Below are positions 1 through 64,000 of a stretch of 64,000 nucleotides of DNA, one piece after another. The notes beneath the pieces are model-generated. The model searched no databases and was not told the origin of the DNA. It was given only the letters and a program-made list of their open reading frames with translations. Made by a program: the position numbers and the translations under genes. This DNA comes from an uncultured Nitrospiraceae bacterium (lineage in GTDB: Bacteria > Nitrospirota > Thermodesulfovibrionia > Thermodesulfovibrionales > Dissulfurispiraceae). Position 1 is the first letter of the stretch; each line of letters starts with the position of its first letter. Location of the stretch: NCBI GenBank assembly GCA_963727805.1, contig CAVSHF010000005.1, positions 1,177,790 through 1,241,789 of the forward strand, written 5' to 3'.

Positions 1-16
1 ATTCTTCTCATAGGGG

Positions 17-439
17 GTGAGTAAGATGGCGACCACTAGACTCGCGTTCGTTATAAGATCACTTCCTTATAAGACTGAAGCTTCAAGACTCGCGATGACC
101 CATGCCATTGCGAGCCAGACAGTTGAGATATACCTCGAAGATGGAGACATGGTCGAGCCGGTTGTCTGCTTTATTGGAGACGGCGTGCTTAACTGCCTCA
201 AGAACCAGGCTACTGCTAAACATTATGACATCACCAGCCTCGAAATGCATATAAAGAACAGCCTCCTATTAGATCTAAAGGTCATGATATGCAAGGAAGA
301 CCTTGATCGGTTCGGCATCAAGGAGGATGCCCTCATTATGGACGCTGAGGACCTCGGTGGTGAAACCAGGGCGCAGATAGTGCCTTACAGTGAAATACAA
401 AAAGAACTAGATTCTGTAAATCATATACAGATGTTCTAA
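17..439 (+). CDS. DsrE/DsrF-family sulfur-transfer protein
   Basis: N-terminal 'LAFVIRSLPY...SRLAM', 'VCFIGDGV' and 'VMICKEDLDRFG' match the DsrE-family pattern including the conserved Cys; GTG start; next to tusA. Confidence 0.75.
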   Translation: MSKMATTRLAFVIRSLPYKTEASRLAMTHAIASQTVEIYLEDGDMVEPVVCFIGDGVLNCLKNQATAKHYDITSLEMHIKNSLLLDLKVMICKEDLDRFGIKEDALIMDAEDLGGETRAQIVPYSEIQKELDSVNHIQMF

Positions 440-456
440 TACAAGGAGGAATGATA

Positions 457-702
457 ATGGGTGATTTAAAAGCTCAAACACCAGCTGAAGTGCTCGACGT
501 TCTCGGAAGGGTATGTCCCTATCCGCTCGTTTTGACCAAAAAGCAGATGGAGAAGATGGCAGCAGGTTCGATACTTAAGATACTTTGCGATGCGCCCGCT
601 TCCGCAGAAGATTCAATCCCTCGCTTTGCCGACAAGCAGGGATTTCCCATCGAAGTCGAAAAAACCGGCGACCACTGGGAGATATATATTCAGAAGAAAT
701 AG
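457..702 (+). CDS. tusA: TusA/SirA-family sulfurtransferase
   Basis: 'LDVLGRVCPYPLVLTKK' contains the CPxP signature; AAGGAGGA RBS at 443-450 favours ATG 457. Confidence 0.88.
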   Translation: MGDLKAQTPAEVLDVLGRVCPYPLVLTKKQMEKMAAGSILKILCDAPASAEDSIPRFADKQGFPIEVEKTGDHWEIYIQKK

Positions 703-723
703 CCGAAACAGCAAAGGATCATC

Positions 724-759
724 AAAAAAGGAGCATCGAATTAACGATGCTCCTTTTTT
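724..759. terminator. Bidirectional intrinsic terminator between tusA and ferredoxin
   Basis: AAAAAAGGAGCATCG-AATTAA-CGATGCTCCTTTTTT perfect inverted repeat with A/T tails. Confidence 0.85.
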
Positions 760-782
760 GTGCCACAATCGGTGGCTATCCG

Positions 783-968
783 CTACATTTCGGTTATCGT
801 AATCGCTGATGTAGGACACATGCTGAGGCAGGTTTCGCAGAACACGCACTCGCCGGCCTGGTAGGGGTCGCTTTTGCCATCAGTAATCTTAAATACCATC
901 TGCGGACAGCTGTTGACACACTCCTCACAACCATCACACTTAGCTGTATCGACTGCTACTAGGTACAT
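783..968 (-). CDS. 2x[4Fe-4S] ferredoxin
   Basis: CDGCEECVNSCP and CVFCETCLSMCP motifs; AGGAGG RBS before ATG 968. Confidence 0.9.
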   Translation of the reverse strand: MYLVAVDTAKCDGCEECVNSCPQMVFKITDGKSDPYQAGECVFCETCLSMCPTSAITITEM

Positions 969-1150
969 GAACTTCACCTCCTTATATATACTTTCTCACA
1001 CGAATAATCGTATCAGATAATTCTTTTACTATAACAAATTACAAGCCTCTCATGTCAATGGGCTTCAGCATTACTGTTAGTCTTGCCAAACCAATAACAA
1101 CCATTGGACTAGAGCGGGGAAAGCTTACCAAAATGTGCTCTGTAATTACC

Positions 1151-1187
1151 TAAAAGGGCAGTCCCTGATTAGAGGACTGCCCTTTTA
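1151..1187. terminator. Intrinsic terminator after dsrP
   Basis: TAAAAGGGCAGTCC-N9-GGACTGCCCTTTTA. Confidence 0.8.
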
Positions 1188-1205
1188 CTAAGTATCTATT
1201 CTCGG

Positions 1206-2375
1206 TCAGTGAATCGCTTCGCCTCCGGATTCCTCCTTGACTGATATTGCGATTTTGTACAGCACTGTCAAGATTAGGAATCCTATTGACCAGACCCCAA
1301 GCGCAATCAGAAACTCAGGGGTAGTAGGCCAGTATTCCGTAATCCTTTCGAATGGGTTCGGAACAAATCCTCCCACGATCAGTCCAAACCCCTTGTCTAT
1401 CCATAGCGAGATAAAAACTGCCGCAGAAGCGAATGCCAGGACCATCTCATTGCGCCTGAGGAAGGGGAAGACCAGGATTCCGACCGCCACGACGGCGAGG
1501 AGCGTCGAAATCCACATCAATGGGACAAGTTGATGATATCCATTGAGCCCCGCATACAAATAAATAAATGAATTCATATGGCCCGGGATGCCGCTGTAGA
1601 ATGCGGTAAAGAATTCAAGACCAAGGAAGAAGCAACTAGTGATCATGAAATAGGTGACAATCTTACCAAGGGTCTGAATCGCCTCTTTCCCGGGGTCAAA
1701 ATTCGAGTTTCTCCTAACGATCAACGCAAGGATTATAAGGAGCGCCGGGCCCGCAGCAAATGCCGAAGAGAGGAACCTGGCAGCCATAATGGCGGAGAGC
1801 CAGAAGTGCCTTCCCGGCAAGCCGGCGTAAAGAAACGCCGTTACCGTGTGGATAGAAGGCGCCCAAACTATCGAGAGGATCACGAAGGGCTTGACCCATT
1901 TCGGAGGCGCTATCCCTTTGCGCTCGGCTCCCAGAGAAGTCCATCCCACAATGATATTCAGCACCAGATAGCCGGCTAGAACGCACATATCATAAAACAT
2001 GACCGAATTAAAAGTCGGATGGAGTAGGACATTCAATACGCGAAGTGGCTGTCCCATGTCGACGAATATAAACAACATGCACATGATAACTGCCGGGATT
2101 GCCAGAAACTCGCCAAGTACAGTAATCTTGCCGAACGCCTTATAGTCGTGCAGATAAAAGGGCAGTACGACCATCACGCCAGAGGCAGCGACGCCGACGA
2201 GAAAGGTGAATTGAGCTATGTAGAAACCCCATGATACGTCTCTACTCATCCCGGTGATGCCAAGGCCTACGGTGAATTGGTATATGTAACATGCGACCCC
2301 TATGCCAATGAACACGAGAAGGGCAGTCACCCACGTCCAATATTTACTGCCTCCCTTCAGGGCTTTCTCAATCAT
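1206..2375 (-). CDS. dsrP: DsrP, NrfD/PsrC-family membrane subunit
   Basis: Multi-TM protein, 'TGMSRDVSWGFYIAQFTFLVGVAAS', 'SIHTVTAFLY'; last gene of MKJOP. Confidence 0.93.
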   Translation of the reverse strand: MIEKALKGGSKYWTWVTALLVFIGIGVACYIYQFTVGLGITGMSRDVSWGFYIAQFTFLVGVAASGVMVVLPFYLHDYKAFGKITVLGEFLAIPAVIMCMLFIFVDMGQPLRVLNVLLHPTFNSVMFYDMCVLAGYLVLNIIVGWTSLGAERKGIAPPKWVKPFVILSIVWAPSIHTVTAFLYAGLPGRHFWLSAIMAARFLSSAFAAGPALLIILALIVRRNSNFDPGKEAIQTLGKIVTYFMITSCFFLGLEFFTAFYSGIPGHMNSFIYLYAGLNGYHQLVPLMWISTLLAVVAVGILVFPFLRRNEMVLAFASAAVFISLWIDKGFGLIVGGFVPNPFERITEYWPTTPEFLIALGVWSIGFLILTVLYKIAISVKEESGGEAIH

Positions 2376-3171
2376 GTTCCTTACCTCCTATGACATAGTA
2401 GACGCTCGGATGGGTGCCGATTTCAGGCTTGCGCCTGATTGTAAAGCTTGCATCGAGTACCTTTCGGACGTCTGAATTCGGATCGTCTATGTCGCCAAAA
2501 GCAAGTGCACCATTAGCAACCTCGACACAGGCCGGCTTAACACCCTTTGCGAGCCGCTCATAGCAGAAGGTGCATTTTTCGACCACACCTTTTGTTCTGG
2601 TGGGGAACTCAGGATTTAGTTCCCTCTTGATGGATGGCCGGGGGTCCCTGAAATTAAAGCTTCTCGCACCGTAAGGACATGCGGCCATGCAGAACCGGCA
2701 GCCGATGCAGCGATGCATGTCCATCATAACGATGCCGTCAGCCTTCCTCTTAAAAGTCGCCTTGGTCGGGCAGACTCTGACACAGGGAGGATTTTCGCAG
2801 TGGTTACAGAGGACAAGAAAAGGTAGCTCCTTATAATGGGGCGCAATAAATTCATCCTCATTGCCCGGGAAGGCGTGCTCATACGTCTCGGTCCATATCC
2901 ATTTGATCTCTTCCTTGGTATTGCCGATATCAGGGACATTATGAACCTGATGGCAAGCGTCGATGCACTTTTGCACATCCGCATCAGACGCGAATTTGCT
3001 CATATCCACAGACATGGCCCATCTTTTAGCTACAAGCCCCTTCGGGTCGATCATGTAGGGACTGGCAGCTTCCACTTCCTTTTTGACGGCGGCTGCAACA
3101 GTCGCCCCACTGAGCCCCATTACCGCGCCGAATCCAGCTATTTTAAGAAATTCTCTTCTATTGATGCTCAT
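2368..3171 (-). CDS. dsrO: DsrO, Tat-exported Fe-S subunit
   Basis: 'NRREFLK' Tat motif; CNHCENPPCVRVCP, CIGCRFCMAACP, CTFC...C clusters. Confidence 0.93.
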   Translation of the reverse strand: MSINRREFLKIAGFGAVMGLSGATVAAAVKKEVEAASPYMIDPKGLVAKRWAMSVDMSKFASDADVQKCIDACHQVHNVPDIGNTKEEIKWIWTETYEHAFPGNEDEFIAPHYKELPFLVLCNHCENPPCVRVCPTKATFKRKADGIVMMDMHRCIGCRFCMAACPYGARSFNFRDPRPSIKRELNPEFPTRTKGVVEKCTFCYERLAKGVKPACVEVANGALAFGDIDDPNSDVRKVLDASFTIRRKPEIGTHPSVYYVIGGKEHD

Positions 3172-3174
3172 GGG

Positions 3175-3579
3175 TTACACTCCCTCCTTCGGCACGAGAT
3201 GACAGTCCCAACAGTAGGGTTTTACTGCCACATAATTGTGGCATTCGTCACAGAACTTTGATTTATTCGAGTGGCAATGCATGCAGGTATTCTGGAGGCT
3301 CATGTTATATGTTTTGCCGTCCTTCGCCGTGTACAACCGCTCACCTTCGCGGACCACTTCATCCCTCCAATTGTTGAGCATCTGCATATGGACAGTCGCC
3401 ATATCATCTTTGCTTTCTACGCACTGTTTCTTTGCCATCTGGTTGATGACGGGAGTGTCGATGCTCGGCGAGGGTTTTGCCACTGCCTTTCCCAGGTTCA
3501 GCGTGAACGGAAGTGTTGCGATCACGATAAAGATAACCAGTCCAACTATGATCTTACCGCTGTCGTACATGCTATTCAC
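3175..3579 (-). CDS. dsrJ: DsrJ, triheme cytochrome c
   Basis: N-terminal TM; three CxxCH (CMHCH, CDECH, CWDCH); 'HMQMLNNWRDEVVREG'. Confidence 0.93.
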   Translation of the reverse strand: MNSMYDSGKIIVGLVIFIVIATLPFTLNLGKAVAKPSPSIDTPVINQMAKKQCVESKDDMATVHMQMLNNWRDEVVREGERLYTAKDGKTYNMSLQNTCMHCHSNKSKFCDECHNYVAVKPYCWDCHLVPKEGV

Positions 3580-5176
3580 CCCCCTTTCCGGGAAGAGGTT
3601 CGGCCCTTAGATTCAGCTCTCTCTCTTTCTCTCCCTTCATTACAAGGGCATTGGCGACGAGTTCGTGGGTGCCAGCTACCCGGACGCCGGGTACCCAGTA
3701 GTCCATAAGAGGGGGCAGCGTCGCCCGATCGATGGCGCAGATATTAGCGAGCATATTCACTCCGTGTTTGTCGCGTACATGTTTTACCGCATTGGCCCTC
3801 GGAAACCCTCCCCGCATCCTCAATTCCATGTCTTCACTGGCATTAAGTCCAGAACCGCTGCCGCAGCAGAAGGTCTGTTCCCGAATCGTGTCCTCAGGCA
3901 TCTCATGGAAGTGGTTACAGACGCTCTTTATAACATATCTGGGTTCCTCCATGAATCCCATGCCCCGTGCTGTATTGCAGGAATCGTGGTACGTTACGAT
4001 CAAATCATCATTCCTGGTCGGATCTAGTTTCAGTTTTCCATTTTTGATGAGGTCAGCCGTGAATTCGACGATGTGGACCATCTTGGTCGTTTTAGCATTG
4101 TCGAACTTCGTTCCCGTCATAGGAGAAACGGGCTGCTCGAGGAAATCGGCAGGACCGTTAAAGGTGTCCATGTACTGATGGAGGACCCGCCACATATGAC
4201 CGCACTCACCGCCCAGTATCCATTTAACGCCAAGCCTCTTCGCTTCGGCATATATCTTGTAGTTCAGCCTCTTTGCCATCTCCATCGAGGTGAAGAAGCC
4301 GAAGTTTCCGCCCTCCGACGCATAAGTGCTCCAGGTGTAGTCGAGGCCGAGTTCGTGGAAGAGCATGAGGTATCCCATGGCAGTGTATGTGCCGGGATCG
4401 GCAAAAAGATCGCCTGAGGGGGTGACAAAGAGTATCTCAGCACCCTTCCTATTGAAGGTCGGCTCTATTTTGACGCCTGTAATGTCCTCAATATCACTCA
4501 GGAAGAATTCTATGCTGTTCTTGATCGTATGGGGTTCGAGGCCGAGATGATTGCCTTTCATGTAGCAGTTCGCTGCGGGGCCGGTAATCCATCCGATATT
4601 AAGACCAAGAAGGTTCATGAGCTCGCGTCCCATCATTGTAATTTCTGCCTGATCAATGCCATAAGGGCAGAAGAGCGAGCAGCGACGGCACTCGGTGCAC
4701 TGGAAGAAATAGTACCACCACTCCTTGAGCACGTCGACGGTAAGTTCTCTTGCGCCGGCGTACTTGCCGAAAATCTTTCCTGAAGGGGTGAAGTAATGCC
4801 GGTAAATAGACCTCAATATCTCCGCCCTCACCACTGGCATGTTCCTTGAGTCGCCTGACCCGAGGTAAAAGTGGCACTTGTCGGCGCACGCGCCACACCT
4901 CACGCAGACATCCATAAAGATATGGAAGGAGCGATATTTCTGGAGGCGTTCCTTGATGCCTTCGAGGACGGTATTTTTCCAATCATCGGGAAGCTTCCAG
5001 TCTTCTTCGGATGGAGACCAATCCCTCGCATTGGGCAGTTCGAGCACTTTCAAGTCCTTGGCCTTTGCGCCATGGCAATACATGCCCGGCTTGATATCTA
5101 CAGGGAACTGTGACCAGTGCTTCTTCGGCTTAAGATCTATCTTCGACAGCTGTTCTGGTTTCGGGATCTTTGCCAT
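3572..5176 (-). CDS. dsrK: DsrK, HdrD-like catalytic subunit
   Basis: CVRCGACADKC and CTECRRCSLFCP; CCG domain ('YHDSCN', 'TFCCGSG'). Confidence 0.95.
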   Translation of the reverse strand: MAKIPKPEQLSKIDLKPKKHWSQFPVDIKPGMYCHGAKAKDLKVLELPNARDWSPSEEDWKLPDDWKNTVLEGIKERLQKYRSFHIFMDVCVRCGACADKCHFYLGSGDSRNMPVVRAEILRSIYRHYFTPSGKIFGKYAGARELTVDVLKEWWYYFFQCTECRRCSLFCPYGIDQAEITMMGRELMNLLGLNIGWITGPAANCYMKGNHLGLEPHTIKNSIEFFLSDIEDITGVKIEPTFNRKGAEILFVTPSGDLFADPGTYTAMGYLMLFHELGLDYTWSTYASEGGNFGFFTSMEMAKRLNYKIYAEAKRLGVKWILGGECGHMWRVLHQYMDTFNGPADFLEQPVSPMTGTKFDNAKTTKMVHIVEFTADLIKNGKLKLDPTRNDDLIVTYHDSCNTARGMGFMEEPRYVIKSVCNHFHEMPEDTIREQTFCCGSGSGLNASEDMELRMRGGFPRANAVKHVRDKHGVNMLANICAIDRATLPPLMDYWVPGVRVAGTHELVANALVMKGEKERELNLRAEPLPGKGGE

Positions 5177-5178
5177 TG

Positions 5179-6168
5179 TTACTCCTTTTCTACTGGTAAT
5201 CCAGCCTTTTTCATTTTATCCCTGAACTCGTCCTCATACTGCTCGTAGGTATGGACATGGACAGGGTAGTTCCACGGATTTATATGCCTGACCATACGGC
5301 TGTTATTCGCAAGGTTCCTCGTCGGACTCATAAACACACCCCCCAGATGCATAAGCTTGCTGAACGGGAAGTAGGCGAAAAACATGCTTACAAGAAAGAG
5401 GTGAATGTAGAAGATGACGCCGATCGACGCTGGGGCAATGGGATGGAAGCTTACCAGACCCATCGCTACCTGTTTGACGCCGACGATATCGACCCTGAGA
5501 AAGTACCTCATAAGAATACCTGTAGCCCCAATGCTGAATATCAAGAGGAGCGGGAAGTAATCAGCCGGAAGAGAGATGAACCGTATCTGAGGCATGAATA
5601 CTCTCCTGATGAAAAGAAAGGTTACTCCCACAAGAAGCGTAAGGTCTGTCAGATAGACCAACGGCACACCCACCTGGAAAAAGGCGTCGAGGGACTCCAT
5701 GATTTTGATTGCCACAGGAACCTTAACCATGAAGAACCTGAAGTGCCGAATCAGCACAATCAGAAAAGACCAGTGGAATATGAGCCCGAAGAGCCAGAGA
5801 TACTTTTCCGAACCGTGAACAAGCTTTCCACTTTTCAACTCTGACTTCGTGTTCCTGAAGAGCGACCGGAAGAGAAGCACTTCGAGAAGCATCCTGCCGA
5901 TAACCCATGAAGTCGTCGGAGGACTGTCGAGCTTATTCTGCTTTATCCAAGGGAAAGAATACCCCTGCCCGCCTGTGGTTGGGATATGGAACGGCACAGG
6001 CGAACGTCCCCATTTTACGACCTTGTACACAAACCCAATGGTAAAGGTAAGAAAGGCCGCATAGGGAACAATGACCCCGATGAGGAAGTGGAGGTTTAGT
6101 CCTTTCACCCCGATAAAGGCCAGCACTATCAATGCTATGACCGCAGCAAAGGAAAACGCGATTCCCAT
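5179..6168 (-). CDS. dsrM: DsrM, NarI-like cytochrome b
   Basis: 'PVPFHIPTTGGQ', 'FPFSKLMHLGGVFMSPTRN'; multi-TM. Confidence 0.95.
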   Translation of the reverse strand: MGIAFSFAAVIALIVLAFIGVKGLNLHFLIGVIVPYAAFLTFTIGFVYKVVKWGRSPVPFHIPTTGGQGYSFPWIKQNKLDSPPTTSWVIGRMLLEVLLFRSLFRNTKSELKSGKLVHGSEKYLWLFGLIFHWSFLIVLIRHFRFFMVKVPVAIKIMESLDAFFQVGVPLVYLTDLTLLVGVTFLFIRRVFMPQIRFISLPADYFPLLLIFSIGATGILMRYFLRVDIVGVKQVAMGLVSFHPIAPASIGVIFYIHLFLVSMFFAYFPFSKLMHLGGVFMSPTRNLANNSRMVRHINPWNYPVHVHTYEQYEDEFRDKMKKAGLPVEKE

Positions 6169-6190
6169 TTACTTTACCTCTTTCGTGACA

Positions 6191-6760
6191 TTAATGTTTT
6201 AGTTCTTTACCGCTGAAATCTCTGTCCTGAGTCCCTGGTTCTTCGGGTATCTCAGTCAGCAGATTTGACTTTTTCAGCAACCAGAGAGTTCTGTCTCTCA
6301 ACTCGTTTGCCTTGAGATCGTAAAGCTTTTCCCTACATTTCATGAAAATATCGAAGCTGAGCAGGGCGAGAGTATCAATCTTCGCATCGAGTGCATGAAA
6401 TTCATCGCGCAGCTCGTCTTTATCACTCTGGGCGTAGGTCTGAGACAAGAACTCATCGCGAATCACCTTTTTGAGAAGGAAGATGAAGTTTACCGCCTGA
6501 GAGGGAGTAAAATCCTGAACGGCCCTGATCCTGATGATGGCATCAAGAAATGGAGCGATCTCAGAGGGATCGGCATCGAGAAGAAGACCATCAAAGATGT
6601 CCTCGACTCCCTGGGATGTGGTCTGCCCTACAGGGTTGGTAAATCCTCCTTTCCCTTTCAGGAATGTCGCAGTGTCTGCCGGATAGGACTCAATGATAAT
6701 ATCAAACCACTTATCGACAATCGCAGTCCTCTGCTTTTTAAGCAGTTCCTTCAGCCTCAT
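6191..6760 (-). CDS. dsrT: DsrT (RsbRD N-terminal domain protein)
   Basis: 'FTNPVG', 'IIRIRAVQDFTPSQA', 'FMKCREKLYDLKANE'; immediately upstream of dsrM. Confidence 0.9.
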   Translation of the reverse strand: MRLKELLKKQRTAIVDKWFDIIIESYPADTATFLKGKGGFTNPVGQTTSQGVEDIFDGLLLDADPSEIAPFLDAIIRIRAVQDFTPSQAVNFIFLLKKVIRDEFLSQTYAQSDKDELRDEFHALDAKIDTLALLSFDIFMKCREKLYDLKANELRDRTLWLLKKSNLLTEIPEEPGTQDRDFSGKELKH

Positions 6761-6908
6761 ACGAGCCCTTGCCGCGAGCAGGTTGGTTCTAAGGAGTCGT
6801 TAACTGATATTTTGTTCGATTTCAATGATATATCACAATGAAAAAGAGACAAGACCGGCCCCCCCATCTTTATCGCTATTTTTTTCACAAACGAGTACTA
6901 TTTTGAAG

Positions 6909-6948
6909 CGGTGAAGATAGCCCGCTATGTAACGGACTATCTTCACCG
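6909..6948 (-). other. Strong stem-loop 3' of dsrC
   Basis: CGGTGAAGATAG...CTATCTTCACCG, extending to about 16 bp with a G-U pair on the minus strand; no U-tract. Confidence 0.7.
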
Positions 6949-6969
6949 TGACAGATTCCTTCCAGACGT

Positions 6970-7305
6970 TTAGACGCAACCTGTGGGCTTAGGAAGTCCC
7001 GCATATCTGCAGGCCTGCTTTGCCGGTCCATCAGGGAAGAGCTCGTACAGGTACTTCGTATTCCCCTTCTCAGGACCCATAACCTTTCCAATCTCTTTGA
7101 CGAGGATCTTGATCATAGGAGCAATCTGATACTTTGCATAATAGTCCCTGAGGAAGTTGATGACTTCCCAGTGGGCCTCGGTAAGATTCATTCCGTCTTT
7201 GTCGGCCATAAACGTACCAAGTTCTTTCGTCCAATCATCGAGATTGACGAGATATCCGTCCTCGTCGACTTCGACCGTCTTTCCTCCGAATTCAAGTAAG
7301 GGCAT
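6970..7305 (-). CDS. dsrC: DsrC sulfur carrier
   Basis: 'VDEDGYL', 'YLYELFPDGPAKQACRYAGLPKPTGCV' with both C-terminal cysteines (Cx10C). Confidence 0.96.
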   Translation of the reverse strand: MPLLEFGGKTVEVDEDGYLVNLDDWTKELGTFMADKDGMNLTEAHWEVINFLRDYYAKYQIAPMIKILVKEIGKVMGPEKGNTKYLYELFPDGPAKQACRYAGLPKPTGCV

Positions 7306-7399
7306 ATGTTGCTACCTCCTTTCAGAAAATAATTTTTTTTCGCTGAATTATATATTTTCTATAATTCCCTATGCGCGACAATACGCGAGTGTTAAAAAA

Positions 7400-7431
7400 T
7401 AATATAGACGTAGGTACGGGGTCAAATTAAA
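7400..7431 (-). promoter_or_regulatory. Putative dsrC promoter, motif shared with dsrA
   Basis: Minus strand TTTAATTTGAC-N13-CTATATTA; same motif and spacing at 13890-13921. Confidence 0.55.
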
Positions 7432-7461
7432 TAAAATTATAAAAACATTTGCCATTCTTAT

Positions 7462-8502
7462 TCATGTGTTATATCCCTTTTGTGCCAATTCAGATACAGT
7501 CGTTTCCAGCAAGGCGCCGTCTGAATAAACAAGCAAAATACCCAAATCGCCTGATAGTTTTCTCAAAATATCATCTTTCCCCTCGGCCGCAGTCGCCCCG
7601 ACGAGAAGCGCGGCATAGCCCCTAACCGAAGGGTTCGGGTCCGCAGCCAGCTCTCTGAGGTCTCTCGTATTGAAGGTAACCATATCCGGCCTCACACCTG
7701 CCACCCTTGCTAGGGCCCAAATAGCACCCGGTCTGAAGCTTTCCTCCTCCCGGTTGGACCAGAGGATCGGGATGATATCCCTGAACTCTTCAGGATCACT
7801 TCTGATGATCTCGCCAAGGATTTCAGGGGCGCTCCATCCTATGCCTCCCGACTCGTCACTCATGGACCAGAGCAGCCTTCTCACCGTCTCCCTAAGGATA
7901 CTGAGATGTGTCGCCCTTAGATCGTGGGCCACATACCCCATGGACTCGATTGCACGCCAGGTAATCTGGTCCTCTTTATCATAAGAGAATGAAATAAGCC
8001 ACTTGATTACATTTTTATCCTTCAGGGCAAGTTTACCCACGACATCGAGAAGTCCCTTTTCGAGGAGGTGGCGCACCTGTTCCTTAAGCTTCATCGCCAT
8101 AAAAGTTGGCTCAGCCAGCACAGTGCCAGTTTCTGAATCAGGGCTTTCTACTAGTTTTTCTGCAACTTTCTCGTCTAAAGGTTGTCCCATTCTGATAAAA
8201 ATAAGCTTGCCGGCATGAAAGTTCATGCCCTTTACAGACACCCGGCTGTGACTCTTCCAATCATAATCCATTTCTTTCATAACATATTCATCCAATCCCA
8301 CGTTACCGATATCCCAATCGCCTTTAGCAAAGGCGATGGCGTCACCGTATGCCTCGCCGACATTATGGCCAGTGGGATCACAAACAAATACCGCTCCGCA
8401 GGCACACCGTCCACTGATAATTACGCCGAGTTCGGTTCTGGTATCTTTAGGCCGTTCTAAATACCTACTACAATACGGGCATTCAGGAGTGAGTTTCGAC
8501 AT
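7462..8502 (-). CDS. Uncharacterised protein: N-terminal Cys-rich (Zn) domain plus HEAT/PBS-lyase-like repeats (DVU0298-like)
   Basis: CPYC...CACG...CDPTG N-terminus; 'RRLLWSMSDESGGIGWSAPEILGEI' HEAT-like region; start overlaps dsrN stop by 20 bp. Confidence 0.65.
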   Translation of the reverse strand: MSKLTPECPYCSRYLERPKDTRTELGVIISGRCACGAVFVCDPTGHNVGEAYGDAIAFAKGDWDIGNVGLDEYVMKEMDYDWKSHSRVSVKGMNFHAGKLIFIRMGQPLDEKVAEKLVESPDSETGTVLAEPTFMAMKLKEQVRHLLEKGLLDVVGKLALKDKNVIKWLISFSYDKEDQITWRAIESMGYVAHDLRATHLSILRETVRRLLWSMSDESGGIGWSAPEILGEIIRSDPEEFRDIIPILWSNREEESFRPGAIWALARVAGVRPDMVTFNTRDLRELAADPNPSVRGYAALLVGATAAEGKDDILRKLSGDLGILLVYSDGALLETTVSELAQKGYNT

Positions 8503-9916
8503 TTTTCTCCTTGTACTCTTTCGCGTTGGCGATCAATCCCCGGCCCCATTCCGGGGATCCCAGGGCATGAATATGTGTATACGTACCAAGGACATTCTTA
8601 TAGCAAATGCCGTCCCTCTTATCAGCAATACCATGGCCGCGCTTCATCTTGAAGGCCAATGAAATATCCTCCTGTGCACAAAATTCCACTACTGCTGAGT
8701 AGTGAAACTCGTGTCCGTGGAGTACCGTTCCCTGGGGATAAAAAGGGTTCGGCTCTTTCACCTCTACGACAGTGTATCCGTGGGCCTCCGGTTTTTGCCT
8801 CATTTCAAAGACCAGAGGGAAAATTCCCGCCATCGGATACCGTTGACCACCCATAACAATCGCTTTTCCAAGAAACATAAGGCCGCCGCACTCGGCATAA
8901 ATCGGAAGCCCCTTTTCGGCTGCTTCCTTCACAGCATCCCTGAATAGCGCATTTTGAGCAAGCCGCACGGCATTCGTCTCGGGAAACCCGCCACCGATAT
9001 AAAGTCCGTCAACTGACGGTAGATTCTCGCCATTAAGGGCGTTTATTTCGACGATCTCGACACCGCTCCTTTCGAGTTCTTCGAAGTTCTCGGGATAGTA
9101 GAACTGGAAAGCTGCGTCTCTGAAAACTCCTATCCTCAATCCATGACCGTCGCCCCTTGATCTGCTATTTGCTACCTTCAACTCACCTTGCATCTTGCCT
9201 GGAGCGTAAGTCACCTCAAGCGATTCCGCGGAGTTGGCGATTTCTATGATTTTCGCCATGTCGAGATATTTATCGGCAAGTGTCTCGGCGAATGATATCA
9301 CGCCCTCCGCATTATTATGTTCATAATAGGGGGTTAGTCCCATATGTCGCTCCGGCATCTCATGCTTCCTCAACCGTGGTATTGCACCCACCACCGGAAC
9401 CGGACAATACTTTTCGATCGATTCACGTATCACAGACTCGTGGCGGCTGCCGGCGAGCTGGTTGAGCACGATGCCTTTGATTTCAACACCCTTGTCAAAA
9501 TTCGTGATGCCTTGGACAACAGCCGCAGCCGTTCTTGTCATTTTAGTGCAGTCAACAATGAGTACGATCGGCGCTTTGAGAAATTTTGAGAGCTCTGCCG
9601 TACTGTACGATCCCTCTGCATCCATACCGTCAAAGAGCCCCCTGTTGCCTTCGATCACAGCTATATCGCCGGAAAAATGGGTAAGGAATGAATACATGAC
9701 CATATCTTTCGATACTAGAAAAGGATCGAGGTTGTAACAGGGATTATGCGCCGCCATTGAAAGCCACCCAGCGTCAATGTAGTCGGGCCCTTTCTTGTAG
9801 GGGATCACCTTCAGGCCGAGCCGTGACCGAAGCGAAGCAGTGATAGCAAGAGAAAGCGTCGTTTTTCCGCTGCCGCCCCTGACCCCCGCGATAACGATGC
9901 GCGGATAATCACTCAT
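8483..9916 (-). CDS. dsrN: DsrN, CbiA/CobB-like siroheme amidase
   Basis: 'GGSGKTT', 'KKGPDYID', 'IEGNRGLFDG', 'YAECGGLM', 'GHEFHYS'; inside dsr locus. Confidence 0.88.
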   Translation of the reverse strand: MSDYPRIVIAGVRGGSGKTTLSLAITASLRSRLGLKVIPYKKGPDYIDAGWLSMAAHNPCYNLDPFLVSKDMVMYSFLTHFSGDIAVIEGNRGLFDGMDAEGSYSTAELSKFLKAPIVLIVDCTKMTRTAAAVVQGITNFDKGVEIKGIVLNQLAGSRHESVIRESIEKYCPVPVVGAIPRLRKHEMPERHMGLTPYYEHNNAEGVISFAETLADKYLDMAKIIEIANSAESLEVTYAPGKMQGELKVANSRSRGDGHGLRIGVFRDAAFQFYYPENFEELERSGVEIVEINALNGENLPSVDGLYIGGGFPETNAVRLAQNALFRDAVKEAAEKGLPIYAECGGLMFLGKAIVMGGQRYPMAGIFPLVFEMRQKPEAHGYTVVEVKEPNPFYPQGTVLHGHEFHYSAVVEFCAQEDISLAFKMKRGHGIADKRDGICYKNVLGTYTHIHALGSPEWGRGLIANAKEYKEKNVETHS

Positions 9917-10116
9917 AAGCTCTTATTATACACTGAGAGATGCCTTATGTAGAGCCATCTCGAACATTTGGCAAAGTCGGTTCTGTCGAAAATTCCAGCA
10001 AGTTTGAGCTATGCTGGGGATCAAACAAGTATCTTCGATGAGGCTATAATAATAAAAACTTACTGAAGAGATCAGCACATCGGCGAAATTACGAGCGTCG
10101 TCGATTACTGCCTGAC

Positions 10117-10482
10117 CTAATTTTGCACGTACTGTATGGCAACTTCGTAGACGATCGCTGAGTGGTCGATAACCGGGCCGCCCTCACAGTGGAATTCCCC
10201 TTTTGATGTTTCCTTGCGATTGTTAATCATCGAGCTTATAATCCTCGTGAAATCAAATCCGCCCTGAACACACTCCTTGCTCAAACAATCTACCGTGAAA
10301 AAAGCATAGCTGCCTGGGAAAAAATTGACGGTCCGCGGTAACGATTGTCTTATCCCTTTTTGACTGTACATCATAGTGATGATGATGCTCTCAATATTGG
10401 GATAGATCGCCGCCACAAGGCCTGATTCAATTTTCTGCTGCTTTTTTTCTGTCCTTGCTGCATGCTTCTCTCTGTTGTTCAT
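10117..10482 (-). CDS. Hypothetical protein (CxxxxC...C motif) downstream of cold-shock gene
   Basis: 121-aa ORF with AGGAGGG RBS; 'DCLSKECVQGGFDF...FHC'. Confidence 0.6.
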   Translation of the reverse strand: MNNREKHAARTEKKQQKIESGLVAAIYPNIESIIITMMYSQKGIRQSLPRTVNFFPGSYAFFTVDCLSKECVQGGFDFTRIISSMINNRKETSKGEFHCEGGPVIDHSAIVYEVAIQYVQN

Positions 10483-10535
10483 GTCCCTCCTAAATGAAAA
10501 GGCCCCCTCTACCGGGAAGGAGCCTTCTCCGGTTA

Positions 10536-10736
10536 CTACAGCTTGACGACGTTTATCGCCTTCGGACCTTTTGGGCCCTTTTCTGTATCAAAGCTGACCT
10601 TGTCGCCTTCGGCAAGGCTCTTAAAGCCATTGCCCTGAATTGACGTATGGTGGACAAATGCATCAATTCCATCTTCACCAGTAATAAAGCCAAACCCTTT
10701 GCTGTCGTTGAACCACTTCACTGTTCCCTGTGCCAT
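10536..10736 (-). CDS. cspA: Cold-shock protein (CspA family)
   Basis: '[15 protein letters not shown]', 'AFVHHTSI' RNP motifs. Confidence 0.95.
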
Positions 10737-10853
10737 TTCTTATTCCTCCTTAATCTGTAAAATCAAACCTAAAAGGATTTAAAAAAAGAGGCCACAAAGC
10801 TCAAAGTCTTTGTGGCCTTTTACGAACGCAAATACCTTTAAAGTTCTATTTTA

Positions 10854-10882
10854 AGAATAACATATCCGTTGGAGTACGTCAA
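10854..10882 (-). promoter_or_regulatory. Sigma70-type promoter of cold-shock gene
   Basis: TTGACG-N17-TATTCT with extended TG. Confidence 0.6.
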
Positions 10883-11162
10883 TGGGAATTGGAAGGACCA
10901 CGTAGAGTTGCTTTGCACGTATCAATCAAACGGTTTCTCTCACACTGTAATTTCTTCGCATTGCAGAAATTCATTCTCAGTTCTTTGCTTACAATTAATC
11001 ATCTGCCATGACAAAGACAAGAATTATGCTTAGTTGCTTCTTTAGCGTCATATGCTCGTCAAAGATGTAGCACATGACTCCGTTACTAGCACATTTCGGC
11101 AGTCTTACTTTTTTGTTTAACCACTTTAATATTTTCTTACATTAGTGCAGGATTCCACATAT

Positions 11163-11199
11163 AAAAAAAGCGGACAGCGCCTCAGGCGCAATCCGCTTT
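11163..11199 (-). terminator. Intrinsic terminator after dsrD
   Basis: AAAGCGGATTGCGCCTGAGGCGCTGTCCGCTTTTTTT on minus strand. Confidence 0.8.
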
Positions 11200-11220
11200 C
11201 TCTTCTTTTCTATATAAAGA

Positions 11221-11436
11221 CTATGCTTTCGGGGGAAGTTCGACGTAGCTGCCGCCGAAATAGGTGTATATAAGCTTACCTTCATCCATGAGTTCTTTTA
11301 GTGCCTCCTTGATCTCATCGTCGGCTAATCCCTCGGCCCTGAAGGTCTTTTTAATGTCGCCCGCCTTGAGTTTCTTTTTACCCGTGGATTTCTCCACTAG
11401 CTCGTATATTTTCTGCACAAGCTCTGCTTTTTCCAT
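11221..11436 (-). CDS. dsrD: DsrD
   Basis: Small basic winged-helix-like protein directly after dsrB; 'KKKLKAGD', 'LIYTYFGGSYVELP'; ATG 11436 with AAAGGGG RBS. Confidence 0.85.
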   Translation of the reverse strand: MEKAELVQKIYELVEKSTGKKKLKAGDIKKTFRAEGLADDEIKEALKELMDEGKLIYTYFGGSYVELPPKA

Positions 11437-11465
11437 TGTCACACCCCTTTCGTTCAGCATTTTAT

Positions 11466-11495
11466 AAGAAGGGAGTCTATTCAGACTCCCTTCTT
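11466..11495. other. Stem-loop between dsrB and dsrD
   Basis: AAGAAGGGAGTC-TATTCA-GACTCCCTTCTT, 12-bp perfect stem. Confidence 0.7.
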
Positions 11496-11507
11496 TATGC
11501 TGTCATT

Positions 11508-12593
11508 TTACCATTTAAACGCTGCTGATGTCCTGAAGGTTTCCCTTGCGATAGTGAAGTCGTCGATGTGCTGGAAAGTGAAGGGGAATCCGGTGATTTT
11601 GAAGAATTGCTCCCAGCCGATCCTCTCGATCCACTCGCCGACTCTCTCATGCTTCCGCGCGCCTGCGTTATAGGTTTCTAGAATCTTCCTTATAGCGTCA
11701 GTGACTTCGGGCCATCTCGGCGGGTTGTTCGGGATGTAAGGAACAACGAGTTTCGAGAACTTTGGATCGCTCCTCAGACTTCCTACCTTGCCGCCGACGA
11801 CGATAGCGACGCCGTCATCTTCCGGATCGGAGATCGGGAGTGCAGGGCAAACCGAGTAGCAGTTACCACAGTACATGCACTTGTCGTTATTGATCTTGAT
11901 GCTCTTCTTCGCCGGATCAGGACTGATGGCACCTGTCGGGCAGCAGGCGATGGTCGAGGGGACTTCGCACATATTCTTGATGTTTTCATGCTCGATCCGA
12001 GGGACCCTTCTGTGAATCGCGACAATTGCGATATCCGAACAGTGGACCGCACCGCACATGTTCGTGCAGCAGGCGACTGCCAGCCTGACTTTACCGGGGG
12101 TCGTCTTTTCGTTGAAGTATTCTGCCAAATCATCCATTATGACCTTTACAAGGCCCGAAGCATCGGTACATGCGCTGTGGCAATGGATCCATCCCTGGGT
12201 ATGGACGATATTGGTAATGTGATAGCCGGCAAGGCTGTCGCCCAGACCGCCGACCAGGTATTTCTTCGCCTTCAGCTCAGCGATGAGCGGCTGGACGTTC
12301 TTCTCGTCGGAAACGAGGAACTCGATGTTGTTCCTTGTGGTAAACCTGAGATAGCCGCCACAGTACTTCTCAGCGATGTCGGCGATCTCCCTGATGGTAT
12401 CAGTGGCCAAGAGCCTCGGTGAGGCAACCCTCACAGTCCATATCTTGTCGCCGCTGTTGGCCACGTGGACCATGGTACCGCCGGTCAGGATCTCATGATG
12501 CGCCCAGTCTCCGTAATTCTTCTGGATGACGGGAGGAAGAAAATCTTTGTAATGGGGTGGTCCTATATCGGTTCTTCTTTGTGGTGCTGCCAT
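11508..12593 (-). CDS. dsrB: Dissimilatory sulfite reductase beta subunit
   Basis: '[10 protein letters not shown]', '[11 protein letters not shown]', '[14 protein letters not shown]', 'CMYCGNC'. Confidence 0.98.
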
Positions 12594-12624
12594 AGTAGTC
12601 CTCCTGTATAATATTTTTTAATGA

Positions 12625-13809
12625 CTATTTAGCAAGATCTTCCTCGGTCCAGAACCAGAACGGATCTCTTCTGGGCTCATACACTTGCTGCGCGATCGGC
12701 TTGACACCGATATATTCGAGGAACTCCCTCATACCGCGGCGGATAATGAGCTCGCCGATCCTCTCTCTGTTCTTTCCGTGTTCATCCCACCACTCCCACA
12801 TCTTCCTGATAAGATCGAAGAACTCGGTGTAAGGGGCCTCCATCTTTATGAAGGGAATAATGACATGGGAAAGGGTCGCACCGATGACAAAAGGCGCCTT
12901 GCTGCCGATAAGAATCGTGGCTCCCTTTTCGCCTGTAGCTTTCAGGGCCTTGCCCATCTTTGAGATACAATGCATGCAGCGCGAGCAGTTTGCATCGTCG
13001 ATCTTTAGGGCCTTACCGTCATAAGAGATACAGCCGGTGGGGCACATATCAACAATCTCGGACTTGATATTCATACCCTTGCCTTCATACCATTTCACTT
13101 GAGACTGGTCAACAGCGATGGTGCCTTTCCAGGTACCTATGATTGAGCAGTCTGCGCGGGCTATGGAAGCGATACAGTCGCAGGCACATCCTGCGGTCTT
13201 GAATTTGAACTTATAGGGGAATGCAGGTCTGTGCATCTCATCCTGGAATTCCTGGGTGATAGCATAGGTAATAGCCATGGTGTCAATATTCGACCATTCG
13301 CATCTTGCTGCGCCGACGCAGCAGCTCGGGGTCCTCAAAGCAGAACCGGAGCCGCCGAGGTCCCAACCGCGGGACGAGAATTCAGCAAAGATAGGCTCGA
13401 GGTTCTCTGATACGGTGCCGAGGAGCACCATGTCTCCGGTAGAACCGTGCATGTTCGTAAGACCGCTGCCGTATTTGTCCCAGATGTCGCAGACAGTCCG
13501 GAGGTCAGAAGATTTGTAGAAATAGCCTGATACTGAGTTAATTCTGACAGTATGGAAGTGGGCTACATGCGGAAATTCCGCAGGGACATCAGAATACCTT
13601 CCGATAACACCGCCTCCGTACCCCCTGACACCGACGATTCCGCCATGTTTCCAATGTGTCTTTTTTTCACGGTAACACTTTTCGAGCACTCCGAGCTCAT
13701 CGGAAGCCATGTCGCTCTTTGCCGCCGCTTTCTTGATCTCGGTGACAAAGCTCGGGAATGGGCCTTTCTCCAGCTCATCCAGCAATGGAGTATCATACTT
13801 CTTGGGCAT
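12625..13809 (-). CDS. dsrA: Dissimilatory sulfite reductase alpha subunit
   Basis: 'THWKHGGIVGVRGYGGGVIGRY', 'LTNMHGSTGD', 'HRPAFPYKFKFK', 'NRERIGE'. Confidence 0.98.
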   Translation of the reverse strand: MPKKYDTPLLDELEKGPFPSFVTEIKKAAAKSDMASDELGVLEKCYREKKTHWKHGGIVGVRGYGGGVIGRYSDVPAEFPHVAHFHTVRINSVSGYFYKSSDLRTVCDIWDKYGSGLTNMHGSTGDMVLLGTVSENLEPIFAEFSSRGWDLGGSGSALRTPSCCVGAARCEWSNIDTMAITYAITQEFQDEMHRPAFPYKFKFKTAGCACDCIASIARADCSIIGTWKGTIAVDQSQVKWYEGKGMNIKSEIVDMCPTGCISYDGKALKIDDANCSRCMHCISKMGKALKATGEKGATILIGSKAPFVIGATLSHVIIPFIKMEAPYTEFFDLIRKMWEWWDEHGKNRERIGELIIRRGMREFLEYIGVKPIAQQVYEPRRDPFWFWTEEDLAK

Positions 13810-13889
13810 AAATTCCTCCTCTTTATTTGTTTTTACTACCTATTCCGACAAATGGAGACACTGGTGCCTCCCTAAAATGCTCTACAGGT

Positions 13890-13921
13890 TAATATAGGGA
13901 AAAGTTGGCCGTCAAATTAAA
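13890..13921 (-). promoter_or_regulatory. Putative dsrAB promoter, motif shared with dsrC
   Basis: Minus strand TTTAATTTGAC-N13-CTATATTA. Confidence 0.55.
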
Positions 13922-14004
13922 AAATCTTATTTATACATTATCATTTCTTTACGCGCATTCAAAACTTGACCCCTTCCTGTCCCAGAAAGTACAATTAATG
14001 TCGT

Positions 14005-17000
14005 ATGAAAATTAAAGAGATCGATCTCATCGGTTTCAAATCCTTCGGGGACAGAACAGCCCTGCACCTTCACGATGGCATTACCTGTATCGTGGGGCCT
14101 AACGGCTGCGGTAAAAGCAACGTCGTTGACGCCTTTAGGTGGGTCCTGGGCGAGCAGAGTGCCAAGAGCCTCAGGGGCGAAAAGATGGAAGAGGTCATCT
14201 TCCAGGGTTCGGCGACCAAGAAGTCGAAAGGCATGGCGGAGGTGCGTCTGGTCATTTCCACCGCGATGCCGACACTCAGGGAGGGTCCCCCAAAAGAAGG
14301 GGGCAATGGCGAGACCTCCGATGATTCCACGTATGATAAGATCGAGGTCGCGAGAAGGCTTTACCGCTCGGGTGAGAGCGAGTATATCCTAAACAAGCGT
14401 TCTTGCAGGCTAAAAGATATCAAAGACCTGTTCCTCGATACCGGCCTTGATGTAAAAAGCTATTCAATCCTCGACCAGGGGAGAATGACTGAAATCCTGA
14501 ATACTAAACCCGTCGAGCGGCGATTCCTGATCGAAGAAGTTGCCGGGGTCATGAAATATAAGGTAAGAAAGGCCGAGGCCATCTCGAAGCTGAGTTCATC
14601 CAAGGAAAATCTCCAGCGGATAAACGATATAACAACTGAGGTCAGACGCCAGATAAACAGTCTCGACCGGCTTGTAAAAAAAGCTGAGCGGTATAAGAGG
14701 CTGCTGAATGAGTTTAAAGAACTTGACCTCAGGATAGCCAAAAGGGAGCACATACGGCTCAAAAGCACGATTGACGCGTTGAATGCAGAGATCGAGCGTC
14801 TGCGACAAGCTCTCTCTGCCAGGAGATCTGAATTTTCGACCCTTGAAACAGGCATCGCAACAAAGAGAATCGAGATCCTCGAGAAAGAAAAGGTCCTCAC
14901 CGGACTCGAAAACAGCCTGAACGAAAAGGCGAAGTCGATTGCAGAACTCGAAAAAGAATCCGCCGTTCTGAAAAATATCATTGAAAATAAGAAGGACGAC
15001 ATTTCCCGCCTCTATAATCAAATACTTGAAATGGATTCAAAGAAAGAGGAACTCTTCGCTAAGATTTCGGAACTCGATGGGGCTGAAAAATCTCTCCTTA
15101 CCAAAATAGATGAGATTACCGAGGGGCTTAAAGAAAAGAAGGACTGGGCCTCCGGCATCGAGGTCTCAATAGGCGAAAAGGAAGAGGAACTCGAAAACAG
15201 ACGAAAAGAGCTTTTCATGCTCTCCGATACCCTGAGCAGCAGGCGGAACGACCTCCACAAACTCCAATCATCCCTCGAGACATTGAACTACCGCGAATCA
15301 GCATCGCTGCGGGATAAGGAAGGTATCAGCAAGAGTCTCGATGAGAGCGTCAGGAGGATCGCCGAATTGAGCGGTGAGATCGAAGGCAGGAAGAGCGAGA
15401 TAGCAGGACTCCACGAAGAGAAAGAGGAGTTGAATGTAAGAATCTCCAGTCTGCGTGAGGAGATCGAAAACAAGAAGATACTCCTCTCGAAGGAAAAAGA
15501 AGAGCTTGCCGGAAATCTCTCGCGTCTCGAGTCCCTCAAGGAGCTAATCATCGACAAGTCTCTCTACGAATTCCTGGCCGAATCAGAAGAGAGCAAGCAC
15601 CTTTCTCCTGCTATCCTATCTAATATCATAAGTGCTGGAAAGGATTATGAAGTGGCTGTCGAAGCCGCACTTTCGGAGAAGATCAACTCGCTCATTATTG
15701 ATAAAGTCAATGATGTCTTTGCAGCGATTACCATAATAAAGGAAAAGGGGCTAGGAAAGACATCCATTCTCTATACGGACCTCTGCTGGATGCCCTCGGA
15801 TGCCAGCGGGACTCTATCACCTGCCGCTCCGGCTGTCATAGGCAGGGCGTCCGACTTCATCAGCTTCGAGAGTGCGGAGGCCCAAGCCATAGCATGTTCT
15901 GTCCTGAAAAACGTCTTTATCGTCAATGACCTTTCGTCTGCCCTCGAACTAAGGAAAGATGCCCAGTATCACGACCTTTCCTTTGTGACTCTTGCCGGTG
16001 AATTGATTACGGCCGACGGGTTTATCGCTGCAGGCAAGGGCAAAGAGATACTCAAGAGGAAAAGAGAGATCAGGGAACTGCAGCGGGAGATCGACAACCG
16101 TCAGTCGCAGATTGGAAAGATAGAGGAAGATATCCTTGCCACTACCGATGCCCTTACCTTCAAGAAAGAGGAACTACGGACAATCGAGAACGCCGTCATT
16201 GAGCTTGAAAAAGAGATTTCGCTTTCAAGGCATTCCCTGCAGGGTAAAAACGAGGAGATTGAGAGAATGAAGAGGAGGCTCTCATTCCTCGAAACAGAGC
16301 TTGCCACGATAGACGGGGAAAAAGAATCGCTACATGCCGTCATCAGCACAAAAGCTGCGGAAATAGCCGCTCTCGATAACGAAAGAGATGTTCTTAATGA
16401 TAAGATTTCAGACCTCCAGGAATCATTGTCCATCGTCAGGGGTGAATATGATACTGAAAGGTCCCACCTCTCCGAAATGAAGACTTCCCTCGCTGCCTAT
16501 CGTGAGAAGCTCGAAGCGCTGAAAAAAGAGCGGTCAACGATTGCAGACACGATTGAAGAACTTGATGTGAAGAATGCCGCTGCGAGAGAAGATATTAAGA
16601 CCGCCGAGGAAAAGATTGCCTCCTCGTTTGACGAGACTCAGAAGATCGAAGAGGCGGTCAAGGCACTCGTCACAGAGGCCGGAGCGATAGAAAAAGAGCG
16701 TTCAGAAAAGCGAGAGGTTATTAATTCCGAAAACATCGAACTGGTCGCCAAGGACGAGATGCTCAAAGGGTTCCGGGCTATTATCGATGACCTTACCCAG
16801 GAGCTTGCCGACAACAATACGAAATTTGCCGAAAACAAGGTGAGGCTCGAAAACATCGAGACAAGCATGGTGCAAAAATATAGCATCGATGTCCAGGCAG
16901 CAGAGATAACTGTCGAAGGCTTTGATCCCGAAGAAGACGAGCAAAAGATGCTCGAGTTGAACGGTACCATCCAGGCGATGGGTCCCGTCAATATCGGTGC

Positions 17001-17595
17001 CATCGAGGAATACGAAGAACTGAAGACCCGTTACGATTTTCTCTCAAAGCAGCAGCAGGACCTCACACTTTCAATCGCCGAACTGGAAGAGGCAATCACC
17101 CGCATAAATGCTACCACGAGGAAAAAACTTCGCGAGGCCTATGATGCGCTCAGAGGAAAATTTCAAGAGGTCTTCACCGTCCTCTTTGGCGGAGGAAGAG
17201 CCGATATCATCCTGACCGATGATGAAAATATACTTGAATCAGGACTCGATATCATCGCTCAGCCGCCGGGCAAGAAGCTCCAGAATATCAACCTGCTCTC
17301 GGGCGGTGAAAAGGCGCTGACATCTCTCTCGCTTCTCTTTGCGGGCTTCCTGATAAAGCCTTCTCCATTATGCATACTCGATGAGGCCGATGCCCCCCTC
17401 GATGAGTCTAATACCGTCAGATTCGCCCGGATGATCAAGGATCTCGCGGGTGATACACAGTTTCTGGTCATCACTCACAACCGCGCCACCATGGAGGCAG
17501 CCGATTATTTATACGGCATAACTATGGAAGAGCCTGGCGTCTCAAAAGCCATCTCCCTCCGATTCAGCGAAGCCGAAAACAGCGCTATTGTATAA
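14005..17595 (+). CDS. smc: Chromosome segregation protein SMC
   Basis: Walker A 'GPNGCGKSN', long coiled coils with hinge, 'LSGGEKAL', 'ILDEADAPLD'. Confidence 0.96.
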   Translation: MKIKEIDLIGFKSFGDRTALHLHDGITCIVGPNGCGKSNVVDAFRWVLGEQSAKSLRGEKMEEVIFQGSATKKSKGMAEVRLVISTAMPTLREGPPKEGGNGETSDDSTYDKIEVARRLYRSGESEYILNKRSCRLKDIKDLFLDTGLDVKSYSILDQGRMTEILNTKPVERRFLIEEVAGVMKYKVRKAEAISKLSSSKENLQRINDITTEVRRQINSLDRLVKKAERYKRLLNEFKELDLRIAKREHIRLKSTIDALNAEIERLRQALSARRSEFSTLETGIATKRIEILEKEKVLTGLENSLNEKAKSIAELEKESAVLKNIIENKKDDISRLYNQILEMDSKKEELFAKISELDGAEKSLLTKIDEITEGLKEKKDWASGIEVSIGEKEEELENRRKELFMLSDTLSSRRNDLHKLQSSLETLNYRESASLRDKEGISKSLDESVRRIAELSGEIEGRKSEIAGLHEEKEELNVRISSLREEIENKKILLSKEKEELAGNLSRLESLKELIIDKSLYEFLAESEESKHLSPAILSNIISAGKDYEVAVEAALSEKINSLIIDKVNDVFAAITIIKEKGLGKTSILYTDLCWMPSDASGTLSPAAPAVIGRASDFISFESAEAQAIACSVLKNVFIVNDLSSALELRKDAQYHDLSFVTLAGELITADGFIAAGKGKEILKRKREIRELQREIDNRQSQIGKIEEDILATTDALTFKKEELRTIENAVIELEKEISLSRHSLQGKNEEIERMKRRLSFLETELATIDGEKESLHAVISTKAAEIAALDNERDVLNDKISDLQESLSIVRGEYDTERSHLSEMKTSLAAYREKLEALKKERSTIADTIEELDVKNAAAREDIKTAEEKIASSFDETQKIEEAVKALVTEAGAIEKERSEKREVINSENIELVAKDEMLKGFRAIIDDLTQELADNNTKFAENKVRLENIETSMVQKYSIDVQAAEITVEGFDPEEDEQKMLELNGTIQAMGPVNIGAIEEYEELKTRYDFLSKQQQDLTLSIAELEEAITRINATTRKKLREAYDALRGKFQEVFTVLFGGGRADIILTDDENILESGLDIIAQPPGKKLQNINLLSGGEKALTSLSLLFAGFLIKPSPLCILDEADAPLDESNTVRFARMIKDLAGDTQFLVITHNRATMEAADYLYGITMEEPGVSKAISLRFSEAENSAIV

Positions 17596-17700
17596 TTTGA
17601 TGGGTCATTTGGTGCGGACACACGACTAAGCTGTTGAGGGCATCTGTCCACACCGATCGGGTATTTTACAGAATCTCGCGGCAACAATTATAATTCATAT

Positions 17701-19059
17701 ATGAAAACTGCGTCACATATATCTGGAGTAGAGATATCCAGCGAATACGAAGACCTTATTTGTTACGGCTTCGACGCCTCCATCGTGGACGAAGGGCTGC
17801 CGCACGCAGTTGCTTGGCCTAAAAACGCAGAGGATGTCATCAAAATAGTTCACTATGCCGCTGCACAGGACCTTAAGATAATTCCACGGGGTGCAGGAAC
17901 AGGCATGGCGGGTGCGACGGTGCCGAATCGTGAAGATTCGATAGTCCTCAGTTTCGAGAAGATGAGAAAGATCATAGAGATCGATACAAATAACATGACC
18001 GCCGTTGTCGAACCAGGGACCGTCAATGGACGACTCCAGAGGGAACTGGAGCACCTTGGTTTCTTTTATCCTCCCGACCCATCCAGCCTCAGCGTCTGCA
18101 CCATCGGGGGCAACGTCGCCACGAATGCCGGCGGCCCACGGGCCATCAAATATGGCGTTACGCGTGATTATGTGCTCGAACTCGAAGCGGTCCTGCCCGA
18201 CGGGAGCCTAGTCACCCTTGGTGGTAGAACCTACAAGCGAGTGGTCGGCTATGAACTTAAACATCTTCTCATCGGGGCTGAGGGAACACTTGCCATTATT
18301 ACAAAAATACGGCTGAAGATCCTACCCCAACCTGAGGATATAGTTACGCTACTCGTCAAGTTCAATGATATGGCCGCTGCCGGCGAAGCAGTATCAAAAA
18401 TCATTATCTCCCGTATCATTCCGAGAACCTTGGAATTTCTCGATAGCTCAGCGATTAGAGTCATTGAACAATACAAACCCACTGGACTCCCAGCGGACGT
18501 GGAAGCACTGCTGCTTGTAGAACTCGATGGCCATACCGCAACTATACAGAAAGAGGCTGAAAAGGTCATCGCTATCTGCCGAGACTTGGGAGGAGAGACT
18601 GCAGTGGCCGCTGACAGGCTCGCGCGCGACAAGCTTTGGGATGCACGCAGGTCGATTTCCCCGGCACTCTACCATCTCAAGCCAAACAAGATCAACGAAG
18701 ATATCGTTGTGCCTCGAGATAAAATCCCTCTCGTCCTGACAAAGATTCGCCAATTCTCCGAGGAAAGCGGAATCATCATAGTGAGCTTCGGCCATGCGGG
18801 GGACGGTAATATACATGTGAATGTCATGGCTGATAAAAATAATACAGAGGAATATTCAAAGGGGCTCGCCATTATAAAAAAGATATTCGAACTGACCCTT
18901 TCGGTGGGCGGCTCGCTCTCGGGAGAACATGGTATCGGGCTTGCGAAACTACCTTACATCAATATGGAAATCAAAGAGCGAGAAATGAAGCTCATGAGAG
19001 ATGTCAAACGATTGATCGATCCGAAGAATATGATGAACCCGGGAAAGATATTTCTCTAA
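17701..19059 (+). CDS. FAD-linked oxidase, GlcD/D-lactate dehydrogenase family
   Basis: 'PRGAGTG', 'YPPDPSS...TIGGNVATNAGG', 'GHAGDGNIH', 'SGEHGIG', 'MNPGKIF'. Confidence 0.9.
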   Translation: MKTASHISGVEISSEYEDLICYGFDASIVDEGLPHAVAWPKNAEDVIKIVHYAAAQDLKIIPRGAGTGMAGATVPNREDSIVLSFEKMRKIIEIDTNNMTAVVEPGTVNGRLQRELEHLGFFYPPDPSSLSVCTIGGNVATNAGGPRAIKYGVTRDYVLELEAVLPDGSLVTLGGRTYKRVVGYELKHLLIGAEGTLAIITKIRLKILPQPEDIVTLLVKFNDMAAAGEAVSKIIISRIIPRTLEFLDSSAIRVIEQYKPTGLPADVEALLLVELDGHTATIQKEAEKVIAICRDLGGETAVAADRLARDKLWDARRSISPALYHLKPNKINEDIVVPRDKIPLVLTKIRQFSEESGIIIVSFGHAGDGNIHVNVMADKNNTEEYSKGLAIIKKIFELTLSVGGSLSGEHGIGLAKLPYINMEIKEREMKLMRDVKRLIDPKNMMNPGKIFL

Positions 19060-19060
19060 C

Positions 19061-19468
19061 TTATCCACTTTTCTTGGCGTTAATGACCATCGGGCTCGTT
19101 CCCGTCCCAACCCGAAATCCACACTGTTCGTAAAATTTGACCTGTTCATCAAATGCGATCAAGTTTATTCTCGCATACCCTTTGTATTCTTTAAGCATGA
19201 GCATAATTAATTGTTTTCCTATACCCGTCCCTTGATATTCAGGCTTTACTAATAGATAAGGGAAAGAGACGTTCAAAACACCATCCGACAAAGAATTAAT
19301 CAGGCCGACCAAATTCTCACCGTCCCACGCTGTGTAGACAGCATCGGAATTCTTTATCGCTGCTCGCAATTTGTCCGGATATTTTGCGGAATCCCACTTG
19401 ACCGAAAGGAATAATTCCTGAAGCTGAATCCGATCAAATTCCTTTGTGTTCTTATATCTGATACCCAC
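19061..19468 (-). CDS. GNAT-family N-acetyltransferase
   Basis: 'LLVKPEYQGTGIGKQLI' acetyl-CoA motif, 'FYEQCGF'. Confidence 0.88.
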   Translation of the reverse strand: MGIRYKNTKEFDRIQLQELFLSVKWDSAKYPDKLRAAIKNSDAVYTAWDGENLVGLINSLSDGVLNVSFPYLLVKPEYQGTGIGKQLIMLMLKEYKGYARINLIAFDEQVKFYEQCGFRVGTGTSPMVINAKKSG

Positions 19469-19661
19469 GCAAAAACCTCCGGGTTAACCATCAATAGCTA
19501 TGATAATGATAGAATGTCTTCTTCGTCCAGCAGATAAAATTCAATAATAGCTCATTGAATTAAAGTAATAAAAATCAATATGCCAATGATCAGTATGCGT
19601 GATCGTTTCAGTGAAATGACTACTTCTGGAGGATGTAAAGTCAAAATGCTTCGCTTTGAGG

Positions 19662-19967
19662 TTAAACTTTCATATCGATGAGGCTCTTGAGCACGTCATT
19701 TTCGGTCTGTAGCGATTTGATATTAACCTGAATAGCATTCTTTTCTATCATCATATCAACCATTTCTTTGGCAATGTCTACATCGGCATTTTCACTTTGG
19801 CTCAACGTCACTTTGACTTCGCCGTTGACATCCTCATTTATTACAGCACTGGTCGGCTTAAACCCGTTCGTATTCATATTTGCAATATTGTTAGCAGTAA
19901 CGTTCAGTCCGGTGCCGAAAGCAGCCAATGCACTGAGTGCGCTGTTGGTAACAGTTCCGATAGACAT
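19662..19967 (-). CDS. Short flagellar basal-body rod/hook-like protein (N- and C-terminal rod motifs only)
   Basis: 'TANNIANMNTNGFK' and 'VDIAKEMVDMM' motifs; 101 aa. Confidence 0.75.
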   Translation of the reverse strand: MSIGTVTNSALSALAAFGTGLNVTANNIANMNTNGFKPTSAVINEDVNGEVKVTLSQSENADVDIAKEMVDMMIEKNAIQVNIKSLQTENDVLKSLIDMKV

Positions 19968-20042
19968 TCAAGCCTCCTTAATTGAGGGCTGCAAGCCATG
20001 CGTCTATTAAAAAATGCCAGGGAGTCAATGCACCGTACTATG

Positions 20043-20069
20043 TTATCGAAGAATAATGGAGATACTTTA
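20043..20069 (-). promoter_or_regulatory. Putative sigma28 (FliA) promoter
   Basis: TAAAGTAT-N11-TTCGATAA vs consensus TAAAGTTT-N11-GCCGATAA, upstream of the rod-like gene. Confidence 0.5.
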
Positions 20070-20091
20070 ATCTGTGGGCATGCAGGAGAGT

Positions 20092-20649
20092 TTATCGTAG
20101 CAATTCAGCAAAACCACTCTGATCTCTTGATACAGCTATCGACAGGGCCGTTTGACCCTCCCGTGTTTTAGCGTTGACATCTGCCCCGTTCTCAATCAAT
20201 AGTTTTCCAATAGCGATCTGTCCCGTATAGGCCGCATACATCAGGGGTGTCCAGCCAGTATTTGACTTGGCATTTACCTCCGCTCCTTTATTCATTAACA
20301 GTTTTGCAAGTTCAGTCTGGCCATAGTAGGATGCATACATCAACGCTGTCCAGCCGAGCCAGTCTTTCGCATTTACCTTGGCACCCTTTTCTAGTAATAA
20401 CTTTCCTATTTCGATAGGGGCTTCGGTCGACGCAGCTGTGGCCATGAGGGGGGTTATGCCGCTTTCGTCTGTAGTGTTCATATTGGTATTCACATTTGCC
20501 CCCGCGGCAATCGTTTCCCTCACTTTTTGAATGTTTTTTGTTCGTATCGCATCCATCAGCGCGGTATTATGAACATCTGCCGCATAAGCTACGATTCCTG
20601 GGATTAGACTTAATGCCAGAGCAAAAAAAAGCGAAAGTAATTTCTTCAT
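20092..20649 (-). CDS. Secreted ankyrin-repeat protein
   Basis: Signal peptide 'MKKLLSLFF...AYA'; repeated 'G(W/I)T(A/P)LM.A...LL.KGA.VNAK'. Confidence 0.9.
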   Translation of the reverse strand: MKKLLSLFFALALSLIPGIVAYAADVHNTALMDAIRTKNIQKVRETIAAGANVNTNMNTTDESGITPLMATAASTEAPIEIGKLLLEKGAKVNAKDWLGWTALMYASYYGQTELAKLLMNKGAEVNAKSNTGWTPLMYAAYTGQIAIGKLLIENGADVNAKTREGQTALSIAVSRDQSGFAELLR

Positions 20650-20938
20650 ATTTAACTCCTTTGAATGCATGCCGCTGCAACCCGAGAATAACTGCAGCGG
20701 GTTCATATATCCCGAAGTGGGTTATAGGGCGAAGTATCCGGCATTGAGCTCTTATCGATTCCTTGTACTTGTATATCGGGGTTACCTTCGGATTATAAGC
20801 GTTAATTTTTATTTTATCAATATACAACTGGCATGTCGAAGGTGGTGGCCTCTAAAGTTTTATGCTATTATTTCAAACAATCATCCGATTGCAATGAGCA
20901 ATTAATATGAGAGGCATTTCAAACATAAGGAGATCACT

Positions 20939-21295
20939 ATGGCAACATCTGACCGGGCCTGTTTTGCAAGGCTGGAAGATTTTATCACGTTCGCAAAAAC
21001 TGGCGCAAAACTTCATGCATCCGTTGCTCTCGAAAAACAACTTGTCGCACAGAAGCATCCGCAGCGAAAGAGTGAGAAGATGGAGGAGGAACTGGCCATG
21101 TATATCCTCTCTGCCATTTTCACCTTCAAAATGGGGAGCGGAGATAAAACGGTATCGAAAGTTTATCTTTTTGGTTCGACTGGAGAATCAGCGCACGATT
21201 CAAGAGTCCATATAAACATAGTTAATGCACGACTTACAGTCGATTACAAAAGGCTCAGAGACGCGAATATAACGATCGATGAAAATTTCTTTTAA
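20939..21295 (+). CDS. Hypothetical protein
   Basis: 118-aa ORF with AAGGAG RBS; no motif recognised. Confidence 0.55.
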   Translation: MATSDRACFARLEDFITFAKTGAKLHASVALEKQLVAQKHPQRKSEKMEEELAMYILSAIFTFKMGSGDKTVSKVYLFGSTGESAHDSRVHINIVNARLTVDYKRLRDANITIDENFF

Positions 21296-21362
21296 CAAAC
21301 ACTATAAATCGCTGGTCATTTCGACTACCGAAAAAACTACGAGTGGCATCTCAGAAGAGGGG

Positions 21363-21890
21363 TCATGTAGCCGGAGCAAAAGTCTTCAATTGTGAAGGAT
21401 CAAGATCGGCTCTCTGCGGCAAATAATAATCCAGCCATGCCGATTTAGGTGATTCTGGATTATCCTTCAATATCCGCAGTGCCTCCAACCTCTCTTGCGG
21501 ATATGCTTTCCCCCAACCCAAAAAATCATTTGAGAGCATTTCAAGGCTTAAAAGTACAGCGGCCAGAAACTTCCATCCATCCTTCTCACGGCTTGCCAAA
21601 ACTCTATCCGCAAGAAATATCACAACCACTGTGAAAAGACTCCACCAGGGAATAAAAAAAGTAAAGCAAATGACCCCGATGCTCCCTAAAAAACACCATT
21701 TCCGAATTGTAAAGTACCGATTAGTTACCTTCGATGCAGCATTAGCCTCGGGAATCATGGTCAGGGCAGTCATGTTATCGTCCGTTCCAATTTTTACGGC
21801 GAGATTGTCAAAGCCCTTTTTTCGATGAGATTGTGTAACCGTCTGCGTGCAAATACTGAAAAGCTCAGGTGGTATAAACCCTATTTTCAT
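21363..21890 (-). CDS. Hypothetical membrane protein
   Basis: 175-aa ORF, GAGG RBS, central hydrophobic hairpin. Confidence 0.55.
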   Translation of the reverse strand: MKIGFIPPELFSICTQTVTQSHRKKGFDNLAVKIGTDDNMTALTMIPEANAASKVTNRYFTIRKWCFLGSIGVICFTFFIPWWSLFTVVVIFLADRVLASREKDGWKFLAAVLLSLEMLSNDFLGWGKAYPQERLEALRILKDNPESPKSAWLDYYLPQRADLDPSQLKTFAPAT

Positions 21891-22144
21891 TCATAGCCTC
21901 AATATCCAGTTTCCATAACAATACCAGATAACGATCTGGCTGTCAAAAAGATTACTACGATTCCCAGCTGCTTCCCTGTAAATTCAAGACACATGCATTG
22001 ATCCAAACACACAAAAGTCGCTTGATAACATCAGAGTCAGTGTTCTTTGTGTGCATTCATCGTTCTCAAAATAATATTCTTGAAAAATATATTCCTGGAA
22101 TGATATGCTTTGCGATATAGTCAGTTCAAGTGGAGCGGAATGCC

Positions 22145-22363
22145 ATGATGATAAGAGTTGTATACCACGATAATACGTACGATACGATTCCTGTTTTTAT
22201 CCTCCAGCTCGGCATCGATTGCAAAAAGATCAAAATGTTTTACCGCAGTTCCGAAAAGAGATGGATTACTGTGGGGGTAGATCGCGTTAGAAAAGCGGAA
22301 GAATACCATCCTGATAGGCCCGAACGACGCAAGGCAAATCTGTCGACCGCTCAACTGGTATAA
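22145..22363 (+). CDS. Small protein, GSU3473-like
   Basis: 'MIRVVYHDNTYD...KIKMFYRSSEKRWITVGVDRVR...PERR' resembles this small family (recognition, not a search). Confidence 0.6.
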   Translation: MMIRVVYHDNTYDTIPVFILQLGIDCKKIKMFYRSSEKRWITVGVDRVRKAEEYHPDRPERRKANLSTAQLV

Positions 22364-22366
22364 ATC

Positions 22367-22717
22367 CTACTTAAAGGTTTTCAGGACATAATCTGCAATC
22401 GCTCTGGCTTCCTTATCAGAGACCGTCTTCTTGTCGAACTTTGTCATGCCCGGCCCAGGATTTCTCATCTTCTTGATGATATCAGCAGGCTTCCTGATAC
22501 CATTGGCATCGAGGTCCTTTTTTAGAAGTGACTTTTCAGGGGTAACGACATTGCTGCCGTCAGGATGGCAAATAGCACAATGCTCCTTAAATTCAGTCTC
22601 TCCCGAAATTTTCTTCATCGCCTTTTCTCCTGTCTTATCCTCCGCCGCAAATGACCCTCCGGTGACAAATGCGCACAGACACATCGTCGCAGCCGCTATG
22701 GTCAACACCTTCCTCAT
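22367..22717 (-). CDS. Monoheme class I cytochrome c (c6-like)
   Basis: Signal peptide, CAICH, distal 'PGPGM'; GGAGG RBS. Confidence 0.88.
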   Translation of the reverse strand: MRKVLTIAAATMCLCAFVTGGSFAAEDKTGEKAMKKISGETEFKEHCAICHPDGSNVVTPEKSLLKKDLDANGIRKPADIIKKMRNPGPGMTKFDKKTVSDKEARAIADYVLKTFK

Positions 22718-23021
22718 TTCTTACTTCCTCCTTGTTAACTTATTAGTTTGCACCTGTTATTACACTATGTTAGTTATTCTTTATCTGTCATTCCACCGTA
22801 GGCAACAACGGTACTTTCAGGATTTCATCCGGTAACTCTCCTGTATGAGATTTTAATAAATCACGAGGTCGATAGTGTGCTGCTTCGTTGTCTCCTTCCA
22901 GCGCTGGATCTTCGCCATTATCATGCCCCTTCCTGCGTATCGGCTGAGCCGTCGTGAAAATAGGGCGACATTATCCTCAGGATCATCCCTCTATTTCCTG
23001 CACTTGCTCTGTAATCATACC

Positions 23022-23339
23022 CTAGTCGCCAGTCCCGTACTTTTCAGTCAAATATGCGATGATCACATCCGCGTCTGCATCGGACATCGGAGCGCCGAAG
23101 ACCTTTCTCATCTTGGTAACCGTCGAAGTCCACTGCATTTTCGAACCCTTCGGTTGCATGGTAATGTAATCCACACTATGGCAGATATTGCAGAGCGTAG
23201 CCACTTTATCCTTACCCTCTCCCTGAGCAAGCTTTATCTGTTCTGCCGGAAGGGTGATCTGCTTTATCTCCTTTTCTTGAGCAGAGACAAATCCGATCAT
23301 CATCGCCAGCAATACGGTCAGTATGAATGTTCTTTTCAT
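23022..23339 (-). CDS. sorB: SorB-type cytochrome c subunit of sulfite dehydrogenase
   Basis: Signal peptide, 'CNICHSVDYITMQP', 'VTKMRKVFGAPM'; directly after sorA. Confidence 0.8.
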   Translation of the reverse strand: MKRTFILTVLLAMMIGFVSAQEKEIKQITLPAEQIKLAQGEGKDKVATLCNICHSVDYITMQPKGSKMQWTSTVTKMRKVFGAPMSDADADVIIAYLTEKYGTGD

Positions 23340-23347
23340 GTTCCCTC

Positions 23348-24538
23348 CTACATGACCGTTACTTCGGTCTTTTCGACCTTGTTCCACAGATACCCGGCTG
23401 GGTTCCAGAGACTTTCAAAGGGCTGCGATTCTCCGATACTGTTTGTCGCCTTTGACATCAAAGTGTATGTGCCAGGCCTTTCAGGTTTCCAGCTGTAAAA
23501 CCATTGTATCCATGAGTACCTGCCCAAATCCTTACCGAGACGTGCCTGATTCCATGTCCTGCCGTTATCGAATGAGATTACCACATCACGTATGCCGCGA
23601 CCGCCCGAAAATGCAATCCCCACAACTTCGACAGAAGCATTTGCTCTTAGCGGTGCCTCGTTTGCGGGAGTGATAATAAGTGAACGTGTGGTCATCCGGC
23701 TTATCGGGACCGTTTTCTTCGGTGCCGTACCGGGTGGTATACATCCACAGTCGTTGTCAGGGATGCGATAAGCGGTCTTCACCCAAAAGCCTTCAAACGG
23801 TTTCGACAGCACGGTTATCTCACTCAGAGATTTCACCCAATATGTTGCGTACCAACCCGGCACGATTAGACGAGCCGGGAATCCATTGAGCATGGGGAGC
23901 GGGTTCCCGTTCATCTCATAAGCGACGATTATGTCATCTTCCATCGCTTTATCGATAGGAAGGCTCTTCACCAAATCGGGTACGGTCGTCAGCGGAGGTT
24001 TATCGAGCCCGTCAAATGATACATCTACCGATCCGGCCTTGACGCCTGCCTTGTCAAGGATATCTTTCAGGCGCGCACCCGACCACGTGACATTACCCAT
24101 CGCACCATTGCCCCATTGTCCACCGAATACCCTTGGCTCGAAAAAGCTTCGTCCGTTGCCCGCGCATTGAATCACTGCTGTATAGCAGGTCTTTTCAAAT
24201 TTCTTCAGGTCCTCCATCGAGAAGGATAGCTCTTTTTCCGTATTACCGCTGATTTTCAGCCTCCATGTATTCAAATTTACGGAGGTCGGCACCTGCGAAA
24301 TATGCCATCTGACAAAGACCGCTTCATTTGGTGTTATCAATTCTTTGAAGTAGGAGATCGGCGTTTCGAGCTGTGGCGGCCGCGAAGTGAGCAGCATCAG
24401 GTTCGTTTTTTCGGGGAACCTCGCCATACGTGGTTCGTTCCCGAAGGCAAGGTCAGGGATACCCCCCAGCGCTGCCATGGCCGTAACGGTGCCCGCTGCT
24501 TTTAAAAAATGCCTTCGCGTCAAGCCAGAATTATCCAT
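23348..24538 (-). CDS. sorA: SorA-type molybdopterin sulfite dehydrogenase (sulfite oxidase family)
   Basis: Tat motif 'TRRHFLK'; 'RPPQLETP', Mo-ligand 'QCAGNGR', 'LNGFPARLIVPGWYATYWVK', 'WNPAGY'; GGAGG RBS before ATG 24538. Confidence 0.85.
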   Translation of the reverse strand: MDNSGLTRRHFLKAAGTVTAMAALGGIPDLAFGNEPRMARFPEKTNLMLLTSRPPQLETPISYFKELITPNEAVFVRWHISQVPTSVNLNTWRLKISGNTEKELSFSMEDLKKFEKTCYTAVIQCAGNGRSFFEPRVFGGQWGNGAMGNVTWSGARLKDILDKAGVKAGSVDVSFDGLDKPPLTTVPDLVKSLPIDKAMEDDIIVAYEMNGNPLPMLNGFPARLIVPGWYATYWVKSLSEITVLSKPFEGFWVKTAYRIPDNDCGCIPPGTAPKKTVPISRMTTRSLIITPANEAPLRANASVEVVGIAFSGGRGIRDVVISFDNGRTWNQARLGKDLGRYSWIQWFYSWKPERPGTYTLMSKATNSIGESQPFESLWNPAGYLWNKVEKTEVTVM

Positions 24539-24575
24539 TGCCGGCAACCTCCGTTTCTCAAACACAATTAGTTAC

Positions 24576-24604
24576 AGTATATTCTCTGGCAAGGACGCAT
24601 TCAA
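24576..24604 (-). promoter_or_regulatory. Putative sigma70 promoter for sorAB
   Basis: TTGAAT-N17-TATACT in the cyoE-sorA gap. Confidence 0.5.
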
Positions 24605-24607
24605 CCC

Positions 24608-25534
24608 TTACTGCAGGGCATTCATGATGGCGGCGGTAAACTTACTGATCCCATCGGTGACTTGGAGCTTGTCAGCAGAGATGAGTATCAATACCAAAAC
24701 CATGTAGCCATTGATCCATCCAAACACCGGACGACATAGGGCCCCCCGGCTCCCAACGAGACGGACTCCCTGCCATACCAGCCACGCCGAAACACTGATG
24801 AGAGCTACCTTTATAATGACGGCTTGTGCAAATCCGAACAGACATAAAACGAGTGCGCTAACCGCCGTTGCTGCCATCCAGAGCGAGATGATTCTCAATA
24901 ACTGTTCGCGTCCAAGGAGACGTGTGACCGAGGGTTGCCCAGCGGTTTCGTATTCACTTCCGTATCGAATCAGAAGGAGCCAGAAATGCGGGACCTGCCA
25001 CATGGCAATAAAAAGGCAAAGTGCCCAAAGCGCCGGAGATGCAATGCTTCCTCCAGCAGCGGCCCATCCTATGGCAGGCGGCACCGCACCTGTGAGCGCT
25101 CCCGGGATTGCCGCAAAAGCGCTTACTCGTTTCAATAAAGTATAGACCCCGGCATACCAGACAAGAGCTAATAACCCGAGGACCGCAGCTAAGGTGCCGC
25201 AACCTATGCTCAGAATAGCAATGCCTGAACCGGCAAGAATCAACGAGAAGCCAAGCGCGTGTACGGGGGCGATCAGACCTGCAGGAAGCGGCCGTTGTCT
25301 TGTCCGTGCCATGAGAGTGTCAGTCCCGCGCTCCTGATACTGATTGAGTCCAGAAGCTCCACAAGCGAGGAGGAAGACCCCGGTAAAAACATGTAGCAGC
25401 GTCCCTTGTAAATGTGCTGCCGCAAGAATGTAGCCGCTTGCCGCAGAGAAGGCGGCGACAAGCGAAACCCTGATTTTGCATAGGTTCAAACAGCCGCATG
25501 CCTTATTGCGATATATTAATATTGAATGATTCAT
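24608..25534 (-). CDS. cyoE: Protoheme IX farnesyltransferase (heme O synthase)
   Basis: 'NQYQERGTDTLMARTRQRPLPAG', 'YTLLKR', 'WQVPHFW'. Confidence 0.92.
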   Translation of the reverse strand: MNHSILIYRNKACGCLNLCKIRVSLVAAFSAASGYILAAAHLQGTLLHVFTGVFLLACGASGLNQYQERGTDTLMARTRQRPLPAGLIAPVHALGFSLILAGSGIAILSIGCGTLAAVLGLLALVWYAGVYTLLKRVSAFAAIPGALTGAVPPAIGWAAAGGSIASPALWALCLFIAMWQVPHFWLLLIRYGSEYETAGQPSVTRLLGREQLLRIISLWMAATAVSALVLCLFGFAQAVIIKVALISVSAWLVWQGVRLVGSRGALCRPVFGWINGYMVLVLILISADKLQVTDGISKFTAAIMNALQ

Positions 25535-25579
25535 CGTGACTTATTACTCCTGCTCTTTCAGCCTTCCGTGCTTTGCTCT

Positions 25580-26482
25580 TTATTTCAGCGTCTTCAAGTA
25601 TTCGACTATTGCATTTAGTTCCTCATCCGTGACCGAGATGAGCGGCATTATCGGTTGGTAACCTTTGATGATGTCAACGTTAGGGCGACGAACATAACTC
25701 TTAATATATTCGTCATCGACTGAAACCTCGCGTTCATTTCCCTTCGTCACAACCGTCTCCTTCACACCGTATAGGCCCTTGAAGGTCGGACCTACTTTCA
25801 TTGAACCGTCTGTGCTGTGGCACCCCAGGCATCCCTTCTCTCCGACAAGTTTTTGCCCCAGCGCAGCGACACCTGCTGCCTCTGCACCAGAATACCATTT
25901 GTCAAACTCGGCTACCGGCATCACGATCACCTTCGATAGCATGTGTGAATGTTCAACTCCACAATATTCAGTACAATAAATATCGTAAGTGCCTTCCTCG
26001 TCGGCATTGAACCAGATATAGGTCTTCATGCCGGGAACACAGTCTTCCTTTATCCTGAATGCTGGAATGTAGAGGCTGTGAATGACGTCCTCCGACATCA
26101 ATATCAGTTTCACTGGCTTGTTCAGCGGCACCCTCAGTACGTCGCTTTTCCTGCCGTTTCCGTAAACAAAAAGCCAAGACCACTGGCGCGATATAACATT
26201 AATGATCATGGCGTTTTTCGGCGGCGTCCTGATAAATTCAAAATTCACCCAACCGAAATAAAACATAGAAAGGGCAAGTGCCGTCGGAACGGCCGTCCAG
26301 ACTATCTCGAGCCAGAGGCTATCCTTCACTTCCTCGGGGTCTGGATGGCGTTTGCTGTTAAACTTAATCACGAAAACAAGCATGACGATAGTCACAATAA
26401 CCAGTAGGACGACGGAAATCCCGACGATATAGAAGAAGGCTTCGTCTACCTTGCCAGTCGAAATCGCCGGACCGAAGAACAT
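25580..26482 (-). CDS. coxB: Cytochrome c oxidase subunit II with C-terminal cytochrome c
   Basis: 'DVIHS', CuA motif 'CTEYCGVEHSHM', heme motif CLGCH; probable ATG 26482. Confidence 0.92.
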   Translation of the reverse strand: MFFGPAISTGKVDEAFFYIVGISVVLLVIVTIVMLVFVIKFNSKRHPDPEEVKDSLWLEIVWTAVPTALALSMFYFGWVNFEFIRTPPKNAMIINVISRQWSWLFVYGNGRKSDVLRVPLNKPVKLILMSEDVIHSLYIPAFRIKEDCVPGMKTYIWFNADEEGTYDIYCTEYCGVEHSHMLSKVIVMPVAEFDKWYSGAEAAGVAALGQKLVGEKGCLGCHSTDGSMKVGPTFKGLYGVKETVVTKGNEREVSVDDEYIKSYVRRPNVDIIKGYQPIMPLISVTDEELNAIVEYLKTLK

Positions 26483-26490
26483 GGAGGGCC

Positions 26491-26784
26491 TCACCGGTAC
26501 CAGGTATCGACGAAGGTCAGGGCGATGATCAACGTAAGAGCCCCGATGGCGAGCAGCAGCATGCCTTTCACCACCCATCCTTCATATCTCAGATGCATGA
26601 AATAGGTGAGCACTAGGCTGGCCTTTACTGTAGCGATAACAAGGCTTCCAAGGACACTGTAGCTCGCAAGAAGTTCGAACCGTGCAATTGCGATAGTCAT
26701 CCCGAGAAGCACCAGGAGTGCTCCCCATACGTAGGTGTAATGGCTGTATCCGACGGTCTGAGGTTGAGAATCGTCTCTGTCCAT
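26491..26784 (-). CDS. coxD: Cytochrome c oxidase subunit IV
   Basis: Three TM helices, 'KASLVLTYFMHLRYE'. Confidence 0.85.
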   Translation of the reverse strand: MDRDDSQPQTVGYSHYTYVWGALLVLLGMTIAIARFELLASYSVLGSLVIATVKASLVLTYFMHLRYEGWVVKGMLLLAIGALTLIIALTFVDTWYR

Positions 26785-26806
26785 TTCGTTCACTCCACAA
26801 TCGATC

Positions 26807-27445
26807 CTATGTTATCAGATAGAAAAGCGGGAAGAGATATATCCAAACAATATCCACAAAATGCCAATAGAGCCCGGTGTTTTCGAGCTTTGCGAAATTG
26901 TCTTTGTCGAGGACTCCACGCCTAGTATAAAAAAGCATGATCGCTATCACGATAATACCGAGCAGCACATGGAGACCATGAATGCCAGTCATCACAAAGT
27001 AGAGGCCGAAGAAGAGAATGTCTCCCTTTTCACGCGCCAAAAGAATCGGAGAATTTGGATAGATCCCTTTCGAGATTTTGGCTCCCCACTCAAAGTATTT
27101 GATGATGAGAAAGCAACCTGCGAACAGTATCGTTGCCATTTGCATAAGAGATGAGAGCCGTCTGTTACCCTTCTTAATTGCTGCGATAGCAACGGCGATG
27201 GTAAGACTGCTGCTAAGAAGGACCATGGTATTGATCGACCCCAGCAGGAGGTTTTCCTCCTGGGCCGCCAAATGGAACTCCGCAGGATAACGTGATCGAT
27301 AGACCGCATAGAGCAGAAACATTCCGCCGAAGAAGAGCAGTTCGGTAAAAAGGAAGAGCCACATGCCGATCTTCTTTCCCGCATAGTCGATGCGACCCAA
27401 CTCTGTCACTGGTACCGTAGCTCCCAGATTGTTATTTTTTTCCAA
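26807..27445 (-). CDS. coxC: Cytochrome c oxidase subunit III
   Basis: 'GMWLFLFTELLFFGG', 'TGIHGLHV', 'GLYWHFVDIVW'. Confidence 0.93.
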   Translation of the reverse strand: MEKNNNLGATVPVTELGRIDYAGKKIGMWLFLFTELLFFGGMFLLYAVYRSRYPAEFHLAAQEENLLLGSINTMVLLSSSLTIAVAIAAIKKGNRRLSSLMQMATILFAGCFLIIKYFEWGAKISKGIYPNSPILLAREKGDILFFGLYFVMTGIHGLHVLLGIIVIAIMLFYTRRGVLDKDNFAKLENTGLYWHFVDIVWIYLFPLFYLIT

Positions 27446-29039
27446 AGCTATATGGCGCCTCGGTAATCACCGGCGTTTCGATAAAGTTTTCATAGGGTGG
27501 CGGTGACGGTATACTCCACTCAAGGGTCCGCCCTCCCCATGGATTTGCTGATGCCTTCGGACCGCTGAAGAGCGCCCTGATCAGATTGCCGAAAATAATA
27601 ATCAGACCAATAGCCAGCAGCCATGAACCAACTGTAGAAACCATCTCCCCGGAATGGTACTGCGGCGGCGGGTCGAAGTATCTCCTCGGCATGCCGTTGT
27701 ATCCCAGGATAAACATGCTGAAATAAAGCACGTTAAATCCGACGAAGAAGAAAAACCAACCAATTTTCGCAGCCTTCTCGTTGAACATCTTGCCGAACAT
27801 CTTGGGATACCAATAATGCAGTCCCGCAAGAAACGCAAAGCCGACACCGCCGAACATGACATAGTGGAAATGGGCCACGATGAAATAGGTGCCGTGGACG
27901 TGCAGGTTTGGTGCGAGCGAGCCAATGATAAGACCGGTCAGACCGCCGATCGAAAAGAGAAAGATGAACGATAGGGCGAAGAGGAGCGGCGAGTCAATCT
28001 GGATCGACCCCTTGTAGAGAGTAGCTATCCAGTTGAAGACCTTCACCCCACTCGGAACTGCGACCAGAAAGGTGATGAAAGAAAAGACAATCCTAGCTGT
28101 ATCACTCATGCCGCTCGTAAACATGTGATGCCCCCAAACGAAATATCCGACCGTAGCAATCGCCAGGGCTGAAAAGACAACTGCCTTGTAGCCGAAGATC
28201 TTTCGCTTTGAAAAGGTGGGCATAATCTCGCTGATAATGCCCATGGCAGGCAAGACCATAATGTAGACGGCGGGGTGAGAATAGACCCAGAAGAGATGTT
28301 CATAGAGAATAGGATCGCCGCCTCTGGAGGGATCGAAAAACCCGACGCCGAACACCCGGCCAAGGACAATGAAGACGAGCGTAATAGCGAGAACGGGGGT
28401 AGCGAGTATCTGCACCCAGCCGGTAGCATAGAGGGTCCAGATAAAGAGCGGTAGGCGGAACCACTTCATGCCAGGTGCCCTCATGCGGTGGATGGTAGTG
28501 ACAAAATTCAGACCGGTAAAAATTGAGGAGAAACCAAGGACGAAGACCCCAAGTACAGCTAGCGAAACATTGGCTTTTGTCCTGATACTGTATGGGGCGT
28601 AAAAAGTCCAGCCCGTGTCGGGCGGCGCTCCGTTGATAAACAAGGCGAGCACTACGACGGAAGCTCCTGCCAGGTAGAGCCACAGAGTAAATCGGTTAAG
28701 CCGCGGGAATGCAACGTCTCTCGCCCCGATCATGATTGGCAGAAGGAAGTTGCCGAAGGCTACAGGGATACCTGGTATTATGAAGAGAAATATCTGGATG
28801 ATCCCGTGCACTGTAAATACTTCGTTATACTGCTGCGCGTTGAGGATTGCTCCCGGCGCAATGAGGCTCAGTCGTATGAGGACACCGAGCGCCACCCCGA
28901 CTGAAAAGAAGCTCAGGAGCGCTCCCAGGTACATAATTCCGATTCTCTTATGGTCTGTCGACATCAGCCAAGCAAGTATGCCTGGATATCTGCTACTCTC
29001 TTCGTAGAAACTGATCTCTTTAGACGCCTTATTTTCCAT
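27432..29039 (-). CDS. coxA: Cytochrome c oxidase subunit I, family A2
   Basis: 'STDHKRIG', 'TGWTFYAP', 'WVYSHPAVY' (YS motif = A2), 'VWGHHM', 'AHFHY', 'GMPRRY'. Confidence 0.95.
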   Translation of the reverse strand: MENKASKEISFYEESSRYPGILAWLMSTDHKRIGIMYLGALLSFFSVGVALGVLIRLSLIAPGAILNAQQYNEVFTVHGIIQIFLFIIPGIPVAFGNFLLPIMIGARDVAFPRLNRFTLWLYLAGASVVVLALFINGAPPDTGWTFYAPYSIRTKANVSLAVLGVFVLGFSSIFTGLNFVTTIHRMRAPGMKWFRLPLFIWTLYATGWVQILATPVLAITLVFIVLGRVFGVGFFDPSRGGDPILYEHLFWVYSHPAVYIMVLPAMGIISEIMPTFSKRKIFGYKAVVFSALAIATVGYFVWGHHMFTSGMSDTARIVFSFITFLVAVPSGVKVFNWIATLYKGSIQIDSPLLFALSFIFLFSIGGLTGLIIGSLAPNLHVHGTYFIVAHFHYVMFGGVGFAFLAGLHYWYPKMFGKMFNEKAAKIGWFFFFVGFNVLYFSMFILGYNGMPRRYFDPPPQYHSGEMVSTVGSWLLAIGLIIIFGNLIRALFSGPKASANPWGGRTLEWSIPSPPPYENFIETPVITEAPYSFGKK

Positions 29040-29874
29040 TGACCTTGCCGCTTTCCAAATCCCTTTTTCTGCCCGTCGTTTTAAGGTAAACAAAAAGGCC
29101 GATCATTGCAAGGAGTGTTACCACTCCAGCGACAGACAGGAGCATGAAAAAACGGTCCTGGTTTGCCGGCTGGTGCGAGAAACAATACAAAACTTGCTTT
29201 TTCAGACTGGACATGACCGTCCCTCGTGATGCATTGGCAAGTTCCAGAGTCAGTTCGGCTGGTGAAAATATGATGGGATATTCGACCCCGTATTGATATT
29301 TTGACAGATAATCATAGCCAGTTATCCTTCCTTCCGCCGATAGAAAAATCAGTACGACCGGATGTATAAACCCGTGCCCGTCCTGCTGAAAATGAAAGCC
29401 GATCGCATCGGTAATACTCCTGATACTCTCTCTGTCCCCCGTCAGAAACTTCCACGCATCCTGAGGGAAATGCATTCCCGTCGCCTTGACATAATTTACT
29501 TTTTTTTCACGTGCGATATCCGGATCATCTCTTTCATCGAAGCTTATAGTTATCAGCTGATATTCCATCCCAGGAGTGAGTTTGACATTCCCCATTGCAG
29601 CGGCAAGTCCACCGAGTGCCTGTGGACAAATACGGTCGCAGGTTAAATATACAAACGTCAATATCGTCGGCTTCCTGATGATATCACGCAACTTCATGAA
29701 TGCACCATTTTCGTCACGAAAAGTGAGATCGAGAGGGATGTAATCTCCCGTTTTTTCAGAGATGCCTATATCCCGCGAAATGACTTCCTGATGTCCCGTT
29801 GAGGAACCAGGCAAAAAAATGCCCAATAGTATGAGCAGAGGCAGGATATTCTTTACGATTAGAGGTGACGTCAT
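29029..29874 (-). CDS. SCO1/SenC copper chaperone
   Basis: 'YLTCDRICP' CxxxC, 'WKFLTG', 'FIHP'; heads the cox cluster. Confidence 0.88.
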   Translation of the reverse strand: MTSPLIVKNILPLLILLGIFLPGSSTGHQEVISRDIGISEKTGDYIPLDLTFRDENGAFMKLRDIIRKPTILTFVYLTCDRICPQALGGLAAAMGNVKLTPGMEYQLITISFDERDDPDIAREKKVNYVKATGMHFPQDAWKFLTGDRESIRSITDAIGFHFQQDGHGFIHPVVLIFLSAEGRITGYDYLSKYQYGVEYPIIFSPAELTLELANASRGTVMSSLKKQVLYCFSHQPANQDRFFMLLSVAGVVTLLAMIGLFVYLKTTGRKRDLESGKVNGK

Positions 29875-30053
29875 GTATTTGTTATAGATGTACCAAATTA
29901 TTGGTTACAATTCAATCAACAGCTGATATGCCAAATTCATCTCACTGGCATCTCTTGTTGAATACCATTCAAAATCTTAATAGCATGAATAGGTAGGCAT
30001 AATAATTAGCGAAATAAAAAATCATAATCGATTCAGCCAACGGAGGAACAAAC

Positions 30054-30620
30054 ATGGCAGCAAAAGAAGGATTTAGGATTCTCGGCTTTGCCGGCAGTCT
30101 CAGAAAAGATTCATACAACAAAGCCCTTCTTCGCGCAGCCCTGGAGTTGCTCCCCGAAGGTGTCGAAATGGATACATTTGACCTTGAAGGGATTCCCCCC
30201 TTCAATCAGGACCTCGAGGGTAACCCGCCGCAGAAGGTAACTGATTTCAAGACAAAGATCAGAAGCGCTGATGCTCTTCTGGTGGCCACGCCGGAATACA
30301 ACTATTCGATACCAGGCGTCCTGAAGAATGCTATTGACTGGGCCTCTCGCCCCTATGGTGACAACGCCTTCCAAGAAAAGACCGTTGCATTCATGGGCGC
30401 GTCGATAGGCATGCTTGGCACTGCTCGGGCGCAATACCATCTACGCCAGTGCTGCGTCTTTCTGCAAATGCACCCCGTAATCGATCCAGAGGTCATGGTC
30501 CCTTTTGTCTCCGACAAAGTCGATAGCAAGGGACGATTAACCGATGAGAAGACGAAGGACAAAATAAGGGAATTGATCGAAAGCCTCGTAATCTGGACGA
30601 AAAGACTGAAGGTAAAATAA
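30054..30620 (+). CDS. NAD(P)H-dependent FMN reductase (ChrR/SsuE-like)
   Basis: 'GSLRKDSYN', 'TPEYNYSIPGVLKNAIDWASRP'. Confidence 0.92.
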   Translation: MAAKEGFRILGFAGSLRKDSYNKALLRAALELLPEGVEMDTFDLEGIPPFNQDLEGNPPQKVTDFKTKIRSADALLVATPEYNYSIPGVLKNAIDWASRPYGDNAFQEKTVAFMGASIGMLGTARAQYHLRQCCVFLQMHPVIDPEVMVPFVSDKVDSKGRLTDEKTKDKIRELIESLVIWTKRLKVK

Positions 30621-30735
30621 ACGCCCCCCTCCTATCCCCTCCTTTGCGAGCCATAGGTCGTCGGGGGAGGGGATGATTGCAAAGCATCTTGTCTATCTGT
30701 TACCTCTGTCGCTATGATAATGAGGAGATATCGCT

Positions 30736-31947
30736 ATGATTCACGAGGAAATTGTGACGACAGGCTCTTTGGATAAACCTGTTTATCTATTCTGCGGCAG
30801 CCTTATCGACGGCAGCGGTGGGCCAGTTCTTGAGCGCGCCCTCATAACTATTAAAGATGGCCTCATCACAGGCGTTGAGGAAACGCGTGGTATCCCTTCT
30901 GGAACCGAGGATTTGGGCGACTGCACTATTATCCCCGGTCTCGTTGATTGCCATGTCCATCTCTTCATGTCCGGCACGACTGATCCCTCTGTTCGAAAAA
31001 GTCAGTTGAGCTATTCTTTTGATGAAGCAGGATCGATCATCAAACGTCACCTTGCCGCTCAGCTTAACCATGGCGTTTTTACCGTGAGAGACGGTGGCGA
31101 TTACGGTGGCCATGCACTGCGCTACAAACGCGAAGTGATGCCCACCACACGTAATCCGATACTCATGCTATGCGCCGGCCGGGCATGGCATGCCGCGGGT
31201 CGTTATGGAAGCCTCATCGGCAGATCGCCGTCTGACGGGATAACCCTAGCCCAAGCTATTTCTGAGAGTAATGAGAAACCAGATCACGTCAAGATCGTTA
31301 ATTCGGGTATTAATAGCCTGATGGATTTCGGCAAAGAGACTGCTCCCCAGTTTAGCCTTGAAGAACTGACTGAAGCGGTGAGGGAGGCAGCGAAGCTCGG
31401 GCTTAAAACTATGGTTCACGCTAACAGTCGCTTACCCGTCAGGAATGCGGCCGAAGCTGGGTGCCATTCTATAGAACATGGCTTCTTCATGGGGGAGGAC
31501 AATCTCAAGCTTCTTGCAGACCGCCGGATTTATTGGGTCCCAACAGTCGGCACCATGAAAGCTTATGCAGAGCAGATCAAAAAAGGAACACGGGAAACAG
31601 AAATCGCATTAAGAAACCTCGACCATCAGCTCGGACAAATGCGTATCGCCCGAAAGCTCGGAGTGCCCATGGCTATCGGCACCGACTGCGGAAGCCTCGG
31701 CGTCCATCATGGCGCTGCATTCTCGAAAGAGATGAAGCTGTTCATGGAAGCGGGGTTTTCACTAAATGAGGTTATTCGCTGCGCTACCACTAACGGAGCA
31801 AAACTACTTGGCGTTGATGATAAAATCGGAGGATTGCAGGTTGGAAAGCCGGCCACGTTTATCGTGGTAAAAAGCGCTCTGCAGGCGTTGCCTGATGCTT
31901 TAAAGACACCCGAAAGAGTATATTTCAGAGGGATTAAGATTGGTTAG
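30736..31947 (+). CDS. Amidohydrolase-family metallo-hydrolase
   Basis: 'IIPGLVDCHVH', 'MVHA', 'SIEHG', 'IGTDCG'. Confidence 0.88.
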   Translation: MIHEEIVTTGSLDKPVYLFCGSLIDGSGGPVLERALITIKDGLITGVEETRGIPSGTEDLGDCTIIPGLVDCHVHLFMSGTTDPSVRKSQLSYSFDEAGSIIKRHLAAQLNHGVFTVRDGGDYGGHALRYKREVMPTTRNPILMLCAGRAWHAAGRYGSLIGRSPSDGITLAQAISESNEKPDHVKIVNSGINSLMDFGKETAPQFSLEELTEAVREAAKLGLKTMVHANSRLPVRNAAEAGCHSIEHGFFMGEDNLKLLADRRIYWVPTVGTMKAYAEQIKKGTRETEIALRNLDHQLGQMRIARKLGVPMAIGTDCGSLGVHHGAAFSKEMKLFMEAGFSLNEVIRCATTNGAKLLGVDDKIGGLQVGKPATFIVVKSALQALPDALKTPERVYFRGIKIG

Positions 31948-32007
31948 GCGAAACTATGATTATCATGCGAACCGTGCAAAGGCATGGTACGAGTCTTTAT
32001 ATCTTGC

Positions 32008-32379
32008 TCAATCGGTTCTGTCTTGTTTGTTTTCGCCTTCGGCAACATCAGTTGTATCAGTCGGCATGTGATAGGCAACAAAAAAAATAATAAAAGATAT
32101 AAATATGAAAATACAGGCTACAGTGAATGCGAGTGACCGTCCATGCCATAACCCATCAAACCAGCGAGAAAACTCATCTGCAAGTACACTCCATTTCCCC
32201 GCATAAAGCTCCAGGTTATGCCTATACGTGTTGGAATGTTCAAATTCATAAATCAATAAATTTTCCGAAGCATCCCCAGCTGTCAGATAAATCAATATAG
32301 CGCTACCCAGGCCAACCATCAGGATAATGGCGGCAATCAGGTAAAGACGAGTTTGGAGATTTGTGATTTTCCAGTGCAT
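32008..32379 (-). CDS. Hypothetical membrane protein (2 TM)
   Basis: Two hydrophobic segments; 'YRHNLELYAGK...WFDGLWHG'; start uncertain. Confidence 0.55.
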   Translation of the reverse strand: MHWKITNLQTRLYLIAAIILMVGLGSAILIYLTAGDASENLLIYEFEHSNTYRHNLELYAGKWSVLADEFSRWFDGLWHGRSLAFTVACIFIFISFIIFFVAYHMPTDTTDVAEGENKQDRTD

Positions 32380-32544
32380 AATATGGCAGTACCTAATTGT
32401 AACATACAACATGGCCCGTCATGTCATAGTTGCAAACAGCTGCAGAAAAAAGAAACAGATCATAATATATCATTGTACATTTCTCAAAGAAAGATGTATA
32501 TTCCGTTTATCATGACTTAAATACACATAATAAGGAGGCATAAT

Positions 32545-32898
32545 ATGAAACAAGTTTGCCTTGGTCTGTTGGTATTCTTACTTGCATCTGCCATTTACTC
32601 GCAGTCGCAGGCAGCTTGGTGGTTGGAAAAAGAAGCAGGCAACAAGAGAATTGAGATTTCTGACAAAAAGTTGCCATTCCATGTGGGAGTCTTAAGGTGC
32701 GTGGTTTCAGGGACTGTTTTTTCACGGATGCAGGATGACACCGTTGCCGAGCATAGAAATCTTATCTGTTGGGTTTCTCAAGATACATTTGTAACAGTAC
32801 AGGCTGATTGTGAGTACCCTAGAAGTACAATAACCGTTTTGAAAATATCGCAGAAAGGCAAGGTATATAAACCGGCTTTGATATGTGGGAAAAAATAA
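32545..32898 (+). CDS. Hypothetical secreted protein
   Basis: AAGGAGG RBS, signal peptide ending 'SQA', four mature Cys. Confidence 0.6.
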   Translation: MKQVCLGLLVFLLASAIYSQSQAAWWLEKEAGNKRIEISDKKLPFHVGVLRCVVSGTVFSRMQDDTVAEHRNLICWVSQDTFVTVQADCEYPRSTITVLKISQKGKVYKPALICGKK

Positions 32899-32984
32899 AT
32901 AACAAAAGTTGTGTGACTTAGTTCGGAAGCTATTAATGCTATAAACGGCAATGCCCACAAGGATACGTCCTGTCTTTTCCGCTC

Positions 32985-33530
32985 TTAATAAAGGTAGAGT
33001 CCCAGTCTATTCAAGTAATCATCTCCCAAAAGCATCGGGTGATAAGCAAATCCTTCTGCCAGATCATCAACATGTCTTGCTGCTATTGCATATAAGAGCT
33101 CTGGTTTCTTAGTGGCTATTGCTATCTTGGTGTTAAGCGTTGCGTCGAATATTTCCATGGAGGGCATGGTTATCCATGCGTGGAGACCAATATTTGTGTT
33201 TACAATACCCTTGACAAGAAGTTGTTTTAGCTGTTCTTCTGTGTATCTAGAAAAGCAGTTTGATGGTTCCTCGACCCAGCCCAAGGTGAAGATGGCAGTC
33301 GTCTTGAAAAAATCGTCGATGATTAGCTTAATCCCATGATTGATCTCAAAGCATTGAGCTGTCAACTCTTCCGGACTGGGCCGCCCAATTGTTTTAAATA
33401 TTGATTTCATGAGTTCTTGCATGGTTTCTTTTGTAAAAAATCTATTTGGTGAGACAGGCAGTATTGACGGGGCGACAAGACCAAAATCTTTTGTCCTTAC
33501 AACTGCCTCATCGAATTCTTGATTATACAT
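32985..33530 (-). CDS. Hypothetical protein
   Basis: 181-aa ORF, 'LHAWITMPSMEIFDAT', 'YHPMLLGDDYL'; AT-rich surroundings. Confidence 0.6.
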   Translation of the reverse strand: MYNQEFDEAVVRTKDFGLVAPSILPVSPNRFFTKETMQELMKSIFKTIGRPSPEELTAQCFEINHGIKLIIDDFFKTTAIFTLGWVEEPSNCFSRYTEEQLKQLLVKGIVNTNIGLHAWITMPSMEIFDATLNTKIAIATKKPELLYAIAARHVDDLAEGFAYHPMLLGDDYLNRLGLYLY

Positions 33531-33733
33531 AAGATATCCTTTATGCTTTTAATATTTACAATGTTTTGTTGGGCGTTAGTGAAAATTCTATTATTTTAGC
33601 TTGCTGATTATTTGCCTATTACTCATTGCGATATATTATAGCAGGTTTCAAAAGTGTACGCAGAAAGATGATATATGCATGACTGTATGTTCAGAACTAA
33701 CAATACATGTTGCTTAAAAGCAACTTCTTCTTT

Positions 33734-34130
33734 TCATGTACCCCAGCAGATAGCTAAGGAATAACGCAATCGCCTTACCCCTACCTTGGTCATGGGCTTA
33801 TACAAAGTTATACCGTCTTTCGGATAAGTGATGACCCCTCCTTCCACCGACTCCAAGCCGCTTCTCAAGCGGCAACTTACACGGGAAAATATGGTGCTAT
33901 CGACAGGAATATCTCCTTGAACAAGTGCCTCCATCGGCTCACCGGATGGCAGTAACCCCTTCCCGATACATCATCTCGCCGAGTTTTAAGGCCTCTTCTA
34001 TCGACAGTCCGGCAACGTTGGCCGACGCACCGTCTGCGGCCGGAACAACAACGGAAAAGAAGCCCCTTAAGAGCAGCGGCACTAGTATCTAGACGACCAG
34101 AAATTTGAAATCAGGTCGATGCTCAGACAT
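33734..34130 (-). pseudogene. Decayed cytochrome c gene (SCO-associated type)
   Basis: ATG 34130, in-frame TAG at codon 14, +1 frameshift in a G-run near 33958 (YREG|LLPSGEPMEA), heme motif eroded to RVSCR, truncated. Confidence 0.7.
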
Positions 34131-34719
34131 TAGGGTCATTTATTAGTGCTTTCTGATATTCGTCCATTAGTTCCGAGGTTGCTACAAGACCGTCGATCCG
34201 GAACCACTGGTCCTGGATCGGAGAATACAGGAAGGTAAGCGGCTAATGTGTCATTTTGTCTACAGTATAGGCATTGAATGCGTGCATAATACTTTCGATA
34301 TCCGTTTTTCCCCCGGTCAGGAAATCCCATCCGGGTTTTGCGCGAAACTTTTTGAGATACCCCTTCAGAACTCTTGGGGTGTCATGCTCCGGATCGATCG
34401 ATATGGAGATCAGTTGGACCTTATCGGAACCTGATCCAAGTTTGTTTTGGAAATTCACAAAACTGGCCGATAGAACCGGACACATGGTCGTACCTGTTCC
34501 AAAGATAAAATCCAGTATGACTACTTTGCCCTGTTTTACGAGCTCCTTTATTTTCACATTTTCCCCATCCTGATTAAACAGCGTCACATCGGGCATTCTA
34601 TAGTCCTGGATAGTCCGTTTATATGTCGGCCTATCAGCACCGCACACCTCGCTTGCAAAAAAAGAGATTATCAGTGCGATGATTAGGCCGACTGAAGATA
34701 ATTTTTTCCATTGTGCCAT
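34123..34719 (-). pseudogene. SCO-family pseudogene
   Basis: CxxxC mutated to 'GTTMC'; in-frame TAG at 34243-34245 followed by plausible continuation 'PLTFLYSP...WFRIDGLVAT...' to TGA 34123. Confidence 0.75.
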
Positions 34720-34889
34720 TCACCCCCACCCGTTCTTTCGATGCCCCATTGTATTTCTCATGGTAAATGGTAAATGGAATACAGGGATTATGCATATCTA
34801 TTGTATAAACATTGCCAATGCGCTTCAATGTATCGGAAATTGCAGATCGGGGAAAGCGGGCTAGAAGGAACAGCTCGAGACTGATTTGA

Positions 34890-35858
34890 TCAGCCGAGTA
34901 TTTTTGCCGCTTCTTTAGCGAAATAGGTGAGGACAAGGTCGGCGCCTGCACGTCTGATCGATGTAAGAATCTCCATCATTGCCCGCTCTTCATCGATCCA
35001 TCCAAGCTGTGCAGCAGCCTTCACAAGGGAATATTCACCGCTCACGTTATAGGCGGCAACCGGGAGATTGAAGGTGTTTCTTACGTCGGAGATGATATCG
35101 AGATAAGCAAGAGCTGGCTTCACCATGACAATGTCAGCACCTTCGGCGATGTCCATGGCGACCTCTTTCAGCGCCTCGCGCCTGTTTGCCGGGTCCATCT
35201 GATAAGAGCGTCTGTCTCCGAACTGCGGTGTAGACTCTGCAGCTTCCCTGAAAGGTCCATAAAAAGCTGACGCATACTTTGCGGCATAGGACATGATCGG
35301 GGTACCACCAAATCCCTCTTGATCGAGGGCTGATCGTATGGCGGCCACCCTGCCGTCCATCATATCGGAAGGCGCCACCATGTCGGCGCCGGACTTGGCA
35401 TGGGAGACGGCTTCGAGAGACAGCAACTTTAAAGTCTCATCATTGTCGACATCCCCCTTGGCAATAACGCCACAATGGCCGTGGCTCGTGTATTCGCAAA
35501 GGCAGACATCGGTAATGACATAGAGCTCAGGAACAGTATCCTTTATTGCCCTGATTGCCTGCTGGACGATGCCATCGTCGGCATAAGCCCCGGTCCCAAG
35601 TTCATCCTTATCTTCGGGTATTCCAAAGAGAATGATCGATTGGATGCCAAGGGAATAAACCTCTTTTGCATTCCTGACCAATTTATCCACGGACTCCTGA
35701 TAGCAGCCCGGCATCGAGGAGATCTCTTTTCTGACGCCTTTGCCGAAAGTCACAAAAAGGGGATAGATTAAATCGTCGGGAGATACGGTGGTCTCCCGAA
35801 TCATCTTTCTGATGACAGGATTGCTTCTCAGCCTTCTATATCGATGTACAGGGAACAT
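34890..35858 (-). CDS. hemB: Porphobilinogen synthase
   Basis: '[14 protein letters not shown]', 'APSDMMDGR', 'SAFYGPFRE', 'MVKPAL', 'AYNVSGEY'. Confidence 0.96.
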
Positions 35859-35963
35859 ATCAGTGTCTGGAAAAATCAGTGCCTTGGTGACCAAGTTGGA
35901 AGGTGAATGAAGCAGACCGGCCATTGATTTGCCGATCTGCCCATTCACTCACTTATTATTTGT

Positions 35964-36311
35964 TTATGAGCAACTGCTGCAGCCGGACCCGCATGATGAG
36001 GCCTGACCGCCCGAACCGCACGAAGAGGCCGGTCCACCACTCAGAATAAAGCCTGCCCGCTCGCCGTCATCGAAGTAGTCGAGCTGCATTTCATCAAGTG
36101 ACGCGATGCAGCCGCTATCAACAAAGACTTTAAGGCCGTCCTTCTCGAAGACCTGATCTTCAGCAGCAGCCTTCTCGTCTATATCAAGCCCAAAGGAAGG
36201 ACCGCAGCATCCTCCGCCGGCGTTGTAAACCCTGAGTCCCCACTCTGCCTTGCCTTCTTCCGCAAGGACTATTTTGGCCTTTTCGGCCGCCTTCTCGGTG
36301 ATCGTAAACAC
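35964..36311 (-). CDS. IscA/HesB-family Fe-S carrier with Cys-rich tail
   Basis: 'TITEKAAEK', 'GLRVYNAGGGCCGPSFGL', tail 'ASSCGSGGQASSCGSGCSSCS'; GTG 36311 with GGAGG RBS. Confidence 0.8.
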   Translation of the reverse strand: MFTITEKAAEKAKIVLAEEGKAEWGLRVYNAGGGCCGPSFGLDIDEKAAAEDQVFEKDGLKVFVDSGCIASLDEMQLDYFDDGERAGFILSGGPASSCGSGGQASSCGSGCSSCS

Positions 36312-36409
36312 ATGAACCTCCAAAGTTTTGATACCTTTAGAATAATCTAAAATTGCTTCAAAAAGCAAATTTTGACCTTTTGGCATGATATAGGATATTT
36401 TAGTAGGTT

Positions 36410-37471
36410 ATGTACATACTCCATCGTTTCATTCTCAGGGAGTTGCTCCTCTCTTTCCTGTTGTCGGTTGTCTTTCTGAACTTTACGCTGATGATGGAAA
36501 AGCTCCTTAGATTGAGCCGGCTCTTATCGAGCGTCGGCGCTTCCCCGGTGGATATCGCCCAAGTCATTCTTTTTTTGCAGCCTCAGCTTTTTATCCTCAC
36601 CATACCTATGGCAATGCTCCTTTCAGTGCTTCTGACTTATTTCAGATTGACCGCCGACAATGAACTCGTAATCATGCGAAACATCGGGATGCCCTTCCGG
36701 CTTATTGCACGACCGGTGGTGTATCTAGGCATCGCGTGCTTCGCAGTCAGCCTTTCGATGAGTTTTTACCTTGGCCCCGCAGGGAGCGTCATGCTGAGAG
36801 AAAAAGTTTCAAATATACTGATAACGAGGGCTCCTCTCGCGATTGAAGAGGGTATCTTCAACACCTCTTTCAAAGATATGGTGATGCTCGTTAAAGAGAA
36901 GCCGGCACCGGACATTCTCTCCGGTATCTTCATCGTTGATGAGAGGAAAAAAGACGAGCCGAAGATAATCGTAGCCAAAGAGGGCCATATACTTTCCGAA
37001 GCAGACGCTCTCAGCTTCGCTCTCACAGGCGGACATGTTTATATCACCGGCAAGAACTCCTTTACTGAAATCAAATTCGGATCGTACTATTTCAGGCTTA
37101 CTCCCGCTATAGAGCCTGGCAACAGAAGAAGCAGCGAACTTACTCCTTTGGAGCTGATTGCGGCATCAAAGAGCACACCTGACAAGAAAATACCATATCT
37201 CCTGGAGTTATACCGGCGAGTCTCGATGCCAGGTGTCTGCCTGATTATCATCTTTCTCGGTCCCTCACTCGCATTGATCGCGGGGAAAACAGGAAGGCTC
37301 GGAGGTCTAACGATCGGCCTGCTGGTATTTGCCGCATATTATTCGGTAATGCTCTATGGCGAGAACCTTGCGCGTTCTGGTGTCCTGCCTCATTTCGTGG
37401 GGGCCTGGCTTTCCTTCATACTGCTCGGGACTTTTTCAATATTTGCTTTTGAGAGGGTGAATAAAAGATGA
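36410..37471 (+). CDS. lptF: LPS export ABC permease LptF
   Basis: YjgP/YjgQ family: 'ILHRFILRE', 'RLTADNELVIMRNIG'; paired with lptG. Confidence 0.82.
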   Translation: MYILHRFILRELLLSFLLSVVFLNFTLMMEKLLRLSRLLSSVGASPVDIAQVILFLQPQLFILTIPMAMLLSVLLTYFRLTADNELVIMRNIGMPFRLIARPVVYLGIACFAVSLSMSFYLGPAGSVMLREKVSNILITRAPLAIEEGIFNTSFKDMVMLVKEKPAPDILSGIFIVDERKKDEPKIIVAKEGHILSEADALSFALTGGHVYITGKNSFTEIKFGSYYFRLTPAIEPGNRRSSELTPLELIAASKSTPDKKIPYLLELYRRVSMPGVCLIIIFLGPSLALIAGKTGRLGGLTIGLLVFAAYYSVMLYGENLARSGVLPHFVGAWLSFILLGTFSIFAFERVNKR

Positions 37472-38586
37472 CGCTCAAAATACAGCGGATGTATATCGCC
37501 GATTTCTTCAAGGTGCTTTTTATCCTCACTGTCGGGATGTCGGCTCTCTTCGGAGTTCTCAGTCTCATCGACAAGATGGAAGAATTCATGCCATACCGGC
37601 CTGCCTCCAAGCTGTTGCTCCAATACGCCCTCGCAAGCATTCCCCGCAATGTCATCTATTTTCTGCCGATGACTACTTTGCTGAGCAGCCTCTTCATCTT
37701 TTCGCTGGCCATCAAAAGAAGGGAGGTCGTCGCAATAAAAACCTCTGGAGGAAAGATGAAGAGAATTCTCGCCCCCTTCATCATCATCGGCGTTCTTCTG
37801 ACATTGACCGGGTTCATACTTGGTGAATTTATCGTACCAGTTACTGCCAAGAAGGTGCGGTCGTTAGCAAGCGAGATCACAGGCAAGGGCAAAAGAATGG
37901 CATTTTTTAAAGAAGGCACCCTATATATGCGGGGGAAAGACGGATCGATTGTAAAAATCGCACTTTTCATGCCATCCCAAAACCTCTCCAAAGGGGTAAG
38001 TATCTTCAAGTTCGATGAAGAAGGATTAAAGGAGCGGATCGACGCCGAGACTGGCACATGGGAAAACGGCATCTGGAAATTGAAAAACATAGTCATCTAT
38101 GACCTCGCCACCGGTAAGGTTTCATCGATGCCCGAGATGGTTTATACAGCGATCGAATCGCCTAAGATCTTCAGCGAGGACTCAATCAAGGTCGAAGAGA
38201 TGACCTTGACAGAACTCATCAGATACAAGAACAGGTTGGCGGAGGCCGGATTTCGCAACGTAAAGCTTTCGGTCGACCTCGGATCGCGTCTTTCATACCC
38301 CATCGTCAACCTCTTCATGCTTCTCCTCGGCATATCGTTGTCCATTGGTGGAGAACAAAAAGGCATCGAAAAAATCTTCAGGATTAAGAGTCATGGGACC
38401 CACTCGAATGCGGGAGTCATATCGGCAGGAATGGGTCTGTTGATCAGCGTTCTTTACTGGCTGGGTTACTCATTCTCTCTTTCTCTGGGATATTCGGGCA
38501 CCGTCCCTCCCATCATGGCGCCGTGGATAGTGCCGGTGCTCTTCTCTGTTGTCTCCCTTTATCTTTACTACAATATACCAGAATAG
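37468..38586 (+). CDS. lptG: LPS export ABC permease LptG
   Basis: YjgP/YjgQ family: 'REVVAIKTSG', 'RIDAETG', 'MAPWIVP'; ATGA overlap with lptF. Confidence 0.82.
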   Translation: MTLKIQRMYIADFFKVLFILTVGMSALFGVLSLIDKMEEFMPYRPASKLLLQYALASIPRNVIYFLPMTTLLSSLFIFSLAIKRREVVAIKTSGGKMKRILAPFIIIGVLLTLTGFILGEFIVPVTAKKVRSLASEITGKGKRMAFFKEGTLYMRGKDGSIVKIALFMPSQNLSKGVSIFKFDEEGLKERIDAETGTWENGIWKLKNIVIYDLATGKVSSMPEMVYTAIESPKIFSEDSIKVEEMTLTELIRYKNRLAEAGFRNVKLSVDLGSRLSYPIVNLFMLLLGISLSIGGEQKGIEKIFRIKSHGTHSNAGVISAGMGLLISVLYWLGYSFSLSLGYSGTVPPIMAPWIVPVLFSVVSLYLYYNIPE

Positions 38587-38760
38587 AGGCCCTGAGCGGA
38601 CGGTAAATACTTCATGGTAGAGTCCCCACATGACCAAATGTCGATCGGCAATCAGGAAAGTGACAGCTGGAGAAGCATGATCGGCAAATGAAAGCGGGAT
38701 AAATTGGAATCCTGATACCTTCGCCGGGTCCGGTGCTGGAAGGCAACAAGTCAGTTATTA

Positions 38761-39642
38761 TTACCACAACAACGGACTTTCGCCTTTTTTCTCCCTGAGC
38801 TGTCCGTTTACTTCCTCCCGGTATTTCTTAAGAAGAAGCCTTGCTATGTCGCCGGCCTTAAAGTAAGTGCTATTAACTCGCCGGACAGGCATTACCTCCA
38901 TGGTCGTATTCGTAATAAGGACTTCCGAAGCAGCGAAAAGATCCTCGGGCAGGAACTTCCCTTCCCTCACTGTCACGCCATTTCTTACAGCAAGGTCGAG
39001 GATGATAGCCCTCGTAATGCCGTCAAGAATACCGCATTCGACCGAGGGCGTACAGAGGATGTCATCCTTCACGAAGAAGATATTGCTTATCGTTCCTTCG
39101 GCAAGGTATCCCTCGGCATTCAGCATGATTGCCTCCTCAACATCAGCCTTTATCGCTTCTATTTTCGCCAGGATATTGTTCAGAAAATTGAGCGATTTGA
39201 TCTGAGGGTTGAGGGCTTCCTTACTATTTCTTCTCACCGAGGAGATGATAAGCTTTAAGCCCTCATCATAGTATGCTCGCGGATAATTCCTGAAATCATG
39301 AGCCATAACCACAAATGTTGGCACCCTGCAGAGAGCCGGATCTAGGCCTATAGGTCCTTCACCCCGCGATATCGTTAACCGGATATAAGCATTGGCCAGT
39401 CTGTTCGCATGAACTATTTCAAAAATAGCGAGTTTCACTTCTTCGATAGACTTCCCGATGTCGAGCCCGATGAGAGAGGCAGAGCGGAAAAGTCTCAGGA
39501 TGTGTTCGTCGACCATGAATACGACGCCGTCATAGGCGCGCATCGTTTCGTATACGCCGTCCCCGTACAAAAAACCGTGATCGAAGACCGATATCTTTGC
39601 CTCCGATGACGCAACAACCTTATCATTTAAATAAACATGCAT
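38761..39642 (-). CDS. Class IV PLP aminotransferase (IlvE/PabC/D-AAT)
   Basis: 'DHGFLYGDGVYET', 'KSLNFLNNILAK', 'EGTISNIF', 'LDGITR'. Confidence 0.9.
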   Translation of the reverse strand: MHVYLNDKVVASSEAKISVFDHGFLYGDGVYETMRAYDGVVFMVDEHILRLFRSASLIGLDIGKSIEEVKLAIFEIVHANRLANAYIRLTISRGEGPIGLDPALCRVPTFVVMAHDFRNYPRAYYDEGLKLIISSVRRNSKEALNPQIKSLNFLNNILAKIEAIKADVEEAIMLNAEGYLAEGTISNIFFVKDDILCTPSVECGILDGITRAIILDLAVRNGVTVREGKFLPEDLFAASEVLITNTTMEVMPVRRVNSTYFKAGDIARLLLKKYREEVNGQLREKKGESPLLW

Positions 39643-39697
39643 GTTGATCTAAAATGCCTCCCTTGACATATTTGATTCCTCCCTCAGAACGGTGACT

Positions 39698-40222
39698 TTA
39701 TGAGCATTCCTCTCCCACCTTCACAGCCGTTCCCACAAGTCTTTCAAAGAGACCCGGAATGCCTTCGATGTCCTTAATGTCCTTCTGGCATAGGACCCTT
39801 ATGATTTCTCTTAATGGCGCGAATTCTTCCCATAGCCCTTTGAGGTCTTCCGCCAGCGTCCGAAAGAGTTTTTCCCCCTTGTCGTCCCAGTCCATTAGGA
39901 GGATTACATGATGGAACTCTTCGGCGATTCCTTCGCAGAATTCATAAAGCCCTTTTCCCGCATGAAGCGTAATGATGTCCCCCACCAGCCCGATCCTGCG
40001 TAAAGCCTCGGTATCCCTGCGACCTTCGACAATAATGGGGACCCTCTTGTTCACCTCGTAGAGGGTCTGCAGGACCTCTCTCAACCTCTCTGCTCGCTCC
40101 GCATCAATACTATAGATGGCAAAGTCATGTGAGAGATCAGAGTGCCTGAAACAGAGCTCTTTATGGCCCTTTACTTTAGAAGAAGTCTTTCTCCGATCTG
40201 CTAGGGACGGCCGAGATCTCAT
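39698..40222 (-). CDS. Stand-alone Toprim-domain protein
   Basis: 'IIVEGRRD' and 'ILLMDWDDKGE' Toprim motifs; start uncertain. Confidence 0.8.
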   Translation of the reverse strand: MRSRPSLADRRKTSSKVKGHKELCFRHSDLSHDFAIYSIDAERAERLREVLQTLYEVNKRVPIIVEGRRDTEALRRIGLVGDIITLHAGKGLYEFCEGIAEEFHHVILLMDWDDKGEKLFRTLAEDLKGLWEEFAPLREIIRVLCQKDIKDIEGIPGLFERLVGTAVKVGEECS

Positions 40223-40227
40223 TCCCC

Positions 40228-40458
40228 TTATTCCACTGCCACAAAGGTTTCGGTGCGGTTAATACCTTTGATGGCCCTCACCTTTTTGAGGATATTGTCG
40301 AAGACATCGGACATAGTATTGGCCTCGAGTACTGCAACAATGTCATAATGGCCGGTTACTACATCGGCCATGGATACCCCCTTAATACCTCTCAGTGTGT
40401 CCCTGATTCCCCTATCTCTACCTGGCATCACATTAACGAGAATATAAACCCGCGCCAT
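40228..40458 (-). CDS. Lrp/AsnC ligand-binding-domain protein (no HTH)
   Basis: 'VYILVNV.PG', 'VVTGHYDIVAVLEA', 'RTETFV'. Confidence 0.85.
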   Translation of the reverse strand: MARVYILVNVMPGRDRGIRDTLRGIKGVSMADVVTGHYDIVAVLEANTMSDVFDNILKKVRAIKGINRTETFVAVE

Positions 40459-40474
40459 AGAAGCCTCCCGTTTA

Positions 40475-42367
40475 TTATTTCATTAACACAGACGGCGGTA
40501 TGTAGTCGCCGAACTGTATTTTCGCCTTCATCAGCCGTTTCTTCTGGGCTTCAAGCACCTCAAAAAGGATTCCCGGCGTGTCTGTCACCTGCGTTTTATA
40601 AAATTTCACAATACGCTCAATCTTAGCAAGATTTTCAGGTATGCGAACCGTAAACTGTTTAACGTAAGCGGCTTCGGAGTAATTCTTCTTCAGAGACTCG
40701 TTGAAAAGACGCTGAAGGTCGGCATAAAGTGGAATTCGGCCAGTTGGAGTTTCAATCGCGTCGACTTCTTTATTGACTCGCAATTCCATCCACTCAAACC
40801 ATACTTTTTTGTCATTGCGTTCATTCAGCCAGTTGCCGCTCTTGTCCAGCAGGAAATAATTGACTGAAAAGATCGGCGGCGTCCTGCTCAGCCACTCGCC
40901 GAACTTGATGTTCATCTCGATATACCTTCCTACCGGCACCGACAGAAAGTCGAGATTAGCCATCGGGTTAATTTCGCGCACTCCCTCCGCGCCGAGCGTT
41001 GCCGCAGTCGTCTCGGACTCAAGACCCGCACCTTTGGTAATAATGCCATGCACCCAGTCAAAAGCCTCCTCTACCGGCACACAGGTGTCAGAATCCCTGC
41101 CGCCGTAAACAATGCCGCCGATAGGGAGACCATTGGGATCATCGAGATGAGGATCAACATTCTTTAGAGTGCCGAGGCCCATGGTGAACCGCGCATTGGG
41201 ATGTGACGGCGGGATCTTCTTCCCTTTGGCATCGAGCTTACCGGGGAACCACTCACCCGCATAATTCCATCCCTTGGATGGCGCTTCGCCGTCCTTATCT
41301 ATCCAATACAGGTCACCGGATTCAGTTACCAGCACGTTCGAAAAGATGATTTCTCCTGGCGAATTGAGGGCATTCCAGAGTAATGGGTCGTCTTTGGAAT
41401 TGACGCCCTGTATGATTCCGAACATGCCGCGTTCGGTATTGACGGCGCGGACTTCTCCCTCCAATTTCCTTAGATAGGTGATGTCGTCGCCCACGATGCT
41501 CTCGCCTTCGAGCATCGCCGTCGAAGTCTTCCCGCACATCGAAGGATACGCACCAGTGAAATAGGTAGTCCTGCCTTTCGGGCCTTGAATACCGAGGACA
41601 AGCATGTGCTCTGTCAACCACCCTTGTTCCGATGCCTTGCGGATCGCTAGCCGCATCGCAAGCTTCTTGAGGCCGATCGAGTTGCCGCCATATTGCGTGT
41701 TGGTACTATATACCGTGTCGTGATAGAGGTCGACATAAATCCGCCTTTTATCGAGATTCTTACTCACCTTCCGCTCATCAACCTCTCCCTGTGAATGAAC
41801 AAACTTGAAGAACCCTGTAAGCATCCCGTTGCTTGCTCTGGTTACAAACTCTTGGTATCCGGACCTGTAAAGGAGAAATTCATTATGAACAACATAGCTG
41901 GAATCGGTGAGTTGAACACATGGAATAGTAAAAGGCGAATTAGAGGGGCCGAGGCAATAAAAGGAGATAAAGAGTTGCTTGCCCTTCATGATATTCTTGA
42001 GGATTTCATGCACTTCAGCATACCCCTCGTCCCGGTCCTTGGTGTCGATCGCAGGACCCAGGTCGACACCTTTGGGCACAAGAATCCGTGTGTTCTTTTT
42101 GTCGCGCCCCTGATCCCCGCTATTGTCGAAGTGAAAAGTATGTCCGCTAATGGCGAGGCTGCCCTCTTCTCCCGCCTTGATCGATGCGTTTCTCACATAA
42201 GCGATAGATTCACTGGTGTCGTCATTGACGAAGACGCTGTCGGGCTTGCAGAGATTTATATATTCTGCAACAAACCGCTGAAGATCCTGATTATCCACCC
42301 CCATCAATTTCCTGTAATTTGATTCATCGAGATGTTTTTTCAGTGTTTTTAAGGCTATTTCGTCCAT
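40475..42367 (-). CDS. pckG: Phosphoenolpyruvate carboxykinase (GTP)
   Basis: 'YGGNSIGLKK', 'EHML', 'YPSMCGKTSTAM', 'VGDDI', 'HPNARF', 'YGGRD'. Confidence 0.92.
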   Translation of the reverse strand: MDEIALKTLKKHLDESNYRKLMGVDNQDLQRFVAEYINLCKPDSVFVNDDTSESIAYVRNASIKAGEEGSLAISGHTFHFDNSGDQGRDKKNTRILVPKGVDLGPAIDTKDRDEGYAEVHEILKNIMKGKQLFISFYCLGPSNSPFTIPCVQLTDSSYVVHNEFLLYRSGYQEFVTRASNGMLTGFFKFVHSQGEVDERKVSKNLDKRRIYVDLYHDTVYSTNTQYGGNSIGLKKLAMRLAIRKASEQGWLTEHMLVLGIQGPKGRTTYFTGAYPSMCGKTSTAMLEGESIVGDDITYLRKLEGEVRAVNTERGMFGIIQGVNSKDDPLLWNALNSPGEIIFSNVLVTESGDLYWIDKDGEAPSKGWNYAGEWFPGKLDAKGKKIPPSHPNARFTMGLGTLKNVDPHLDDPNGLPIGGIVYGGRDSDTCVPVEEAFDWVHGIITKGAGLESETTAATLGAEGVREINPMANLDFLSVPVGRYIEMNIKFGEWLSRTPPIFSVNYFLLDKSGNWLNERNDKKVWFEWMELRVNKEVDAIETPTGRIPLYADLQRLFNESLKKNYSEAAYVKQFTVRIPENLAKIERIVKFYKTQVTDTPGILFEVLEAQKKRLMKAKIQFGDYIPPSVLMK

Positions 42368-42477
42368 TTCCCCTCCGGTGCAATAGGTTGTCATCAATTA
42401 TACAATATCGGCACTTTTCAATACGTGTTATAATTGTAGTTCAAATTACAGGGCAAAAAATGTAATAATATAGTCTT

Positions 42478-43893
42478 ATGTTCAAAAAAGTGTTAATTGC
42501 AAATAGGGGAGAGATCGCCCTAAGGATTATAAGGGCCTGCAAGGAGCTCGGCATAAGGACCGTTGCTATCCACTCCGAGGCAGACTCGACCGCCCGTTTT
42601 GTTAAGAAAGCGGACGAAGGCTACCTTGTGGGGCCGGGACCTGTCAGCGGCTACCTGAACATTTACGGCATTGTGGATCTAGCAAAACAGGTCGGAGCTG
42701 ATGCCATACACCCAGGCTACGGATTTTTGTCCGAGAATGCGGACTTTGCCAAGGCCTGTGCTGAAGCCGGTATCACTTTCATCGGTCCATCTCCGCAAGC
42801 GATAATGGGAATGGGCCTTAAGATCGAGGCCCGAAACAGGATGAAATCCCTCGGGGTGCCCGTGATCCCAGGCTCCGAAGCCATCGGGGACATGAAAGAA
42901 GCATTAAAGACAGCTAGAGAGATCGGATACCCTGTCATGTTGAAGGCATCGGCAGGCGGCGGCGGCAGGGGACTCAGAGTCTGCCGAGGCGACGCCGATG
43001 TCAAGCGCCAGATGCCGATTGCCCAGTCAGAGGCCTTTAAGGCCTTTGGTAACAGCAGCGTCTTCATCGAAAAGTACCTCGAAGAACCACATCATATTGA
43101 ATTCCAGATTGTGGCCGACAAGTTCGGCACCATCGTGCACCTGGGCGAGCGGGACTGCTCGATCCAAAGGAGGCACCAAAAGCTGATCGAGATAGCCCCA
43201 TCTCTCTTACTTGACGAGACCCTGAGGCAGGAGATGGGCGAAGCCGCTCTCAAGGCCGCCCGATCAGTAAATTATGACAGCGTAGGAACCGTCGAGTTCC
43301 TTGTTGATAAAGAAAGGAACTTCTATTTCCTCGAAATGAACACGAGGATACAGGTGGAACACACTATCACCGAAGAGATCACCGGAATAGACCTTGTCCA
43401 GACGATGATCAGATCCGCCGCCGGGGAGAGGCTATCTTTCACTCAGAAAGAGATAACTCTCTCCGGTTACGCGATTCAATGCAGAATCAATGCAGAAGAC
43501 CCACTTAATGATTTCATGCCCGTCACCGGTACTGTTACGTCCTATTATTCACCAGGTGGATTCGGAGTGAGGATAGACGGTCATGTTTACAGAGGCTACA
43601 CGGTACCTCCTTATTATGACTCCATGCTACTGAAACAGGTCGTGTGGGGAAGGACTTGGGATGAAGCGGTAAGCCGGATGCGCCGTTGCCTTGGCGAATA
43701 TGTTATCCGCGGAATCAAAACCACTATACCTTTCTACATCCAGATAATGGACGATCGAATCTTCAGAAGCGGTGAATTCAGCACAAATTATATAGAGGAG
43801 CGCCTACCGCTCCTTCTCTACTGGCAGGACCGTGACCCTATGGACCTTGTAGTAAGCATTGCTGCTGCCGTTGTTGCGCACAGCAAACTATAA
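42478..43893 (+). CDS. pycA: Pyruvate carboxylase subunit A (biotin carboxylase)
   Basis: 'IANRGEIA', 'HPGYGFLSEN', 'GGGGRG', 'RDCSIQRRHQK', 'EMNTRIQVEH'; paired with carboxyltransferase. Confidence 0.85.
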   Translation: MFKKVLIANRGEIALRIIRACKELGIRTVAIHSEADSTARFVKKADEGYLVGPGPVSGYLNIYGIVDLAKQVGADAIHPGYGFLSENADFAKACAEAGITFIGPSPQAIMGMGLKIEARNRMKSLGVPVIPGSEAIGDMKEALKTAREIGYPVMLKASAGGGGRGLRVCRGDADVKRQMPIAQSEAFKAFGNSSVFIEKYLEEPHHIEFQIVADKFGTIVHLGERDCSIQRRHQKLIEIAPSLLLDETLRQEMGEAALKAARSVNYDSVGTVEFLVDKERNFYFLEMNTRIQVEHTITEEITGIDLVQTMIRSAAGERLSFTQKEITLSGYAIQCRINAEDPLNDFMPVTGTVTSYYSPGGFGVRIDGHVYRGYTVPPYYDSMLLKQVVWGRTWDEAVSRMRRCLGEYVIRGIKTTIPFYIQIMDDRIFRSGEFSTNYIEERLPLLLYWQDRDPMDLVVSIAAAVVAHSKL

Positions 43894-43897
43894 AACC

Positions 43898-44015
43898 AAG
43901 TGAGAAGCAAGAAGTAAAGAGTAAAAAGTGGGAAGGCAAAGAGCGAAGAAGTCATGTGTGCTGTCATTCTGATTTTGTCTTTTACTTGTTGCTTCCTACT
44001 TCATATTTCGTGCTT
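43898..44015. repeat. Degenerate 7-bp tandem repeats in two inverted arms
   Basis: AAGTGAG AAGCAAG AAGTAAA GAGTAAA AAGTGGG... then TTTACTT GTTGCTT CCTACTT CATATTT CGTGCTT. Confidence 0.65.
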
Positions 44016-44035
44016 CAAATATTGAGGTGAAGACA

Positions 44036-45871
44036 ATGAAACCTATGATGAAACCTATAAAGATCATGGATACCACCTTTAGGGACGCACATCAAAGCCT
44101 TCTGGCTACAAGGATGCACCTTGAGGACCTGCTGCCGATAGCCGAAAAGGTCGACTCTCTCGGCTTCTGGTCTGTCGAAGTCTGGGGAGGTGCGACCTTT
44201 GACACCTGCCTTAGGTTCCTTCGAGAAGACCCTTGGGAGAGGCTGCGAGCGTTGAAAGCTGCCTTCAAAAAGACACCTCTCCAGATGCTACTCAGGGGCC
44301 AGAATGTGGTTGGATACCGACATTATGCCGACGACGTTGTTGAAAGATTCGTTGCAAAAATGATCGAAAACGGTATCACCGTGGCAAGGATATTCGATGC
44401 CCTGAACGATCTCAGAAACATCAAAACAGCGGTCAAAGCAACCCTCAAACATGGCGGCAAGGTTGAAGCCGCTTTCTGCTATACCCTCGGCCCGATTTAT
44501 ACTAACGATTTCTTTGTTGACCTCGCTCAGAGGCTTGAAGACATGGGTGCCGACACCATCTGCATAAAGGACATGGCTGGGTTGCTCTCTCCATTAGATG
44601 CATTTGACCTCGTCTGGAAGCTTAAACAGAAAGTTGCCCTACCGATTCACCTGCATACTCACGATACTAGCGGCATGGCCGTCGCTACAACGCTGAAGGC
44701 AATTGAGGCGGGCGTCGATATCATAGACACCTCTATCTCATCCATGGCGTCAGGAACGAGCCAGCCACCGCTCGAGACGATCTGCAACATCCTGCGTGAC
44801 ACAGTTTACGATCCCTCATGCGATTTCAGGACCATGAGCGAGATCGCCGAGCATTTCAGAAATGTGAGAAAGAAATACCAAGCCTTTGAAAGCGCATACA
44901 CCGGCGTCGATCCCAATGCGCTCATATATCAGGTGCCGGGAGGCATGCTCTCCAATCTAGCAAATCAGCTCCGGGACCAGAACGCTCTTGACCGTATGGA
45001 AGAGGTGATGAACGAAGTGCCGAAAGTGAGGGAGGAGTTCGGGTATCCACCCCTTGTAACACCTTCGAGTCAGATCGTCGGCACGCAAGCAACGCTCAAT
45101 GTGCTTACCGGCGAACGCTATAAGGTCGTCACAAGCGAAACGAAGAATTATCTCAAAGGCCTTTACGGAAAGCCTCCTGCTCCGGTCAGCGAAGAGTTGC
45201 GGGCGAAGGTGTTGGGGGATGAAGAAGTAATTACCGTCAGACCCGCTAAACTCCTGGAACCCGAGCTTGAAAACGCACGCAAGGAACTGGGAGATAAAGC
45301 AAAGAGCGAAGAAGACGTTCTATCATATGCGCTTTTCCCAAAGATATTCCTTGAGTTTGTGGGACTCAGGGAAAAGGGGTTCCCCGCCGAGGAACCCAAG
45401 TCTGATGACCTGCAATCCAAGGCAGAAGGAGCTCAGCTCGCACCATCGGAGTTCATGATTCATGTCCATGGAGAAGCATATCACATTAAGGTCGGGGGGA
45501 AAGGCCATAAATCCGAGGGTAAGCGGCCTTATTTCCTTTATGTCGACAACCAGCTAGTCGAGGTTCTCGTTGAACCGCTAGTCGAAGTAATCGCGACCGA
45601 CGAGGGGAAAATTGACATGAAGGCCACAGGGCAATCGATACGGCCGAAAGCCCAGGAGCCCGGTGACATTACTACTGCCATGCCGGGTTCGGTGGTGAAA
45701 ATAAAGATTAAAAAAGGCGAGAAGGTAAAGGCCGGTGATACCATTCTTATCGTTGAAGCTATGAAGATGGAAAACGAAATCCATACCCCGATAGACGGCA
45801 CTGTCGAGACCATTTACGTCTCCGAGGGCGATATGGTAAATCCCGACGAGGTCTTGGTGCGGGTGAAGTAG
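44036..45871 (+). CDS. pycB: Pyruvate carboxylase subunit B (carboxyltransferase + biotin carrier; OadA-like)
   Basis: 'RDAHQSLLATRM', 'WGGATFD', 'IKDMAG', 'HTHDT', biotinylation motif 'EAMKM'. Confidence 0.85.
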   Translation: MKPMMKPIKIMDTTFRDAHQSLLATRMHLEDLLPIAEKVDSLGFWSVEVWGGATFDTCLRFLREDPWERLRALKAAFKKTPLQMLLRGQNVVGYRHYADDVVERFVAKMIENGITVARIFDALNDLRNIKTAVKATLKHGGKVEAAFCYTLGPIYTNDFFVDLAQRLEDMGADTICIKDMAGLLSPLDAFDLVWKLKQKVALPIHLHTHDTSGMAVATTLKAIEAGVDIIDTSISSMASGTSQPPLETICNILRDTVYDPSCDFRTMSEIAEHFRNVRKKYQAFESAYTGVDPNALIYQVPGGMLSNLANQLRDQNALDRMEEVMNEVPKVREEFGYPPLVTPSSQIVGTQATLNVLTGERYKVVTSETKNYLKGLYGKPPAPVSEELRAKVLGDEEVITVRPAKLLEPELENARKELGDKAKSEEDVLSYALFPKIFLEFVGLREKGFPAEEPKSDDLQSKAEGAQLAPSEFMIHVHGEAYHIKVGGKGHKSEGKRPYFLYVDNQLVEVLVEPLVEVIATDEGKIDMKATGQSIRPKAQEPGDITTAMPGSVVKIKIKKGEKVKAGDTILIVEAMKMENEIHTPIDGTVETIYVSEGDMVNPDEVLVRVK

Positions 45872-45884
45872 TATCGAGACCTCA

Positions 45885-46553
45885 ATGGATTTTGGACATA
45901 TAATTCAGCAAATCGTCATATCAATCATTCCTATCCTCATGGCGGTGATTCTTCATGAGGTTTCGCACGGTTTCGTAGCAAACAAGTTGGGCGATCCTAC
46001 GGCAAGGATGATGGGACGCCTGACGCTGAACCCGATATCTCATATCGATCCCTTCGGCACTATTTTAATGCCTCTGTTCCTTTATGCCTTTACTAACGGA
46101 CAGTTTGTGTTCGGCTACGCAAAGCCTGTACCAATCAATCCCCTCAATTTTAAAAATCCCAAGCGCGACATGGCCATCTCTGCTGCTGCCGGTCCACTAA
46201 CGAATATTCTCCTTGCAATCGTCAGTGTCCTGTTGCTGAAACATGTTATGGACCCCATGTCGATGTTGCTCCCGTCGTCAACAGTCACAGTGATATTTAA
46301 GCCGCTTGCCATGATGCTTCAGGCGAGCATAGTTATAAACGTGGTGCTAGCAGTCTTCAATATGATACCAATCCCTCCCCTCGACGGCGGGAGGGTTCTG
46401 ATGGGCCTGCTGCCTTATCAACAGGCAATGACGTTGGGACGCATCGAGCCTTTCGGATTTATTATCGTTTTGGGTCTTCTGATAACGCACATAGCCGACG
46501 TTATCATATATCCGGTAATATTGTTTGTCTTCAGCCTTTTGAATTTGTTGTAA
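45885..46553 (+). CDS. Site-2 protease, peptidase M50
   Basis: HEVSH, 'AAGPLTN', 'NMIPIPPLDGG'. Confidence 0.92.
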   Translation: MDFGHIIQQIVISIIPILMAVILHEVSHGFVANKLGDPTARMMGRLTLNPISHIDPFGTILMPLFLYAFTNGQFVFGYAKPVPINPLNFKNPKRDMAISAAAGPLTNILLAIVSVLLLKHVMDPMSMLLPSSTVTVIFKPLAMMLQASIVINVVLAVFNMIPIPPLDGGRVLMGLLPYQQAMTLGRIEPFGFIIVLGLLITHIADVIIYPVILFVFSLLNLL

Positions 46554-46579
46554 GCGGCATATGCATTGAAGGAGGGATA

Positions 46580-47575
46580 ATGCAGAAAGAGCGTGTATTG
46601 AGCGGCATGCAGGCCAGCGGCAAGGTGCATCTGGGCAATCTTGTCGGGGCGCTGAACAACTGGGTGAATTTGCAGGATAAATACGACTGTTTCTATTTTG
46701 TAGCCGACTGGCATGCGCTCACTACAAGTTATGCAAATCCTGCTTCTATAAAGGAGAGCACGAAAGATCTTCTCGTCAATTTCATAGCAGCCGGTCTCGA
46801 TCCTGAGAAGTCGACTATCTTCATCCAGTCGATGGTCCCGCAACATGCGGAACTGCACCTGCTGCTGTCGATGATCACTCCGCTAGGCTGGCTCGAAAGG
46901 GTCCCCACTTATAAAGAGAAGCAGTTGGAACTCAAGGAAAAGGATCTTTCTACCTACGGGTTCCTGGGATATCCGGTATTGCAAACCGCCGATATCATCA
47001 TGTATCGAGCAAAGCATGTACCGGTCGGCATTGATCAATTGCCTCACCTAGAGATTTCGCGTGAAATCGCGCGCAGGTTCAATTTTCAATATCGCGAGGT
47101 ATTCCCCGAACCCGAAGGCCTGCTCACTGAGTTTCCGAAAGTGCCCGGTCTCGATGGAAGGAAGATGTCGAAGAGTTACGACAACGCAATTTATCTCAGC
47201 GATACCCCCGAAGTTATAGAGCAAAAGATACGGACCATGATGACCGACCCGGCCCGCAAGAGAAAGACCGATATCGGCGACCCTGAATTATCCCCTGTCT
47301 ATCATCTACACAAGATATTCTCTTCACCGGAGGAGATCGAATACATCACCCATGGATGCAGGACTGCCGGCATAGGGTGCATTGAATGCAAGAAAGTTCT
47401 TATCAAGAATGTATTTGCTTATCTCGAACCGATATGGAAGAGGCGTGCTGATCTGATAAATAATCCGGACATGCTTTATGCCATCGCGAAAAAGGGTTCC
47501 GAGAAGGCGACAATAGTCGCCGAAGAAACCATGAAGGTTGTCAGGGAGATCATGGGACTTGCATCTGAGAGATGA
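46580..47575 (+). CDS. trpS: Tryptophanyl-tRNA synthetase
   Basis: 'HLGN', 'YPVLQTADI', 'VPVGIDQ', 'KMSKS'. Confidence 0.96.
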   Translation: MQKERVLSGMQASGKVHLGNLVGALNNWVNLQDKYDCFYFVADWHALTTSYANPASIKESTKDLLVNFIAAGLDPEKSTIFIQSMVPQHAELHLLLSMITPLGWLERVPTYKEKQLELKEKDLSTYGFLGYPVLQTADIIMYRAKHVPVGIDQLPHLEISREIARRFNFQYREVFPEPEGLLTEFPKVPGLDGRKMSKSYDNAIYLSDTPEVIEQKIRTMMTDPARKRKTDIGDPELSPVYHLHKIFSSPEEIEYITHGCRTAGIGCIECKKVLIKNVFAYLEPIWKRRADLINNPDMLYAIAKKGSEKATIVAEETMKVVREIMGLASER

Positions 47576-47581
47576 GGTGCT

Positions 47582-48961
47582 GTGAGCTATCTCGATCAAA
47601 TACTCCGACTCGAAGAAACAGATAAGAAATACATTTGGCACCCCTTTACCCAGATGAAGGATTGGCTTGACGAAAAGCCCATCATCATCACTGAGGGCCG
47701 TGACTGCTTTGTTAAAGATACATTTGGACGATGGTATATTGATGGCGTGTCTTCGCTTTGGGTAAATATTCACGGCCACCGCAGAAGAGAGATCGACGAT
47801 GCAATCCGCATGCAACTCGACAAGATCGCCCATTCGACTCTGCTGGGCCTCAGCAATGTCCCTTCGATTGACCTCGCTGAGAAGCTTATAGGGCTTACAG
47901 ACGCTTCTTTTAATGGCCTTAATTTACGTTTATCAAAAGTCTTCTATTCCGACAACGGCTCCACTGCGGTCGAAGTTGCACTTAAAATGGCCTATCAGTA
48001 CTGGATTCACAGGGGGGGATCTAAACGGAACTCATTTCTCTCGCTCAAAAATGGCTATCATGGCGACACCATCGGAGCGATGAGCGTCGGCGGTGTCGAT
48101 ATTTTTCATAGCGTTTTCAAACCCCTTCTTTTCAAAACCTACCAAGCTCCCTCCCCATATTGCTACCGGTGCGAACTAAAGCGGATATATCCTGGATGCT
48201 CCTTTGCTTGCTTAAGAGAAATGGAACATTTACTCCAAGGCCACGCAGAAGAAATCGCTGCCGTTGTCATCGAACCGATCGTCCAAGCTGCAGGGGGCAT
48301 GATCGTCTGGCCCAACGGGTATCTAAGCGGCGTAAGAGACCTCTGCACAAAATACAACACCCTTTTGATTGCAGATGAGGTCGCGACAGGCTTTGGACGG
48401 ACGGGGAATATATTCGCATGTGAGCATGAGAGTATCGTCCCCGACATCATGTGCCTGTCGAAAGGAATCACCAACGGCTATATGCCCCTTGCGGTCACTT
48501 TGGCGACCGATGAGGTTTATGATGCATTTCTTGGGGAATTCAAGGACATGAAGACTTTTTTTCACGGCCACTCCTATACCGGTAATCCTCTTGCCTGCGC
48601 TGCTGCCATCGCCTCGCTCGATATATTTGCGAAAGACAAAACACTCACAACAATGGTCCAGAAAAGTGCTATAATTGATAACAAATTGGCAGAGATGGGG
48701 CAACTGGCCCATGTTGGAAATGTGCGGCAAAAAGGGCTTATTGCAGCTGTCGAACTTGTGAAGGACAGGGGGACTAAAGACCCTTACCCATGGGAAGATA
48801 GAATAGGCTGGAAGGTTGCCTATAAAGCCCGTGAAAATGGAGTTCTTATCAGGCCCCTCGGGAATGTGATCGTCATAATGCCTCCTCTAAGTATACGCAT
48901 TGGTGATCTGAATCACTTGCTGGATGTGATAAAACAATCTATAATTGCAGTAACTGGCTAA
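47582..48961 (+). CDS. bioA: Adenosylmethionine-8-amino-7-oxononanoate aminotransferase
   Basis: 'IWHPFTQM', 'SSLWVNIHGH', 'SDNGSTAVEVALKMA', 'DEVATGFGRTG', 'FFHGHSYTGNP'. Confidence 0.94.
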   Translation: MSYLDQILRLEETDKKYIWHPFTQMKDWLDEKPIIITEGRDCFVKDTFGRWYIDGVSSLWVNIHGHRRREIDDAIRMQLDKIAHSTLLGLSNVPSIDLAEKLIGLTDASFNGLNLRLSKVFYSDNGSTAVEVALKMAYQYWIHRGGSKRNSFLSLKNGYHGDTIGAMSVGGVDIFHSVFKPLLFKTYQAPSPYCYRCELKRIYPGCSFACLREMEHLLQGHAEEIAAVVIEPIVQAAGGMIVWPNGYLSGVRDLCTKYNTLLIADEVATGFGRTGNIFACEHESIVPDIMCLSKGITNGYMPLAVTLATDEVYDAFLGEFKDMKTFFHGHSYTGNPLACAAAIASLDIFAKDKTLTTMVQKSAIIDNKLAEMGQLAHVGNVRQKGLIAAVELVKDRGTKDPYPWEDRIGWKVAYKARENGVLIRPLGNVIVIMPPLSIRIGDLNHLLDVIKQSIIAVTG

Positions 48962-48994
48962 TTGATGAAATAACCTATGTGTCCAGGAGGGACG

Positions 48995-49990
48995 ATGAAA
49001 AAGATAAAAAGAGCCTGTTTGGTTGCTGTGTTCTGTGTAATCCTTCTACTCTCGATTCCGGTCGCACTTATGGCGGCCGATGAGGGTCTCGAATATACCG
49101 TCCAGAAAGGAGACACACTCTGGGATATCTCTTCGGGCAAACTCAAAGACCCGTTCCTTTGGCCAAAACTCTGGAAAGCCAATCCACACATTCACAACCC
49201 TCATTTGATCTATCCCAACGAGAAAGTCCTTATCCCATCTGAGTTATTGAAAGAAGAATTCCGCTCCGATAAAACAGTGCGGCTGGATACAAAAAGAAAG
49301 TTGATAACTCCCGGTTCCCTCGCCTCTTCCCGGTTCGTTCCAGCCATCAGAAGGGGCCCTATAGTAAGCAGGGAGGTCCTGCTCCAGAGCGGATATTTTG
49401 TAAAAGACGTAAAGCCAATGGGTAAGATCATCAGTTCACCCCTTGGGCAAACCCTTTTGGGGAATGGCGACGCCATTTATCTTAGTACCGCAGTAAAAGC
49501 TAATCCCGACGATAAATATTTTGTTATCACAGAGCCACAAGCCGTCCCGAACCCCCTCAACGACAAAGAGATCGCTGGTTATCTGGTAGAGCTCACAGGA
49601 GTTGCCGTGGTTACCGGGGATGATAACGGCAAGACCAAAGCAATAATCAGCGAATCCTACAAAGAGATTAATATCGGAGACAACATCATAGACTATTATA
49701 TTGTATCGCTTCCAGTTGCGCCCGCAATAGAGAGAAAGCCGTCTATTTCCGGCATTGTACTCGGAATATGGAATAATCGTGCTGAAAGCGGGAAAGATGA
49801 TGTAGTCTATCTCAGCGCAGGCGTCGGTCAGGGCGTAGAAATAGGCGATATATTTACGGTTATTTCAAGGACTAATCCCCGTCCCATAGTTGGGACTGTG
49901 CAGGTATTTTCTATCTCCGATGCCGGATCGGCTGCAATCATTAGACGGGCGACAAGTGAGATCAAGCCCGGAGACACCTTCGGGAACTAA
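48995..49990 (+). CDS. LysM peptidoglycan-binding domain protein
   Basis: Signal peptide; 'YTVQKGDTLWDIS...WPKLWKANPHIHNPHLIYP'; AGGAGG RBS. Confidence 0.9.
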   Translation: MKKIKRACLVAVFCVILLLSIPVALMAADEGLEYTVQKGDTLWDISSGKLKDPFLWPKLWKANPHIHNPHLIYPNEKVLIPSELLKEEFRSDKTVRLDTKRKLITPGSLASSRFVPAIRRGPIVSREVLLQSGYFVKDVKPMGKIISSPLGQTLLGNGDAIYLSTAVKANPDDKYFVITEPQAVPNPLNDKEIAGYLVELTGVAVVTGDDNGKTKAIISESYKEINIGDNIIDYYIVSLPVAPAIERKPSISGIVLGIWNNRAESGKDDVVYLSAGVGQGVEIGDIFTVISRTNPRPIVGTVQVFSISDAGSAAIIRRATSEIKPGDTFGN

Positions 49991-50024
49991 ATAAGTCTTA
50001 TAAAAAAAAGGGGGATGCAAAAGC

Positions 50025-50048
50025 CTAGCCCGTTCACAAAGGTGTTGA
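50025..50048 (+). repeat. Left terminal inverted repeat
   Basis: CTAGCCCGTTCACAAAGGTGTTGA. Confidence 0.92.
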
Positions 50049-50103
50049 CTTTTAGCCAGTAAGAACATATATATCCCTTATCAGAGATGATAGGGGATAT
50101 ATA

Positions 50104-51903
50104 TTGGACAATAATGATGTAAAGCCTAAACTCCGGATTCCGCTTCCCGTTGGGGACGTCCATGTCAATTTCTGCAAGAATCCGGCATGCCCTAACTTCG
50201 GGAACCCTGCAAGCCAGCAGAAACAGCCTCGTGGAAAGTACTCCGAAGGGAAAGAAAGAGACACTTATACCCTCAGTGGCGGCGATGAGCCGCTATCTGT
50301 TTTCCTAAAGTGCAATCTATGTGGCGAATATCCTACCGTTAAAAGCAACCTTGCAATCACTGAAGAGATTAATCGTATGTCCCGATATCTCACCTCAGAG
50401 AAAGGGATGATCTCATGCCCTAATCTGGGATGTCAGAACCACTCAGTCTCTATATCAACGCCGAAAAGTTACGCATCTTTCGGGAAAACCAAGGCCGGGT
50501 CTCAAAGGTATCGATGTCGCCTGTGCAGCAAAGTATTCTCTGTCGGCAAACCGACTACCCGGCAGAAAAAACCACATAAAAATGCAATGATATTTAAACT
50601 GCTCATGAACAAGGTCCCATTCATGCGTATTTGCGAAGTTGCGGGACTTGGCTCCATGAATGCTCTTTATTGGAAGATTGACTTCCTCCACAAGCAGTGC
50701 CTTGCTTTCGCCGCTTCCAAGGAACGCAAACTGCTTGACGGGTTTCCCATCAGACGGTTATATATTGGCACAGACAGGCAGAATTACATGGTCAACTGGT
50801 CTGATTCAGCAGACAAGCGCAATATCGTGCTCCATGCGGTGGGCAGTGCCGACAACAAAACCGGATATGTATTTGGTCTTCACCTTAACTTTGACCCGGA
50901 TATCGATGCCATAGCAACATCCCGCGATGCCAAAGAGTCCGGAGACCTTGAGATGAAGATACCTTTTAGAAAGCACGCTCGTGTGTGGCTGCCAGAAGAT
51001 TACGATGAATCTAGTAGGGCAAGTTTAAAGAGACGCGGGATTGAAACTTATGGCACCCTGCAGGAAGGGATTGCCAGTGCCTATAGTGAAGCACAGGAAC
51101 GGGAGGATATCGAGGTTTTTGAAGAAAAGGACTTTAACACACGGCTACCGGCGGATGGGATGCAGGTGCATGCGGAATATACTCTTTATGGGCACTTCTT
51201 CTTCCTGAGACAGCTTTTCGGCGGCGTTGAGAAGGTAAGGTTCTTCTTGGATCAGGACTCTGGGATGAGAGCGGCCTGTCTGAGTGCTTTTGTCGATGGG
51301 ATTAAAGAGAAAAACTGCGATGCCTTCTATGTCAGGATCAACAAGTACCTTACAATCAATGAGAAGCGCCAGGCGATGGCTGCTGTTCGCAAGGAATGGG
51401 AAAATGCTAAAAGGGAGAATCCGCGACTGTCCGACTCCAAGTTAAAGTTGCTACTCATTAAACGGCGCATGAATAATGTTATGCACTTCGGGAAGTGGCA
51501 GGACAAATGGATATACCATCCCTTTCCGAGTCTTAGTGAACCCGAAAAGGCCATTTGTTATCTTACTGATGTCCAAGGATATGAAGAAGACCACCTTGCC
51601 TGGCTTTATAACAAAGCCAGCCTCCACGCAATAGACAGGTTCTTTATGCAGATCCGCAGGAGATTGTCCCTATTGGAGAGACCCCTCGCAACTTCCAGCG
51701 GGGCCTGGCGGAAATGGTACGGGTACAGCGCGTACAATCCGGCGATGGTTATCAAAATGCTTGATATATTTCGGGTTTTCTATAATTACATCGAGGTGGG
51801 GAAAGATGGGAAAACGCCGGCCATGAGATTAGGGCTTGCAAAAGGCAAAGTCGATGTGCAGGGCATTATTTATCATGACAGTGCTTCGAACTACTCACCA
51901 TAG
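50104..51903 (+). CDS. Putative transposase, long IS1-like (two Zn-ribbon modules, HTH, RNase-H-like core)
   Basis: CKNPAC...CNLC and CPNLGC...GKTKAGSQRYRCRLC (InsA-like); candidate catalytic residues 'IGTDRQ', 'FFLDQD', 'HAIDRFFMQIRRRL'; C-terminal 'KTPAMRLGL'; only large ORF between the TIRs; TTG start. Confidence 0.82.
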   Translation: MDNNDVKPKLRIPLPVGDVHVNFCKNPACPNFGNPASQQKQPRGKYSEGKERDTYTLSGGDEPLSVFLKCNLCGEYPTVKSNLAITEEINRMSRYLTSEKGMISCPNLGCQNHSVSISTPKSYASFGKTKAGSQRYRCRLCSKVFSVGKPTTRQKKPHKNAMIFKLLMNKVPFMRICEVAGLGSMNALYWKIDFLHKQCLAFAASKERKLLDGFPIRRLYIGTDRQNYMVNWSDSADKRNIVLHAVGSADNKTGYVFGLHLNFDPDIDAIATSRDAKESGDLEMKIPFRKHARVWLPEDYDESSRASLKRRGIETYGTLQEGIASAYSEAQEREDIEVFEEKDFNTRLPADGMQVHAEYTLYGHFFFLRQLFGGVEKVRFFLDQDSGMRAACLSAFVDGIKEKNCDAFYVRINKYLTINEKRQAMAAVRKEWENAKRENPRLSDSKLKLLLIKRRMNNVMHFGKWQDKWIYHPFPSLSEPEKAICYLTDVQGYEEDHLAWLYNKASLHAIDRFFMQIRRRLSLLERPLATSSGAWRKWYGYSAYNPAMVIKMLDIFRVFYNYIEVGKDGKTPAMRLGLAKGKVDVQGIIYHDSASNYSP

Positions 51904-51999
51904 GGGTAATATGATGTAAGAGCAACGAATACCAAAGGGGGTAGGTTATGCAACACGCAGTGAACTTTGTTCTAACGTTAGCAATAAGAGGGGGGGCAT

Positions 52000-52188
52000 A
52001 TGGCTCGTAAACTAAACATCAGAATAGCAACCGGGAAGACGCTTGAAGAAGCGGCCAGTCAACTCCAAGGGGTTCTACTTCATGGAGAAGATGGTGAAGT
52101 TTTATTGGGTTCTCATGTTGTTTTAGATGGAGACAAAGTGAGCATTGTGCTCATAGATTCTGTCATGGATTCAAAGGTAGACCCATAA
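52000..52188 (+). CDS. Small passenger ORF (62 aa), unknown function
   Basis: GAGGGGGG RBS; inside the element. Confidence 0.5.
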   Translation: MARKLNIRIATGKTLEEAASQLQGVLLHGEDGEVLLGSHVVLDGDKVSIVLIDSVMDSKVDP

Positions 52189-52241
52189 TAAGTAGAACCA
52201 CCATCTATTCCGACGGCCTGGTAGGAGTTCTCCAATCAGGC

Positions 52242-52445
52242 CTATTTTTTATAAAAAACAAAAAGCAAAGAAAAGATAACGTATTGATTTGCGGGCAATG
52301 AAGTTGTATGGGTAATAGTTATTCCAGAGTTTTCATCCCTTGAAAGCCATTTATTGATGATAGATTCAAACTGAGTCACATCGCTTCCATCATTCCCGTC
52401 GATTTTAAATACTTTGCATGCATTTAACATGAGATCATCTTCCAA
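52242..52445 (-). CDS. Small passenger ORF (about 62-67 aa), Cse60-like pattern
   Basis: 'KVFKI...FESIINKWLS...ITITHT...FSLLFVFY'; convergent on the previous ORF; start uncertain. Confidence 0.45.
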   Translation of the reverse strand: MEDDLMLNACKVFKIDGNDGSDVTQFESIINKWLSRDENSGITITHTTSLPANQYVIFSLLFVFYKK

Positions 52446-52580
52446 GTATTAGATTGTTAGTTATGTAAAAACAGATGCGCAGGCACAATTTTTCATAGAA
52501 ACTCGCTTTTATATACTTTCAAAATATTTACAATACGGTTTATGTATAATCTCAGGGGAAATTTCTTGTCAGTAAATGGG

Positions 52581-52612
52581 AGCCTCTAACCATTTGAAGG
52601 TTAGAGGCTTTT
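52581..52612 (+). terminator. Internal terminator-like hairpin near the right end of the element
   Basis: AGCCTCTAACC-ATTTGAA-GGTTAGAGGCT (11-bp stem) followed by TTT. Confidence 0.7.
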
Positions 52613-52632
52613 AGCCCTTTTGTCTGCTTCGA

Positions 52633-52656
52633 TCAACACCTTTGCGAACAGGCTAG
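52633..52656 (-). repeat. Right terminal inverted repeat
   Basis: TCAACACCTTTGCGAACAGGCTAG. Confidence 0.92.
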
Positions 52657-52687
52657 TGCAAAAGCATCCCCTTTTTTTGCCTATTTA

Positions 52688-54109
52688 TTAACTTGTCAAG
52701 ATCTTTAATGCCCTCAACCGGCTCGGATGCTTCAGCTTCCTGAGAGCCTTGGCTTCTATCTGACGGACGCGTTCCCTGGTAATAGACAGAAACCTCCCCA
52801 CCTCTTCAAGAGTGTGGTCTCTATCGACTCCGATACCAAACCTCATCCTGATAACCGTCTCCTCCTTCGGAGTTAACGTCCTCAATACGCGCTGAATCTG
52901 CTCGGAGGTCTCGATCCGTTCGGCATCGGAATACGGAGAGGGGCTCGCTTTGTCCCCAATAAAATCTTCCAGTTCCGTATCTTCATCGCCGATGGGTGTC
53001 TGGAGCGCTATCGGGTCCTGAATCGCCCTGAAAACTTCCTCGACTTTTCGAACCGGTACGATCAATTTCTTTGCGATTTCCTCGTTGACCGGTTCGCGGC
53101 CGAGCTCCTGAGTGAGTTCTCTAGATGCTTTTGTCACTCGATTGTAGAATTCCATCATATGGACGGGCACGCGTATGGTCTTCGTCTGGTCGATAAGTGC
53201 CCTCGTGATAGCCTGTCTTATCCACCACGTTGCATATGTGCTGAATTTAAACCCTTTTTCGTACTTAAACTTATCGACAGCCTTCATGAGACCTATATTC
53301 CCTTCCTGAATAAGATCCAGAAGTGGCAAGCCCCTGCCAACATAATTCTTCGCTATATTGACAACCAGTCTTAGGTTTCTCGTTATCAGTTCATTCTTTG
53401 TCTCGCCGACTAGGTATCTAGCCTTCGATATCTTACTCCACATGTCCTTAAGGGCGTCAGCCTTTATGCCCACTTCGGCCTCGATTTTTTTGTATTCCGC
53501 CTGGACATCCTTCAGGAGCGTTTCTATTTTTTTCGGACTCTGCCCCTTCTTCTTCTTTTCATTAACGGTTGCTCTAAGTTCTTTCAAGGAACCGTATCTC
53601 TTTATCTTTTTGTCGGCATAATCCATGATTGCCATCAGTTCCTCGAGCCGCACAAGGGTTTTGATCAGCGCCTCATCAGCCTTCTCCTCTTCGGGAAGTG
53701 CCTCTTCCTCATCTTCGACAGTAAGGGTGTCCTTGATCTTGTCAAATAGAGGCAGGGTAGTTATTGTGCCTCTTATGATCTCCCGTCCCTCTTCAAGCTT
53801 CTTTGCCAGTTCTATCTCTTCATACTTGGTGAGGATTGAGATATCCCCCATCGAGTTAAAATACGCCTGAACGAGGTCCTCGGCTCGTTCCTGCTCTTCG
53901 ACCTCTTCCTCCAGTTCCTCTTCGGGAGGAGCCCCCTCCTCGTAGTCGACAACCTTGACCCCCATGTCGCTGAGAACATCCATGAGATCTTCAATCTCGT
54001 CGGGAGAAAAAAATTCGGAAGGAAGTGCTTCATTTATTTCATCATAGGTGATGACACCGCGTCTTTTCCCTAAGTTTACAATCTCTTCAAATATATCTTT
54101 CTCTTTCAT
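52688..54109 (-). CDS. rpoD: RNA polymerase sigma-70 factor (RpoD-type)
   Basis: Region 1.1 'GKRRGVITYDEINEALP', 'NLRLVVNIAKNY', 'DLIQEGNIGLMKAVDKF', 'STYATWWIRQAITR', 'TRERVRQIEAKALRKL'. Confidence 0.92.
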   Translation of the reverse strand: MKEKDIFEEIVNLGKRRGVITYDEINEALPSEFFSPDEIEDLMDVLSDMGVKVVDYEEGAPPEEELEEEVEEQERAEDLVQAYFNSMGDISILTKYEEIELAKKLEEGREIIRGTITTLPLFDKIKDTLTVEDEEEALPEEEKADEALIKTLVRLEELMAIMDYADKKIKRYGSLKELRATVNEKKKKGQSPKKIETLLKDVQAEYKKIEAEVGIKADALKDMWSKISKARYLVGETKNELITRNLRLVVNIAKNYVGRGLPLLDLIQEGNIGLMKAVDKFKYEKGFKFSTYATWWIRQAITRALIDQTKTIRVPVHMMEFYNRVTKASRELTQELGREPVNEEIAKKLIVPVRKVEEVFRAIQDPIALQTPIGDEDTELEDFIGDKASPSPYSDAERIETSEQIQRVLRTLTPKEETVIRMRFGIGVDRDHTLEEVGRFLSITRERVRQIEAKALRKLKHPSRLRALKILTS

Positions 54110-54132
54110 CTATCCCCCGGATACACCCAAAC

Positions 54133-54168
54133 AAAAAAAATTAAAGAAAGGGATCACCTTTCTTTAAT
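54133..54168 (-). terminator. Intrinsic terminator downstream of 23S rRNA
   Basis: ATTAAAGAAAGG-TGATC-CCTTTCTTTAAT followed by a T-run on the minus strand. Confidence 0.65.
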
Positions 54169-54237
54169 CAATTATATAACTTATTTTATGTAATGCAAGA
54201 AAATTATTTGACGAACAAGGGGGGAGGGAAGTTAAAT

Positions 54238-57158
<2,921 letters not shown>

Positions 57159-57244
57159 TTACTTTACTTCTTTCTCTTCCCCTGTTTGTCAAAGATCAAA
57201 TGCTAATTTATAAAACTAAGGCAGGCCCTATCTTTTCATCCTTA

Positions 57245-58766
<1,522 letters not shown>

Positions 58767-58830
58767 TTTTCTGGCTTTTGTTATACTTCTCGAATCTCGT
58801 GGTCTGTTAACCACGCACTTAATTAGCTGA

Positions 58831-58880
58831 TTGTCAAAGAGCGAGTTGACATCATAATAAAATTCCGGAACCTTTGTCAA
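58831..58880 (-). promoter_or_regulatory. rRNA promoter and boxA antiterminator
   Basis: TTGACA-N18-TATGAT (58851-58880); boxA-like CGCTCTTTGACAA (58831-58843); second boxA-like TGATCTTTGACAA in the 16S-23S spacer. Confidence 0.65.
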
Positions 58881-58992
58881 CCCTTTTTCGGAAAATATAA
58901 ATAAATATTCTGCGGGTAGGAACCGCCTTGAGTTGCTCGAAAATACGGCTCATCTTTACTAATAAAATAAAAATCTGTTATAACATCTCGAC

Positions 58993-59067
58993 GGGCGATT
59001 AGCTCAGTGGGAGAGCGCTTCCTTCACACGGAAGAGGTCGAGGGTTCGATACCCCCATCGCCTACCA
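58993..59067 (+). tRNA. tRNA-Val (anticodon CAC)
   Basis: Acceptor GGGCGAT/ATCGCCT, D-arm AGCTCAGTGGGAGAGC, anticodon arm CTTCC-TTCACAC-GGAAG, TTCGA loop (one A-C mismatch in T stem), encoded CCA. Confidence 0.93.
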
Positions 59068-59105
59068 TACAAACTTTTCATTCTGATTTTTTGCTGGTTT
59101 GATTC

Positions 59106-59669
59106 TTACTCTGCGGTTGCCGCAATAATTCCCCTGAAACATTCGGACGACCTTATATTATGATATGTTTGTGAAGTCTTTATGTACTGCCAGTTATTGT
59201 ATCCCTTATCCAGCGCCTTTCTTAGCCATCTGCATGCTTCTTCAGAATCATTCTTTGCAGCGAAGAGTTCGGCCATGCTGTTCAATGCATATATATTGTT
59301 TGGACTGATTTCAAGGGCTTTACGGATGTCCTTCTCGGCCTGTTCATATTTTCCCATTAGGATATAATGAAACCCCCGGTTGTTATATGCCATGTCCTTG
59401 CCGGGATTCAATTCAATCGCCTTGTTGTAATCCTCCAGCGCCTGTTCGTAATGTCCGATTTTTTGATAAGTATTGCCGCGATTTATATAGGCCAATATAA
59501 AATCGGGACGAAGCCCAATTGCACTATTGTAATCATCGATGGCCAGATCGTGGTGCCCGCGTTTTTCGTATTCATTCCCCCGGTTGTTATATGCGCGGTA
59601 ATCCAGAGGATTACTTTTTATTATCTTACTGTAATTGGCTATAGGATCACGCTTTGCCAGATTGTCCAA
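59106..59669 (-). CDS. Tetratricopeptide-repeat protein
   Basis: Repeated 'AY(N/I)NRG..Y...G.Y..A..DY.KAI.L.P'. Confidence 0.88.
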   Translation of the reverse strand: MDNLAKRDPIANYSKIIKSNPLDYRAYNNRGNEYEKRGHHDLAIDDYNSAIGLRPDFILAYINRGNTYQKIGHYEQALEDYNKAIELNPGKDMAYNNRGFHYILMGKYEQAEKDIRKALEISPNNIYALNSMAELFAAKNDSEEACRWLRKALDKGYNNWQYIKTSQTYHNIRSSECFRGIIAATAE

Positions 59670-59865
59670 AATATTTCTCCCCGCGCTGATGGCCTCATCT
59701 AAAAAAACTATATTTTATGGCGGCTGAAAAGTCAAGCCTTTACACCCATTTGGCGAGGACCATCCTGTACTATAGATAATACCTCCTTTTTGCTTGCCTT
59801 CGCATTAATATTTCCGTTATAGTAGTGCGAAAATTCGCAGTCGCTATACGCGGGAGGTGCTCGCT

Positions 59866-61182
59866 TTGCATATTGCTGTTATCGGAACCGGATACGTTGG
59901 CCTTGTCACAGGCGCATGCTTTGCTGAGTTTGGAGTTTTTGTCACGTGTGTCGATAAGGATGGAGATAAAATTGAGTCGCTTAAAAAAGGAATCATCCCC
60001 TTTTATGAGCCAGGGCTCGAAGAACTGGTAAGTAGGAATTACAAACAGGGGAGAATCAAGTTCACCACTGAAATCAGCGGTGCTATCGAGGAATCTCTTG
60101 TCATATTCATTGCGGTAGGGACACCGCCAAGAGGCGACGGCTCGGCCGACCTCAGCTATGTAGACGAAGTAGCGCGAGAAATCGCCAACCATATTAAAAG
60201 CTACAAGGTAGTTGTCACAAAAAGCACGGTACCTGTCGGGACCGGGGAACGCCTGAGAAGAATAATCTCTGAAACACTTATTAATAAAATTGGTGCAAGT
60301 TCAATCAATTTCGATATCGTTTCAAATCCGGAATTTCTTCGCGAAGGCGCAGCCATTGAAGATTTTATGCGGCCCAACAGAGTGGTCCTCGGAGCAGACA
60401 GCCAGCAGGCAATAGCGATATTGAAAGATCTTTACCGTCCGCTTTACCTCATTGAAACCCCGTTTGTTATCGCCAACATAGAAACAGCCGAACTCATAAA
60501 ATATGCGTCAAACTCCTTTCTCGCTGTAAAGATATCCTTTATCAACGAGATTGCGAACCTTTGCGAAAAGGTTGGGGCCAATGTAAATATGGTCGCCAAA
60601 GGCATGGGCTTGGATGGCAGGATAGGACCAAAGTTCCTCCATGCTGGTGCGGGCTTCGGGGGGTCCTGCTTTCCCAAAGACACAAAGGCCCTTCTCCAAA
60701 TCGCATCTGAGCGCGGAGTGGAACTCAGCATAGTAAATGCAGCCATTGAGGCCAACGAGCGACAGATAGAGCTAATGAGCGCTAAAATCAGGAACGCCTT
60801 GCCCGATATCAAAGGTAAGACTATTGCAATACTAGGCCTTTCTTTCAAACCAAATACCGACGATATAAGGGAAGCCCCTGCGCTTAGCATTATTCAGACA
60901 CTGGTCGACGAAGGGGCAAAAATAAGGACTTATGATCCGGTTGCGATGGATAATGCGAGAAAGACCGTATCAGGCATCACTTATTGTGCAGACGCCTATG
61001 ATGCTTGCAGCGGCGCAGATGCCGTGGCGATCGTGACAGAGTGGAACCTGTTCAGAAACCTCGACCTTGAACGAATTAAAGGCCTTCTGACCCAGCCGCT
61101 CTTTTTTGATTTCAGGAACATTTACGCTCCGGAAAGAATGCGCGAATTGGGTTACTCATATCATTGTGTGGGAAGAGGATAG
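59866..61182 (+). CDS. ugd: UDP-glucose 6-dehydrogenase
   Basis: 'IGTGYVGL', 'IAVGTP', 'KSTVPVGT', 'SNPEFLREG', 'GFGGSCFPKD', 'FKPNTDD'; TTG 59866 with GGAGG RBS. Confidence 0.94.
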   Translation: MHIAVIGTGYVGLVTGACFAEFGVFVTCVDKDGDKIESLKKGIIPFYEPGLEELVSRNYKQGRIKFTTEISGAIEESLVIFIAVGTPPRGDGSADLSYVDEVAREIANHIKSYKVVVTKSTVPVGTGERLRRIISETLINKIGASSINFDIVSNPEFLREGAAIEDFMRPNRVVLGADSQQAIAILKDLYRPLYLIETPFVIANIETAELIKYASNSFLAVKISFINEIANLCEKVGANVNMVAKGMGLDGRIGPKFLHAGAGFGGSCFPKDTKALLQIASERGVELSIVNAAIEANERQIELMSAKIRNALPDIKGKTIAILGLSFKPNTDDIREAPALSIIQTLVDEGAKIRTYDPVAMDNARKTVSGITYCADAYDACSGADAVAIVTEWNLFRNLDLERIKGLLTQPLFFDFRNIYAPERMRELGYSYHCVGRG

Positions 61183-61315
61183 TCTGTGAGCGGCATCACA
61201 AGACCTGGTGCTCTTTATTATGACGCGTGTTCCAGTTTCACACACTGTTGCTCAATAGCCACACCCGCATGAATTGTGGCGAAAAATTTCCTATATATTA
61301 GGAGTATCTAACACC

Positions 61316-61331
61316 TGGCATATTTGTTGCT
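61316..61331 (+). promoter_or_regulatory. Sigma54 (-24/-12) promoter upstream of porin
   Basis: TGGCAT-N5-TTGCT. Confidence 0.65.
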
Positions 61332-61364
61332 TTTTATTATCTCGAATTCTTTGTCCTTTTTCTC

Positions 61365-61393
61365 TTGACAAAGATATGGGCGCATGGTATAAA
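61365..61393 (+). promoter_or_regulatory. Sigma70 promoter upstream of porin
   Basis: TTGACA-N17-TATAAA with extended TG. Confidence 0.7.
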
Positions 61394-61560
61394 AGTTACC
61401 ATGCCTTTGAGAAAGCCCCATTGGGGCGCTTCATCCTTTAAAGCTGAAAGGGGTGATGGAAGGAAGGGATTCCGGAAGTAGCTGTATGGAAGTTTTTGCA
61501 AGTGTCCCACCTCCGCCTTTGGCGGAGTAATTACTGAACTAACCATTGGAGGGTTAGGAA

Positions 61561-62998
61561 GTGAAAAAATATCTCGTAATAGCACTCGCAGTAATGTTTG
61601 TGCTGGGCTTTGCGGCTAGCTCCTTTGCTATCCACGCAGAGATCCCTGCAGAGACACAGGCAGTCGTAGGCGGCTGGCCTACCCAGATCACCATCGGCGG
61701 TGAGATCAGGGTCCGCGGTTTATACCAGAGCAACGCCGCACAATTTCGACAGAACGTCACAGACAGCTGGCGACGTAGCTAAGTATGACGAAAGGGTAAG
61801 ACTCCAGGTCGAAGCCAAGGTCACTCCGAATACCACAGGATTGATCCAGATTGAAGCCGGTAATGACAGCGGTACTTCTCAGGATATTACAAACTGGGGT
61901 TCCGAACCGAGTGGTGCGACTGGTACTCTCAAATTCTCGAACGGCAAACAGAATTCCATGAAGGTGCTTCAGGCCTGGATTCTGCACCAGGGCACTGGAC
62001 TTCTCAGCGTTCCCGCGCTTGTTAAAGTTGGACACATGCCGATCCAGATCGGCCCGAATGGTCTGTTCTATGAGCACACCAAATTCGGCGATGACGCCAT
62101 TCTCTTCGGCGTTGACCCTGTCAAAGGCATGCACTTAATACTGGGCACAGTAAAACTGACAGAAAATTCTACATCCTTGAACGATGACGTTAATGCTTAT
62201 ACGTTCATCGGCTCTTATGAAATCATGAAAGACACCGTAGTCGGGCTCGATCTGACATACGCTGATGGTCAGAATCTTGCCCATGACAGTTCATTTGGTC
62301 CCGTTATTAATGACCCGTCCCTTCATCTTTGGAACTTAGGCCTAAACGGAAAGACCAGAATTGTTGGTCTCGGTATAGCTGGCGAGTTGGACCTCCAGAA
62401 CGCCAAGATTAATGACCTTGGTAACAGCACGGCCGACGACAAGTTCAACGCTTGGGCTGCAAAAGTAGATTTAGACTACAAGATCAACCCCGTCACTCTG
62501 ATGCTCGGATGGGCGTACGGTTCGGGCAATAACAACGCCTCAGGATTAGGCCGCAAAGATTTTGTCACCTCCCAGAGCAACATTCAGCACTTCACGTTCA
62601 TTTATGAATACATCGTCCCGAACGCAGCAGGCAACGGAAGCGGCGGTCTCCAGAACACGTGGTTCCTGAAGGCTGGCGCAAAGGCCGACATCGTGAAGAA
62701 CCTCGATGCTATGGTCAACGTTTACTACCTCAGGGCTATAAACGGCTACATGAAGGAATTCGACATGACTGGCCAAAATACCGATACTAGTGGCATCGGA
62801 AAAAGCAAGGCTATCGGTACTGAAGCTGACTGGATAGTCAACTACCATATCGACAGGAACCTGACGTACTATGTTGAGGGCGGCTACCTCTTCGCAGGCA
62901 ACTTCGAGAAGGGCGTAACCCCGCTTGATGCTTCAGGCCACCACTTGAGCCCCGATAATGCTTGGGCGATTAGGCACGGCATCCAGCTGAGCTTCTAA
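61561..62998 (+). pseudogene. Outer-membrane beta-barrel porin (alginate-export/OmpJ-like), frameshifted near 61735
   Basis: Signal peptide and 'TQITIGGEIRVRG' in ORF 61561-61782; barrel ('YDERVRLQVEAKV', 'IGTEADW', C-terminal 'GIQLSF') in a different frame (61700-62998); true pseudogene or sequence error. Confidence 0.75.
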
Positions 62999-63039
62999 TT
63001 TGACAATACGCTATGCCTAAAGCATAACGCGATGTAACT

Positions 63040-63073
63040 AAAAAAGGCTGTCCGAAAGGGCAGCCTTTTTTTT
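63040..63073. terminator. Intrinsic terminator after porin
   Basis: AAAAAAGGCTGTCC-GAAA-GGGCAGCCTTTTTTTT. Confidence 0.88.
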
Positions 63074-63460
63074 GTTTCTGTATGTGCGCAACAAGTAGCG
63101 TCCTTACGAATCATCAAATACCTGCACAGCAGATTCTATTTGCAGTCTTGGCGTGACGTTCGAAAAAGCGTGTTGATTTGACTCTGACATCGCCATCGAA
63201 ACGTTGGCAATATCATCTTGCAATTGACTTACTAATAGATTCGCTTATGTCTACGACACGACTTTCAAGCAAAGTGATGTCATCATCTCTAAGATTCTTC
63301 GCAGCCGCCTTCACTGAGAACCGGGCCAAGAGTTGGTTACAATGGACGTGGACGATAGCGTTTTGCTCAGGCCTGCATCTGCGTTTCCATTGACATCACT
63401 CCGAGAAGTCGAGAATTTCTTCCTTCTACGGGCAGAGCTAAAACCGTTCCTAAACATATG

Positions 63461-63661
63461 TGGTGGAGCCTTCAAAACGGCTCCACCATCGTTAAACACT
63501 CAGATACGCCAGCCGAACAGTGTTGCTGACTTCCGCCAAGGGTTTTCCCTTGGAACCCGGCGAACCATCCACAGCGAGTGAAGGCCCTGCCACTGTGGAT
63601 AGAGGTAATCCTCTTGCCGAGTCGCTCGCTTGCCGGCTACCGGAGCGTTGCTTCTCTCGGC
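63461..63661 (-). other. Cluster of six consecutive hairpins in ORF-less DNA (candidate structured RNA or ssDNA element)
   Basis: Stems TGGTGGAGCC/GGCTCCACCA, AACACT/AGTGTT, CCAAGGG/CCCTTGG, ATCCACAG/CTGTGGAT, AGAGG/CCTCT, GCCGAG/CTCGGC. Confidence 0.45.
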
Positions 63662-64000
63662 CACGCACAAGCATTCGTGAGACAACACACCAATCAGACT
63701 AGACATGTCTGCCGCGATTCCTTACTAACTCGAACCGTATGCAACCAGCCCTACAATACTATGCCTAAGCGCCAATACTCTGTATCTTGCCCAATCTCAG
63801 ACATGCAGCGGTTTCGTATCTTTTGATCGCAAATTCGGACAAAAGGCTTCGCGTAAGGCATCGTGTAAGGTCTGCGAACTTAGTATTGTCGAACTGTTTT
63901 GGTGCGATAATTCTAAGCGAACTCAACGATCACGGCGTGATAAATCACGTCATACAAATTCATAATACACGGGCGCCCCTGTGGTTGTCCCTGCGTCAAT

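Follow-up and report, generated by a model that had tools for sequence, protein, structure and literature searches.

The window analysed here, a 64,000-nucleotide stretch from an uncultured Nitrospiraceae bacterium, carries an insertion element of 2,632 bp (50025-52656) between two convergent host genes, a LysM-domain gene (lysM; 48977..49990, + strand) ending 25 bp ahead of the insertion and the sigma-70 gene rpoD (52688..54109, - strand). The element is bounded by 24-bp terminal inverted repeats (IRs) at 50025-50048 (+) and 52633-52656 (-), the right differing from the left by 2 mismatches, and this pair (24 nt, 92% complementary) ranked best among the inverted pairs within 48-55 kb. Outside it, the direct repeat TGCAAAAGC forms a target-site duplication (50016-50024 and 52657-52665, both +) of exactly 9 bp, as lengths of 8, 10 and 11 fail. 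These repeat and length tests confirmed the ends and the direct repeat that a first-pass annotation had proposed. In the source genome (G000), the IR 24-mer formed four facing pairs at 0-3 mismatches and was absent elsewhere at fewer than 5 mismatches, and a degenerate IR pattern gave 8 matches against 0 with a reversed control; thus, the pairing is not due to chance. The terminal CTAG was also considered as a 4-bp duplication in the style of IS5 or IS701 and rejected, since the tetranucleotide is internal to the 9-bp repeats and missing from empty sites. Its proposed role as a signature of the IRs did not hold up either, as ends in the family read C-T/A/G/C-AG or TAAG.

The insertion splits the bidirectional intrinsic terminator of lysM and rpoD exactly in its hairpin loop, with an A-run, G-rich stem arm and loop to the left (50002..50024), a loop, C-rich arm and T-run to the right (52657..52679), and the left copy of the duplication spanning the loop. 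The reconstructed empty site folds into a hairpin with a 15-pair stem and a 4-nt loop (-22.6 kcal/mol), and a near-identical unbroken hairpin is present in the same-genus genome G403. Contigs of two studies (sequencing runs X5 and X8) pass directly from 50012 to 52657 with a single copy of the duplication, so that the empty lysM-terminator-rpoD site was found both in a related genome and in two other runs. Additionally, rpoD lies 25-117 bp from lysM with no transposase between them in 16 of 19 lysM loci of relatives. No Rfam model matched within 49900-52800. The first-pass annotation, made from the sequence only, had overlooked that the target is an intrinsic terminator loop.

The view that this is a mobile element was borne out by the empty sites and by relatives that have IRs and duplications of 9-10 bp in unrelated genomic surroundings. 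A non-mobile conserved gene was rejected as an explanation, as empty sites exist and, of 401 genomes sampled from the phylum, 7 contain a match. The 9-bp duplication stands for this copy, and across the family the length is 9 bp at 31 of 43 sites and 10 bp at the other 12. Amongst four related elements in the source genome this copy alone appears intact. Recent expansion of this copy was rejected, as a search for further copies returned this one only and the three other elements are either divergent or without the gene; the recent activity that had been suggested is weakly supported, with one copy present here and missing from close strains.

The transposase (50104..51903, +) is a 599-aa protein with a TTG start, comprising four Cys pairs (aa 24-141), a helix-turn-helix (HTH, about 157-211), an RNase H core that two large insertions interrupt in the predicted model, and an IS1-like YN..TPAM.LGL tail. 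Its pN/pS of 0.19-0.25 was obtained against three relatives. The protein is predicted to fold as an RNase H-type transposase, with a model pLDDT of 94.5 and the strand order of RNase H; its closest fold matches, which were tied, were ISCth4 (Z 11.9, rmsd 3.6, 233 aligned) and Tn5 (Z 11.3, rmsd 5.9, 277 aligned). The fold searches listed no IS1 transposase, which carries no weight as evidence of difference, and a PDB sequence search returned zinc fingers only. Conservation and secondary structure, rather than measured geometry, point to a candidate catalytic triad of D224 (50773..50775, +; strand 216-230), D383 (51250..51252, +; end of strand 375-383) and probably D511 (51634..51636, +; start of helix 508-520). 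Amongst 132 aligned members, the first position is Asp in all 132, the second Asp in 126 and Glu in 5, and the third Asp in 117, Asn in 12 and Glu in 1, placing Asp/Asn where DDE enzymes have Glu in the family alignment; R518, seven residues after D511, is conserved in 130. The catalytic strands (210-265, 368-412) gave no match above shuffles to IS1-like, IS1, IS1595 or IS256 profiles, for which the references were small (1-19 sequences).

A left subterminal hairpin with 17-bp arms (50067..50104, +) lies over the ribosome-binding site of the transposase, and a terminator-like hairpin on the + strand lies near the right end (52577..52613). A -35-like hexamer (50045-50050) lies at the inner end of the left IR, and a poor -10-like hexamer (50068-50073) overlaps the left hairpin and was not amongst the calls of a promoter scan of this copy. 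The two tiny open reading frames (ORFs) described beside the transposase are both present. One, a 62-aa orphan passenger with a G-rich ribosome-binding site (52000..52188, +), returned itself alone in searches, with a best Atlas score of 0.77; the other, of 67 aa (52242..52445, -), is doubtful and unsupported as a gene, with no Pfam, NCBIfam or PADLOC match and no second copy in the genome or the loci. Larger family members carry restriction-modification or toxin-antitoxin genes.

More than 1,400 homologues of the 599-aa protein were found. It is improbable that the element is no more than an extended IS1-family member that ISfinder already lists, for example in the passenger-carrying ISMhu11 group, for which the literature searched gave no match. 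Such membership would agree with matches to the IS1 model NF033558, below its cut-off, in 69 of 78 family members (strongest E 1.4e-12) and to the IS1/IS1595 zinc model NF050000 in 68 of 78. It would also agree with the HTH and C-terminal tail, which align with the IS1-like proteins L128-L131 (probabilities 87 and 93; score 47, against a maximum of 16 in 20 shuffles), with the nearest Atlas cluster having a Pfam family (DDE_Tnp_IS1, 0.87, on 48% of its members), and with one database record labelling a homologue 'IS1 family transposase'. However, the match of this transposase to NF033558 is confined to residues 126-253 and scored 35.6 bits where the cut-off is 100, that to NF050000 scored 25.7 where it is 28, and Pfam identified no transposase domain in the 78 members, PF03400 and PF12762 included. 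The protein is also twice the length of those IS1-like proteins, the ends lack the GG of IS1A, and the third residue is Asp or Asn. Thus, the suggestion of an IS1-related yet distinct group lacking a curated family model was upheld.

"Possibly uncatalogued", as the group had been called, is right in that the family is apparently unclassified, but it is not unseen, because its member Tn7491, which carries the trimethoprim-resistance gene dfrG, has already been described. In the accessible part of PMC10763498, Tn7491 is a 3.3-kb dfrG transposon for which neither a family nor a target rule is given and the words 'terminator', 'transposase' and 'hairpin' do not occur; its transposase is termed functionally uncharacterized in the accessible part of bioRxiv 10.64898/2026.03.26.714560, and remains an 'insertion element protein' or 'hypothetical' in database records. 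In the accessible literature that was searched, no paper defined the family or described terminator targeting by it. In viral collections, one relative and two phage records with Tn7491 were found, and none of the 30 loci from a loose IR scan had a transposase match.

Target choice was examined across the family by scoring palindromes at each insertion site, with an axis offset of 2 nt allowed either way and a threshold score of 7. At 25 of 43 distinct insertion sites, which are non-independent in that the metagenome set comprises the best 80 of 407 matches and one lineage contributes 30 of the 67 distinct flank pairs, the score was at least 7, and all 25 were centred within 0.5 nt of the axis, 18 of them exactly. 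Such centring occurred at 0.67% of 4,300 random locus positions and 0.48% of 4,000 non-ORF positions in G000. An A-run on the left together with a T-run on the right flanked 12 of 13 Tn7491 sites (against 4.6%) and 13 of 29 near-clade sites (against 0.7%). The remaining 18 of the 43 fell under the threshold, including element E2 in the source genome (score 2) and the Tn7491 site L197, which has no hairpin.

Of 91 loci with IR pairs, 35 lacked a duplication at the chosen ends, and in 7 the flanking sequence was too short for this comparison. Metagenome contigs made up 32 of the 35, and 21 of these 32 were still palindromic when the two halves were joined; we assumed that their missing duplications came from chimeric assembly of multi-copy elements. 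One locus, L140, was counted as duplication-less through a one-base choice of end, as a 9-bp repeat lies one base further out. No clean IR pair with duplication was recovered for L004, L123, L132 (Vibrio, a shorter divergent homologue), L134, L137, L138, L139 and L141.

Loosely random insertion, with selection sparing only the copies in terminators, might be expected to leave some such pattern, as the sites were drawn from surviving genomes and intergenic gene ends are where an insertion harms least. Selection would not, however, place every scoring site within half a base of the axis, nor would it reuse the identical 9 bp of one terminator in both orientations (L202, L204). Furthermore, other insertion sequences in the same phylum were centred on a hairpin at 1 of 11 sites, this control being limited to 11 IS1/IS1595-type sites because IS256 loci gave no usable end or duplication calls. 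We therefore regard this explanation as very improbable.

A further question is what is recognised. The same element may detect its target as a DNA structure, namely an extruded cruciform or a hairpin of single-stranded DNA, whose formation supercoiling or transcription at gene ends would promote, rather than by the sequence of the arms. The exact centring on the hairpin axis would fit this, as would the fact that 19 near-clade sites with 9-bp duplications have no stem sequence in common, and the three copies in G301, each of which interrupts the loop of a group II intron domain V hairpin rather than a terminator. Against it, GGCAG/CTGCC arms are specific to one lineage (21 of 27 left and 25 of 30 right, compared with 0 of 34 and 1 of 37 in other lineages), which points to reading of the arms; six Tn7491 sites have weak stems, five of which retain the A- and T-runs; and the staggered 9-10-bp duplication made across the loop is of a duplex type. 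Recognition of structure is therefore rather unlikely in our judgement.

Altogether, the best reading places the element in an unclassified family that is related to IS1 and directed at terminator loops; the way in which it finds them is our inference. We put at roughly 80% the probability that it is an autonomous insertion sequence of such a family, with an RNase H fold and insertion centred on terminator palindromes. In the mechanism proposed, a single transposase would use its zinc-ribbon/HTH region to bind both 24-bp ends, and strand transfer would use D224, D383 and probably D511. A symmetric complex would read both terminator arms (A-run/GC arm and GC arm/T-run), and target cuts 9-10 bp apart would fall across the hairpin loop. 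Insertion between gene ends would leave coding sequences intact, the subterminal hairpins of the element would stand in for the split host terminator, and the left one would mask the transposase ribosome-binding site in transcripts arriving from outside. Passengers (restriction-modification, toxin-antitoxin, dfrG) are located in the interval from the transposase to the right end. The fullest version of this account, an undescribed multi-phylum family whose lone transposase, with a D-D-D/N site, locates the apex of any suitable hairpin (terminators, group II intron domain V) through structure or symmetric arm reading and needs neither helper protein nor guide RNA, and which restores termination by means of its end hairpins and carries restriction-modification, toxin-antitoxin or dfrG cargo at low cost, is held tentatively and with slightly more doubt than belief.

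This analysis thereby places the enzyme that moves dfrG in a family and assigns it a fold, candidate catalytic residues and a target rule, and the spread of such elements would be traceable, since landing is predicted in terminator loops. More than 1,000 proteins labelled hypothetical would become recognisable as transposases, and this copy offers a convenient model element from a non-pathogen. A testable question is by what means a DDE-type enzyme acting alone recognises a hairpin. Base-precise aiming at the ends of transcription units also parallels the promoter-aiming Mutator-like families described in the accessible part of PMC3942029.

Compared with named systems, the element shares with the IS1 family a zinc ribbon followed by an HTH (helices 157-211 in the model) and an RNase H core, an I-D/E-R helix with Arg at +7, the YN..TPAM..GL tail of L128-L131, and a duplication of about 9 bp, which is 9 bp here, 9 or 10 bp in the family and 8 bp in three IS1-family control insertions. 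It differs from IS1A of E. coli (768 bp, GG ends, InsA of 91 aa and InsB of 167 aa in two frames) in having one reading frame, three additional Cys pairs, two large insertions in the core and CTAG ends, and its family differs in sizes of 1.86-6.1 kb and hairpin-centred targets. The third candidate catalytic position corresponds to the Glu of the InsB I-E-R by alignment and secondary structure, not geometry, and the core gave no significant alignment to InsB profiles (probability 0.1). For IS1595, PF12762 was unmatched in the 78 members and the match to a 19-protein profile was limited to the zinc ribbon/HTH (probability 29).

IS256/ISCth4, the top structural match, likewise has a helical insertion after strand 5, whereas profile comparison gave no match (probability 0.9). 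The C/D(2)H signature that defines p-MULT/IS256 in the accessible part of PMC3942029, where some prokaryotic Mutator-like families target promoters, occurs 11-19 aa after the second Asp in only 2 of 132 members, and the target here is a terminator instead. Other insertion sequences with unrelated transposases also target extragenic palindromes or symmetric arms, including IS1397, IS621 and IS1594 at REP palindromes (PMC3184786, accessible part).

IS4 favours terminators. That preference is not stated in the accessible section of PMC2266710, which describes an IS4 subgroup with conserved target arms and a Y(2)R(3)E(6)K motif. This motif is absent here, positions 504/507/511/518 being K/L/D/R.

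Tn7491, reportedly first described inside Tn6198, is similar in organisation, with terminal IRs (27 bp, starting TAAG), duplications of 9 bp at 11 of 13 sites and 10 bp at 2, a passenger downstream of the transposase, and insertions in terminator-like hairpins. It differs in its Firmicutes hosts, its 650-aa transposase with Asn at the third position, a small ORF upstream of that gene, an IR unrelated after the first bases, and a long branch in the family tree, a quick version with an open backbone used solely for this branch. Its transposase is homologous over its full length, with 24% identity over residues 19-590 and a match to the family profile over positions 20-593 (E 9e-86). Judged by these alignments, the dfrG-spreading element of staphylococci and enterococci is a member of this family.

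The inverted pair at window positions 50025-50048 and 52633-52656 (24 nt, two mismatches) was the top pair within 48-55 kb, and the flanking direct repeat was exactly 9 bp, with lengths of 8, 10 and 11 failing to match. The repeat search thus bore out the fully delimited element that the first-pass annotation had described. The one 599-aa and two tiny open reading frames (ORFs) it had listed were also found, namely the transposase frame (50104-51903), a 62-aa ORF for which homologues were sought and none found, and a doubtful 67-aa ORF. The element lies between a LysM gene (lysM) and rpoD, which are convergent; an rRNA operon apparently starts just past rpoD, from about 54200 (by eye, ORF listing).

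Deleting the element and one repeat copy in silico produced a hairpin with a 15-pair stem and a loop of 4 nt (-22.6 kcal/mol), which sits between an A-run and a T-run and whose loop is spanned by the 9-bp duplication. Judged from its sequence, this target is a predicted bidirectional intrinsic terminator. The empty lysM-terminator-rpoD site, which the first-pass annotation had proposed to look for, was found in relatives and in reads: rpoD lay 25-117 bp from lysM in 16 of the 19 lysM loci fetched from relatives, with no transposase showing, and the same-genus genome G403 carries an unbroken hairpin almost identical to the reconstructed target. Contigs of sequencing runs X5 and X8, from two studies, join 50012 to 52657 plus one extra base, and thus hold a single repeat copy there. 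Run X1 spans both occupied junctions and run X2 only the right one. Our verdict is that the window element is real, appears to be intact and belongs to an unclassified transposon family that aims at terminators.

A terminal inverted repeat (IR) pair was present at 91 loci. At 49 of these a duplication of 9-10 bp was seen, one mismatch being the most allowed; the ends used gave none at 35, and the flanks of the other 7 were too short. Dropping 6 duplicates from the 49 left 43 distinct sites, a sample biased to close relatives and to one lineage. Of the 43 duplications, 35 were exact; 31 measured 9 bp and 12 measured 10 bp. A Watson-Crick palindrome score threshold of 7, set in the script beforehand with a centre offset of 2 nt allowed either way, was passed at 25 of the 43 sites (17/29 in the near clade, 7/13 among the Tn7491 sites of the Firmicutes branch and 1/1 in Pontibacillus), and at all 25 the palindrome's centre lay no more than 0.5 nt from the midpoint of the duplication. 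The other 18, E2 and L197 among them, failed. Control positions passed at 0.67% (random locus) and 0.48% (non-ORF sequence of the source genome, G000), as did 1 of 11 IS1/IS1595-type control sites. The combination of a left A-run and a right T-run was seen at 12 of 13 Tn7491 sites against 4.6% in the control, and at 13 of 29 near-clade sites against 0.7%. The same 9 bp of one terminator was struck in both orientations. Additionally, 21 of 32 metagenome loci without a duplication still gave a palindrome from their two flanks, as expected if, as we assume, assemblers merged copies from different terminators.

It is very improbable that selection alone explains the hairpin sites, a reading that leaves the base-level centring without explanation. 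Some evidence favours symmetric recognition of the two arms as duplex DNA, by their sequence or shape, namely that one lineage keeps a fixed arm preference (21/27 left and 25/30 right, against 0/34 and 1/37 in other lineages) and that Tn7491 sites with weak stems keep their A/T-runs. Recognition of the target as a DNA structure, which we consider rather unlikely, draws on the other lineages sharing no common stem sequence and on the three copies in another sampled genome, G301 (L008, L014 and L016, contig C1), all inside loops of group II intron domain V hairpins; this genome has 35 RF00029 matches. The lineage with fixed arms, on which duplex recognition draws, lies among metagenome loci L030-L101 and has ends CGAGCCGATCG... 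and elements of about 1.97 kb. Nearly all its insertions lie between a GGCAG arm and a CTGCC arm, and the hexamer likely to be its -10 falls in the left hairpin's loop.

No Pfam or NCBIfam model reached its cut-off against the 599-aa protein, the best match being IS1 (35.6 bits against a cut-off of 100, residues 126-253). Homologues numbered 1,403 among 7,999 candidates scored, the closest named ones coming from Nitrospirota assemblies; 443 clusters (50% identity) match at E up to 1e-30, and relaxing E to 0.001 brings the number to 1,736, of which some are probably partial; nearly all are unnamed or labelled 'transposase-like'. The gene's pN/pS was 0.19-0.25 against three relatives. Homologues P0128, P0151, P0154, P0168 and P0204 (probably P0175 too), of 826-964 aa, run on by eye into a DEDDh exonuclease-like domain, and locus L140 has a separate RNase_T exonuclease gene (4578-5132).

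An AlphaFold2 model built from 132 sequences (pLDDT 94.5, pTM 0.94) has the RNase H order, with strands at 216-230, 240-250, 256-261, 375-383 and 405-412 and a helix at 508-520. In fold searches, ISCth4 (Z 11.9, rmsd 3.6, 233 aligned) and Tn5 (Z 11.3, rmsd 5.9, 277 aligned) tied first, with Hermes and integrases ranking after them. D224 (132/132) and D383 (126/132, E in 5) would occupy the places of the first two catalytic acids in this model. The last helix begins, at the position of InsB's I-E-R, with D in 117 and N in 12 of the 132 sequences, and Arg stands at +7 in 130; we infer that this D/N is the third ligand, an assignment kept tentative because E479 and E525 are likewise conserved. 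Eight N-terminal cysteines are each conserved in 127-132 of 132.

The window element works as DDE-type insertion sequences do, and the most plausible view of its origin is that it branched off from the IS1 lineage. The link to IS1 made in the first-pass annotation holds in the weak IS1-model match of 69 of 78 diverse members and in the HTH and C-terminal tail, which can be aligned with single-ORF proteins of IS1-like type at probabilities of 87 and 93 (score 47, with shuffles reaching 16 at most). It breaks down in score, third residue, ends and size, which were tested as features of IS1 membership. Tested membership features of IS1595, IS256/Mutator and IS4 also failed, in keeping with the distinct, possibly uncatalogued family suggested there. 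No Pfam DDE domain was hit by any of the 78 members, the C/D(2)H signature of Mutator and the YREK signature of IS4 were looked for and are absent, and none of the reference sets compared matched the catalytic strands significantly by profile. Neither this family nor its target rule is described in the literature searched, which does not extend to ISfinder, TnCentral and subscription papers.

Three more elements of G000 have the window element's ends, each with toxin-antitoxin-type genes. E2 (L001; C3:2256096-2259602; 3,507 bp) has a 10-bp duplication, a frameshifted transposase (78% identical) and a PIN-domain gene; E3 (L002; C3:651719-652777; 1,059 bp) has no transposase, no exact duplication and a DUF433 + DUF5615 pair; and E4 (L003; C5:1066534-1069040; 2,507 bp) has a 10-bp duplication in a terminator loop, a truncated transposase and an Xre/MbcA + RES pair. 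All three may rely on the enzyme that the window copy encodes. They are separate lineages rather than the further copies of the window element that had been sought, and so give no sign of a recent burst in G000. E4 possibly predates the window copy, because run X5 holds the E4 junction as well as the empty lysM/rpoD site; among loose ends at window position 52656, this junction is present in both X2 and X5. G000 also has 15 matches to the group II intron 3' end, ten with identical score, and tandem repeats of about 228 bp near C3:1992600-1994300.

A TTG-starting -35-like hexamer occupies IR positions 21-26 in 48 of 57 distinct left ends, with a -10-like hexamer 16-18 nt further on in 26; the window copy's -10 is poor. 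Subterminal hairpins scoring at least 7, counted by hand with no matched control, were present at 43 of the 57 left ends and at 35 of the 57 right ends, and may replace the split host terminator. Transcripts entering from lysM have the ribosome-binding site covered by the window copy's left hairpin, which cannot form in RNA that starts inside it. This arrangement resembles IS10, where a similar hairpin lies over the ribosome-binding site in RNA from outside and none in RNA starting inside. Most near-clade loci (48/67) consist of the transposase only (1.86-2.09 kb), and 21 of the 23 larger or non-autonomous elements examined have extra ORFs (restriction-modification in 9, toxin-antitoxin-type in 5, two of them nearly identical, nested IS in 2 and nothing recognisable in 5).

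The transposase is matched by 133 plasmid records, about a hundred of them enterococcal, staphylococcal, Listeria or Lactococcus (24% identity), and these are the gene adjoining dfrG. The element there (3,276 bp, 27-bp IRs, 9-bp duplication) agrees with the dfrG transposon Tn7491 as described in PMC10763498, which places a second copy between convergent genes. Its enzyme is named an insertion element protein in PMC8638950 and called 'functionally uncharacterized' in a 2026 preprint (bioRxiv 10.64898/2026.03.26.714560). On a Pseudomonas aeruginosa plasmid (L022, CP136985.1), a class 1 integron has a family member of 2,010 bp about 3.3 kb away, annotated as hypothetical protein, whose IRs pair perfectly and whose duplication is 9 bp. 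The family profile matched the Tn7491 transposase over nearly its full length (E 9e-86), and zinc, core and tail motifs are common to it and the window element's family. Aiming at palindromes has precedents in unrelated families, as described for IS1397, IS621 and IS1594, which insert at REPs (PMC3184786), and for the target arms of IS4 (PMC2266710).
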